NCBI GenBank assembly: GCA_000708835.1
Contig: DF236957.1
Span: 62,001 to 126,000 of the forward strand
DNA length: 64,000 nucleotides
Direction: 5' to 3'
Source of the DNA: Klebsormidium nitens
Taxonomy: Eukaryota > Plantae > Klebsormidiophyceae
Each line of letters opens with the position of its first letter. The first letter of the stretch is position 1. The notes beneath the pieces are model-generated. The model saw only the letters and a list, made by a program, of their open reading frames with translations, searched no databases and was not told the origin of the DNA. The position numbers and the translations under genes are program-made. Of the stretch, positions 1-64,000 are shown piece after piece.

Positions 1-629
1 CCATGTCAATTGCAGTTGCCTTCAAGGACAGCATAGTACGTGCCACTTTGAGCAAAGTCTCAGCTTGCAGACATGCATGCCGAATGCTGGAAGGGTCAGC
101 TGCTCCTGCCCAAATCCAGGTCACATAGTCTTCACGTCTGAGTTTTCAACAATAGCATGCGATTTTCGGTCGAAAGCAGAGGTAGCTGAACTGAGATTGG
201 TGTGATTTTGTCGCACCAGAAATTGCTGGAATGAAGTATTTCGTTGCATTCTCAAAATCTATCCAGCCTGCCATAATTGCGTCTTTGCAACAATGCTGTA
301 TAAGATTTTCTGCAAGAAGTCCAGCTTTGCTAGTCAAAGGTCCTTCTCAAACCTTTGAGGTCGGAACCCAGAGTCTCTGTTTGGTGTGCAATGGGCTTAA
401 CCTTAATAAATATGTTTACTTGCGGTTGGCCAAATTCATCTGGGAATTCTTGCCGTGTTTTACAAGTAGCAGTTTAATGTTGCAAAACCGGCTGTCCAGG
501 AGCAATTAGAACATTCCTCCCTAACTGGACGTGCTTGCCTAGAGTCTATATTTTGACCTTGATTGAAATTGTCACCTTTGCTGACAGGTCAGCAACCCGG
601 CATTCAAAGCAGCACCCCTCCCGACTGTC

Positions 630-3600
630 ATGGACAGCTTTTTCAAGAAGGCCCAGGAGTTCGCGAGCGCCTCGTTGAAGAAGTCTCAGGTGCGTCGGCC
701 GTCCACGAATGTTGGTCACATTATCGTTGGTCTTTCTCCTCATCGACGGATTGTCATTCATAAATAGACACATTTTTTGTCCTTCATTTAGTACCATGCA
801 GATTATTCGAGTTCGCTCACTTTGACCGCAACTCTTTTACTTCAAGTAAACCTTCTGATAAGGGCGCTAGCCTCCCCCTTGTCTTTGGATCTTTGGGTGA
901 TTTTCACTAGAGGATGCCGTGGGGGCTCACTAGAAGCATGCACGAGGGTGCATATTGCAGATCGAGGCAGACTTTGTATGCTGGTTGGTTGTGATGATAA
1001 CTCTCTCAATATTCGACCTCTGCGTTCTTTGCCCCCCAAATGGTGGGATTGGGGCAATGTTCAAGGCTCTTGAGAGGATTCTCGAGCGAAGCTGGCTTGA
1101 AAGACCCTTGGAACTCTGAGAACTTGAAAAAGCTATGATGGGACTGCATTTGGCTCGGTCCCACCTCATCATTAACGGCTCCTCGAGTAAAGTGCGTCCA
1201 TGTCAGAACCTGTTCATAATTGGTGACAGTTGTTGCCAAACAGTGTCGACCAAGTCATTCTGCCGCTCCTTTTGTGGTTCCCTTCCATGCCAATAGGGTC
1301 TTCACCTTCACAGGGTCTCACGCCATTCCGAATGTTTCTTAACACAACGATCCCTCAGCGATCTTGCCATCTATCTCAAGGTCTTTTCGCTCTTCCACTG
1401 TGACGCTAAAATGACTTTCTAGGATCTCTCCGTCCTTCATTTGCTCTGTCCTTCGTTTCGTCGGGGAAAGTACTTCCCCAGGAGCTCGCGGTCGTTCGCC
1501 CTCATTCTCTGTGTATGGTTCCTGTGCTCCTCTGTGCCCTTACAGGAGCCTTCCTTTTGTTGTGCCTTTATGAAGGGCAAGCCTTCACAGTCCAAACCAC
1601 TTGAAGATGCTAAAAGCTGAACCCTTTTGCTGTGAAGCATAACCATTGCGCTGAATAGTCCCAGGGACCACACAACGAGACGCCCTGTCATGCAGAGCTC
1701 CTCTACACTTACATTTCCTGCTTCTCATTCCCTTCTGATATGGAAAAGGAATTCCTTTTGGATCCCTTTTGAACGGAAACCCTCTGGTATGGAAAAGGAA
1801 CGACGTCTCTCTCCAGGAGCTTGCAACCACCGCCGCCGCCCAGTCCCGCGAGCTAGCTACTGAGACCGCGAAACAGACCCGCCTCGCCGCTCAGAGCTCG
1901 TACAAGGCCGCAGCAGAGGCCAGCAAGAAGGCCGAGATCAAGCTCAAGCAGTTGGCGCTCGACTTGAATGCAAAGGGGGGGCCTGGTCAACCCAGCAAAG
2001 AACAAGAGTTGCAAGAGGCGGGGATCACTGAGGAGCTGATCGACTTCATTCGGGGGATCGACATCAAGACATTCCGGCAATTTCCCTTGGAGGATGCGTT
2101 GTGTATCCTCAACTTCGAGCTTCAGTGCAAAACACTGTCAGGGGTGTTTCGCTCTGCCGTGCTTTCCTTCTTGCTTTCAGATAACTAGAGGCATCAAAAC
2201 GGCTCTGTATATTTACCCTTTTTGCATCCGGACACAAGTCGGTGTATATCTTCGTTGCTTGTCAGGGAGCCAAGAGCATGCTTGCTTGGGAGTTTCTCAG
2301 AGGGGAAACATTTGTCGTTGGAATGGACCACGAGCCTTCCAGGCCCCTATGTGTGAGTCGCAGGCCTCTCGCACCGCGCGGATTTTGTATTCGAAACACT
2401 GAGGGATCCCTCTGCAGTTATTGAAGTTCAGATTCTTCAGGGTTTGGGGCTTAAGATGTGCAGGTACAATGGTTTTACTGCGCTTTACATCCTGCCTCTA
2501 CCTGTCATCTCCTTGACGCCCTAAACAGCCGCACAAGCAGCCGCCGGCCTCCAGAAGACTGACAGCGGGATCAGTGACAACGGCAGCGACTCCCCATCCG
2601 AGAAGACCCCCAAGGAGCAACGGGTGGACGGCAGCGAGTTGACACCGTTTCAGGAGCACCATGCGACCCTGGTGCTCCAGACAGTGCAGGTGCGCTGCCT
2701 GGGATTATGAATGTTGATAGATAGTGCAGCTGAAGATCTTGTTGAAACCGTTGGTCAGCCGGGAAAGAGCAGAAGAACCGTAAACATCCTTGCAGAGAAA
2801 GGAAAATGTTTGTCACATTGGCAAGATTCTTGCAGATCGTTTTGAGGAGAGATGAAACGAACGGGTGGGGGAACAAGTGTTTACGAAGATTTTACGAAAC
2901 CATGCGGAATGAGAGGAGCAAAGATGAGACCAGATAAAAGTGCCAGGAAAGACCAAGAGGAGAACTATTGCCGTGAGTAACGATGGTCGTGGTGCCCCTG
3001 CAGGAAGTTGCGGACTTCCGGTACGTGTTGTGCCCACGGCGAATGAAGGAGTCCCGCTTCTGGAAGATCTACTTCACGCTAGTCCACTCACACATTGCCC
3101 CGTGAGTAGGTTCGAGGAGAAGTTGTTACATGCAGGCTTTCTTTGCGTTGCTTTTACCATCTAAGAACCTGGAGCCTATACTTTCTGACTGCTTCCTTCC
3201 AGACGTCTGCGCGATCTGTGGTATACGCGCAACATCTGGGATTGTGGACCTTTTCCTCAGTTCTGCTTGGCACAAAGGTCGGGACTGGTATCTGAGTTTG
3301 GGACTGGTATCTGAGTCTATCCTGCTTCTTTAGAGGCTTCCGTATCCGTTTGACAGTGTGGCTGGAGAGTCTCCCTTTCCTTTCCGAACGGCTGTAGAAC
3401 AGGAAGTGCTGGCTCACTTATTTCGTAAATCTTTCACGCTTGAATGTGGAGCTCTCTAGACAGTCTTCAGATTTTCAGTTGTCTTTGAATGGGGCCGAAT
3501 ATTCGGCAACCGAATCTTCAGAAGCCGTAAGTTTCTCATGGTTGAATGTGGAGCTATCTAGACAGTCTTCAGATGTTCTCAATGGTCTTTGAAACGGCAA

Positions 3601-6600
3601 TCGAATCTTCAGAAGCCTCGAAGATGGACACCGGAGGATGTCGTTTATGACGCCTGAGTTTTAGGGTTTTAGGGTTTTAGCGTTTTAAAGTTTTCATACC
3701 AGTAAGCGACGGTCCCTGCACGCCACCATTCAGGCTGTGAGTTCAAAGAGGGCGTCAGAGTTCAAGGCGCACTAGTGGCATCCAAGTCCTGACAGAAAAC
3801 CTCGTCGGACGGCTCGGATGCGCAATCTTCCTTTGCCTCAGCAACCAACATGGCCATCTGCACTGGAGGACCGTCACTTGGCCGGCAGCATAGCTGGTCT
3901 TCTTTCCTGGCCTGTACAGAAGTGCTCGAAGGTCTCTGGTCGCCCCGGTTTTAACGGTGAGACGACGCCGTTTCAAACGGACCCGCTTTGGATTGCAGGT
4001 ACGAGGCGCGCTGGCAGCAGGCCCAAGCCGCCAAGCAGCCGGCAGAGCCGCCAGCGGAAACTGCTGCGAAGGACTCAACGAAGCCCAGCGCAGCAGCCAC
4101 AACCGCTGCCAGCATTGCAGAGACCATGAAGCCGCTACAGGTGCGACTCGCAACAGGTCATCGATTCTAAGTTCCGTCTTTCAATGGCACAATAATCAGT
4201 TCTGGCTTTCTCTCGGAGATTTTGTCGGATCAATGAGTGTGGCTTTTGATGTTGGTATTTCGGTTTGTTAGAGGTTCGACATCCGTCTAAAAGGTGGAAA
4301 ATGTTTGCATGACTAGAAGAACTCGCTGGACACTTGTTCGCCCAAACTGCACTCTGCTTGGATGACATCAGCATCTTTCGCGCTTGCTTATTGCATGGTA
4401 GCCGGCACTTATCGCCATTGTCAAGCTTTCTTACAGTTGGCGCTTGATGTCACGCCCGCAGCAACTCACCAGATGCTGGTCTTTCCGGGTCATCGTTGTT
4501 AGAAAGATGCAAGTCGCGCTGTTTTTGTTCAATCGGGAGTGCAAATGATCAAGCACGGAACTTATTTGCAGTTGCTGTTCCAAAGCAAGCTCGTTCTGGT
4601 TTTTGACACCAAAGCCCATCGACGGCCTGTGCCAGTGTGGTCCGAGACTGATGCGGTGTCAACTGTATGCAGGAGTCGTTCCTAGTGGGCATCCAGGAGG
4701 TGCGGGCGGGCTTGACTCAGGCGGGGCGCACGATCGCCAGCAGCGTGACGTCATCATCCCCCAAGCCCGCAGGTGGGCCGCCATGCCAGGACCTTGCAAT
4801 CATTTTGAAGCGTTTTACTAAGCGTTTTACTTTAATATAAGTCTCGTAAGCAGGGGGAAAGCCAAGGGCCCCAGAGGCTTCATTCGAAATTATCGGAAGA
4901 GAATCGGATGTAGGAGATATGCGTCCTCTCCGAACCCGCTGCAGACGTTCATCCCTGCAGGGAAGCGCAAGTGCTAAGCCCGCCAAGGGAGAAAAGTGAT
5001 TCGAATGGCCATTGAAAATGGTTCCAAAACAATCCTGTTTATTCTTGTACCTCGTTAGTGGCGGCACCCGCGATCTGATTGCCGTCGAAGCTGTTTGAAA
5101 ATTCATCCTCCTTTGTGTTCCGTAAAGTGTCAAGTACTTGCGTCCCCTCAATTGCGCTGCTGAAATCCCGGTATTGCCTCTCGCAGAGAGTCCAAACCCA
5201 GCATTGACGGCATCTGCGGGTTTGATGGCCATCGACGCACTTTAAGATTCATCTAATGTTTCGTTCCGGCAACGGATTTTTGACTGACACCAGATTTCCT
5301 TCTTGGAGAGAAGCCCAAGTCCAAGCCCCGCCAACGCCCTTGAAGCCATGGAAACAGCGCAAAACTCGTTTTTTTCCATCTTCACCGGCGTATCAAGTAT
5401 CTTCAGTCCTATTCTCCTACCTCTCATTTTCTGTTCTTGCAGAGAAACCGAAGTCCAAGCCCGCCAACGGCGGCATCCGCGACCTGGCGGCCGTCAAGGC
5501 TGCCGCGGACGCTACCCCTGCCGCGTCCGAAAAGAAGCCGGCCGTCCGCGAGACGACGGGCGCGGTCCAAACCGCCACGGGTACCGAACCGAGCGCTACG
5601 AACCCGGACAAGAAAGAGGGACCTCGCGAAACGGACGGGAAGGCGGCTGCCGGGGGGGCGGTTTCGCAGGCGAAAGCCGGGGGGGGAAACGAGAAGGGCG
5701 AGGAGACGGACTTGGATGCGTATCTGATGGGCGCCTTGGACGATGACGGTGAGGGCCCCTCTACTTTCTAGCTTTCAGTCTTTCAGATGAGTTGTTTTCC
5801 GTTGCCAGTCCTCGACAGACCGGAGGTTGCGCATATCGTGCTAGTGGATGGATGCACTGGGCATGGTACGCACAGTTGAGTGTTTTGGCAGCTCGCTAGG
5901 TCTTTGGGTCAACCAAAACGGCAATCTTCCGGCGCGACTGGAGACTCCTCTTTGGTCTTCGATAGTGGAACCAATCCCTTCAATTCCGTAATCTAGGGAG
6001 TCAAGGATTGCTGCTTCTCCTACTTTCGTTCACGCTCTTAGCTATAGCAGCTTTGAAGAACGTGCAGAATGGCTGCTGCAATGGAACCCTCTGCTTTTAC
6101 GTTCGAGGGCAGCTAACGGATAAACTGAGTGAAGGGCTAATAGTCTGTGCAAATCTACAATTTCTGAACTACTGTAGGCGTGCTTTTTGTAGTTGACGAT
6201 GATGACGACGGGGAGGGCTTCAACGAAGAGGACTTCGAGAAGCTAGTCAACAGCGGGGTAAGAAGCGGACCTTCTTCGCTTAACTGCTTGCGGATGTCAA
6301 GGTTGTGATTATTGTGAGGTTTGCTGTTCCAGCATGCAGAGATGTGTCCGTCTGCCGTGCGCACTCTCCTGTGGATAGCGGTTCTCGCTGGACGTTAATG
6401 GTGGTAAAACAAGAGTGCTACTCAACCCCGTGTCTTGAGTTCTGGTGTCCGAGTTCGATCGTGACCATTCGGGCTCGATTGGCCGATCTTGCGAGCAAGC
6501 AGTGACTCAATATGTCAATATGTCAATGTATGTCAATATGTCAGTATGTCTGATTGTAGTATATCAGAACACATGCTCAGAGAGACCCCAAAAAACACTG

Positions 6601-6804
6601 CCAGACATAGCGGTCCATCACCTAACGAACAATTCACATCCTGCACTTTGCCCCTGGCGGTATTCACTTGAGACCTCCATTGGAGACTGAACCCACAAGT
6701 GGGTTCCCCTGCGCTTCTAGCTCGTCCTGACAGGTTTGTAACATTCCGCGCAGGGGTTCATGAAAGACGAGCACAAGGCTGATAAGGGGAAGGTTGCTTC
6801 ATGA
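630..6804 (+). CDS. BSD domain-containing protein (multi-exon; terminal exon tentative)
   Basis: Exons read from GT-AG boundaries: 630-689 (MDSFFKKAQEFASASLKKSQ); 1817-~2100 (ELATTAAAQSRE...GITEELIDFIRGIDIKTFRQFPLED, donor uncertain); 2529-2689 (...ELTPFQEHHATLVLQTVQ); 3004-3101 (EVADFRYVLCPRRMKESRFWKIYFTLVHSHIAP); 3999-4140; 4673-4772; 5443-5748; 6193-6257 (DDDDDGEGFNEEDFEKLVNSG); candidate last exon 6754-6804. QEHHA..VL...E...FRY.LCPR.MKE.RFWKIYF.L is the plant BSD-domain signature. If the 5749 donor is not used, the ORF stops at 5771. Confidence 0.85.
3440..3618. repeat. Two-copy ~102-bp tandem duplication in a BSD intron
   Basis: TTGAATGTGGAGCT.TCTAGACAGTCTTCAGAT at 3440 and 3542. Both copies end in CGAATCTTCAGAAGCC. 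Confidence 0.85.
3659..3690 (+). repeat. Interstitial telomere-like repeat (TTTTAGGG)n, degenerating
   Basis: ttttaggg ttttaggg ttttagcg ttttaaag. Confidence 0.7.
6507..6550. repeat. Short tandem repeat, unit ~TCAATATG, about 5 imperfect copies
   Basis: tcaatatg tcaatatg tcaatgtatg tcaatatg tcagtatgtc. Confidence 0.75.
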
Positions 6805-8569
6805 TCCGGGTCGAAAGGTGAGCCCCGGGTTTGTATAATTGGGGCGAAGGATGTCTTGTTGCACTATGTACCCCCAAAAAGCGAGCCTGAGTTGGCAGCT
6901 CATGTCTCTCCATGTAACTGCAAGTTTCAAATGGCGCCATGTCGCAGAAGCAACACAAGACCGGCTGAATGGTCAATCTGAACCATTGCCAGCCCAGCGA
7001 GAGTGAACAACGAATGCGCCCTGTACTGCAGATCTCGTTGGGTGAAATTGCTCGAAGGGAAAGGTTTCTGTTTCGATGATGGAACTGAAGAACTGTACGG
7101 GGGCAGAAACAGAGGGATTATAGGATCTAAAATCCTCTCGTTCGACTGTATATAGTGGTAAGTGGTTTGCCACCCAAGTATCACGAGCATAAACAAGTTC
7201 AGCGTCTTATGCAAGTCAATATTAGATCATTTAGCTGGGTCTTGCAAAGCAGACTCTTGGGATATCGATAGAAACAGCAATCATTTCTTCAAATTCTGGT
7301 AATTCAAACTTTACGATCTTTTCCTCAGGCGACCACAATTGTAGTCAGTAGAACCACAAGATAAGCCACTGCAAAGTCCATGGCTTGCAGTACGTCGCAA
7401 CTTGTATTCTTGTATGAGTGGGGGCTCAACTCCGATTTGCACCTTCCTTTGAATTCTACTAGGCTATACGGATTACTCAGCTGGGGAGCATGCTGTCGGT
7501 CAACACTTGGTACCTCGAACTCGGATTGTTTGTCATTCTACATGCATGGATTCCGTCAAACCCATCAACTCACCTGCTGCATATCGGTATATGACGAATT
7601 TGCGGGCATGAACTTACTTATATACGTTTGGACTCCAATTATCCATCCGGCAACTGACATATCTGATGATATCGCGTTCGTGGCTATACGGTCATTTGGA
7701 TTCGAGTGTCACTATACGCATATGCAGCCTGCTATCGTAGCATGGCACAAGCTATGATATACAAAGTATTCTCGAATGGCAGATTGAGCCGGATCTACCA
7801 TTCTCACCGGCCACTTGCGATCAGTATATGTATTTGTGCTGTAAAAAAGAATTGCAGCTCGGCGCATCTACATGGTCGGATCGGAAATCGCATCCATATG
7901 ACCATCTTCGGGCTTGCAGCTGCCGGCAACAGGTACTTGCATGCATTGAATTCTGCTATTTGAAACAACTGTTGGAATATATATGCACAAATCCGCATGT
8001 GTGCACGAACACTGTCTTAAAGCCACAATTGCTATATATGTACCTGCAAACGTTTAGCAACCGTGAACATAAATAAACTGCGTGGGCTCGATCATCATCT
8101 GTGTATAACATATATCGTTGCACTATATATAGTTCAATTCAATGCAGAATATTCCTTCGAATCGCCCTCAAGCGGCCATCACTAAATTTGATATAGCCTA
8201 ACATCATCAAATATGATAAGATTCGATTTACAGACCATGCCGTACACTAAGCGAGCTTTGCACCAAAAAAATACAAATGTGATGAATTTACATGTAACCA
8301 CGATAACGACTAGATGAAAGAGTATCAAGGGTACAGCTAAGTTTCACTGCAGGCCAGACTACATAGTGTACAACTAAAGTGAATGGTAAAGAAAAGGCAG
8401 CTTCTCCGTCCTGCACTTGGACTGAATTGAATTCCTTGTGCTATTGCTCTTCATGGCGGCTGCTCTACATCCAAAAAAGCTAGGGGCGGCAGGGCCTTTT
8501 TTGCCCTGCCCCTCCCTCTCAGCAGATTACTCATTTCTACAGCAAACATCCCAGAAGAGATAGTTCTTC

Positions 8570-11500
8570 TTACGCCTGCCCATACATGCGGATTTTGGGG
8601 GCTGAAATAAACGCTTCGTTGGTCTCCGTAGGGCGAGACCCGAAGACGCCACGCCAGAAGGCGGCCACTGTCTTTGCAATCCTTCCAAAGAAGCTCTCGT
8701 CATTGCTGTCGTCGTATTTCTCCATGTCATCATAGCTGGCGCCGCTGAACAGCTCGGCAGCAGGGTTGCCGAAAGAAGGCTCCTCGAAAGTCTTGGCGAG
8801 AGACAAAGGCTGCACAAATGAGAAGCACCCTTTTCCGGTCTAACCGAGGGCTAATTTTGGTGAATCGTTCTCTAGTGAATCGTTCTCTACTTTTCTTCTC
8901 GTATTCACTTGCGGATGCAGATTACATCTCCAAATTACGATCTCAAAAGGTGGTACCGACCAAAAAGCAGTCCAGAGGATAGAAGACAACGAAAGACCTT
9001 TCTCGACACTTTCTCGACACCCTCTGAAAAAGGTAAAAGACATGTAGTTACACAAACACTCCCATCTCTCGAGCTTGGGTGCTTGCCACTGGGCAGACTA
9101 TAGGACTGATTTCTCCACAATTCAAGGTGAACCCTCCTTCGTCAATTTATCAATCCGCTCTGCTTATTCCATTCGCTAAGCGCAAACAAAAGCGTCAGCC
9201 TAGCTCTGGCTATAATCAGCCGGTAGGAAAAGCGCAAAAAGATCTTCCCAAAGATATAAGGACACAGCTCATGCTGGAACAAAACGAGGGCAGCTGAGGT
9301 ACGCCTGAGAGCATTTGAGGTACTTACCTCAACCTAAACATTCGAAGTCGAAGAGGCACTTGCACGGCGATACTGAAATCCTTCCAAAACCCTCCTCCTT
9401 CCAAAAACTCTTGTAATCCCGACAAAGTGAGAAACAAGTGTGGAAGCGGAAACAGAAGACTTGAGCACAAACAAAAGGACGATAGAGACACGTGCTTACC
9501 AGGGAAACCTCCATCTTCCCCTCACAGGAGGCGGGGACGTCAAAGAAGCCCTCGTCGATGTCCTTTGTGATGTTGAAGTACTGTCAAGAAAGGAAGGCCC
9601 GAGATATGAATCCTCCGGACTTTCAGTCTTCTTGACGCGTTTTCTCAATAGGATGCTGATCAATCTACAAATCTACTCTACTGAAGAGGTTATCAAAGTC
9701 GTTCTTGACCTCTTTGGTGAAAAGGGCACTGAAGTACTCCAGCAGAATGCGCACCTTACCAAATTGCATAAAACGAGTCAAACCCCGTTGAAAACAGATT
9801 GCACATTCATTCGACGGTACAAAGTCATTCGAGTTCTTCCTCGACTATTCAGACATATTGATCACGTTCTCAAGTAACGGCTGTCAAGTGCGGAGGATTT
9901 GCACTCAACTGCGATGAAGTCGTTCAAACCTTTCGATGTGGACCTTGAGATTAACAGAGAAGGAGGTAACGTCAAATACAACACAAGTCGCCTCGATGCG
10001 ACCTACAAATTGGGACACGTGACAGATGCGAATGCCTGAGTTGTGGCAGCTCACGTTGGTATGAACAGCGCTGTGGCACTTCTTTGCGGCGTTGATGGAG
10101 ACAGGGATGTTGCTCTCGGAGGTAAGGGACACCACGACCTGCAGAAAGAAAATGAAACCAGCGTCCGCTTGTGCAAAACGACAGTACAGGCAGGATTTTA
10201 TATTGGTGCAAATCTGCAGGCACCCTGCTCTTTCATCAGCACCGAGAAAAACCAGCAAGTTTGCCTTTTTAGTACTTTAAAGAGATCTGAAGGATGATAA
10301 CGAACTTCGAGCGGTCCTTCCTGAAGGTCATGTTTGCAGTCATGGGATCGAATTTAATGCCAAAGCGCTCTAACCCAGTAGCTCAATGCTCGGCTGTTAT
10401 GTAAGTGGAAACGAGTGACTTTTCCTCTGCTATAGTGGAAAAATGCGGAAAAAGCAAAAACAAAGTTCCCCATTGGTCGTTAGGTTACCCCCAGACATTC
10501 TTTGGGGCTACTTTGCGATTGATCACTCCCAAGCATCACTGCCGTGTCCCTGTTCAAACAGATGGCTCTTGCAGAAAGAAGGGATATGTTCATCAAGAGC
10601 AGAATGCCGTGCTTAAAAGCAGAATGAAAAAACACAACTGATTGGTGCTTACGATTGCCTTCTTGGCCTTGATGAAGTACATGTCGACATCAAGGGACCC
10701 TCCAACAACGATGGTGCCACCCTGCGAAGAAGCAACGCAGAATAATTACAACTTCCGTCTTGTTACAAACCCTCTAGACTTTATCCTTCAGTCCTCAGGG
10801 GTTATCTTTCTTAACCTCCGTATCCGTTGTCTCTTCAAAGACAGGCCAACAGGAAACAAAGTATTTCAGATGCAGAAACAGAATGCGAAAGCTTATGCTT
10901 GAGGGAAGCACAGCATCCGAACAGCAGGAAAGCAACCCAGCACGCATAAAAAGTAAAAGCGCAATCCATACTCAGTCTGGTGTGTCATGCTCTAACAAAG
11001 ACAGTCTCAATCTCCATGTTCACATTGATTCTATAAAAGGAACTGCGAGATAGACATAATTCCATAGAAAGTCCAAACCTTTCGGTTTTAACGGCATTAG
11101 GCAGGGTCCCAACCTTGTGCCAACACCAGACAATGAATCATAAAGACGTGTCTGACATAAACGAGACAGCGGAACAGCAGCGTGACTACTGACCAGGTGA
11201 ATTGAGAACAAGAGTGACATGTCAAAAAGCGTCAAAGAAACCATCTGAGAAAGGCCTGCTAAGTTTTACAGATGCCTGCTGAAAGCTCTCAGAAAACGTA
11301 GGGCTAATATACTCCCTACGGTCTGAACTGCAGACCCCTAGAACAGGAAACGCTTATGCAAACACTTGTTGAGCTCAAAGGAGGTGGACCATATGCAAAA
11401 CGTCAAGGCGAAATGGCCTCTCCAAAAAAGTGCCAAGGGTTTCGCCAGTCAGGAGCAATCAGTGACCAAAACGCTGCAGCGATTTGATGGAAAATCCGAA

Positions 11501-13490
11501 ATGAAATGTTCTTGCCTCTTACCTTCTTGGCCTTCTCGGGGAGGCACAGCATGGTGGAGAGGTCAGCCGGGTGGTCGAAGTCCTTCACCTTGCAGAAGGT
11601 GACGTTTGAATCGCCACAGGTCTTGTGGTAAGTGATGTAAACCTTCTCCTGCAACAAAGAAGATGCATTCAGAAAATACACCAAGCTGATGTTGTAAGTC
11701 TTCTTAGGTTCAACTTAGGTCGGAATCTGGTGGTCAGAACTCTGCTTGGTCACTCTCATCATTCAAGAAACGCATGGCCAAAAAGAACCATCCCCAGTGT
11801 ACCTGCAAAACCGACCTTGCGCAGTTACTCGAGACTACTTCTTGAAGTCATAATAGAGGGAGATTGCATGCTTCCCACTTTTTGCAAATGCTGTACCCCC
11901 TGAACGAGCGGCTGCATTTTCCAGACACACAACAATGAACAGCTTGACAAGTGGCATCAGCAATTCAGCCGCAGGACTGTGATACCCCCAAGACTACTAG
12001 AAGACCGCGCACACCAAGATAAATGGACAGGATGGATCAAAACCAACGCTCAAAAGCGCTGCTAAGAGCAACCTGGACCATCAAGTTCAAAAGATTTGCC
12101 CTTGGCTTGAATGCGCAGCTGTTGTTATCACAGCAAGAGCGCCAAACCAATTCATCTGCTGGGTTTGGTCAAAAGCAATTGAAAGATATGGAAGTACCTA
12201 CCTTTGAGAAGTCAGCGATGACCTTCACCACGCCCTTGCCGTGCTTCTTGGCGACGGAAGCCAGGTCCTCATCAGTGTTCAGCAGGGACGACATGTCCTG
12301 GGTCTCATCCACGTCTTGAGTCTCAGAGGCGAGCTCAGCCCTGTGGTGGTGATGATGATGGTGATGATGGCCTCCGAAAGCGATGAACTCAGAGGCGGCC
12401 TTCTGGCTGTCCACATCGACGGCAGACTTGGCCAGGATCATCTTACCCTCTGGGAGCAGAGAGAGTTTGGCGTCAGGGTGCAAGGGACTTGTAACAGCAT
12501 CCAGCATGCTTTGACAAAGAAGCTGTAAGGGGAAGCTTGACTAGAGGGGTCTCACTCTAGATTTCTCTTTAGGCTATGGATTCACAAAGCAGACTCTACA
12601 AGGTGGCAAAAGAAGCACAAATGTTCAATCCAGAAAGCTGGTATACCGATACAAGTTCCCAGGGCCAGAGGAGAGTCCCAACTTTCAAAGCCTACGACAA
12701 TATCAAGCATAACTTACAGGCCTTCATCCCAACAAGTCGTCTGTCAAATCAGAGAATGTAAAAGAACGAAGCTTTAATCAGTGGAAAACCAGGGCACGAA
12801 CGTCTGGCAAGACTTAGTGCAGCAATCGTTTTCTCCAAACGAACCTGAAGGGGAGTGTCCCGATAACCTTCACATACACATTAACTTAGAGGAGGTGGGT
12901 TGAAGAAAGACACTTACTTCCTTCCACCCGAGTGAAGGAAAGCCCCTGCCAGTGGTCTGGCACACTGCAACATTTGAGGGGAATGCATTCAGGAGAAGTT
13001 ACGCTCCATTAGCACATCAATCAAGTTATTCATGTACTGCCAGGAGGGAGAAGTTCTTAAGTGCTGTGAATATTGTCTCTCTGGTGAAAGGAGAGCACAG
13101 CATAAGTGGAGTACCTCTCATTTTATAACTTTTGCACTTAAGATGATGCTTTTGAGCAGCTTAGGAGAAAGCTGCACACCCATGTTCAATGAATGCAGCT
13201 CACAAACCTGAAACAGTGGATTCCTTCGAAGGAGTGGTGAAGTATGGAAGACCAGCCAGAAATGCAAATGACTGAATCAACTGGGCAACGAAGCCATTGA
13301 ATCTGAAAATTAGCAATACACATCAATGAATGCGTCAACATTGCCTGCCAGGCACATGCAATCAGAAGCTTTGAAAGACTCCTCACCATACTCGTGACTT
13401 TGGGGACGGAGCAGGTTCAGGGGCGGATGCAGCCGCTCCGGCAGCGGTGGCAAACGCCAACAGAACGACGAACACTTGAGCGCCCTTCAT
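8570..13490 (-). CDS. Secreted ependymin-related (EPDR/LolA-fold-like) protein with a His9 insertion; 7 exons, ~339 aa
   Basis: Exons 13490-13392 (signal peptide MKGAQVFVVLLAFATAAGAAA...), 12522-12202, 11648-11523 (EKVYITYHKTCGDSNVTFCKVKDFDHPADLSTMLCLPEKAKK), 10721-10653 (GGTIVVGGSLDVDMYFIKAKKAI), 10138-10055 (VVVSLTSESNIPVSINAAKKCHSAVHTN), 9580-9500 (YFNITKDIDEGFFDVPASCEGKMEVSL), 8809-8570. All introns are GT-AG and phase 0, and the spliced frame is open. The ependymin assignment rests on motif order: DF...Y...CK, CLP..A..G...VGG, T...IPV, YFNIT....F.VP..C. Confidence 0.75.
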
Positions 13491-14471
13491 TTTGCAGTTG
13501 CTAGATAGGGTGCAATTGACGGCAACACCAGACAATGAGCCACCAATTCGCCTTCCTCTCCGAACCACTACTGCTTGCTTATGGATAAGAAAGTAAGCAG
13601 ATGTTTCCTTCAAAACTCAGGAACAGGCGATGCATGCATTCAACAAGACAATGAACAGACATGAATCTTCATCTTTTCTGCAGGAGCTGCCTTGGGCCAA
13701 GGAAGGTGGAGAGCTGCAGGCTGCAGAAGCTTCGGCCACGCCTCGGCCAGCGGTGGTCGCACGTCACGCACCCTTCAAGCCCTTATGCCTTTCGAAATGA
13801 ATAACCTTTCGAAGTCCGCTGCTTTTGACGAGTAAATTGACTGGTTCTCAGACCTGAAATAAGCTTGTTAGCCTTCGAAGTAGTATATGAATACAAGAGC
13901 GTATGATATCATACTTAGGTCTTGTAACAGCTCAAAACACCAGCGTATTATAAGGGAGCCCAGGGTTGGACGACACCTGTTTACATATGTCGCTCTAATT
14001 GGACAAGGAAAGCGTGACATCAGCAGTTTTGACTGAAACCACCGTGGAGGGGTTACACTTTTGCGGGCGTTAAGTGCCCCCTGACGCAATTTCTTATCCG
14101 TTTGTTTGTTGGGGGGTCTTCAAGCAGCCAATGTCCACCCCTACGCCGGTATGGACGCAAACGTACGTTACGACCTGTTGAGTTCTTGAAAGTCAAGGTT
14201 TTGGACTACCTACTCTAGTTGGCGCTACGATCTACACATCCCTCTTGAGTTTTTCGCAGTCAGACCCAGACCTAGCCTGCTGGATTCTGAGCTGATCGAG
14301 ACCCCTTTCCTTGGCGCCTACGTTCTGGCTTGGCGTGGGGTTTTTAGCTGCCAGGGCTAAGAAGGGGTTGAGGATCCCGGTGTTGCAGCCCTAAGAAATT
14401 CTCATTTCTTGCCCGCGAGAAAGATTGTGGATTGACAGTGCTCAATAAGCTGGCAAGACCTGACCGCCAAG

Positions 14472-17400
14472 ATGGTAAGCGGACTTTTTAGAATGCGAGC
14501 TGGATGATCTGCTCAAATGCAAGCCTTGCTGAGTTCGTTGGGTGAAAAATCTTTCCTTCTGATGGCTGGTGGGGCAGTTTTGAAAGTATGCCCGCTGTTT
14601 TTGTTAGAATTGATTGTGTCCTACCAGCCACCTCATTTCGAATGTGCCAAGACTGATTCGTTTTCTCCTGCTGTCATTGTAGCCGCTCCGACTAGAGATC
14701 AAGGTGAGATTTCGAGTCTGCATTCCCCATCCGCACCAGCCCAATTGACCTGCTCTTGGTCCAACATCGAAGGTTCACTGGTTGCAAGTTCCATCATGGC
14801 AATAATTGTTTCACTATGCTCTTTGATTGACTCTGCATTCTGTTCCTGGATTGTGCTGGTGCTTGTGTGCATAATTCAGGTGTATCTTGTCTATCTTTGA
14901 TGTACAGCTTTTTTGCAGAGAAAACTCGCTCAACGTTCTGACCGAGTCAAGTCGGTTGACCTACATCCGACTGAACCATGGTAAGAGATGGCATGAATCT
15001 CCCGATAGGGGACTGCGAGACTGATAGGGGCCACAGGCGTGGCGGCCCTCATTTGGGTGTGCAGCGTCAGAGCACGCACTTGCAAGAAGCTTGGCCAGTT
15101 GATCTGGCAGGTTGATTCAGAGCGTCAGGATTGGCGCTTTTTCACAGAAAGGAGGATGTGACTTTCAGAGCCACACATCCGGCACCCCTCGATGAGTTTT
15201 GCATTTGATCGGTTTTGCAATACAGCAAATAGCACCCTGCATTATCGATTTTAGCGTCTGAATCTCCTTCAGAGGAGGGCAGGTTCATGTTGACAAGGGG
15301 TGTGTCCATCCTGTTGTGTGCAGGATCCTGGCGAATCTGTACAATGGAAACATCTTCATCTGGAACCACCAGAACCAGGTCAGTGCATTATGTGCTGCGA
15401 GAAGAAGTCCTTTCCCATCAAGCCTGGAAGCTCTTGAGTTCTTAGTACGTTTTTGAACATGCTAACCTGGGGTGCTCACAAGTTGCTCGATTTTTGGATC
15501 ATTCTGTGTGCTCTGTCGCTTCAAAGTGAGTCAAAGTGAGTCAGCTGATCAGTGGTCTAGCTGGTTCTGAGAGATAGATTGAGCAGCTGTGACATTTTTG
15601 CCATCTTACTCACCACAGTTCCGTGCCCCCTGCAGCAATTGGTGAAGTCTTTTGAGGTTACAGAGCTCCCAGGTAAGCCCTTGAACCTGGATCGATGTGA
15701 AGCATTGTTTCTACCTTCTCTGACATCAGCCTCTCTCATTCATGTGTGACAGTGTACGCACATATGGAGCAGGATTGGGCCTTCCTCGTGTACTCAACAC
15801 TGAAAGTGGAGCTATCTCTGTTGCAGTCCGATCAGCAAAATTCATCGCTCGGAAGCAATGGATTGTCGCTGGGGCCGACGACATGTTCATCCGTGTGTAC
15901 AATTACAACACGATGGACAAAGTGAAGGCGTTTGAGGCGCACACTGACTACATCCGCTGCGTGGCGGTCCACCCGTCCCTCCCCTACGTCCTCTCCTCCT
16001 CTGACGACATGCTGATCAAGCTCTGGGATTGGGACAAGGGCTGGCAGTGCACTCAGATATTCGAGGGCCACTCGCACTACGTTATGCAAGTGGCATTTAA
16101 CCCCAAGGACACGAACACCTTCGCCAGTGCCTCGTTGGATAGGACAATCAAGGTGAGCAGTAATCCATTCGTCTTGCCCCTTAACCTGACAAACAAGGGG
16201 GGAAGGGGAGTGCACGCTCATCTTGGCATGTATTTACCACACCATGAGTCTCAAAAACTTCATGTGTGATGCCGTGCTTAGAAGTTTGAGCCTGAGTCGT
16301 CTTGTCCTCAAAAGTGTTTGATTTTGACCTGCTTATTGTTGTCGTGCCCCACAGGTTTGGAGTCTGGGTTCTCCAAACCCTAATTTCACTCTGGAGGGGC
16401 ATGAGAAAGGTGTGAACTGCGTGGACTACTTCAGTGGCGGTGACAGACCGTACTTGATCACAGGTGCTGACGACAAGTTGGTGAAGGTGAGTCACCAGAC
16501 ACTATCAGCACCTGCTGTGATCCACACAGACGTGCGTTTCAGGTTGGGGCGCCAACCTTGTCATGGCAGATTCTGTCACCATCTTTTCGTGTGCACCAAT
16601 CAGATCTTGTCCCATTTATTTGCATTAGGATAAAAGCTCAACACGCATTACACCCAGCAAATCTTTGTTTGCAGATCTGGGACTACCAGACAAAGAGCTG
16701 CGTGCAAACGCTGGAGGGGCACACTCACAATGTCTCGGCAGTCTGCTTCCATCCTGAGCTGCCGATCATCATCTCGGGGTCGGAGGACGGCACCGTCAGA
16801 ATATGGCACTCAACCACCTACAGGTAAGGAAGTCCTTCGTTTTTGGTGATTGTTTTACCCGGTTTTCTTTCTGCGTTACTGGGGCCTGGTCCAATCCCCA
16901 CAACACAGAACCTGCCTTTATTGAATGAGCCACTGAGCTGCAGGAAAGCGTGTCTACTCCGTACCGTACAGGCAACATCATCGTTGACAGAGTTGACGAT
17001 TTGCAGGATTGCAAAGCTGTTGGTGCACTTTTTACAATTCAATCCTGAGCTCAGTGCCCTCTTGTGTACCAGGCTTGAGAACACTCTCAATTACGCTCTG
17101 GAGCGTGTGTGGGCCCTTGCATACATCAAGGGCTCGAACAGGGTGGCGATCGGGTACGACGAGGGTACCATCATGATCAAGATCGGCCGCGAGGAGCCGG
17201 TGGCGAGCATGGACAACAGTGGCAAGATCATCTGGGCAAAGCATAGTGAGATTCAGACGGTCAACGTGAAGGCGGTGCCTGCGGACGTCGAGGTGAGCTC
17301 TTGGGTGGTTGTTTTGCGGCCGGTCGTGTTGCTCCCACCGCTCTTTTGCAGTCTACATCTGTTTGCAGGGGTCTGCAGCGATGAGAAGGTGTCCGATTAT

Positions 17401-20400
17401 CTTGATTCATGTTTCCAGCGAGCTTGCATGTAGCTGCGCTTTGCCATATCTAGCCGTCAACTGGTCGAAGATGGAGGTCTCTGTACATTTGCAGAAAACG
17501 CCTGGGGGTTTCTAAGCCGGTGTGCTGTTGTGCTCAGGTCACTGACGGGGAAAGGCTGCCGCTTGCTGTCAAGGAGTTGGGCAGCTGTGACCTGTATCCA
17601 CAGGTGAGAGCCCCTCTTGAAAGCAGTTTCTGTTGTCGCCTCCACGCTGAACCTCCCAAAATACGCTTATATAGCCCTTGATAATAGCACGTTCATGCTG
17701 AGACCTTCTTCGTATCAGGCTCTTCCTTCATTCCTATGAAGTGCACGTCCTTGGTCAGATGATTGCGAACTTATCCAAGGTTGTTGGTCAGCTTGTGCTG
17801 TGGCGGCAGAGCTTGCAGGAGGCTCTCCTTTACTTCTCAAATGTGGCGGCTGATGGCTCTCAGTTGTGAATGCCAAGCAATGAACCGCAAAACGAACCTT
17901 CTGCATGTCCGATTTGCAAGGAGAATTGCACAGTTGCGCTGATTTAGTGGTGGTCACCCAGGCAAATTGCGGAGTTGTCAACAGGCAGAATCGTTCTTTT
18001 CCCCTATGTGCTGGCTAATATTAGCTAGTTCTGACCTTACTCCTTCTGTGCAGAGCCTGAGTCACAACCCGAATGGCCGCTTCGTGGTCGTATGCGGTGA
18101 CGGGGAGTACATTATCTACACTGCGCTGGCCTGGAGAAACAGGTCGTTCGGGTCGGCTCTGGAGATCTGCTGGTCGTATGATGGCGAGTATGCAGTGCGG
18201 GAGAGCACGTCGAAGATCAAGATCTTCAACAAGACCTTCGTGGTGAGCAGGGCCGCCCCTCGTACTTTCATCGCTGCACAGCCAGAGTGAAACGAAACAG
18301 AAACGCGTAGGAGCTTCGACTTTCCTCCCTTGCCACGTCTTTCGTCTGCCTAACCTCAATCGTTCTCCATCTTCTCATTGATCATGGTAAGTGTTGTCGT
18401 CTCTGGAAGTCGCTCAAGTCGTCCCTTCCAACTGCAGGAGCGGAAGAGCATTCGGCCAAGCTTCTCAGCTGAAGGCATCTTTGGAGGCACTCTCCTTGCT
18501 ATCAAGTCGAGCGAGTTCATTGTGTTCTACGACTGGCAGGAGTGCCGCCTGATCAGGCGGATCGACGTTGATGTGAAGGTACGTGCGACTTCGTTGTGCT
18601 TGACTGCTTACATCAGCAGAGGCGTTGCAGAAGTGTCTCCCCACTGGTGGGTGCCAATTCTTCCTTTTACTGCCGATCAAACAGCAGGCTTCTACAGGCT
18701 TGTGACAGCGCGAGTGAGAGGCTTCAGTTGCCAGCAGTTTCGTGCAAAAAGCTGCGTCGTGCTGTAGGCCTTTTCTGGCTATGTTGTGGCGGGAGTCATT
18801 CTAGGGGACCGAACTTGTGTCGCATCTGATATATAAGTTCACGTTCAGCTCGATCCATATCCGCTTGCTTGCCTCTTTCTGCAGAACATCTTCTGGTCGG
18901 ACAGCGGAGAGCTAGTGGCAATTGCAGGCGAGACAAACTTCTACATCCTAAAGTATCGGGTAAGTTGGAGAAGTGTTAAAGCAGATCAGGGAATCGACTG
19001 TCCAGATCCTCGCGTCCAAACATTCTCGTGTTCCCGAAGTGCAGTGCCCGGATGTCGCAACAGCAGTCGCCCAATGCGTTTGATGCGAGATTTGCTGGTT
19101 TCGACGAGAGCCTGGATTCGGCCAATTTCAAACCTATCAACCCCTGGTCAGAATGATATCCGTCTCTAGCAACAGGGGCCCGAGATTCACCTGATGTAAG
19201 TAGTATGTAGCAATCTGTCGCAAGACAATCGAATAAACGAACGAACGTTGTTGAGCGATTGCAGAGTTTCGGAGACATGTTCCTTTGCATGAAACTTCAG
19301 TCTATAAAGACCACTGCATCTGTTGAAAGACATTGAATTGATAATTGGTTCAACTTCGCAGCGGGATCTGGTGGAGTCGTACCTGGGCAGCAACAAGCCC
19401 GTGGACGAGCAGGGCCTGGAGGAGGCCTTCGAGCTGCTGCATGACGTCCCTGAGCGGGTGCGGACTGGGGTCTGGGTCGGGGACTGCTTCATCTACAACA
19501 ACTCGGCCTGGCGGCTCAACTACGTCGTTGGCGGAGAGGTATGTCCAACCCGGACTTGGAAATCAATCTTGCTTGGTCAAGAGGGGTGCTAGTTGCAAAA
19601 CCATAGTGAGCAACTTGCGGATGAAAGGCAGCATCTATGTATCTATGTTCGCGCCGGCGGTGTCAAGCTCGTCTCTAAGGGAGAACGTCTTTGATCGGTT
19701 CTGCTGGAAGCAATTGGCAAAGGCGTTGCGATTAGATCGGGCCGAAGTTCAAGGTGGAACTTGCCGTTAGGGTGACTTAAAGGTGTGGCCTGAAGCTCCG
19801 GAAGTCGAGAACTTTGTCCACATGCATCACAGTTTGCCTGAGTAGGGTGAGCAATCATTGCATGGAAAGAACGACTGATACAACGTGTCACACTGACTAA
19901 CGCGTGGATCTCGTAATTATGCTATTACTTACCACAGCCCGCATCTTGGTAGCAGGTAAGTGCCCCTGCTCCGAGCTCCAGACGACGCCAGACTCAAGAA
20001 GCTGATGCAGTCAGGAGATCAGGGGGCTAGTCTAACTCACGCTGCTTGAATGGTTGCAGATCACGACCATGTTTCACTTGGACCGACCAATGTACCTCCT
20101 GGGCTACCTGCAAAGTCAGAGCAGAGTGTATCTGATCGACAAAGAGTTCAAGTGAGCCGCCCTCCCATCGCTGTCGGCCTGCTATTCCCGGCCATCTATT
20201 TCCTAAGAAAGTGACTGCGATGTGCAGCGTCTTCTCTCTGGTGCTTTGCACCGGCTGGCTTCACTTGTTGTCCGCTCGGGTCATGTCCCTTGCCTTAGAA
20301 AGGCAGGGGAGTCGTTGCCTAGTGAACAGGCTGTCTTTTGTGAACCCTCGAGGAGCTTCACTGAGCAATTGCTTACTTCCGAAGGTGGGCAGTTGGGGAC

Positions 20401-23400
20401 ATTCTTGGTCACCCAGGAGATGTATTGCTTGTTCTTGCCAGTGCTTTCTTAAGCCATGCTCATTGCCAGCCTTCAAATCAGTGCTTTAGGCGAGAGCCCT
20501 CCATGAGGCTTATAAAGCTCGCACATCAAGCAATGAAGCAGCCAGGACAACCTCATGTGCATTCTTTCCCTGCTTCTTGCAGTGTCGTGAGCTACACGCT
20601 GCTGCTGAGCCTCATCGAGTACAAGACCCTGGTTCTGCGAGGAGACATGGAGGAGGCCGAAAAGGTGCTGGAGTCTATACCAAAGGACCAGCTCAATAAG
20701 TGAGTCATCTGCCGAAATTCCTGCCCGCGCTCTCGACGATTTGTGGCAAGCTATCAATTGGGTCTCTATTGCGTCGCGCTTTTAAACCTTCCCTTTGGAG
20801 GCACTGTCGTCGGAACTGCCCGCTAGATCATCTATCTAACAACAAGTCCTTAGAATAGCTTTGTTCATCAAGCTTTCAGTTTTCGGTACACTGGTCAAGG
20901 TCGCTCCTTGTTGCAATTGGCAAACGGCTGGCTGGAAGTTCAAGAGCGTGCAAAAGCTTGGGCTACTTCCTGGGCCTACAGCGTGGCTTTTCCTACTTGC
21001 CATCTATCCTCACGTTCCACTGAAGTTCGAAGTCAACTTAGCCTGACTTGCTTTCCTCGCTTGCTCGCAGTGTTGCCAAGTTCCTCGAGGCCAGAGGATT
21101 CACCGAGCAGGCGCTTGAGGTGGCGACGGATCCCGACTACAAGTTCGACCTTGCAGTGTCGCTGAACAAGCTGGACATCGCTCAGGTGAGCTTGCTTCTG
21201 GCAACGGGTATGCGGAGACAATTGCTGCAATGAGCATATTTGCTTTCAGGAAGTTTCTCGTGGAGATATGCCCCGTATTTGCTTGCTGCATGGGCATGCT
21301 CTTGAGGTGTTTTTGAGGGCGGCACCCCATTTGGCCCGTGAATGAATTCGGATCCTTTGTAGTTCCGATTCATCTGGTTGCAATGGCAGTATTGACAGCG
21401 TTTGAGTACATGTAAGTGCCACTTGTATTTCTTGCCTGCACAGCCCCTTGAAGCCCCATAAGAGAACAGGAAGATGTCGAACAGGAGTCCCCGCTACAAG
21501 TAGCCGAGACTTTGACATTCTTGTTTCCATTGCCTTGCAGCACATTGCGGAGGAGGCGCAGAGCGAGTCCAAGTGGAAGCAGCTCGGGGAGCTTGCCATG
21601 TCAGCAGGAAAGGTAAAACGGAACACAGCTGGAACGCTTTAAGTTCTTCTCCTTGCGCTTGATGCTGTACTGCAGAGCGTGATTCTGTGCAGCTTCTTGG
21701 GACTTTTCTGTGTTTGGTTGTTATTTGCAAAGTCGCTTTGGTTGAAGAGGCACCAGACACAGGGTTGCAGAGAGCATGGCGTAGTTCATTACCTGCTCGC
21801 ACACTCTGCCTTCTCGACCTCTTCTTGTGTCGCTCTTGCTGACCCGCTTGCACTGAACCTCGTCTCGCCCCGCTTCTCTCGACCTCCTTGTCAGCTTCTC
21901 GTTCTCAGCCGACGTCTCTCGACCGAATCTCTCTACCCGCATAAGTAGACTCGCTTATCCTCAATCCAATCATTGACCAGAGCTCTGAGATTGTATTGAG
22001 CCACTCTTCTGAGACTGTGGTCGATGACCTTCTCTTCCTCTCAACTCACTTATCCCGACTCACTTTCTTGGTCCCATGTGTTTTATTACTCAATTTTCCA
22101 AGCTGCTTCGATGGCAAGTCGCGGCTGATGCGGTGTAGTTGTGGTCGCTGTGAATTCATCACGATACACCCTTTTCTGGAAAATTCAGTCATAGTCACTT
22201 ACAGCGTTAGGTACCTAAAAGGTGTGCACCTCCACCAACCGGCTTCTTGAGCTGACCACCGCTTTTCATTCTGCGCCTTTCAAGAGGCGGAGCCGGCAGA
22301 GTTGTGGCTCAGATTTGCGAAGCGTGCTCTTGCTGCGTTATACTTTCAGATGACCGCTACCCTACTTCATCACGCGTTCGCTTCTTTGTGCACTCTGCTA
22401 ACCTGTCTTAACCCTCTTTATCCTTCAGCTAGAGCTGGCGGAGTCGTGCCTCGAGTTCGTCAGCAAATCTGAGCGGGCTCCCGCTGCAGTATCACAATAA
22501 CCCGCTATCCCATCTCTACTCAACTGTTCATTATTTGGTGCCTTCTACTAACCCCGCCTCCTTAACCCGCTTTCTTATAGCTGGAGCTGGCGGAGTCGTG
22601 CCTCAAGTCCGCCAGCGACCTGAGCGGCCTCCTGCTGTTGTACACCGCCACCGGAAACGCCGACGGAGTGCTCGGCCTGGCGGAGAAGGCCGTGGATCAG
22701 GGCAAGAACAACGTGGCCTTCCTGGCCTTCTTCCTACTGGGTTCCATCGAGCGGTGTATCGACCTGCTCGTTGACAGGTGAGGCTCGCTCTCTCCCTTCG
22801 ACATTTCTCCCCTTTGTCTTTTCAACTTCCTCCTCTTCTCGAGCTTTTGACTGGACCCTTAATGCCTGCTCCTCTCAATACCGCCTTTCCTGTCTCTTCT
22901 GCCCGTCCCTCACTTCCTTCCAGTGCAGTGCCCATTGGTGGACTGCTCTTGTTGAGCGGATGAATCTGCAAGGTTGAATTGGTAATCGTCGCAGAATCCG
23001 CAGGGTTCTGGCATGCCTCAGGTGGTTCTGCTGTGGAACCACCAGTGGCGGCACGGTTGCGCGAACGTACTTGGTACTGTCACTGTTCTTGCGTGTTTGT
23101 ACATTGACGTCTGAGAGGAAGAAGTCCCCCTGCAGCCAATCTCTTATGCCATAGGTCACCAGGGTGTCCTGTCAAGGCAACACAGGTGCCAGAAGCCCTC
23201 TCACACCAGGACTCACACCATAACCGGTTCCAGTAAGGCAGTGGCCGGTACCAACCTTTTTGGGCTCCGTTGCTGTGCAGTAAACGCGTCCCGGAGGCGG
23301 CGTTCTTCGCCCGGACGTACATGCCCAGCAAGGTGTCCGAGGTGGTGGCGCTCTGGCGGCAAGACCTGGCCAAGATCAACCAGAAGGCGGCGGACTCGCT

Positions 23401-24737
23401 CGCCGACCCCGCGGAGTACCCCCACCTCTTCGCTAACTTCGACTGGGCGCTCAAGGCGGAGGCGCGTTTCAACAAGCAAAGGTGGGCATGGTGATGGATG
23501 TAGAGGAAGCGGGCAGTGTGAAGTTGTGAGTGTTCTTGATTGGAAGGTCGTTATTTGTGGTCTCGACTCTCGGTGTTTCTGATTTCCCTGTACTTTGTTA
23601 GGAGGGTGTCTTTTCTTGCACTGGGTGACGGGTATCCATCCTTTACGTGCATCTTGTGCAGAGCATCGACACTTGACATCCACAGCGTCAGTCTTTCTGA
23701 AAGTGTTGAGGAAAGTTGATCGGTTTTCCATCACCATGGTCTTAGTGTGAGCTTCACGAGATTACTCAAACGGTACTATGTTGCAGTACCAGAATGAGAC
23801 ACAGCTTCTTCGAGACATGGAAGACTGAAAAAGAGTTCAAACATCAGATTTCTTTGCTGAGGCTACGTGATTCAGCGCTATATGTGCACAAACTCGTATC
23901 TGATGAGCATGCGTGTCCTTAAAAGCGCTTTGGTTTTCTGCAGAGAGCATCGGGCGCTGGCCGGCTCATACCCGCAGACCATTGGGCAGACGAGCGTAGA
24001 CATCATCGAAGAGCTCAAGGCGCTGTCCCTGGACGGCGCTGAGGAGAACGGGCACGCTGAGGAGGTACGCCACATCTCACCAATCCCCTCTGGTACTTAC
24101 TCAAAAAGAGATCGGGCGGTATGGCGATCGGCCCTCTACCTGCCTTGCAGAAGTGTCCCTTCCAGGCGCAGAAATCGGTTTGCGGTGCTAACTCTTTCTG
24201 GTAATGCTAGGGTTTGCCCGTGGGTTTGCCCGTATCATGAAGGACGAAACAAGAAAAGCTGTGGCATGACTGTCCGTACAAGTCTGCACGATAGAACTTG
24301 GCTGTAGATTCGGCCTTCATCGTTTCAAGTTGTCGTTCAGGAGTGGCACTGTGCACAATGATCTGAGAGGGCCAACATGTTGGCTCATACTGCGAATACA
24401 AGAGATTATGGACGTGGCACTACTTTGGAACGAGAAATTGATCTTTGACGGCCCACTGCAAGTTTGCCTGCCAGAGAGCGTGTTCTTTAATACTTGTGAG
24501 GTAACCGAGCTGCTCTTTTGTGTGCAGGCGGATCATTTGGGCGCGAAAGGCACCGCTGAGGATGTGGACGAAGAAGAGGCTGTGGAACATGCAGTTGCGA
24601 CAGCCGGGCCGGAAGAGGACGCGCAGCTCGAGGAGCACCCTTCAGAAGCGGTGCCCGAGCATAAAGACGAAGCTGCGCCCGCAGGAGAAGACGCTGAAGA
24701 AGACTGGGGACTCGATGAGGATGAGCCGGGGCAGTGA
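14472..24737 (+). CDS. COPB2: Coatomer subunit beta' (COPI; SEC27/COPB2), ~22 exons
   Basis: ATG-only first coding exon 14472-14474, micro-exon 14683-14703 (PLRLEIK), 14919-14980 ([21 protein letters not shown]). Later WD40 and solenoid exons include [96 protein letters not shown] and [23 protein letters not shown]. The acidic tail ends at TGA 24735-24737. Confidence 0.97.
22409..22495 (+). repeat. Decayed intronic copy of a COPB2 acceptor plus exon start (pseudo-exon)
   Basis: taaccc...ttcag|CTAGAGCTGGCGGAGTCGTGCCTCGAGTTCGTCAGCAAATCTGAGCGG lies 152 bp upstream of the real taaccc...atag|CTGGAGCTGGCGGAGTCGTGCCTCAAGTCCGCCAGCGACCTGAGCGG (exon starts 22581). Confidence 0.85.
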
Positions 24738-26745
24738 AGCCCTTGTTGAGAACCTTGAGTAGGTCGCGACTGATTTTGCGGCCGCGCTGGACCTTATTGT
24801 CACTCTGCTTTGACTGACAGCCTTTCTCGTTTACCTGTCGACCGACTTTTTGATGCAGAAGTGTGACGCATGTGATGATGTGCGTCCAGTCAGATACGTC
24901 CAGAAAGTGATGGCGCGCAGCTGTGCAGTGCTTTACTTGGCTTGGTTGTGGGATGCAAGTTCGAGCTCAATGTTATTCTATGAGTATGCTCGTAATGATA
25001 CTCACAGCCCATGCCACATGCCTAGCTAGAGCACTAAAAGCCTGAGGTCAATGCAACTGATCTACGTAGCCGTGTGTGCAGAACCGTTCCTCAAACCAGC
25101 TAGCTCTTAGTAGGTTGCCCAGGCCCGCCGCGCTTCATGAGTACGCCATAGTTTTGAGTAGGTGCACGCACACAGTGCATGTGTGATCCAGCCCGCGCCA
25201 CGAACCAAAGCTTTTCGCACACGTATCTCATGATGATGCACTAAGGCTGCTTGTTGCCCTCAGCATGCCACCATCGCGCAGGCACGCACTCCTGTTTGTC
25301 ATTGCGCCGGGAAAATTGTTAGGAAACATGCATTTTAGTAGCTCGTCCAATCGTCACTCTTCTGGCAGATGTATTACGTAGCCACTATATAGACCCGGGG
25401 TCCTATACTTCGACCAAGTTGCATATACACATCAAATGATCATGCACTGATGTCCGACAATGTTAATTCGCGGGCGGCCCCCCAGCAACTTAGTCGACGT
25501 GACAGGTCCATCTAATTGGTTAACCATGGTAGAATCAGATCGCTGATTCAACGAATTGGTGTCTGCATTTGCCATGCCAGTACGTCCATGTTGAATTGCT
25601 TAGGATTACTCATTAGTACTTGTTTTATGTAGGTAATCAAGTACCATGCATGGATAAAGGCAGCCGCGTCAGTTGTAGATGCTCATGATAGGTTGAACTC
25701 GAATGCGCCATGCAGAAGTCAGCTGCGCGGCAAAGATAACATGGCCGATATGGCCGCCGCAGCGGCAGGCTGCGTACGTGTTGGCCGGGCATGGATTACA
25801 TATTCAGGGCCCGGCATGAAACACATGTGATTTTATGGCCAGCTCTTCGCTTCTGCACCGCGTGTTGCAGCCTAAGTTGGATTTCATGAATGATCGAGCT
25901 ATGGGTGAGCACAAGCTATGTAGGTATGCCCAGGATGTCCCGTTACTGGATTAGGCTCTGTCGATTGAACTGGTGCTGCATACATAAATAACGGCCTGCA
26001 GATCAAGAGCTATGATGGCTGCGTGGCAAGACTGAGCTCCAGCTGAGCTGCAGGATGTTCGATTGAGCTCTTGAAAGACGGCACCGCTCACAGCAGGCAC
26101 AAAACCCGAGGTTTCTGGTGTATCCAGGATGCAGACTTTGGCCAAATCCCCAAATCTAACACGGACCCGGCACAGTCACAATAAATGCCGATAGCTATTC
26201 GGCAGGAACTGACGGACTCAAACGTTGCCATTCTGCTGTACTTGATCGGACGATGCACGCGACGAACGAAGGTTTTGGGAAACACATCGGACGGCATTGA
26301 AGTATCTATACTTGTTGTACGCGCGCCAACCCCGTGCGAATGAAATAGGCAAACCGTGAGCCGCGCGTCGGCACAGCTGAGTCCGATTTCTCCAACTTTG
26401 AGGGTGACGGTTCAGCAACCTTAAATTTCAGATACCTAGACTAGGACCTAATACTTATATACCTAAATAGTTAAATATCACCGGCGTACAACCCGAACGT
26501 GAACTTGGAAGCCTGAAGTTGATGATTGGAAGCTTGCTTGCTGCCTGCTTGGCGGCTTTCTGGGCGTTGACAGGGTAGCACAAGGTAGTTGAAGTGCTTG
26601 GCAGACGGTCTTCTCTACGCTAGTTATCGAAGAACAAGACGAGGAAGCGCGCAGGTTCAAGGAGCCAGGCGGACCCCTTTTGTCTTTACTGTCCCCTGAA
26701 AAAAGATCCAGGTGCTTTCTTTGTGGCTCTGATTGACCTAGCATC

Positions 26746-29131
26746 ATGGGCTGCGGAGCTTCCTCTGCAGCTGGAGACAAGGCCATCGTGACAGCCACAA
26801 AAATCGATCCTCCTAGCGGTGAGAGCCAAGCGGCTTCTCAGAAACCTGTAGAGGAACTCTCTGCAGGAACGTCCAGTGCTGAAGAGCAGAGCACGCATCC
26901 AGCAGAAGCAGAGAAGTCTCCTAAGGAAAGTCACAGTCCTCCACCAGATGTCTCATCCTCAGCTCAGGCGAAAGCTCCCAAATCGGAGCCAGAGGCCCCT
27001 TCTAAGCTGTCGCAGAATATCGAAGTCAAGCAAGACGACGTGAAACCTGCGGAGCCAGCAAAGCTGGCCCCTAAGGAAGCTGGTGAACAGAGCGGCACTG
27101 AGAGTGTGGCAACTTCAGGGGAGAAACCAGCCGAAGGAGCTCAGGCAAGTGGATGCATTGCGACTTGAATCTTGACCAATTTGATGACAGTTTTGATGAT
27201 AGTTTTGATGAGTTCAGGAAAGAGCCCTGCCAAAGGTGGTAGGTATGCAGATGAATTGCGTGGATGATTGGCACCCTTCTGAGATTCTGATTAAGATTCT
27301 TATGAAGCTGCTCTGAGCTGGTAATATGCATCCTGCAACAGGCAGAGAAGTTAAAACTTACTTTACCGATGATTGAAGCATCAGCGTCCTGCCAGGCGTG
27401 CAAGAAGGCTTGCCCTCCAAGCTGCTCAATGATGCAGATTCGAAAAGGGCTGAAGTACTTATATGTGGCACGCAGATCTTGAATCTCCCTTGTAAATTGA
27501 TGGATTTAATTTAAGGCTAGTTCCAAATTGTCTTTGCGTACTCATTTGTGCAAAAAATGTGCTTAAGAACTATGAGGCCTTTTCCAAGCATTGGGACAGC
27601 TTTGCCGCTGCCCCCGCATCTCTGCTTATAATTTACAACTTTCATATTTGTCAAACTGAGTACCTGCTAGAGTACCTTTCTACAGACAGCAGCTCAGCCG
27701 TTTTGTGCTCTGGGGGAGGCTCGGTCTGAAGGAAGAGAAACCGCGGACTTGATTGTTCATTGAATGAACGTGCATCCATAGAGTCTTTCCTGATGGCGGT
27801 GGTTTGTCAGCGCATATTGCCTAGCAACAGACCACACTCTGCTTATAAGAGACCTGCCTATGATTCACCAACTTGCACATTAAAAGAAGGAAAATACATA
27901 ATGACCACCTTTGACTGTTCTCCACCATGCAGGCTGCGAATGAGCTGCCAAGTACCCCTTCAAGTGATGGGATGCTTACCAAACGGCTGTCTCAAAATAA
28001 GCTGCCCCCACTGAAAAGCCCTCTGGCCAGTAAGCTCCCGCTTTAGCTCCCTTCTTGTGTTGACTTGCAGGAGCTCGAAGTTGGATTGAAAAATGGATTC
28101 CTGTGACACACCTTTGCACTGGATATATCAACACGTACTTTTGCAATCACACATTTCTGTGATTACTCGCCTCGAATCTATCTCCGGAATTGTGTTGCAA
28201 GCTTCGGTCTTAATGACGAAGAGGACGATGGAAGGCTCGACACTGAGTACTCCCGCTTCAGACATAGGAGAGACATTGTGGATGTGCGTCAGACTCTGGG
28301 AGCTTTGAACACCGAGAGGTTCCCTCGGCATGCTGTGGATCCCTCAATCCTTAGAAGCACAAATCTAAGAGGAGTTCTACGTTTTGCCTTGGCTGCAAAG
28401 CAATCTAGTGTAGGGCTCCTGGTGACAGCCCCGGCGACATGTCAAGAACGTAGACGTCTCACAGAAGCGTCTGCAGGATTTCCTTCCATCTTTATTCCAG
28501 GTGGTTTGCATTGAGTGATTGCTTATTTGCCTAACGTATTGTGGTCCTTCGAGAAGCTTTGGAAGACATGATCCTACAGCTGCATCACGCTACTTGACTT
28601 GAACGACGCAAGCGAAACACGATCTCTCTTGAGACTGATCAGAGAATCAGAAAAAGCACTTCGGCGCAAATCTAGCCCGCAGCCTCCGCATTCTGACCGT
28701 CAGCATGTCGTGCTCAGCGCAGCTCAACTCTTACTTCCAATCTGCCTCAATCTGCAGCCGTCGATCCAAGCAAGGACCCCTTCGCGAAGCCCGTTCTGCC
28801 AACCGCTGTTCCGCTGCATCCTGCGGCTCCGTCTTCTCCCGCGGTTGCTGCCAGCTCGGCCGGAACCCCGACCCCAGCCACAGAGGCGCCCGGTTCAAAG
28901 TCCCCGGGCAGTGTCGTCAGCACTCCGAAGCCTGCAGACAGCCCGGTGCCCGGTACCCCGGTCAGGGAACCGGCGGCAGAAAGCAAGACGCCTGGACCAA
29001 GCAATTTGAGCAAGAGCAGCGGAGCGGAGTCTGAGAGGAGTAAAACGGAGCAGGAAGTGGTGCATACGCCCCGGGCAGCAACGGAGGCAGCTATCGAAGC
29101 GCTCATGGATGACGTGTCGGCTGCGCACTGA
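26746..29131 (+). CDS. Putative N-myristoylated/S-acylated intrinsically disordered protein (3 exons, ~289 aa)
   Basis: Starts MGCGASS. Exons 26746-27144, 27933-28029 and 28758-29131 splice in frame using a GC-AG intron (CAG|gcaagt) and a GT-AG intron. The protein is rich in Ala/Ser/Pro/Glu/Lys and has no recognisable domain. Confidence 0.75.
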
Positions 29132-31231
29132 GAACATAGTATGATAAATGAGCGCCGGCAGCGCACTAAGTGCAGATATTTTGATGAGTAAGCGCATGCG
29201 GATTCCCGGTCTCCTCAGTAGGAACCGTGTACCTGTAGTGTAACAAGGTTTGTGTTTGCTTTTCACTTAGCGAGTAATCGGTCTGGCAATAATGGTGGGT
29301 AGGAAACTGCAGAGCTTGAGGGTGAGCAGCTGAGGGAAAATGAGCTGCTCTACATTTCAATGGAGAATAGCTCTTCAGAGGGTGGGACAAAGACGATGAC
29401 GTGACCTACTGTGTAAGTTTGCAACTGTATACTTGACCGATGTATGCGTCCGAGTTGGGCTGCTCCTGCGAGTTCACACGTTTTGGGTAAGATATTATCA
29501 GGCTCGATGAATAAAGCGAAGAGACTATAAAGACAGCTAGGCTCGGCTTCGTGTATTAATTATTACCGTCTGATGCTATATGTCCGGCCGCCTGAACGGC
29601 CACTCAATCCAGCCTTGGAAAGGCCAAGTATCGGCGAATCATGCAGTATGCAGCTATTTCGACATGTAAATAGATAGACTAGAACCTCGAGCCAAGAGCT
29701 CGCAGTTGCCTGACGAGTAGATCGAACATGGTCAGAGTTGGTGCATCCGAACGTGTGCCGGTGAATGAAAAGAAGGAAGCTACACCACGGTTGCGTCAGA
29801 TTGATGATCAGGGTGAAGAGGTCACAGAGCCAACTCTTAGCTTATGATGTACAACAAGAACAGACACAGACGAATCGAGCATTGCCCACTTGCTTGAATC
29901 GGTGCAAGACTCGAACACAAAGCTAGACCATGACTCAACGGCCAGACCTTTACGTCTTTGCTGACTAGTCAAGTCGGATGCGTTGCATCGTATTTGAACG
30001 ACCGGACCTCCCTCCGAGCCTTGTGGACACGACACGGACAAGCCGAGCGTCCGATGATCCGTTAGATCCATTCGGACCTCTCGATCTGTGAATTTAAATG
30101 AGTTCCTCGCCCGACTTCTGACAATCATGTTGCATTCCTTGTCCAAGCTAGACGCTCTTCATAGCTTCACAGTCTCTAGAGCATGTTTTCTCATATGTCA
30201 TGCAGAAAGTAATTGAGAGGCACGAAAGAGAAAGATCTCAAGATCGGAAGCAATCTTGGAAGCATGGATAGCTGTCCAGCTCCTGATGACGTCATGAAGT
30301 AAGGACACCATCTCAGACGATTGCGGGCGTCCACTGATAGGAACTGTATGGCCCTCCTTTATAAAATGCGGAGATTTGCGGCCATTGGCGGGGATCCAAC
30401 GTTTGAAAAGCAAAATAGACGCGCGGTCTACAACCGTGATGAGCACTCCAACGGACCTTCCCGAAGTTTTCACCGTTGAAGTTTCAAAGGTAACCTTTTA
30501 ACCGTTAGCCGTGACGGTCTCGCATCAAAACCAAATGCAGCAACGGTTCCTGAAATTCTCAAAAGACGCAAGGGTCCTTCTCTCGAGTCAACCTTAGTTT
30601 GGCAGGTACCTATGTCGACAGCGTGCGAGTCTCCGTTCGAATGAGCGTTAACCAGCCCCAAATTCCGGAAGGGCCTCTTCTGACGATCTGTGACGGCGTT
30701 GCATGTGCTGGTTCGAAAGTAATCTGCACTTGTAGAGAAGGGCATTGCTTCCTACATCAGCCAGGGAAACCCTTAACTCAATCCAATGAGCATTTCAGTC
30801 TAGGCCACTGAGGTCCAGAGGTCCGTGTGCAGGTACTCCTCCAAGCGCGCCGAAAGAAAGTTGGCAATGGAGTTGGGTCTGTGGAAGCCGTTGTCTGAAC
30901 TGGATCTAAACCGCTGCGAAACCTTTGCTTTAGATACGTAGGAACCGATGATGTCATCAATGTCTACCTCAACATGCCACGCCACGTTGCATCTGCTTAA
31001 CCAGTGTCCGACCGAACTCGAGCAAATCTACATTCGACTCGGTCTGATTTTACTGTCCAGTTGCCAGTTGGCACCACATGACGAGCTTATGTCCACCGTG
31101 CTCCGCATGCATTTATTAGAGGCGTACCAGCGACGTCAAAGCAGGGACTTCGGCCAGAATGTCGCTGCAAAAACAAGAAGCTTGTGATGCGACCGAGCTC
31201 CGCAAATCCCGACCAGAACGATGACGACATT

Positions 31232-31262
31232 TCTAGGGAGTCAGGACTTCCGACTCCCTAGA
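31232..31262. repeat. Perfect 11-bp inverted repeat within a GGAGTC-motif cluster upstream of the LRR gene
   Basis: TCTAGGGAGTC (31232-31242), 9-nt loop, GACTCCCTAGA (31252-31262). Further GGAGTC(A/G)G copies at ~31266, ~31348 (reverse) and ~31392. Confidence 0.7.
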
Positions 31263-31531
31263 GTAGGAGTCAGGTGGCAGGAGCCAGTCGGGACTATGAT
31301 TGGAATCCGGATGCTGAGCCTCAGGTATCTTTAGCTCTGTCCAGTGTCCGACTCCAGGCCTGCAACTGATGACCACTGACCAGTTTGAAAGGGAGTCAGG
31401 TCTCAGGGACCTCTCTTGGGAGATCGTGGGAGGAATCCACCTCCAATGCACCTCAATCGCCGAGCTGACTCGACATTCAGGAAGTTTTACTGGCAGCTTC
31501 TTTAAAGTCGATAAAGGGGAGCCTGTGCAAG

Positions 31532-34500
31532 ATGGCGTCCCTGCGCTCTATCGGGCGCCCAGCTATGTCTCCCCTGGGGGCCCTTTTGGTGGCTGTGGTC
31601 TTGCTCTCACAGCAGATGAGCGGCGCAGCAGCTTTTAACGTCAGCTTCTTGCAAGGCTGCCCTGACTTCAACAACGTTACAAACCTCGACCTTAACTTCA
31701 AGAAGCTGGAAGGTCCCATTCCACCAGAGATAGGCAAATGCACTGCGCTAGCCAGCCTCAAGCTCAGCTTCAATTCAGACATCAGCGGCCAGATTCCGCC
31801 AGAGATTGGCCGCCTCAGCAACCTGCGGGCGCTTAAAATGGACTTTCTACCGAAGCTTACGGGGTCAATTCCCCCTGGATTGGCAATCTGTCCCAACTTG
31901 AGGAGCTGGATTTGTCGTTCAACAAGAGGCTCTCGGGACCCATTCCTCCAGAGTTGTGCCAACTGTCCAGACTACAGACATTGAAGCTGGCGTTCACAAA
32001 CCTTACGGGGCCCTTCCCAGATTGTTTGGGCAATTTAGCACGGCTGGAGACTTTGGACCTTGGTGGCACGTCGGGACTTCACACCTCCGGCAAAACATTG
32101 GAGATAGTGTCCCGCCTCACCAACCTCACCAATCTGAGGTTGTCCAGCGCCAACATATCGGGCTCTATACCCTTTGGGATTGGTAACATGACCAAGCTGC
32201 AACAGTTGGACCTATCATACAACAATTTGTCTTCACTAGCCTCCGTCACTCATGCCGGCCTTCGCCAACTTAAGAAGCTAGACCTGTCCCATAATCGCCT
32301 CTCAGGCCCCATTCCTTCTGAGTGGTTGTGCCAAATGTCCACCTTGGTTAACCTGGATTTGGGCTCCAACAACTTTTCAGGCCAAATACCAGCATGTTTG
32401 GCCAACCTCTCTGGGCTGCAGTTTGTGACACTTGCGGTGAATCGCTTGTCGGGGTCCATTCCTAGCGAGCTTGCGCTGCTGCCAAACCTGACATATCTTA
32501 GTTTGGGGTCAAACCTGCTCTCGGGAACCATTCCCTTAGAGCTTGCCAAGAGTACGAAGCTCTCCACTCTGAACCTTAGGAACAACAGTCTAACTGGGCC
32601 AATACCGCCTCAGCTCGTCGACCTTACCGAACTGGGTTACCTTGAGCTGTCCCACAATAAGCTGTCTGGCCCTTTACCTGCATTCACCAACATGTCTCGG
32701 TCTGCGGGTGCTGCCTTTTTGAAACTAGGCTCCAACAATCTGTCTGGACCCATTCCCCCCTCCCTCGGAAGCATCTCTGGATTCAGTAGCCTCGATCTGA
32801 GCTCTAGTCAACTTACAGGCGAGATCCCAGTTGTGTTCAGTACGTTCAGTGCGCTGGGGGTACTAGATCTTGGTCAAAACAATCTTCAAGGCCCAGTTAC
32901 ACCCTTGGCAAACCTGTCTAAGGTGACATACTTGGACCTCACGCACAATAGCTTTAGCGGGACCATCCCACCTAGCCTTTTTGTTGGGAAATCAGGGGTC
33001 TTTTTATCCCACAACAACTTCTCGGGCCCCATACCAAGGGAGGTCGCCGAGCTGCAGCCGACTTTCTCCTTCACAGACGCCCCATACCTACTCTTGGACC
33101 TGTCTTCCAATCAGCTGTCTGGCAGCCCCCCCCCAGAGCTGCAGCAGCTCTCAACCCTCCTGCAACTCAACCTGTCCAACAACAATCTATCGGGCTCCTT
33201 CCGAGTGGGGCCTTTCCGAAGGAGCCCCGTCTACAGCGCGCTCCTCGACTTCAGCAACAACGGGCCTCTGGCGATGCTTCCGGGAACCAACTTCAGCGGT
33301 CTTCAAGTGGTCGCCCTCCCCAATCTAACCTCCAGGGATCCCCCGCTGATCGCCCCCGACATGCGCGTTCTACAACTTAGCGGCGGGGTACACAAGAAGG
33401 GGTTGGACCTATCGGCAGTCCCTGCGACCTGCCCGTATGTAACGTACAACCGGGGGCCGGTGTCGGACATTACGTTCTGGGACGCGTGCACTGGAACGAC
33501 CGGTTGCCTGGTAAACCTGGTGGGTACCGGATCCAAGCTGAGCCGCGACGCGCGCAAGATGGTGTGCCTCAACCGGATCTCCGTCATCCTGGAGGGGGAT
33601 CCCCCGGCTCTGGTGTTCCCTTTTCAGTCCCCCCTGTCGCCCTATCTGAACAACAGCCGGGGGCCCTACTTCTTCAACGACAGCCGGTTTATCGACAAGA
33701 TCGACCTGGGTAAGGGCGGAGTTGCATACACGGGCGTCGGCTTTGCGCGCGTGCAAGAGGGCAACCTGTGCGGTAACCCGGAGGCCAAAACGGTGGTGGC
33801 CGTTACGTATGGCGTCTTTGCCGGTCTCATTCTCTTGAGCTCTCTCGGCTGGTGGGTCGCTGCTCGGCTCGGTTTCCCGGGCAAGGGCGACTCCTCGGGG
33901 CAAAAGACGGTTGTGACTCTTGGCTTATATACATGGAGTATCCTCTGTGCGCTGCTGCCGTGGGGCACTCTCGCCTCAAATGTGACCGTTGTGGCGGACA
34001 TTTGGGGGGCGTGGTCGGCTTGGGTCGTCCTAGCTTCGATCCTCGCACCGTATCTCGTCAGCGCCACGTGCGTGGCGTGGATTTGGTGGGGCGATTCAAC
34101 GTCCAACTCGATCTTGAAGGTGAGACTAAAAAGGACGTGACTACAAGTGCAAGGACTGGCAATCGATCGGCTGGCCGGCCGTTACACCTTATGAGGCAGA
34201 TTGCTTCGACGGACGTGAATTTGCACAGTGCTCGTTTTGTTCTGTTCTGAAATGCGGGTTAGAGCTCGCCACAAAATCGAAGCTGCCGTTAACCCGGCCT
34301 GCTCAGCGGTTGGTTACCTTGCCTTCTAAAGGCCCAGGCACTAACGAAGATTTCAACCGTCAACCACGAATGCAATATAACTCTGTCCCGGATGGAAAGT
34401 TGCATTCTGGACTATGCATCAGCAGCGGCGCATCTCCTATCAGTAGGACACTCTTCCCCTTCCGTTTGCTGCGTCGCTCCGTCTCCTTTCTTGCTCCATG

Positions 34501-35082
34501 TTCCACTAGACTCGTCTCCTCACCTGTCGTCCTTCTCTTTCCCGCCAGGCGCGCTTCAAGTGGGTCTGGTTCGCCGACCTCACCGACGCATACCCCCCGC
34601 CACCTTTGAACGGACTCCCCGCCTGGCGATACCCTCTGGCACTCATCTCTCTACCCAGCGCCGCGGCAGCTGTTGTCGCCTATGACGTCATCGCGTTTGC
34701 GGATAAAGTTGGGTTCCACCTCTGGTGGGGCGAGGATATTTACACCATGCTTCCGTACTTCGACTTCCGCTCACAGCTGGATCTGGTCCTCCGGTCCATA
34801 CCCCAAGCGATATTCCAGAGTGTGCTCTACTTACTGGGCAGCTCTCGGGCGACGCGTATTTACATCGACCAGCAGATTTTCACCGTCTCGATCTCCTTCT
34901 CCCTCGTGAGTATCCTCGTGCAGTACAACTTGCTTCTGAAGGAGACCATTGAGACGAGAGTTCCGGTGGCGATGATTGTTCGGAAGCGCTTCGCGGCCGC
35001 AAACAGTCGCCCCTGTTTGATGCGGACAGCTGGCAAGACGGAGGACGCTGGAGGGTTCGTCGACGAGAAGGGTGCCCCGTAG
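31532..35082 (+). CDS. Signal peptide + ~21-22 plant-type extracellular LRRs + multi-pass XK-related-like membrane domain, no kinase; 1-bp frameshift at 31871-31875
   Basis: ORF 31532-31984 (signal peptide, first 3 LRRs) continues in ORF 31912-34140 if one C is added to the C5 run, restoring IPPWIGNLSQLEELDLSFNKRLSGPIPPEL. LxxLxLSxNxLSGxIP repeats run to ~33270. Donor AAG|gtgaga at 34119, acceptor cag|GCG at 34549, exon 2 runs to TAG 35082. There are several hydrophobic helices and the motif LRSIPQAIFQ...SISFSLVSI. Confidence 0.85.
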
Positions 35083-36587
35083 TTGGCTTAGTGGGAAAAC
35101 GGAGCGTTCGGCCACCATATGTCTCTGCTAGACTTAGAAGTGGCTTCTGATTTTAGGTTCTATATCGCGTTTAGTATAATGTCGGATCTCGAGGTAGTGC
35201 AGAAACTGGTAGAGCACAGACTCGTTTGTTGTTTGAAGTTGGATAGGACCTTTGATCCGCTTGAGTGGAGCAGGCTAAAGCCAGTCTCATGTAGTCTCAG
35301 TTGATATATTTTAGAAGGATTGTCCGGCCCATAGTTTCGAGTACAGGTAATCCACGAACTTAGGAGGCGGCATCATCATGCATCAATCCCACAGGCCCCG
35401 TCCGAGAACAGAAGACGTAGATATACCTCAGTCGCAAACATAGGCTCGGTGTGGAAAGGTATTGGGGAACTGGGAAAGGTTCAGTGGTTCGGATCTTTGT
35501 CGCCTTCCTCGCTTTCGATAAGCTGCGTCTATCATGATATCATGCTCATGAAGAAGTCGGTCAGATTGATTCACAAAGTCATAGGTTGACGGGGCGTGCC
35601 ATTGGCGTATGCACATGAGGACGAACGCGTACGGTAACGCTTCCAAACGCGGAAGCACTCGCGCACAATGGTTTTCATTGAGTACAATGATCAGAAGCGA
35701 TGTCTTATATGTATCAGTCGTACAAATTGATGTATATTACGCTCTGGGTTTTAGGGTTGCATGGTTGCATATGCTATCATGTTTATGTCGGACTGGCAGG
35801 CCCGTTGCTCATACAGCTTACGGCGGCTGGACGGGGCCAGCATAATGAATACTCGTTTCTAGAACACCATTCGAGAGCTCACCACAGTATTCTGCTGACG
35901 GTCAGCTGACAGAAACCTCAGATACCTAGCTCTTGAAAGCGCAGATCGAGGCTGCACTTGTGTACCAATCCTTAGAGCGATGCACATGTGGTGTATATTT
36001 ACACTTGGATTTGATAGGGCCGGATAAGCGTGAATACGGGCCACGACGCATACTCACGTATGCAATTGTACGCGACATCATACGGCCATGATGAAGCATT
36101 AAATCTAGCACAATCTGCCAGGAGGCTGGGGCGGCATCGCTCACATGCCATGCTGATCTTTTGCATTCGCCATCGCCGCGGCCTTATTCTCCCTATGCTG
36201 ACTGAGGGACATCACATGATGCGAATTTCGTCTGTTCTGAGCGAGATTTCCATGCCGTTTGGAGCGATGCGGCGAGACTCTTACGTATTAACCTCAGATA
36301 ACCGGCCAAATCAACATGTACCGTCAGGGTTCCCATGCCTGATCTCAGGCCGGTTTGAGGCCACCGGTCAGTATTAGTCTCACAGGATCGAGCTTGAGCC
36401 TGGTCGTAGGAACTTGGGACAAGGTCCCTGAAAGGGTTGTTCCATTGCTTTAACAACGGAACCGGCGACAACAATTATTTCACTGCACTTCGCGTATCTA
36501 TGTATAGGACTTCAAGTTGACGCGCTAAATCGAGTTGTGTGGCAAAATGTATCACACCAGCTTTGTACAGTGTCTGCCTCCCCCAAA

Positions 36588-37860
36588 TTAAAGCGTTTTC
36601 TTGGTGTCAACATCATTTCGGCGCACCCAATTTGGAGACCAGGGCGAGCCAACTGGCAGGACGAAACGGAACACAGTCACCTCCGTCAATGAGCAAGGCT
36701 GCCCAAACGACTCTAGTGCTTCTCGATGCTTGTCGTCTCCAAAGCCAAAAAGCACCCTGTTATATAGGTACTGTAGGAATTGCATATTCCAAGAATTTCC
36801 TTCTGGCTCAAGCCCATTCTCAAGTGCCAGTCTCCTGAATTCCAGAAGGCTCACAGCTTCCCCGCAACTGACAACAAGCCGCTCTAATTCCGGGCATCTG
36901 GTCTGAAGCTCTGAGACAGGGAGCGCTTCTGCTGGTCGCGAAGGTTGACGGAACGACAGCGGAATGGCGAAGAGCTGAAGTTGACGTAGGTGATTGCAAT
37001 GCGCTGCCACGGTCTCGAGCAACAGATTGGGCGACTCAGCAAATTGAACCTCTAGAAACAACTTCTGGAGATTCGTGAACTTCGAACACAGGCTGTGCAG
37101 CTCGACAGGAGAACCTTGAAATGGTAGATGATCGTCGCACCGAAAACTTAAGAGTGTTCAGATTCGTGAGACAGGCGGGTAGGGCTCTGAAAGCGTCCCA
37201 CCAGAATGTGAAGTGGATGCTTGAGAAGGTCAGACTGTGAAGCTTGTTGGCTTTTGCGTCTGGTGTCCAAGGACTACCGAAGGAGTAGCTAGTCTCATCG
37301 CGGATGTCGAGAGTGAGAATCTCTAAGTTCGGGAATGCTCGCACGATTCGGAAGATGTCTTCATACAGATTGAGCTGGAAGAGCTTCAAGTGACTCAACT
37401 CTAGCTTCTTCAGAGAAGATTTAGCCCCAGAAAGCAGCGCAAAGAGGTGCCAAACCTCTCCCTGTTGTTTGACGACGCTAGTCCACCGGAAGCGGGAGAG
37501 AGCTGGCCAGAGGCCTTCCGCTGCGAAGCTACTCAATATCACAAGCTCGGAGAGCCTTGGGTGCGAAGCAATATCTTTTCTCAGAGCTTTTATCTCAGCT
37601 CCACTGGGAGTCCCGGACACCGCATCAGCTACCTGCAAACTGAGCTGGAGCGGTCTTGGCTCTTGATACGAATGCGATCTGCTGGTTTTACCGATCACCA
37701 GGGTTTGACTGCAGCGGCAAGCGGACTCCCTGAATGCTTTGTTCACTGTTGCAAGGTCTGGCCAGCTACACCCCCTCTCCGCCGCCACGTTTTCCAGGAT
37801 GCGGTCCACAAGCTCGGGACAGAGCGCGTCAAAAGCGCTGCCTTCGTTGAACCTTGCCAT
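36588..37860 (-). CDS. F-box-like + degenerate LRR (RNI-like) protein, interrupted by either a 76-nt intron or a 1-bp frameshift
   Basis: The N-terminus FDALCPELVDRILENV...LATVNKAFRESA resembles an F-box. Repeats include LKKLELSHL, FPNLEILTL, LTNLNTLKF, CNHLRQLQL and CPELERLVV. ORFs 37860-37036 and 37061-36588 are in different frames and join either by a GT-AG intron 37140-37065 or by removing one T of the TTTT at 37146-37143. Confidence 0.7.
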
Positions 37861-40315
37861 CCGCCCTGATTAGCATGCGCTTGACGAGCCTCGCTAGTCT
37901 GGCTCTTTGGGACCAAAAAGACGAAGTACTACTACTAGGGGTCGTTTGATCAGGATGGTTTTGTTTAGATGAACCAGAGCTTTCCGACAGCAAGGGCCGC
38001 GCGGCGGCCGCGGCGCTAGACGGGTTTACATTCCATCGCAGATCTGACTCGGGGTTTAGGCCTTCGGACGGCTCATGTGGCCTCAGTAGTGCAGCGTACG
38101 TAAGATCGGGTTCGCTTAAACGTGCAAAACTGGACGGAAGATTAGAACGCTACCTATTTTAACAGCATCCCTCTTGCGACGACGGTTGAATCTGGACTTA
38201 GCAGTTCCAAACCGGGGTTGCTTCTGAACAATCCTAGCTCCAAATGTGGTCAGACAGAAGCAGCATGGATAGGGTAGAGGGAATGTGCAGGCTTAGTGGT
38301 GCCGTTTGAAAGACGGAAAGTGGTGTTGCAGTATTTCGGTAAGCTTCGCGGAGCACTTGTCGACAAAAGGTTTTGCCTTTGGAGCGGGGGGAGGGCAGGG
38401 GGCGCCCCAGGAATCGATCTAGTGAAAGATGTCCACTGGTCCTCGCGCGCCCTTTTATGCTCGTCACGATTACGCGTGCCAATCTCTAATGAACTCTCTA
38501 ATAAACACCTCAATCGTCGATAATGCCACGTGTCCCCTAATCAACAGTTCTGAGACAACAAGTGCAAAGAAACAAAGCCTGTCGGTCATTGAATGGCGTT
38601 TCCAGAAAGTGTTCTCCTTCCACATTCTGCAGAATGACGAGAAGCTGCGATGGGGATCCGTCTGATGGAGTCTGCTGAGGATCTGAAGGACTCCGCTGAG
38701 TCCGCTGCAGAGTCGCCAGCCAACTTGAAGTGACGGCGCACTGTCACGTGTCCATACCGCACCGCCAAGTCTACCTTTGTCCCGAGCAGGGTCCCGCTGT
38801 GCTGATAAAACATAACGATCCTCGAAGCGTTTCGTCGGAGTATTGCCGTCATCACGAGCAGATGTCTGATTATTCTCACGAGTTTGCCGGTCCAAGCGCC
38901 CTTGGTACAGCGCAAGGCGAGCCAAGATCGGAGGGATCAGACCGCAAGACTGGCCAGAGCTCTGTCAATGTCATGGAAGGACATACTCGCATCTATACGC
39001 ATCCCGGCCGGAATGATCCCCCAAAGCTGCTAGCTTACTACGTTCGTGACGGCTGGGCAGCTGAAAAGGCGTCAGAAGGACACATACGGGTCCTCTCACT
39101 GACGAAAATCTAATTCAAGCCGCATGACATTCAATGATCTTGCGTCCATGTGCACATATGGCGGTGGCCAAGCCCTCACTAAGCATCACACGAAGCGAAG
39201 TCATCGGTTTCAGTGGGGCGCTAGCTCCATAATGGCGGCGCGGCCACATGCACTTGATCGCTGCACATGTATGCAGTGACAGCTACGTGCATAATTTGTC
39301 TACGTCTTACGGGCCCCTCAAGCGAGACCTTGGACAACACCGACTCCACCTAGTTTTCACTTGTATATCTTGCGAAGGCAGCCATGAGATAGTACGTATT
39401 CGACTTGCGCCGAAACTTTCAACTGGCATGCCACGCTTGCGCCGCCAGATCACACATATCAGGAGCATCGTCACTGTATATAAGCCCCCCGGCCGGCCCA
39501 ACTGATGACGTTCGTTGAAATCTGGCGGCACAAATGATTGCACGTTAATCGCCTTTGCATGCAGATCTGATAGCCACTGATTGTATCTTGACTACTGTGC
39601 TGTAATCAAGTCTCAGTGCGCCATATCATTGCATTGGAACACGTGAACGGTGCAACGCCAACAATACTGCTTGTCCATGAATTCTGATTAGGCTAGCTAG
39701 CTCTTCAATGCATTGACGATGATTGATTGTTGTGCCACTGAGATGGTCGTATTGCACTGAGGAAATGCTAACACAAGTGCGTGCTAGCTAAGGCGTGCCC
39801 ACATCAGGCAAAATTTTGCAGTACCAGACATATCACAGTACAGAGCTGCGGCAGCTAGCGCATCTCCAAGGCCATGCAGCTGCCATGGCCGACGTCTACC
39901 ATTCAAAGTCTCATGCAACTTCTAGTGAACATGCATATTGACGAGAGGGAGTTCACAAGAAGACATAACAATGTGTGGCAGGGCACAGAAAGGAAATCGA
40001 AGTCGCTGACTATAAAACTCGTCACAGGTTTGGACATCATAAACAAGCGTCAAAGAACGAAACCTCCTAGCCTAGCAAGCCGCTTATCCTCTCTACCCTT
40101 ATTTGCACAGCCCATCCAAGTCTTGAAGCGCAATGGGGCCTTATTGGGTTAAAGTTAGTGCTCTGGAGGGGACTCTCTCCCAATGCATAGCGAAGCGAGG
40201 ACCCACGCGGCTCATCATTGCCAACTAAATTGACCAAAGGGACCAGCGGCTCATTGTACAAATCATCACAAAGGCTGCAGCCGCACTCCTTTCCGAGCCA
40301 CTTACACCTGACAAA

Positions 40316-43300
40316 CTATGTCTGCTTGTAATACTTTGCGGCGTTGCTCATCTCCACAACCTCGGCCTCGCGCTGGGGCTCCCTGGCCGGCAATATCTCC
40401 TCGTCTTCGGGCACATCGTCACTCTCGAGAGCAATGTCCACCTTCTCGCGCACCACCGCAGGCTCCGCACTGTTCTCCTCCTCAGGCACCGGCAACAGCT
40501 CGTCTTTTTTCTCCAACTCGCCGACCAGCACGAGCAGCTCAGACCTTGTCACCGGAAGGCTCATCGCCTCCGCTACGCCCTCCTCAGTTGCCACATCATC
40601 GACCTCCTCCCCACCTTCCACTCGAACTTCAGCCGTTGCCAGGACTTCGCCCGTTGCCACGTCACCGCCCTCCGCTTTCTCCTCCTCATCCAGCCGAACG
40701 GCTTCCTGCGCCACGTCAGCCCCTGCCGTTTGCACCGGCGCATCGGCCTCGGCTGACCCCGCGCCGAGCGCACTCTCCTCCGGCGAGCGGACGTCGGCCG
40801 CCCCCGCGGGCGCCTTGATGCTGTCGCTCGACTCAAAGAATTCGTCCTCCGAGTCCCCGGCGTCCGCACGCCCCGCCGCGCGGTCGGCCGCCTGCGCACC
40901 CCCCCCCGCGAGAAGCGCCGCCACGGACGCCGCGAGCGATTGCCAGCTGGCGGTCCCGTCCACCAGCGCGCTGCTCCGCATCTCCATCTCCTCGTCAGCG
41001 TGAACGCCCTCCTCGTGCGCATTCACACCCTCGCCGGCGCTCGCCAGCGACGCCTCCTGCTCCGCACGGACCGCTGCGTCGCGCTCCTCGCGCTCTTTCA
41101 GCGCACGCTCGACCGCTTCCTCCTCGGCGCGGATGCGCGCTTCCTCCTCCTCGGCGAGGCGCAGCATCTCGCGCTCGACGCGGGCCGCCTCCTCGGCGGC
41201 GGCCTGCCGCCGCTCGCGGAGGCGCTTCTCGATGAGCACCTTGAGCAGGTTCATCACCTTGACGGCGTGCATGAGCGCCTTCAGGGGGTCCATCACCTGC
41301 GAAACAAGCCCCCCTATTGTGAGCAGAGTAACGAACGGAGATAATACGGCACGTTATTGATGCACCAGGCGCGTCTGAGCATCTTGTTTAACAGCTGGCG
41401 TGAGGATTCCTGGGGACAAGGGGCATTCCGGTTCCAAGGAACTATACACCTTGACAAAAGCGCCGTCAAAGGGCCAAAGGCAGCAGACTCGACCACCCCC
41501 AGGCAGCAGGGACTTTTATTGAAGAAGGGCTTCTCAATGCTAATGCCTCTTGACGCCAGATGCTGCACGAGCTAATCCTCTTCGAGCTGGGCTGAAGGGA
41601 ACTGCGCCACTCTCTCCAAAGATTGCATTGGAACGACGCCGAGGAAGCACAATCCTCGATACCTTCAAAACCAAGGGACCTCTTAACTCAACGCCACTGA
41701 ACCGACTCTCGCTGTGTCATGTTCAGCGCCAACAGCATGATGTGGTCGCGCCTGTTCATAAGAAAGCCTTACCGCCCTTCCCTAATCAACACAGTCCCAC
41801 AAAGCATAAAACACTAAAGAGTCAGAACACGAGCCCACCTGCGTCATGTTGGGCGCAAACACCATGGCGATGTTGCGTGCATTCATCTTGTTGTAGCTCT
41901 GCTGCTCCACCACGTCGGCCATGAGGTCCACCGCCCAGTCCAGCAGCGCATAATTGGTGTCCGGCAGCTGCTTCACGAGCGCCACCACCTCGCTCTCCTT
42001 CTGCGCGGCCGCCACCTGCTCCGGCGTCAGCGTGTCCAGGACGCCCGTCGGCAGCTCGCGGAACCACGCCTAGTTACAAGACAAGGAGCACCACGTGAGC
42101 ATTCATGTACTCTAACAAATAAGTTGGTTTTTGTCTCTTAGTCGTCTGAGCTGAGGGTCACGACAGATTCTCCTTCTGCGCGGCCGCCACCTGCTCCGGC
42201 GTCAGCCTGTTCAGGACGCCCGTCGGCAGCTCGCGGAACCACGCCTAGTTACGGAATGAGAAGCACCTTGAGTGGTTGTGTACTTTATGAGCTTCGTTGG
42301 AGTTTGCCTTTTATTAGCTTAGTTGAGCAACATGACAGAGTCTCCTTCTGGGCCGCCGCCACCTCCTCCCGCGTCAGCGTGTCCAGGACCCCGTCGGCAG
42401 CTCGCGGAAGCACGCCTAGTTACAAAATTTGAAGCAACGTAAGTGGATGTGTATTGAACGATCATACGCAAGTTGCTCAAATGTCTGAGCTGAGGAATAC
42501 GAAAGTGTTTTCTTCTCTGCCGCCACCTGCTGCTCCAGCGTCAGCGTGACCAGAAAGTCCGTCGGCAGCTCGCTCAACCACGCCTAGTTGCAAAACGAGA
42601 TGCGGCGTGAGCGGTTGTGTCTTTGGAAAAGTACTGTGGAACAGTGGCTTATTCTTCTGAGCAGACCGAAATGAACGAGGGAGCACGATTTTCGGGAAAC
42701 AGTCGCGGGGTTGATTTTATTAGCAGCTTGAAAATTAGGACCTCGTTGATGATTCAGTTTGCAATCTCTGTTGACAATGGGTTAGGCAGGTGAAGACCTA
42801 AGGTGGTGTCGACCAAGAGATGATTGAGTCGCGAGAAAGCAACAACATTGGCTACAGACTTTCGAATGAGCGCACCAATCAGTAGGGTGAAGTAGACCAG
42901 CTAACGCCAGCAAGGAGCGCACATGGCAGCTGAAGAGACGACCTGAAACAGGGGACTCTTGCAGGCTGAACAGACGACCCTCGTGGCCGACCTTCCCTGA
43001 TGACCTTCCCTGATTCTTCTAGCGGAAGTGAGCAAACATTCTGGAGGAGACCTAAGCGAGACTTCCCCACTCCCCAATCGCAATAACCGGGGTCTTAACA
43101 GAGAGTCTGCACTCTGGCCACGGAAGAACGAGACGCCCAGAATCCTCTCGTTGTACAGCAATGAACGTTATGCATATCTCAGCAGCACTCCTCTCTGAAG
43201 AGTCACAAGCGCGACTGCTGTGAACCTCACCTTGATCAGCCCCGCGAGAACATGGACCTCAGTATGAGGCGGCTCCTCGCCCTTGTTCAGCTTGCTCCGG

Positions 43301-46300
43301 ATGTACTCTTCCTCCTCGCTTTCAGCAGCAATCCTAAACACTCCCTCAACCTGCGATGTGAAGAATTGCAATCAGAAGGGCAGGAGATGCGCAAGGTCAA
43401 GGAGTAGCTTTTTAACCAAGAATGAAGGACTGTGCAAACCAGGAAGAGAAAGACTAACATGAAGAAGGGCCCTCCACAGGCTTTGAGCTTCGAAGATGGT
43501 TGAATCATAAGGCTAAGCAAAGACCTGCACCAGTCCTCAAATGCATCAAACAAACGGTCCGTCCTCCAGAGCTCCTGGGAAGAGCTCCCGGAAAGAGCTC
43601 ATCAGAATCTGATCGCAGTTGGCAAAGAGAGCCCTTCCCAGGCATGCGCTGGCTGAGGGGATAAAATCACTTGTACTTCAGGCAAACAAATTGGTCCTAA
43701 TCCAGATAGAGACAAAAGAAGAAACTCACCCTCAGACCATTCTCCTGCAACAACCGCTCGTGCAGCTGGAAAAGCACCGTCGGTACGCAGTGCTTGTGGT
43801 TGCGATCCCACGTGACCTGGAGCGACTCAGGCTTGACGCCAAACACGCTCAGGCTGAGGAAGACAGAGGTTTGCATATGAGCAATTGCAAAAACCCCTCT
43901 GCTGGCTGTGAAAACCCCTGCTTTTACCGCAATAGAATGTGACTGAAGAAGGATCACGTATTGTTGCAATACAAGCATATCAGCAAGCAAAGGCCTTTTC
44001 AAGGACAACACCCTGGGAGCCCCCCAAAACGAGTGCTGTTATCTATTTTGAGATTCATCTGCCAATTGCAAGCCTGCCAACACCGAAGCGCCCCAACAGA
44101 GAGCGGTAGGACATGGAGACAGGATTGGCAGAGGCGTACTGCTGCATGATCCCGGAGTGCGTGTGCATGAGCCCCCTGAAACCGCTTCAACCTTCCTGAT
44201 TATGCACACCATCTTATAAGAATAAGCGAAGGAATAGCAGCATGAATGGGCCAGGCAAATTCAGATGCTGGGGTCCTCCTCTTCAAAGATAAAGTGCGGA
44301 AACATGCCCCTGAAAAAGATCCTCCCTCAATTCCGAAAAGCAGATGCTGACCAGATTGATGTCACTACCATGTAGTTGGTTGGTTGGACTACCTATTAAG
44401 CGCATAGAAAGCCTTTCAGACAAACGTCTGCTCCTGCGCGCATTGAAATGCTCCGGAAAGGACCAGAAAAGAATGCAGAAACAAGCGAAATTCGAGCTTC
44501 TCCAGATGACAATCCCCCAAAGGCCTCACAAACCTCCCCCCCCCAAAGACCACCAAACCCCAAAAAGCCTCACCTTGCCCCGGGGGCGTTCTTCTGGTCC
44601 GCCCCCATCTCCTCCGGCAGGCCCACAAACCCCCTGAACCGATCAAAACTGACATGGACCAAGTGTTTCACGTTGGTCGGCCAGCCGATGCGGAACTCCC
44701 GGCGGTCCTCCATGTCGCTCTCAATAGGCTGAGCCGAGGCGCACATCGCGAGCTTTATCTGCAGGGAGAGGCGCCGGCCAACATCCTGGTAAGCACGCAG
44801 TTGAGGCAAAGCATGTGGCGAAGTCTGGCTGCTGAAGAAACTTTACAGAAGTACTTTGATTGTGCTGCACTTGGCAGGTCGAAAAGCTGAGAGTGTACAT
44901 GAGAGGAGGAACCGGCTGCAGCGGCCAGAGTCCTGGTAAGCGCGCAGGGAGGGCGACTTATGTGCAGACGTTTCTACTTGGAGAAAGCCCTGGACTGAAT
45001 ACCACTTTGAGCCCGTCTAGGGGGTGCAAAGGTTGAGTGAGCGGAAGAGGTGGCTGCAGGAATAGCACCACCCAGGCTGTTTGAAAACAGACGCCGTCTT
45101 CAATTGCATCCGATTAAAAGTAAGAAAGGGGGAAGAGATTCTGCTTTGCATATGATTGAAAGTAGAAAAGGGGGAAGGGATTCAGCAGACAGCTATCGCT
45201 GAGCATGCACTGGTGCAATGTAACTCCGTTATGCGCAGAACGAACTTGAAAGTGCTCTGCCGAAACACCAGTGTCACAGACCAACCAAGCAACTAGTGAG
45301 CAGGGTCCGCAGCAAATGCAACGATGGCAGGTGTGCGGCCCAGCTTCGGCAGTTAAGAGAAGCAGAGGCCAAAAATGCAACGAGTCACATGGAGTTCATT
45401 GCAGCAAGGCACACGCCAGAAATCTGAGGAGGACCCCTTAAACGGAGTTATTTAAGAGATTGCGTCCAGGCAAACACACATTGCTTGTCAACAGAGGTGG
45501 CATAATCAAGTTAAAACTAGACAGATGCCAACAGAAGATTACGTGCATCTAGAAGCAGCGGCTGGCCTTGAGAACACACGAAAGAGCATTAAAGCTGAGC
45601 AACCAGGACACTTTGCCATCATGGAATTACACACAAGCAGAAGTCGCTAACTACTCTGTGCACATTGAGCTCGACCGAACTTGGTTAAGGTTCAACTTTG
45701 AACAAACCGTGAAACAAAACCACATGCCAAACTTATTAATTCGTCAATTAACACTCCGCTTGTGAGGTCAGTCACTCTTTCCTACTTGGTGGCATGCATA
45801 GTTTGACAACTTGAACAAAAGCATCTCTGGTTTCAACAAGTTCCCAAGCTGAGAAAGGCTGTACCTTGCCCTGAACAAAAGCAGAGGAAACTAAGACTTG
45901 GCGTTCTTCACCTTGGTAAAGAAGTCCTGCTTCACTGGAGCTTCTTTCCGCGGCTCCGGCCGCTGCTGATTTCCCTCAAACGCAAGCTCCCGCTGCCTGG
46001 CTAGCTCCGTCTGCTCAGACGCCCCAGGAACCCCATCCTGATTCTTGCGTGCCCCGTCATCATTGTTTCTGTCGCCGCCAGCAGCCCCACCCAGGCTGCC
46101 ACCAGATCGGTTGCTCGGGTTCCCATCCCTGTCAGCAGCCTTCTGAGGAGTGCCACCGCTGCCCTGCGCTTCTCTCCCAGAGCTGCCAAAGTGACTCACA
46201 ACCTGCGTTTGGTTGCTGTCCACAGCCAATTGCTGGCCGCTGAGGTCGGGGGGAAGGGACCCTGCGCCTGCTGCTCCTGTCGTCTTGCTGCTCTCGTCTG

Positions 46301-46628
46301 CTGACACTTCCCCTAGCGGCCCCACGCTACCCGGCGAGACGGAGTGACTGCCTCGTGACCACTCAGGCGCGTCCTCCGTTCTTACGACAGCAGCAGGTGA
46401 TGCGGACTCCAGGCCAGGCGACATCAGCACATTCACAACCGACCTCGGGGACTCGACGTCAGCATAAAGGCCGCGCTTCTGCGGCTGGTGCATAAGTGGT
46501 TGCCTCGCCAGGTTGAAAGGATCTCCTGCCTTTCCCTCTAGCTTGGCGAGGGACTCGATCATATGCTCGCGACCGTCCCAGTTTCTTGAAGGAAGCTCCA
46601 TGGGGGCCCTGCTAGCATCAACTGCCAT
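40316..46628 (-). CDS. RopGAP: Plant-type Rho/ROP GTPase-activating protein with CRIB motif
   Basis: Exons 46628-45912, 44758-44574 (CRIB: IGWPTNVKHLVHVSFDRFRGFVGLP), 43853-43730 (SVFGVKPESLQVTWD...VPTVL), 43350-43231 (EGVFRIAAE...VHVLAGLIK), 42069-41839 (AWFRELPTGVLD...NKMNARNIAMVFAPNMTQ), 41296-40316 (MDPLKALMHAVKVMNLLKVLI plus an Ala/Glu-rich tail; exact 3' end uncertain). Confidence 0.92.
42000..42590 (-). repeat. Four tandem copies (~168-175 bp period) of the RopGAP acceptor plus exon start
   Basis: aactag|GCGTG(G/C)TT..GCGAGCTGCCGACGG... recurs with the + strand CTAG at 42070, 42245, 42416 and 42584. Divergence increases with distance from the functional exon. Confidence 0.92.
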
Positions 46629-48253
46629 CCCCAGAGCTAACCCTAGCCCCTCTGTGATGCTCCTTGCTAACTACTGCTGGTAATACCTTCCAATGACACA
46701 GCTTGATCACCTGAGGAGGGTAAAAGAACATTGCACAACTTGAGTACCATCTTAAAGGCACGCCTGCCCTAAACACCTGATTATGGCTGAAGATTCTATT
46801 GGACACGAGCTTTTTCCAGGTGACCTGGGGTCCTTTCACATGTCAAATAAACGCAAGTCCAAGCCTACAAAAGAAGGGGTGGCGAAGACATGTCAACTGT
46901 CCAAGCAGACATGGATAATTGATTTCATGGACACTCGTACAGCAGACCAGTGCAGGTATGTAGAGCAGTAGGACCATACCCCAGGCCAACGAGCATTCCT
47001 TTTGAGCTGACAGATTCAATATTCTGCTTACAGGAAACAAAAGTGAACAAGTGACTTGCCACAACCCAGCATTGTCTATGTAACATCGTAATTCTGCGTT
47101 GATAATTCATGTCAAAAGATTACAAGATGTCTGACCTTCCTAACATGCAATCGACTAGAACAAGTACTTGTTCGAGGCTCTCTTTGCCGAGGATTGTGTT
47201 TGAAGAGGTGCGGAGCTTTGAGTCACCAAACAACCGATGTTTTTGAGCAAGCGACGATTGTGACACCTTTATTCACCAATTGCATTTTTGAACAAAAACA
47301 CTCACAAAGCTTGGCGGCAAGGGCAACATCCAAATTTTCTCACAAAAGGACGTGGCTTGTGTAAGTGTGTGGAAAGCTTTACCTTGGGCTTCCACCAAAA
47401 ACATCTCGCATTTACCCCTTTCCCAGGGTGCAGAACATCCACTATTTGATTTTTTTCGAAAACTTTAGTAATCCCTGTTTCGACAGGCAGTCTTCTGGTC
47501 TTTCAGACGGCTCACGACAGTTCAACTAGATTCCTATCCAGCCCCTGAATTAGCTAGTGTAGTCTATCCCCTTGATTTTTTGAGCCACACCGGAGGTCCT
47601 CGAAATGCAGCCTTTTCACCCTCTTTCATACGAGACACAGACGCCTAATGTGCAGCCCTTTCAATGGCTCGCCTATGCAGCTCAGCTTGTGAAAGCACGA
47701 CTCAATCGGCCTCCTCCGTTGGCGCCCTCCCTGCTGAGGCTGTCCTGGAGGCTGGACAGTGGACCCTGATCGACGCCCTTTCCTCAGTCCTGACCTCTGT
47801 GCTACCGTACCTACTCCGTGGGGGTGTGTACTTGGTACCAACTCAGAATTGTACATACCTATCTACTGACCCGTGTACAGGCTGGCACTCTGCGGGACAG
47901 CTGAGCATTAGGTGCAGATGTCTGGGACGGCCACGTTTTTTGAAAGAACTTTTCAACCGTTGATGTACGTCGATGTAGTCAAGGCTCTAGGCCCTGAATC
48001 GTCCATAATCGCACGGGAATCGTGATTCATCGCTGGCTAAAGATTAAATTCGTGCGAGCGCCCCGGCCAAGGTTCAGCGAAATTTTAGGCGGCACACCGC
48101 ATGGTACCGCGGGGCCCGGTAGGTAGCCCATGCAGTTCGCCGGTAGGCAAGGGAGGTTCGAACTTCGCTGGACAGTAGGTACGGTACCAGCCTACCAGGT
48201 ACCGGTAATCAAGCGCCTCAGTGAGTCAGTGCCAATCGGTCCTTGGTTCTACC

Positions 48254-48540
48254 NNNNNNNNNNNNNNNNNNNNNNNNNNNNNNNNNNNNNNNNNNNNNNN
48301 NNNNNNNNNNNNNNNNNNNNNNNNNNNNNNNNNNNNNNNNNNNNNNNNNNNNNNNNNNNNNNNNNNNNNNNNNNNNNNNNNNNNNNNNNNNNNNNNNNNN
48401 NNNNNNNNNNNNNNNNNNNNNNNNNNNNNNNNNNNNNNNNNNNNNNNNNNNNNNNNNNNNNNNNNNNNNNNNNNNNNNNNNNNNNNNNNNNNNNNNNNNN
48501 NNNNNNNNNNNNNNNNNNNNNNNNNNNNNNNNNNNNNNNN
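48254..48540. other. Assembly gap (287 N)
   Basis: Run of N. Confidence 1.
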
Positions 48541-49072
48541 CGCTGATCAGCAAGTTCCCAGCCGTCGATGAGGTACCACTTCCGGCCATCTCAGTTTCAC
48601 AGGAGATTGACGGCCTCGGATGCACGCAGGACCGTCCGATGGACGTGCTCTCGTCAGCATAACATTTTCTCCAGATTTTGAATCACGGCTGGACTCTAGC
48701 TGAGTCTAGAGCCTGCAACAATGGAAGCCTGTGCAAGCAATCGACATCACCGTGATCACGCATGTGTGGCTGTGCAGAAGCAGGCGGAGAAGTGAATGAG
48801 GATGACATCCTTTCAGTGAGAGCCTCTTGTTGCCTTTGTCCAACAGAGGGCTCCTTCAATGAGCTTCTAAGACTACCTACCTTCACATAGAGTGTCCGTG
48901 CCGATGACTTGATTAAAACACCCTAATGGAGCTTCTGACATCTGATGTCCTTTTTCTTGTGTAGCTATAACGCTTGGATTAAGGTGGTCCATACCCCAGC
49001 TGACTTGCAGACAACAACAGAGGACCCTGCAATGTGACTTTTACCCAAAACGACAATCTGCAGGGCTTAAGC

Positions 49073-52000
49073 ATGCCTTTGCCAGCATCGCCGTGGATTG
49101 TCAGTTGTGGTGGTGACACAATCAAGTTATGGGACCTGGAGAAGAACTTTTGGACTGTTGGCGCAGACGGCTGCCATGCAGCCACAGTGTCTTACTCCCC
49201 AAAAGTTGGGAGTGCGGTTCTGTGCGCCAGATGGAATCACACAAGTAAGTTGCGAGACCTTCTGGCCTTTGAGCACAACGAAGGCTGTTATTTCAGGCAC
49301 CAGAGCTATTCTCCTTGGCCTTTTCGAATCATCTGTATACAATGCATTTTATTTGTAAGCTGGGAGCTGAACATTCACCAACTGCTGCTCCCAAACCCTA
49401 ATTTTCAACCTCTGCGTCTTTCCACTGGTCACAGGGCAGAGTGTAGGCGAGCAATCCAGCTCAAGGATGTTTGAGAAAGCATTTGGTGAGTTTGACTACA
49501 TGTCTCTTGCTCGTTTTCTAATTGCCAAACACTCCAACATATTTTGAGTAAACAATTGCCACTGAATGTTCTTCCAATGTATGCATTTCTGAATTGTTTC
49601 AAGTACTTTCTGATCTTATCCTCTCAGACTATGTTGTGGCAAGCGCGGGCGAAGACCCCTGTATTACCATGTGGACATCTCAAGGCCAGCGGTTGGGGTC
49701 GATCCCAGACGGACCGGTGGAGAAGTCGGAGGTATGTCTAGTGCGCGTGGTTCAGTCATCTGGCTGATCAGACTCAATGCAGCTCTGCTGCGATGTGCTG
49801 CAGGAAAGTATATCCCCAGGAGCTCTGTGGTACTGGATCTTCTCAGCAAAAGCGGTGGTATGTTTGGGGCTAAGGATCGTGCAGCGATCTATTTTGGTGA
49901 CAAGCGATATATGAATGTTTGCTAGCTTTTAGAGTACCAAACGGCAATATCTCCAAAGCGGCAGGGCCGCAAATTCTTCATTGTGCGGAGCCTGAGTTTT
50001 ACTCTTGCTTTGGAGAAGCTTTTTCATGATTAATTGCACAAGGGGCTGGCTGTTTGTCCTCAGAGCGCAGTGTACTGTCAGCTTACCAGTGAGGAAGGCG
50101 TTTGATTAGCTTCTTACATTACTCCAGAGCAAAACGAGCAGTTCAAAGTGGAATCAGATTGAGACCTTTTGGAAAGCCACGTAATGCGCAGTACAAAGTT
50201 CAATCAACTACAATAGATCCGGATTGGTGCAATTATAGGCTGTTTGGGGAGGCACAATGCAATCTCTTCCGTCACAGCCAAGAGCTCCGTAACGAGTCGC
50301 TTCATTGTGCCGCAGCTCTGCCCCTCTTTCTAAGCTTTCAGGTCTTGGAAACATTTGAACGGGTGCTGAACAGCTGCTTCATGCCAGCTTGTTGGCCAGT
50401 CAATATTACCTCCTGCTATTCGGCTTTCAGGCTTAAAAACTGCACACAAGTTGACCAGTAATGGAATGAGGCAGACACAGGAACAGATACTCTGCTAAGG
50501 TTTTGGATTACCCTGTGCTTTAAAAATTGGACGGCTAAGATTGCGGCTAGGATTTGACCCTTCCTTCTGTGAGAGAGGCTTGACTTCTTGAGTCTGATAA
50601 GGTGTTTAAAAGATACAACAACGGCTTATAAATTGACCACTGGCGTCGAAGACCAATCGTTCTACATTTATCAGCAGTTCTAAATAAGAGGGCTATAAGT
50701 ACCTGCACTTTGAGAAGATGGGAATCATATCAAACTCTTCATTGGCAACTTCGAGGAGAACTACTGCGCTGTGCTTCTGCCAGGGTTCAGCACATCCTGT
50801 TATCAAAGGACACCTCCACTTTCTCACGGCTCCGAAGTCCACAGAAAGCGCGCTTGAACACACTTCAATGAAGTTTGTCTACGACGGGCTAGGAGGGGTA
50901 AACAGGCTCTTAAGGACATTTGGTCCAGACGCTACTGGGGAAGACGCTACAGGCTTCGTGATGGAAAATACTCATCTGGAAACGTCTCGTTTGCTCAGGA
51001 GAACATGCACGCACCGTGCTTCAGCCAAGTAGTGTACCGCCAAGGGGATTTACCAACTTTTGGTGTGAATAGTGACTGTCATTCGGGTTCGTATTTCATC
51101 CTTAGTTTACCTGCAGGTTAAGGTCTTTTAGTTAGCAACATCCCTCGAATCATCGTTCAAAAATTTCACGCTAGCCCCGAAATATTTTCGAGTACATTCC
51201 TTGGCGCACCGGATGACAAGAGCCACAGCTCAGTCGCAGGAATCCAATCGACATCCCATAGGCTTCCTCATACGATATACTCAACTGTGAACGTCTCCTC
51301 TATTCAGGAGAAGATGCACGCGCTCTGCTTCAGCCGGCGCTCGCGCATGATGATTACCGCAGGGAGCGGCCCCGTGATCCGCGTCTGGGACATGAAACGC
51401 CGCGTGTGCACGCAGAAGCTCTCCGGCCACACCGGCACCGTCACGGCCGTTGCCATGAACGCAAAGGACGAGCAGCTGGCGTCTGTGAGCGATAAGGGGA
51501 CGCTGTGCCTGCATAACCTGAACTCGGGGGCGCGCGTGGCGCAGCTGAAAGATCCGGAGGGGCAGGTGCATCCTTCAATCACTTTGGTGTGGTGTGCTAC
51601 TTTATGCAGCCTTCCCTCTCTTGCCTTGGCCGACGTGACAAGGCGAACATCTTGGAGGGTCGTTGAAGTCCGACAGTGAACGGTGGTGGAAAAGTCACTG
51701 TACCAGTAGAACGAGGCACAGTGAGGTTTATCGAAGCTTAGTACAATCTCTTCAAAGTCTATCTAGTCCTGTTTGTCAAGTAATTTTGGTTCCCCTTCTG
51801 TCTTGGGGTCCTTTATTGCCTCTAACTCCAACGTCCCTTCTTCGCGCTGCGAACATGCCGGTGCAGAACAAGGTCCTCCTGGAGTAAGAAACGGCTGACA
51901 TACTGCTTAAAAACCTCCTAAAACCGCCCCCCATTGATACTGTTGTTAGGAGTCAAGTTTCGAATCCTCCTCTGCCTGTAACCCGAGAAGTTGTATCATC

Positions 52001-55000
52001 GTATTTTGGGTCCAACCCTGATCACTTCCTTTCGGGTCGATCCTTCTTCAATTCTTTGGAAGAGGCAGTCACCCGAAGCCTCTGAGATTGCGCTCTCACG
52101 CTTTTCCAGCTCTCGCAGGCGCTCCAGGCCGTCGAATACTCGCCCCACGCGAAACACCTTTTGGCGACGGCGGGAGACGGGGGCGCTGTCCACCTCTGGA
52201 ATGCAACGTCCCGCAAAGTCGAGCGGTCCTGGAAACGGGCGCACGCAGCGCCTGTAATGGGGCTCTGTTTCTCGCCGACGGATCCCAAGGCAAGTCGCGA
52301 ATGGAGACTAGTCTGCAATTCGTTCGAGCAAAATGGCTCGTCGGACGACGAAGGAAAGGGGAGGGATGTGAAAATGTGGCTCTTGCTTAAGGAGGGGAAA
52401 AGACAAGAGTCCATGTCGTGATGCGAGTGCACTTATTTAAGTTTATGCAGTTTTGAGTTCTGGAAAAATAGACCAGTAGTGAAGCATGGGCTTATATTTT
52501 TGGTTTCGAGTCGGTTGATTTCTACTTCTTTCAGGCGTAAGTCTGACCAAATGGCGTCAGCAGTCTTGGGCAAGAAACATTTTCCAGGAAGAAGAAGCGG
52601 GGATCTTGCAATCCGGCCGCTTCGAGCTTTTTCATACTGCTTCTCGCGTGGACCGCTTCCTCCATGCTCTTCCGTCTCGTGTCCGACTTGCTCGCTTCCA
52701 ATTTGATCCTCGAAATTGTCACTACAAGATTGTTCCACCCAATCAAAGAGCTCCAGACTTTGTTTTACGAAGGTACAGAAGAACCGATACCAGTCCCGCT
52801 CAGGTGCTGCTGGTGACAGTCAGGCTTAACCAGCGCCTCATAGTCACAAAAGGCTGGCGTTGTAAACAATCACTGACTTTGATTATGTTTCCTCTCATGA
52901 CACCCTCGTTCGACACGTCTTTCTCACAAATTGTGGAACATCTGAAAGAAATGAGACTGAAAGCGGAGCAAAACGCAGCATGCGGATTACCAGGTGACCA
53001 AACCGCAGAATTCGAAAGAAAATCTACTCTCGTTTGCTGCAGGTTCTGGTGACTGTCGGTCTCGACAAGCGCCTAGTGATCATCGACCCCACCTCCAGCG
53101 CTCCCCCGTTCCGCGTCTCTGCCGAGGTGCCCCTCTCGTGCGCGCACTTCAAAGACGACGGCGTGACGGTGGCAGTGGGCACAACGGACGGGCGGATCCT
53201 CTTTTACGACGTCCGGGTCCGGGTCTGGAAGACGCAACAGACGTTGCAAGCGTTCAAAAAATCAGTGGTAAGGTTGTTCACTCCGGACATCCCCAGCTTT
53301 TATGAAAGAATACGTTTTCGGATGTGGTCGAATTGGGGAAAAGTTTAGCAACAGCACAGGTGCGTTTCGGATTTAACCGTCGTCGCTCCAGCACAAAACA
53401 GCCACACATTTCGCCAAGTACTTACACGCTTGCTACGTGCTAGATTAGGCATTAGGGTGCAAGTTGACCGAAAGGGCCGAGCGTCTGAAAACGCCAGCGT
53501 GGCAGATTGTGACATACTTTCAAAGCCTTTTCTTCAACAATCGGTACTGACTTTCGCGAAGGTCTGGATCGGTGCGAGCTACCACGCTGGGACCACGCGA
53601 AGTTTTGTCTTGCTTAGGCGGTACCCACTTTCTGCTCAACCCGCACCATTCTGTTTCTGCAACGTGCGGCCAAACATTACCGAAGCCGGGTTGATCGTCC
53701 TCTCTTTCAGCAACCCCTCAAGGAGCACTCAACGAGGAGCATGACTCAGTTCTTGCATAGTTTGTGACCACTTCAATTTGTTATGTATCACCCCAACATG
53801 GTTCAGGCCTTGTTTAAGCAACTGTTACCTTCGACTTGGTATTGACAATGATCAAGAGCCTCTCACGAACCAGGACCGCCATTTGGTTGTGGCACTCGTC
53901 TGCCCGACCTTCCGCAAGCAGCGAGTAAAAGATGCATCAGAACTTGCCTCTTCCCGTTAGAACAATGCTTAACATTCGAGATCCAGCTTCTGACGCCTCT
54001 CCTAGATGTAAGCACTGCTACAACTCTGCTTTCTTGAGACACGTATCGCCGCTTCAAACCTATTATTAGGCATGTTACTGACTATTAAAAGTTCCATTGC
54101 AGCAAGTCACGTGCGTCCAGTGGCAGAGTTCCCTGCACGCCGACGAAAGCGACGCCGAGCACGCCGAGCCCGCCGCCCCAACGGTCGAAGTCAACTTCCA
54201 GCCCGAAATCGACCTCCGATCCGTTCCCGCCAACTTGAGGGGCACCGACAAGGTCATGGCCAGCTTAGGCTCGGCCCTATTCTCACCGAGGGACAAAGCC
54301 AATGACCTGCACGGTGTGAATGGAGGCCTGCACACGCCAGCGCGTGGCGGGGGGGAAAGGATCCCCAGCGAGATGGACGTTTTCTCCCCCCTCGTAGAGG
54401 TGCAGCCGATCACGCCGTACGTTCCGAAGCACTGGGAGGGCGAAAAGAGCGGTGCTGAATCGTTGCGGGGGGGCGAGAGAGACGGCGGTCTCAATGCCCG
54501 TCTACCAGGCAGCAGGCTGAGCTTCACAGAGGTGGCAAACCGCCCGGTTGACGGGCCAACGAGATCGGGGGAAAGTTCCCCGGGAGCTCGTATGCCTGGT
54601 AAAGACTTCGAAAGCCGCCTGGGGGGTCTAGAAGCGCGCCTGGGGGAGCCCCCCTCGGCGCAGTTGTCGAGCGTGAGCGACCTGCGGCAGGAGGCCAAGC
54701 GAAAGCTTCAGGCGTCCATCTCGGCGAAAGCCGGTGGCGGCGCGAGACCTTTCGTAAGTGCCCGGGAGGAAGAACCGGGCACCTCAGCTCAGTCGTCCGC
54801 ATACACAAGAAGACCCAGCACAGGCGGCTCGAGATCCGGCCCGTTTGACCGAGACCCGCAACAGGACCCCCTGCATAACCCGCCACTAACCACTCGAAAC
54901 CCGTCCCTTGACCAGCTGATGTCAACAACCGGGCTGCCCCCCCGGTACTCACACCTCCCAACGTCGCTCGAAGCTACCCCCGCAGACAGAGCTTTCGGCG

Positions 55001-57441
55001 CACCCCCCAAGCCCGGGACTTTCACCTCCACCATGTACGCATCCGCACGCCTCCTGGCCGATTCTCGAAACACCCCCCCTCCGGAAGCCCCCACCGCACC
55101 CCCCCAAAACGAGAGCCTCTCGTTTGGCAGCCCGGTCGCACCCTCCGACGCCCACAGGTCCCTTCCCCGGTATGACGTCACCCCCTCGATGATCGCTAGC
55201 CCCGCACAGTCGTATGATAGCACCGCGCGCCCGCTGACGTCATCCGCTGTACTGTCTGGCCGGGATACCATCTCCCCGGACTGGCTCTCATCGAGATCCA
55301 CGCCCGACGTGCGGAAAGCGGAAGCTGCCGCCGCACCAAATGCACACGTGTCGATGCGCCCAGACGCCCCTTTTTCGGCCGCCGCTGCCAGCGCTGCCCC
55401 TAGCGTCTCTGAAACAGAAAGCAGCTCCGGCCGGCAGAGCTTCCCGCAGACACGAAGACCGAGTTCTACAGACCCGCCGCGAGCCTCAGAACCCCGGGGA
55501 GGCTTTGCGCATCAAGACGGATTTTCACACCAGCGCGAGAACGGGAGTCCTGGGAGTCGGCGGGTGTCCGACGGATCTCTGGGAGCGGACAGAGGAACGG
55601 GAATCGGACGGAAGCAGGAGTTTGGACAGGGGAAGGACGTCCGATGGCACGAGAACGCGATCGTCGGAGTGGATGCCGACAGCAGGCCGCCGTCGGAGCC
55701 GCAAAGCGTAAGTTTTGGCGTCTGTCCAATTCTTCAAGGGTCTGCTTCTAGCGCCTGTTTTGAGATTGTTGCAAAACGGAGTTCTGTTGGGAGTCGAGAT
55801 CGTCAAGTACGTATTCAATGCGCTGATCGGTTCATGCTCGGTGTTGCAAATCAACACTTGATGCACACGGAAGGTAGATCTCTTTGTTTGATTCATTACC
55901 TGCTGTTCCGCTTATCTTTTGTGGAGCTTGCGAAACCAAAGTTTATACACTGATCAATGTTTCTTAAAGGCTACTTCTGTCCAATTGAGTACAGACGACG
56001 TAGGAGATCCGAGCCGATTTAAACGAGCGGGAAGCAGCGACTTGCCAGGATTGCAGTCTCCCGTTTCTTATCATAACAGCCCCCCTATGACACGTCAACT
56101 TGACCAGTCCATCAGCAAATGTTTTGAGCCAAGTTTTCTGTCTTCCGCGAGTTCCCCCCCTCCTCACCGCTTCAGTCCCCCGGCAATTACACTATCAGTC
56201 AGTCAGCCCTTGACTGAGCGGATGGACGTCCAATCTTCCACAGGTGGCCCCCACGCCGCACGCACAGCCGTTCTCGCTCCAGCTGGTGCAGCGCGCGCTG
56301 GAGGACAGCCTGGCGCCGCTGCAGCGCGCGTTCCATCAGGACGTGCACAACCTGCACCTCGAGCTGCTGCGGCAGTTCCACATACAGCAGGTCAGCACGG
56401 CTTTTTAAAATCTGGGTTGTGAAGTCGTCATGATGGCGTTTCCGAAGCCTTTGGGTCAAGGGTTTGGTTGGTTAGAGCGCACGTCCCACCAGGACGTCCA
56501 CAACCTGCACCTCGAGCTGCTGCGGCAGTTCCACATACAGCAGGTCAGCACCACTTTCGTAGTTGACAGACTTTTGAGCAATTTTGCGGCCCTAATTTGA
56601 CCGATGTCGGAAACAGGGATTAGCGTTTGCGGTTAAAGCGTGACTTCCCTCCAGAGGCTTGCACAACGTGCACCTTGAGTTCCACATATAGCAGGTCAGC
56701 ACCTTTTGAGAAACCAGGGTTTTATAGTGTCGATATTTAGGAGTGTAGAACTTGGAGGGTTTGATTTCTGGATGGAAACGTGCCTTCTCTCCAGGGACAT
56801 GCAAGACCTTGAGCGCGGCTGCTGCGGCAGTTCCTATACAGCACCGCTTTCAAATCCTAGGTTTTCAAAGAATTTCGAGCTTAAAAGCAGGGTTTTAGGG
56901 GTTCCGGATTACGGCTTTCATTGAAGCGCGCGTTCCACCGGATTCCACATACAGCAGAATCAGCACCTCTATCAGGATCATAGGGTGTTGACAGATGAAG
57001 AAAGTGTAGTTTGTGTGGTTTGAGCGGAGGGGGATGCGGGGTTCGATTGCCCGAGGAATCGGGGCAGCCGAAAGCAACGAATCGTACGTTATCACGTGAA
57101 GCGTTACAACAGCTGCAGAAGATGTAATGCATGAACACGAAAAGTGCTGCATACGATTCAGCCTGCCTCCCTTCGCCCGACTTCTCTCGGATATTCATTC
57201 AAGCGCTTAACACCATTCCACCTTGGCCAGACAATCAGGATTCTTAGTACAGCTCTCTTGAGCTCTTCGACCATCTTTCTTGGCCTGATACAATGAATCA
57301 TACGAGTAAGAGTTTCGACTTGTCTCGCTGCAGGGAGAGACGCAAGCACTTGTTGCGTCCATTCTAGAGCGGCAAGCGGCGCTGGAAGAAGAAGTGAAGG
57401 CCTTGAGGAAGGAGAACCAGCAACTCAAACACTTCTTTTGA
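49073..57441 (+). CDS. NEDD1: NEDD1/GCP-WD gamma-tubulin ring complex targeting factor
   Basis: MPLPASPWIVSCGGDTIKLWD...AVLCARWNHT|NYVVASAGED...; WD40 exons near 51309-51564 (IRVWDMKRR...LSGHTGTVTAVAMNAKDEQLASVS), 52110-52289 and from 53043 (VLVTVGLDKRL...VAVGTTDGRILFYDVR); large exon 54103-55707; C-terminal FSLQLVQRALEDSL...FHQDVHNLHLELLRQFHIQQ|GETQALVASILERQAALEEEVKALRKENQQLKHFF*, which matches the plant NEDD1 coiled-coil end. Confidence 0.93.
56320..56970 (+). repeat. About five serially decaying tandem copies of the NEDD1 penultimate exon end plus donor
   Basis: ...CACCTCGAGCTGCTGCGGCAGTTCCACATACAGCAG|gtcagcac with donors at 56391, 56544 and 56695, plus more degenerate copies at ~56840 and ~56957. 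Confidence 0.9.
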
Positions 57442-59970
57442 GACTTAACGGTTTGATCTGAGTTGTACATGTGTTGATACGATAAGGGCATTGTCGAACA
57501 GACCTTGATGGCTCCCAGTGATGAAGCTATACCTCTACCGAACGTTCATTCTCAGTTCCAACCAGAGTTCTTGCTGCCAGTAATTTGAACCGTCTCGTGA
57601 CTCCTTTTACCCGCTACGTTCTACACATCTGAGTTTACTTTTGAAATACCTTTACTGTTAAAGTGACCATGTGCACATACAACTTTGCTAAATCAGGCGT
57701 ATATGCAGTGTGCACTCCCGCCTATGTCATGGCATCAGTCAAGTGCATGAGACTATATTATGCACTAGTGTACGGTTAAAGCTTCAGGGCGGGAGGCTTA
57801 AGATCAAGACTTCAATATAGCCCCGGCCTAGTATAAAGAAAAGTATTCAGGCCGGGGTGAAAGCACAGCTAATTGCAGCTTCAGTGTCATTTGTCGGTCC
57901 CGGTCCGCAACATACATACCGTACTAACTTTAAAGAGAATGGCCACCTTACTCGGGTTTAATGCCAAGTTAAGGTGTCGGGTCACTTGGCTAACCAGCTC
58001 CGATTTTTGGCCCATGAAAGTGTCAAACTAATGTGGGGTCCATTTGTGAGCTCAAACTGACACTTCTTTCTGGGGTTTCAGGATGAACCTTTGTGGGTTA
58101 GGGGAGACCGGCCGACAGGAGTTCTGATTAGCGTAGCCAAGAACGGTACTTCAATGCCGTTGGATTGGAAGCTGGACGGTGTCGATCTTTTGAATCTTCG
58201 ATCTAGGGTGGGGTGCGCTTTGATTAAAGTGACTTCGTGGTCAACGAAGTCAATGGTAAAGGGTTTCAACCAATCAGGGAACGAATAAAATGTGTCATTA
58301 CCGGGCGTACTCGAGATGATAATAAGGTGTCAAATAAGATCAGCACTTTTGATCTGCAAATTCAGATTAATTTCGATCGACACATGCAACCATCCTCAAC
58401 CATCGTATCGCGATCTGTCGTATCAGCAGCCTGGCTGCCAAGAAGTTTTCGGATCAATTAATCATTAAGCAAATTGGGGTTTTAGCCTTTTCAGAGCGCG
58501 TGTTGACTGGAACAATCTCTCTGACATAGTGCAAGCTTCTCAGAACATTTTCTATTCCGACTTGCGTTAAGGAAAAACAATTAATAAATGCTGATCTTAA
58601 AAGTTGGTACGGTACCTACGCGAATCGATCATCATGTGTCCCTGGCATGTGTGACGCGCATATACAATGATGATCGGATACCAGAACGTACGGGTGAGAT
58701 GGAATTGCGGGCCGGGCAAATATATATGCATATCATGCAGCCCGATCTCAATCTCCTGAGGTTCATAAGTAAGACTTCGAATCTCACCATTGGCATCATG
58801 TGATTGATCGCCGTGAGTGACTTGGACGTGGCATTTCATTCTTGTCATGTATGCGCAGATGCGGTCATGGATTATTGTTACGTGAGGCGGCCTTTAGGGC
58901 CCGGGCCCGGGGCGGCAGGCCCCCGGCCCCAGATCTATAAACTTGAAAGGTCAAATACAGGGCGAATAGTAGGTACACCAGGCATCAGATCGTTTGTGCA
59001 ATCAACTGAGCTTTCAAAGAGCGTAGCGCTGCGCTTCATTTTCCAATTTCAATCTGCATTTTTCCGCAATCACATGCACTGAGACCAACAGGCGGAACAT
59101 GCCAGGACGCATATCTCATACCGAAAGGGGATTTATCAGAGAAGCGATATCACAAACCAAAAATACGTGATCATGCGGAAAATGATAAAAACATTGCACC
59201 AAATGAGCGGAAGCCGCGAGAAACTTCGAAATTCTGTAATCAATGACCGTTCAGACTCGGAGCAGCTCGTGTTGGAAGTTCGACGTACAGTAACTGAAGC
59301 TAACTGCTCTTGATTGCAGCTCGCAAGCTGTTGGTTTTGGACCCGGCCAAGAGCTATCTAAGGGGCTCGCAACGCTACTGTCCACCTGACGATTCCCCTA
59401 ACAATCCACTATTCGAATATTAATGATACACTCCCCCAACCGGGGCTGAAGCATTCAACCCAATTTTGCTTCTCATTCTGACTGTCGTATTGCAGTCAAT
59501 CTAAACTCCGACGAATCTGCTTGCTTGACTAGGCTTTCCAGTCCAGATACTATGGTTCAAGCTCAGATGCTTCCCTTCGGAACGTCAATGAAACTAACGC
59601 GGGCAATCTCGGAAAGGCTCATCTAACCCTTTTCAGGCCTTCTCCACATAGCCAACTTCTGCAAAAGTAAAGCACTCGAGCAGTGAGCCAGAGAAGACGA
59701 GGGGGTCCTTTGATAACAACAGCAGAACATGCGCACAAGAAAACCAAGCGCGGTCCAATCGCGAGTCACCGAAAGCTGACGTAAGAGATTCTCTCCAACG
59801 AGGGAGGCTGAGGAGCCAAACGAAGCGAACGAAATCTTGCAAACGGAGACCGAGTGCGACGGAAGCGGGTTCTGTGTAGTTGTCGTAGCGCTAAGTCATT
59901 AGCCATAAGAATCCTTTGATTGACCGGAAAAGTACGGGCGGAATTGGAATGATTACTCGAAGTAATGGAG

Positions 59971-62900
59971 TCAGCACGAGCACGAAGTCCTCGCCCTTAG
60001 CTGAGCCTTCAGGTCAGCCTCAGCTGGCAGGTAGAGGTAGGAGTAAAAAAGTATGGACGGAAGACCGGAAACCTGGAAGAACGGAACAACGGAACAGCGG
60101 AAAGCCTCACCCTTAACGGCGCCGGAAGGGGCCTCCAGGTCAGCTTCGGTTGCCAGGTCGTCGTCCTTGTACTTGTACTTGTCGAGTGTACCCGTGCTGG
60201 CCTTGTAGACGACGATGCCGATGACGAAAATCCAGTAAATGATGTAAGTGATGACGTGGATGAACGTCGGGTCGCACGTGTAGCCGACCAGGGCCTTGGC
60301 CAGCTCGAAGAAGCCTTGGTCCTGCGGAGCATGAGAACTAGGTAAGGGCGAAATCGTAGAAGTTTGGAGAAAGAATCTCAGGGACAGATTACGTGACATT
60401 GCTTCAGGCCTCGAATGCATTCAGAAATTGGTGACCAGAAGACCAGGAGATACGTTTCTGCTGTCGCTCAGAAAAGAAGACATGACTGGATTTGGAGCGA
60501 GTAAGCAGTTGCACGGTTTGCCGCAAACTATGCGTTCTCTACATACATCCAGATAGTCGCTTTCTGTGAACACTGGCTCTACTCATCCTTGAGCACTTGA
60601 AAACTTTTGTACTGACCCGCTGCAAGAAGAAGCGTATCAATGTTCTTTGGCGGATCGTGCGTGTGAGACTGCCACCGTACACTTTCGGGACTACAGACCA
60701 AGCAGATTGTCGGAACCAGGGCGTGATCAAAGAGAGCCTCTTACGTCGTTGCTGCAGCAGTCGCAGATGTTCCACAGGGGCTTGTTATGCCACGGAACGC
60801 TCTTCTCCTCCTCTTCCATCTCCTCAAGAGCGGACGGCGCCAGGGCCTCCGTTTCCGTCTCCTCCTCCTCCTCTTCTTCCTCTCCGTAGTAGCCAAACGC
60901 GCCCGCCTGCGTTAAGAGATGGTTTAGGATGTCATGAACAAACACTTTGGATTAGGTTCGCTTCTGGTACAAATGTCTGTATTTGGATTAGTACGGCTCG
61001 AAGGTCGAGGTTTTTTGGGTTAGTGAAGCCTGCCGACTTGAGGGCGTGGAGCTGATGAACATCGCGCTCGCCTCTTTTCCTCTCTGCCGCAGCTGAATAT
61101 GCTGGTCTGGGAAGAGATGGGAGTCGGGGGCAAACATTGCCCCCAGCAAATCACTGCTTTGGAGCGTCCGGTTGAATATCAAAGGTCAAGCGGCAGATTC
61201 AAAGCCACATTGGTCTTCGGTCACGAGTTTTATCGCATGGAATGGGGAAGAACTAGGCAATCATCTGAGTTTGCTCTCATGCCACGGCTTGGTTCAGAAA
61301 GTAAGGCGGGTTTTTCTGGACGCAATGGAGCCATGTGTCGCTCCCCTTCTTCTATCTTTGGCAGAAGACCTTGCCCAACTGGTAATAAGGTAAAGACGCT
61401 CAGAATACCAGTCTGCTCTTGGGTCTCTCCGAACGAGTAAAAGTACTGTTGAAGCACACCTCTGTCTCATGTATGTCTACTTCTGAGTTGAAGTATTGTT
61501 GCAGCACCTCTCGCTCATATGCGGCTACTTCTCAGTGGAAGAGAAATGGTGGGTCAATACAGTCAGAAAAAGGGGTTTCGAAGAGCAGGTTAGACTAACC
61601 TCCTGGAATTCGTGCATTCCCGTCATCATGAGACCGGCAGCCAAGAAGAGGAGGATCACGGTCGAGATGACGAAGAACCACTTGAGCTGGACGGGCTTCA
61701 ACCTGCAAAAGAGTTTGGACGGGTTTCAGCTTGAATCTAGTTTGAGTCTAACTCCGGTCGAAACCAGCTCGTACTGTGTTCGGACTCAAGCTGTAGTGGT
61801 TTCGGCAGAGGTTCGGATTGGGTTAGGACTGGGTTGAAACTGGATTCGAACTGGGTTTGGACTTCGTGTGGGCTGAAATTGAACAGTGTCTTGATCCAAC
61901 CCCAAGATCTTCTGAGCATCCAAAGGGCAAAGTCACAGACGTAGCTTTAAAATATGCGAACAGCAGGACAAAGAGTAACAGCACTGAACTAAAACAAAGA
62001 AGAAATTAGTCATGGTATGCACAGACGCAGCACACCAGCCCACACCATCAGGTTGAAGGCCTTTTTGCTCCATTCCTACTCTGTTTTGATTTGAAAAGAG
62101 CCGGAAATATGTTGTGCCTTTCAGGTTATGGACTAACTTAGATACTTGCGAGAATGCAGACAGGATGCAGGTGCTATGCTACTTCCCCTCACAAAAGAGA
62201 CTTCGATCCGCTCAAGCGCACCGAGTTTGACTTACCCGAAGAAGAGGACGTAACCTAGGGAGACTCCCAACAGAGCGCCGACGATTCCTCCCAGGGGGAT
62301 GGCTTTCCAGGGCGTATCGACCCCCACTCCAGCAAGGAACAAGACGGACTCAATCCCCTCACGAAGAACGGCAGTGAAAGCGATGAGGAACAGGGCGTAG
62401 GTGATTGTGAACGCAGTCTTGCCTTCGAGCGCCTGCAAGAAAAAGCAGTCTTTTGAGCATCAAAAGAAGCGGTGTTAAGGAGATGTATGGGGGGGAGAGG
62501 ATAGCAGAAAATTTGGAAAAACCTCTTGCGATTGTAGGGACTAACAAAAAGGAGCATTGAAAAATGAACTCAGTTACTTTTGCAGGTTCCCCAGACCACG
62601 AGATTTGAGGACCAGACTAAAATGTTCAGCTTTACCCAAATAGGAAGCAGCCCTGTCTTCTTGTTAAGAGGCATTGCTACATGTATTCAGACGACAAATG
62701 TAAACCCAGAAGCTACACTTTTAAAGTACAGAAAGGCTTCAAAGAGGGACCTTCACTTTCTTCCTCGCAGTCAGGCAAGAAGCAACAGAAACCAGACCAC
62801 GGTTGAAAACCTCAGTCTGTTACTTTTGACACATGAAAAGCGCAGAAGGAGGATATGCAAAACACGAAGAAACAAACCCCGTACTCTTTCCCTTTACCTC

Positions 62901-63474
62901 GAGCGCGGACTTCTTGAGCTTGCGGTTCCACTTGTCCTGGAGCGCCATCATCTTGAGCATGCCAAACGCGAGGATTGTGATCATGACCGACGCAATGACG
63001 GATATGACGCCCTCAAATATCTGCTCGCCTTTGCCCTCAAAGACCTCGTTATCTGAAGAGTGCGAGCGGAGAGTCAGCTCAGACCTTTTCACATCCCTGC
63101 ATGTTTGTGCAAGAAATCAATCCGGAATAATCTGAATTGGATCGAACAAAGAGACATTGACCGCCGCTCGTTGACGTCTCAGCGATGCGGTTTCATCCTT
63201 GGAGGCACCGAGGATTCTCAGTCCCCTGTGGATGGCTGAGGCGGATCAAACTTGCGATGATAAGGCTGGCGGCAAGCAGGAAAACAGCACATCTAGGCAC
63301 TGAACCAGCATCATTTCTTCCAGAGGCCTTTGCTTGTGATTCAGATTCTGGTGGAGGGAAGTTGCATGCTGGATGGGTGGCTTGTGCAGCCCTCACCTAG
63401 TGTGTAGTAGATAACAATGAAGATGACTGCAAATATGATGGAGAGGAGAAGGCCCAGCCCCGCGCCAAACCATA
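59971..63474 (-). CDS. FTR1: High-affinity iron permease, Ftr1 family (5' end lies beyond the window)
   Basis: Exons 63474-63397 (VWFGAGLGLLLSIIFAVIFIVIYYTL), 63052-62898 (EQIFEGVISVIASVMIT), 62432-62236 (FTAVLREGIESVLFLAG, the RExxE motif), 61702-61600 (FFVISTVILLFLAAGLMMTGMHEFQE), 60906-60745 (AGAFG...poly-E...LWNICDCCSND), 60321-60111 (QGFFELAKALVGY...YIIYWIFVI), 60023-59971. The phases are consistent. The first RExxE exon is not in the window. Confidence 0.92.
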
Positions 63475-64000
63475 CTGCAACAGAACGAAGTGCGGTTAGC
63501 ATAATGCAGGGACAGAACGCTGAGAGAGATTAGGTCAAAGTAAGGGACACACCATGGCTTGACGGTGGCAAAGTGTGGCTGCCGGAAGACCGAGATTATT
63601 AGGATTCTACCAGACGCATTGGCGGAGACAAACTGGTCAAGACAACAGAATGTTGGGAAAGTTTCAAAGCTCTTTTGGGGTCGCAGAACAAAAGGCGCAC
63701 CTTGCAGGTTTTTCAAAAGCTTGCAGCTTGAGAGGTACACTGACAATGCTTGAGCAGCGACCAGCTACCCAAAGGTGGGTAACAATTGAGAGTTTTGGTT
63801 TCTGGCACTCTTGGCATATGTTGCTCTGGGAGCTCTCTAAGAAAGGCACAGGAAAGGCACTACAAACCATCCACTGCAAGGGAGCTCCACGAGCCACATT
63901 GGCGTTGCTCAGGTCATCAGAAGGGAGCGCCTCATTCCAATCACTCTACCACCAGTCAACTTCAGCAGTCAGTTGTCTCTCGTGCATATATCTTCTATGT

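Follow-up and report, generated by a model that had tools for sequence, protein, structure and literature searches.

An LRR gene of Klebsormidium nitens joined to a candidate XK-like multi-pass membrane module, in a frameshifted copy

Results

Structure of the locus and its transcript

The window analyzed in this study is a stretch of 64,000 nucleotides from contig DF236957.1 of Klebsormidium nitens. The gene at positions 31532-35082 of the window is KFL_000080140, organism and gene being matched at 100% identity (Table 1). Its ATG at 31532 is followed by a hydrophobic, signal-peptide-like N-terminus, and its stop codon lies at 35080-35082. The elements of the preliminary description were found where it had placed them, and the hydrophobic strings that it quoted occur verbatim in the translation. 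A tblastn search with the paralogues found this one copy only and no tandem paralogue within the window.

Table 1. Positions of the features of KFL_000080140 in the window
Feature	Position	Strand	Basis
Start codon, signal-peptide-like N-terminus, LRR1-3	31532..31876	+	First frame, 115 codons to ...TGSIPP
1-nt deletion site	31877..31878	+	DNA alignment to orthologue L001; three-frame translation
Remaining ~17 plant-type LRRs	31879..33201	+	Second frame; Pfam and repeat scan
Cys-containing extracellular juxtamembrane module	33406..33786	+	Family alignments; predicted model
TM0, predicted anchor helix (outside to inside), then K/R-rich loop	33793..33864	+	Hydropathy; model 1 helix 6-36
XK-like alpha1 and alpha2 (predicted)	33895..34092	+	Model helices 45-79 and 84-110; residue table
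Intron	34120..34548	+	429 nt, GT..AG, phase 0; sequence and RNA contigs
Last exon (alpha3-alpha5, cytoplasmic tail, stop)	34549..35082	+	Translation; model helices
alpha3 (predicted)	34621-34710	+	Model helices
alpha4 (predicted), with D-L-V-L-R-S-I-P-Q	34750-34836	+	RSIPQ at 34792-34806
alpha5 (predicted)	34870-34956	+	Model helices

The exon junction, ...NSILK/gtgaga (donor 34120) ... ccgccag/GCGCGC (exon from 34549), is in phase. The joint from 34119 to 34549 was carried by contigs of the RNA-type runs X4, X6 and X10 and was missing from the DNA run X1. In three RNA-type runs from three studies, single contigs joined 31404-34117 to 34547-35300 with 0 mismatches, and the NCBI model (P0001, 881 aa) has the identical last-exon junction. 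Since RNA-derived contigs join 34119 to 34549, the last exon, 34549-35082, is part of the LRR gene, as had been supposed from the sequence. No further coding exon follows the alpha5 exon in the transcript, and the protein ends about 40 residues past alpha5.

The LRR1-3 segment gave a weak LRR_1 match and aligned with the N-terminus of the orthologue. The LRRs in the second frame matched LRR_1 (E=3.2e-36) and LRR_8 (E=1.4e-33) in Pfam, and NxS/T sites are numerous in this region. There are about 20 LRRs of the type LxxLxLxxNxLSGxIP in all, of which 3 precede the frame break and about 17 follow it. The ORF translation, the Pfam matches (LRR_1/LRR_8) and the repeat scan bear out the signal peptide and the extracellular plant-type LRRs of the preliminary description. 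The juxtamembrane module has the sequence DLSxVPxxC ... FWxAC..GC ... VCL ... AYTGVGFxRVQxGNLCGNPEA, in which C129, C41 and C61 are invariant or nearly so in the family alignments (A1/A3). It was predicted as short strands and helices (residues 1-130 of model mb3a89ae42f75, pLDDT ~80-93), and Pfam scans matched no Pfam family to it.

A transcribed frameshift

After LRR3 this copy has a 1-nt deletion, at which the window reads CCCCCTG-GATTGG and the orthologue CCCCCTGAGATTGG. The first frame after the deletion runs on to a stop at 31982-31984. Comparison of both DNA and RNA contigs with the window over 31404-34117 showed 0 gaps, so the deletion is present in both; it is genuine and transcribed. 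Because the deletion is also present in the mRNA, the KFL_000080140 copy is probably a recent null (loss-of-function) allele of a selected family. Probably no full-length receptor is made from this copy in the sequenced strain.

A sequencing error behind the frameshift was considered and rejected; the window is confirmed by DNA and RNA contigs at this place. An intron of the NCBI model from about 31915 to 32308, which would bypass the frameshift, was also rejected; in that interval the RNA contigs run colinear with the genomic sequence.

A family under purifying selection

With the last exon alone as the query, 39 representative homologues were found at E<=1e-3, and K. nitens has at least 8 paralogues among its named proteins. 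Full-length members carry the same C-terminal module after their signal peptide and LRRs, and this arrangement of LRRs and membrane module is found in more than 10 full-length paralogues. When each of the three coding pieces was compared with the intact orthologue, dN/dS was 0.32, 0.21 and 0.16, the lowest value being that of the last exon. The family is under purifying selection.

The membrane module

AlphaFold predicted six long helices, TM0 plus five, which agrees with the earlier reading of several membrane helices rather than a single TM segment. The loop after TM0 has a net charge of +2.5 across the family. In the models, alpha1 and alpha2 align to the N-terminal repeats of XKR9 and XKR8; alpha2 of this copy reads W..W..L...AP, and the predicted loop between alpha4 and alpha5 is GSSRATRIYID.

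In the residue table of 20 family members, D-x-x-[TS]-D on alpha1 was retained in 15 and [ED]-x-x-x-[E/R/Q]-[STAG]-x-P on alpha4 in all 20, with Q after the P in 18. Xkr4 has D123-V-G-T-D127 plus E310-S311, which match the alpha1 and alpha4 motifs of the family (PMC10495444), and in Xkr8 the residues D26, D30, E137 and E141, on alpha1 and alpha4, are essential (PMC8500837). The acidic pair on TM1 (Xkr4 D123/D127; Xkr8 D26/D30) thus has beside it a glutamate on TM3, E310 in Xkr4 and E141 in Xkr8. The algal residues were equated with these acidic positions by their motifs and by approximate coordinates in the profile rather than by a checked superposition of structures. The position of Xkr4-E310 is E in 8 and R in 11 of the 20 members. 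The present copy reads T-L-A-S-N at the D-x-x-T-D position of alpha1, that is, T..N for D..D, and has R for E in R-S-I-P-Q, so that three of the four acidic residues are missing. The substitutions at acidic positions (RSIPQ) noticed in the preliminary description are therefore present in this copy.

Kinship with XK-related scramblases

XK-related proteins (PF09815; Xkr8, Xkr9, Xkr4, XK and CED-8) are caspase- or kinase-activated phospholipid scramblases, and the N-terminal repeat of Xkr8 holds the proposed lipid path. XKR9 consists of two related repeats (ND and CD), each with four TM helices and a partly inserted helix (PMC8298096). PF09815 was the sole recurrent non-LRR Pfam match in the algal family, below threshold. 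The matches were those of P0046 (E=7.9e-4, 18.9 bits, HMM positions 3-174 of 337), P0043 (E=0.01, 15.3 bits, positions 5-190) and P0044 (E=0.0072, 15.8 bits, positions 33-162); the gathering score of 24.8 bits was reached by no family member, the best being the 18.9 bits of P0046. Single-sequence Pfam scans of the exons showed no Pfam match of any kind in the membrane region of the window's own protein, and those of the C-termini of four paralogues no PF09815 match.

Model 1 (pLDDT 81, pTM 0.79) was compared with 48,161 PDB chains. The best-ranked chain was rXKR9, with a Z of 10.2 and an rmsd of 3.5 over 152 aligned residues (chain 4-190); hXKR4 came second (Z 9.3) and hXKR8 sixth (Z 8.0, chain 7-196). 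An independent second model gave XKR9, XKR4 and XKR8 Z values of 10.1, 9.7 and 8.0 at ranks 1, 2 and 5 of the same chains; according to the tool's note, helical bundles can reach a Z near 10 by chance, and helical models commonly score below ~13. In the shape search of the ESM Atlas, the top match was a 156-aa PF09815 cluster (TM 0.77, rmsd 3.1), the next row having a TM of 0.25. PF09815 clusters were also among the language-model neighbours of family members.

Foldseek of both models against the PDB gave no match at E<=0.001, only noise. Against PDB sequences, the family HMM (20 domains) returned nothing relevant at E<=10, and phmmer with the membrane domains of P0006 and P0046 nothing relevant. 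When the family alignment was used in a word-indexed profile search, all matches were family members, with no PF09815-annotated bridge sequences among them, and the structural neighbours of the low-confidence ESM Atlas models of P0006 and P0010 were meaningless.

The XK match proposed in the preliminary description is thus upheld by the structure comparisons and, below threshold, by the profile matches, while Foldseek did not reproduce it. All matches fall in the N-terminal repeat only (Pfam 3-190 of 337; XKR9 4-190; XKR8 7-196), as expected from the suggestion that about half of an XK domain is present. The predicted models show an XK-like fold carrying XK-like motifs. Remote homology of the membrane module to a single XK repeat, that formed by the N-terminal domain of Xkr8, Xkr9 and Xkr4, is the most likely interpretation.

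Alternative interpretations

There are other possible interpretations of these results. The module may be specific to this lineage and unrelated to XK by descent, serving as a multi-pass anchor or for oligomerisation, in which case the resemblance would come from generic four- or five-helix packing together with chance motifs. Every Pfam match being sub-threshold would fit this interpretation, as would the negative Foldseek and HMM-versus-PDB searches and the Z values, which lie in the range under ~13 that helical models commonly show; unrelated bundles reach Z 6-7.5. It seems unlikely, however, given that, with each of two models, three of the few XKR chains rank among the first 5-6 out of 48,161, and in view of an Atlas search whose top match, far above the rest, is a PF09815 cluster. 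Three independent sequence matches are moreover co-linear in the same half of PF09815, and two XK signature motifs lie on matching helices with matching spacing. A Piezo-like transmembrane helical unit, which would mean a mechanosensory rather than a lipid-handling role, is highly improbable. Although Piezo chains of C. elegans and of human and mouse occupy ranks 3-7 (Z 8-9), their rmsd is 3.7-5.3 A as compared with 3.2-3.5 A for XKR9, the identity is lower, and the alignments depend on TM0. None of the 49 members scanned has a Piezo Pfam match, whereas PF09815 recurs; the Atlas search yields XK and not Piezo; and the algal module is a single unit, as against the tandem arrays of 4-TM units in Piezo.

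The fusion itself could be an artefact of the gene model, produced by an LRR receptor-like protein gene adjoining a separate small membrane-protein gene. Prokaryote-style callers indeed split related contigs into an LRR ORF and an ORF of 136-250 aa. This reading is barely credible, however, and is already contradicted by the single RNA-type contigs of three studies, which cross the GT..AG junction in frame, and by the repetition of the arrangement in the more than 10 full-length paralogues. In addition, one predicted fold spans the intron, its alpha1-alpha2 being encoded by the LRR exon and its alpha3-alpha5 by the last exon.

Discussion

The observation as a whole, an LRR gene with a multi-pass membrane module, is confirmed at this locus, and its earlier interpretation as an LRR plus XK-like receptor-effector is partly supported. 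We consider it likely, as one joint explanation, that KFL_000080140 is a member of a membrane-protein family of the Klebsormidium lineage, with the architecture, the XK-repeat homology and the receptor output described below, and that the present copy is a null one. The architecture of the family comprises a signal peptide, about 20 LRRs, the Cys-containing juxtamembrane module, TM0 and a five-helix module. The last of these would be a single XK repeat (alpha1-alpha5), remotely homologous to the N-terminal domain of Xkr8, Xkr9 and Xkr4, and TM0 would supply the membrane crossing needed to link the extracellular LRRs with an XK repeat that begins its first helix on the cytoplasmic side.

The family may represent surface receptors that lack a kinase and act through a change in their membrane module. 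In its most plausible form, a ligand would bring about the pairing of two half-XK modules or a movement of alpha1 relative to alpha4, and the pairing or movement would alter lipid scrambling or recruit a partner. The receptor-effector or scrambling function is one that we infer; the more specific proposal of scrambling or cell death gated by a ligand of the LRRs is not supported by the present analysis. One could go further and propose a new receptor class, in which ligand-induced dimerisation of the LRRs would join two half-XK modules into a complete two-repeat scramblase. Perception would then lead to loss of lipid asymmetry or to a permeability signal without a kinase, and the paralogues would fall, according to the presence of E or R at the position of Xkr4-E310, into Ca2+-dependent and salt-bridged, Ca2+-independent ones. 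This further proposal, taken as a whole, is unlikely.

The algal alpha1-alpha5 fold, as predicted, resembles the N-terminal repeat of the XK-related proteins (Z 8-10.2 over ~150 residues), and helix 1 of most algal paralogues bears D-x-x-T-D, their third membrane helix E-S-x-P-Q; the counterparts of these motifs in Xkr4 and Xkr8 supply the residues of Ca2+ binding and of the path. The algal proteins differ from the XK-related ones in holding only one of the two repeats, in bearing an additional anchor helix on its N-terminal side together with a large LRR ectodomain, and in having no recognisable caspase-cleaved C-terminal plug. At the Xkr4-E310 position, R is found in about half of the algal paralogues. 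The LRR-XK family occurs, moreover, in a green (streptophyte) alga, and its scrambling activity is putative.

Short stand-alone XK-like proteins of protists and fungi, some with PF09815, are present as clusters of 156-270 aa in the ESM Atlas. These have the size of the algal module and include its best shape match (TM 0.77), and they are its nearest neighbours by language-model features; they are without an LRR ectodomain and are known as predicted clusters only. A conceptual parallel, and only that, is offered by the Xkr8-Basigin/Neuroplastin complex, in which a single-pass helix with an extracellular domain stands beside an XK-type bundle (PMC8500837). In the alga, the corresponding parts form one covalent chain with the XK-like module, and LRRs take the place of the Ig ectodomain.

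Full-text searches of a paper library found no description of an LRR + XK-like architecture, and nothing pertinent on XK-related proteins or PF09815 in connection with Klebsormidium, algae, LRR or Viridiplantae. XK-type scramblases are effectors of apoptosis and of 'eat-me' signalling in animals, activated from inside the cell. If the proposed homology is true, the XK fold would reach the plant lineage through a green-algal family. This would provide a natural single-repeat XK for testing the origin of the two-repeat form and which repeat has the lipid path. It would also point to an output of LRR receptors that needs no kinase, in a streptophyte lineage that diverged early. Variation between E and R at the Ca2+-glue position would offer a ready natural mutagenesis series.

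Plant LRR-RLPs and LRR-RLKs, such as those with FLS2-type ectodomains, share with the algal protein the signal peptide, the plant-specific 24-residue LRRs and many N-glycosylation sites. Unlike them, the algal protein has neither a kinase, as judged by Pfam scans, nor a short tail; it has six predicted helices instead of a single TM segment, and its LRRs are followed by the family-specific Cys-containing juxtamembrane module. Several of the paralogues have been automatically named 'FLS2'.

Gene structure and transcription

KFL_000080140 is transcribed and spliced and belongs to a family under selection, in which an LRR ectodomain is joined through an anchor helix (TM0) to a single XK-type repeat of five further helices (alpha1-alpha5). 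The third coding piece is in the frame of the second, and the splice donor and acceptor connect these two pieces in phase. In a protein database search, the portion of the long exon outside the LRRs was 100% identical to "hypothetical protein KFL_000080140 [Klebsormidium nitens]" (P0001, the product of 881 aa stored at NCBI), which identifies the window as DNA of K. nitens, a streptophyte alga. The last junction of P0001 (...NSILK/ARFKW...) is the same as that read from the sequence. No further copy of the gene was found within the window, where it is single-copy.

Features of KFL_000080140 (window coordinates)
Feature	Position	Strand	Detail	Source
Gene	31532-35082	+		
Start ATG	31532			ORF listing and direct sequence reading
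Stop of first frame	31982-31984			ORF listing
Missing A	between 31877 and 31878			alignment to orthologous contig
Second frame, open	upstream of 31879 through 34140			ORF listing
Splice donor	34120	+	AAG/gtgaga, canonical	sequence
Splice acceptor	34548/34549	+	ccgccag/GCG	sequence
Third piece (last exon)	34549-35082			ORF listing
Intron annotated by NCBI	31915-32308		drops ~130 LRR codons	P0001
Segment shared with other loci	33721-33771		51 nt	contigs of other transcripts or loci
Xkr4-E310 position	34792-34794		alpha4 column	family alignment
Upstream ATG ORF	31369-31638		89 codons, other frame, overlaps annotated start codon	

The preliminary description had proposed a signal peptide, about 21-22 plant-type LRRs and about 5-6 hydrophobic segments. 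A hydrophobic, signal-peptide-like N-terminal stretch was indeed found, together with about 20 LxxLxLxxNxLSGxIP repeats (Pfam LRR_1, E=3e-36; LRR_8, E=1e-33). The two hydrophobic strings quoted in that description occur verbatim in the translation, and the AlphaFold models show six long helices after the ectodomain.

Contigs of public sequencing runs were aligned to window positions 31400-35300. The RNA-type runs X4, X6 and X10, which come from three studies, each have a single contig that runs from 31404 (or 32038) through 34117 and resumes at 34547, omitting 429 nt with GT..AG ends, with 0 mismatches and 0 gaps. This joint was absent from the DNA run X1. The last exon therefore belongs to the LRR transcript, since contigs from all three studies cross the junction. 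The RNA contigs also reach 5' of the upstream ATG ORF, which may be a uORF.

A recent frameshift in a gene under selection

The window was compared with an orthologous contig, L001 (JGI sample 3300060285; 87% nucleotide identity). One A is missing from the window, the site being CCCCCTGAGATTGG in the orthologue and CCCCCTG-GATTGG in the window, and the orthologue is open across all three coding pieces. NCBI places an intron around the frameshift (P0001 "RSWIC/PIPSEW"). The RNA contigs are, however, colinear with the genome over 31404-34117; this intron is thus unsupported and is regarded as an annotation artefact, and the frame break is real. The dN/dS values between window and orthologue were 0.32 for the N-terminal piece, 0.21 for the long exon and 0.16 for the last exon. 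The gene has therefore been under purifying selection, and this strain acquired the deletion recently. The mRNA as read encodes a secreted fragment of 150 aa, and the next downstream in-frame ATG would give a product without the signal peptide. Most likely, this copy is a null allele of recent origin whose transcription continues, and receptor function of any kind from it in this strain has a low probability.

The family

A search of 1.84 billion representatives with just the last exon (177 aa) gave 39 proteins at E<=1e-3, 30 of them at E<=1e-10; many of the 39 (among P0014-P0056) are fragments of split genes, so that this count overstates the family size. Prokaryote-style gene calling on eukaryotic metagenome contigs accounts for many of the short "proteins" (130-250 aa), which are fragments of the last exon. 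Such calls are seen on L001, where 3001-5652 is an LRR ORF running into the intron and 6205-6615 is a separate last-exon ORF. In full-length members, a signal peptide and LRRs precede a conserved Cys-containing juxtamembrane module (consensus DLSxVPxxC...FWxAC..GC...VCL...AYTGVGFxRVQxGNLCGNPEA) and the same membrane module, the LRR subtype being different in some of them. At least eight named K. nitens proteins belong to the family (those behind P0001, P0006, P0010 and P0012, and GAQ78274, GAQ93027, GAQ84842 and GAQ78170), several of which carry the automatic name "FLS2". The remaining representatives come from JGI and Logan assemblies.

Contigs of other transcripts or loci match the shared 51-nt segment with 4 mismatches and then diverge. 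Since this segment codes for the family-invariant AYTGVGFARVQEGNLC motif, the match reflects nucleotide-level conservation among paralogues.

Probable relationship of the membrane module to XK proteins

A Pfam scan of the window's own protein gave no match in the membrane region, and the family HMM gave none among PDB sequences. When 49 family members were scanned singly, PF09815, the XK-related family, was matched by three members and no other membrane family by more than two; CcmH and Tmpp129 had two members each, at far weaker E-values (0.095 and 0.22). The three PF09815 matches, all below the gathering score of 24.8 bits, were P0046 (E=7.9e-4, 18.9 bits; residues 274-473 on profile positions 3-174 of 337), P0043 (E=0.01; 5-190) and P0044 (E=0.0072; 33-162). 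They are co-linear, and all lie within the profile's N-terminal half.

Two AlphaFold models, of P0001:586-881 (20 sequences, pLDDT 81.4, pTM 0.79) and P0001:460-881 (24 sequences, pLDDT 84.0, pTM 0.80), were aligned with VIA-align 2 to all 48,161 PDB cluster representatives. With the first model, rat XKR9 (7p16_A) ranked 1 (Z 10.2, rmsd 3.5 A over 152 residues, model 52-256 on chain 4-190), human XKR4 (9boj_B) ranked 2 (Z 9.3) and human XKR8 (8xej_X, chain 7-196) ranked 6 (Z 8.0); with the second, XKR9, XKR4 and XKR8 ranked 1, 2 and 5 (Z 10.1, 9.7 and 8.0), although, by the aligner's own guidance, a Z below about 13 can be chance for helical models. With both models, Piezo repeat units of C. 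elegans, human and mouse fell between the XKR entries (Z 8-9), and unrelated bundles came after (Z<=7.5). The Piezo ranking hints at a general likeness of XK repeats and the 4-TM units of Piezo. The top hit of an ESM Atlas shape search was a 156-aa cluster, 54% of whose members carry PF09815 (TM 0.77 by the hit, 147 residues aligned, rmsd 3.1 A; next row TM 0.25). Language-model neighbours, which serve as leads only, include PF09815 clusters with scores of 0.83 and 0.89.

XKR9, XKR4 and XKR8 were thus among the top ranks with two models; against an XK fold, Foldseek found no match for either model and the PF09815 matches stayed below threshold. Four lines nevertheless agree and carry the most weight, namely the XKR entries topping an unbiased search twice, the independent Atlas hit, the co-linear Pfam matches and the motifs. 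The membrane module is therefore probably a remote homologue of XK proteins.

The nearest Atlas neighbours are clusters of short eukaryotic proteins of 156-270 aa (Foraminifera, Mucoromycota, Mollusca), some with PF09815. It may be that stand-alone "half-XK" proteins are widely distributed and for the most part lack annotation.

A probable single XK repeat and its key residues

The structure of XKR9 is built from an ND and a CD repeat that are related to each other, both with four membrane-spanning helices and a partly inserted helix (PMC8298096). Every XK match was confined to ND, which agrees with the earlier impression that only about half of an XK domain is present. The algal protein stops about 40 residues past alpha5, beyond which the transcript is 3' UTR only. 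These facts indicate that the module is one whole XK repeat following TM0. The loop after TM0 and the alpha2-alpha3 loop have net charges of +2.5 and +2.0; with the ectodomain outside, these positive loops are consistent with an XK repeat whose two ends are both cytoplasmic.

Essential residues of Xkr8 are D26 and D30 (alpha1) and E137 and E141 (alpha4), and its hydrophilic path is made up of alpha1, alpha2, alpha4 and alpha5, all in ND (PMC8500837). In Xkr4, extracellular Ca2+ is bound by D123-V-G-T-D127 (TM1) and E310-S311 (TM3); E310K forms a salt bridge that bypasses Ca2+ and makes the protein Ca2+-independent, and E310R is weakly active (PMC10495444). Among 20 algal members, alpha1 D-x-x-[TS]-D was present in 15 and alpha4 [ED]-x-x-x-[E/R/Q]-[STAG]-x-P in all, with Q after P in 18. 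The Xkr4-E310 position is E in eight, R in 11 and Q in one, the equivalence with Xkr8 and Xkr4 resting on motif identity and approximate profile coordinates. By analogy with E310K, paralogues of the R type may carry such a salt bridge as a built-in feature. In the window copy and its orthologue, alpha1 carries T..N and alpha4 D...R, so that three of the four acidic residues are missing; the preliminary description had noted substitutions at the acidic positions (RSIPQ for ESxPQ).

Possible mode of action and comparison with known systems

We infer that the family members are kinase-less receptors, the output of which would be a change in the membrane module. In the most economical model, drawn after LRR receptors and Xkr4/Xkr8, a ligand would pair two chains so that two half-XK modules meet. 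Alternatively, the contact between alpha1 and alpha4 might shift, through Ca2+ in E-type members or the built-in salt bridge in R-type members. Either event could alter lipid scrambling or recruit a partner. Scrambling-type activity of the intact paralogues is conceivable but doubtful, and ligand-gated assembly of a complete XK fold would be distinctly improbable.

The locus does not qualify for the PF09815 family, since its profile score is below threshold, one repeat only is present and the acidic residues are missing from this copy. Nor does it qualify for the LRR-RLP/RLK class, given its six helices and the absence of a kinase. Its product works fully like neither. In the full-text literature covered, which left out most subscription-journal papers so that absence is unproven, no paper linked XK-related proteins to Klebsormidium, algae, LRRs or Viridiplantae. 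The arrangement is a new domain architecture made of known parts.

In one family fragment, P0021 (residues 243-273), Sel1 repeats (PF08238, E=5e-18) come after the XK-like segment, which reflects either a further architecture or a fusion made in gene calling.
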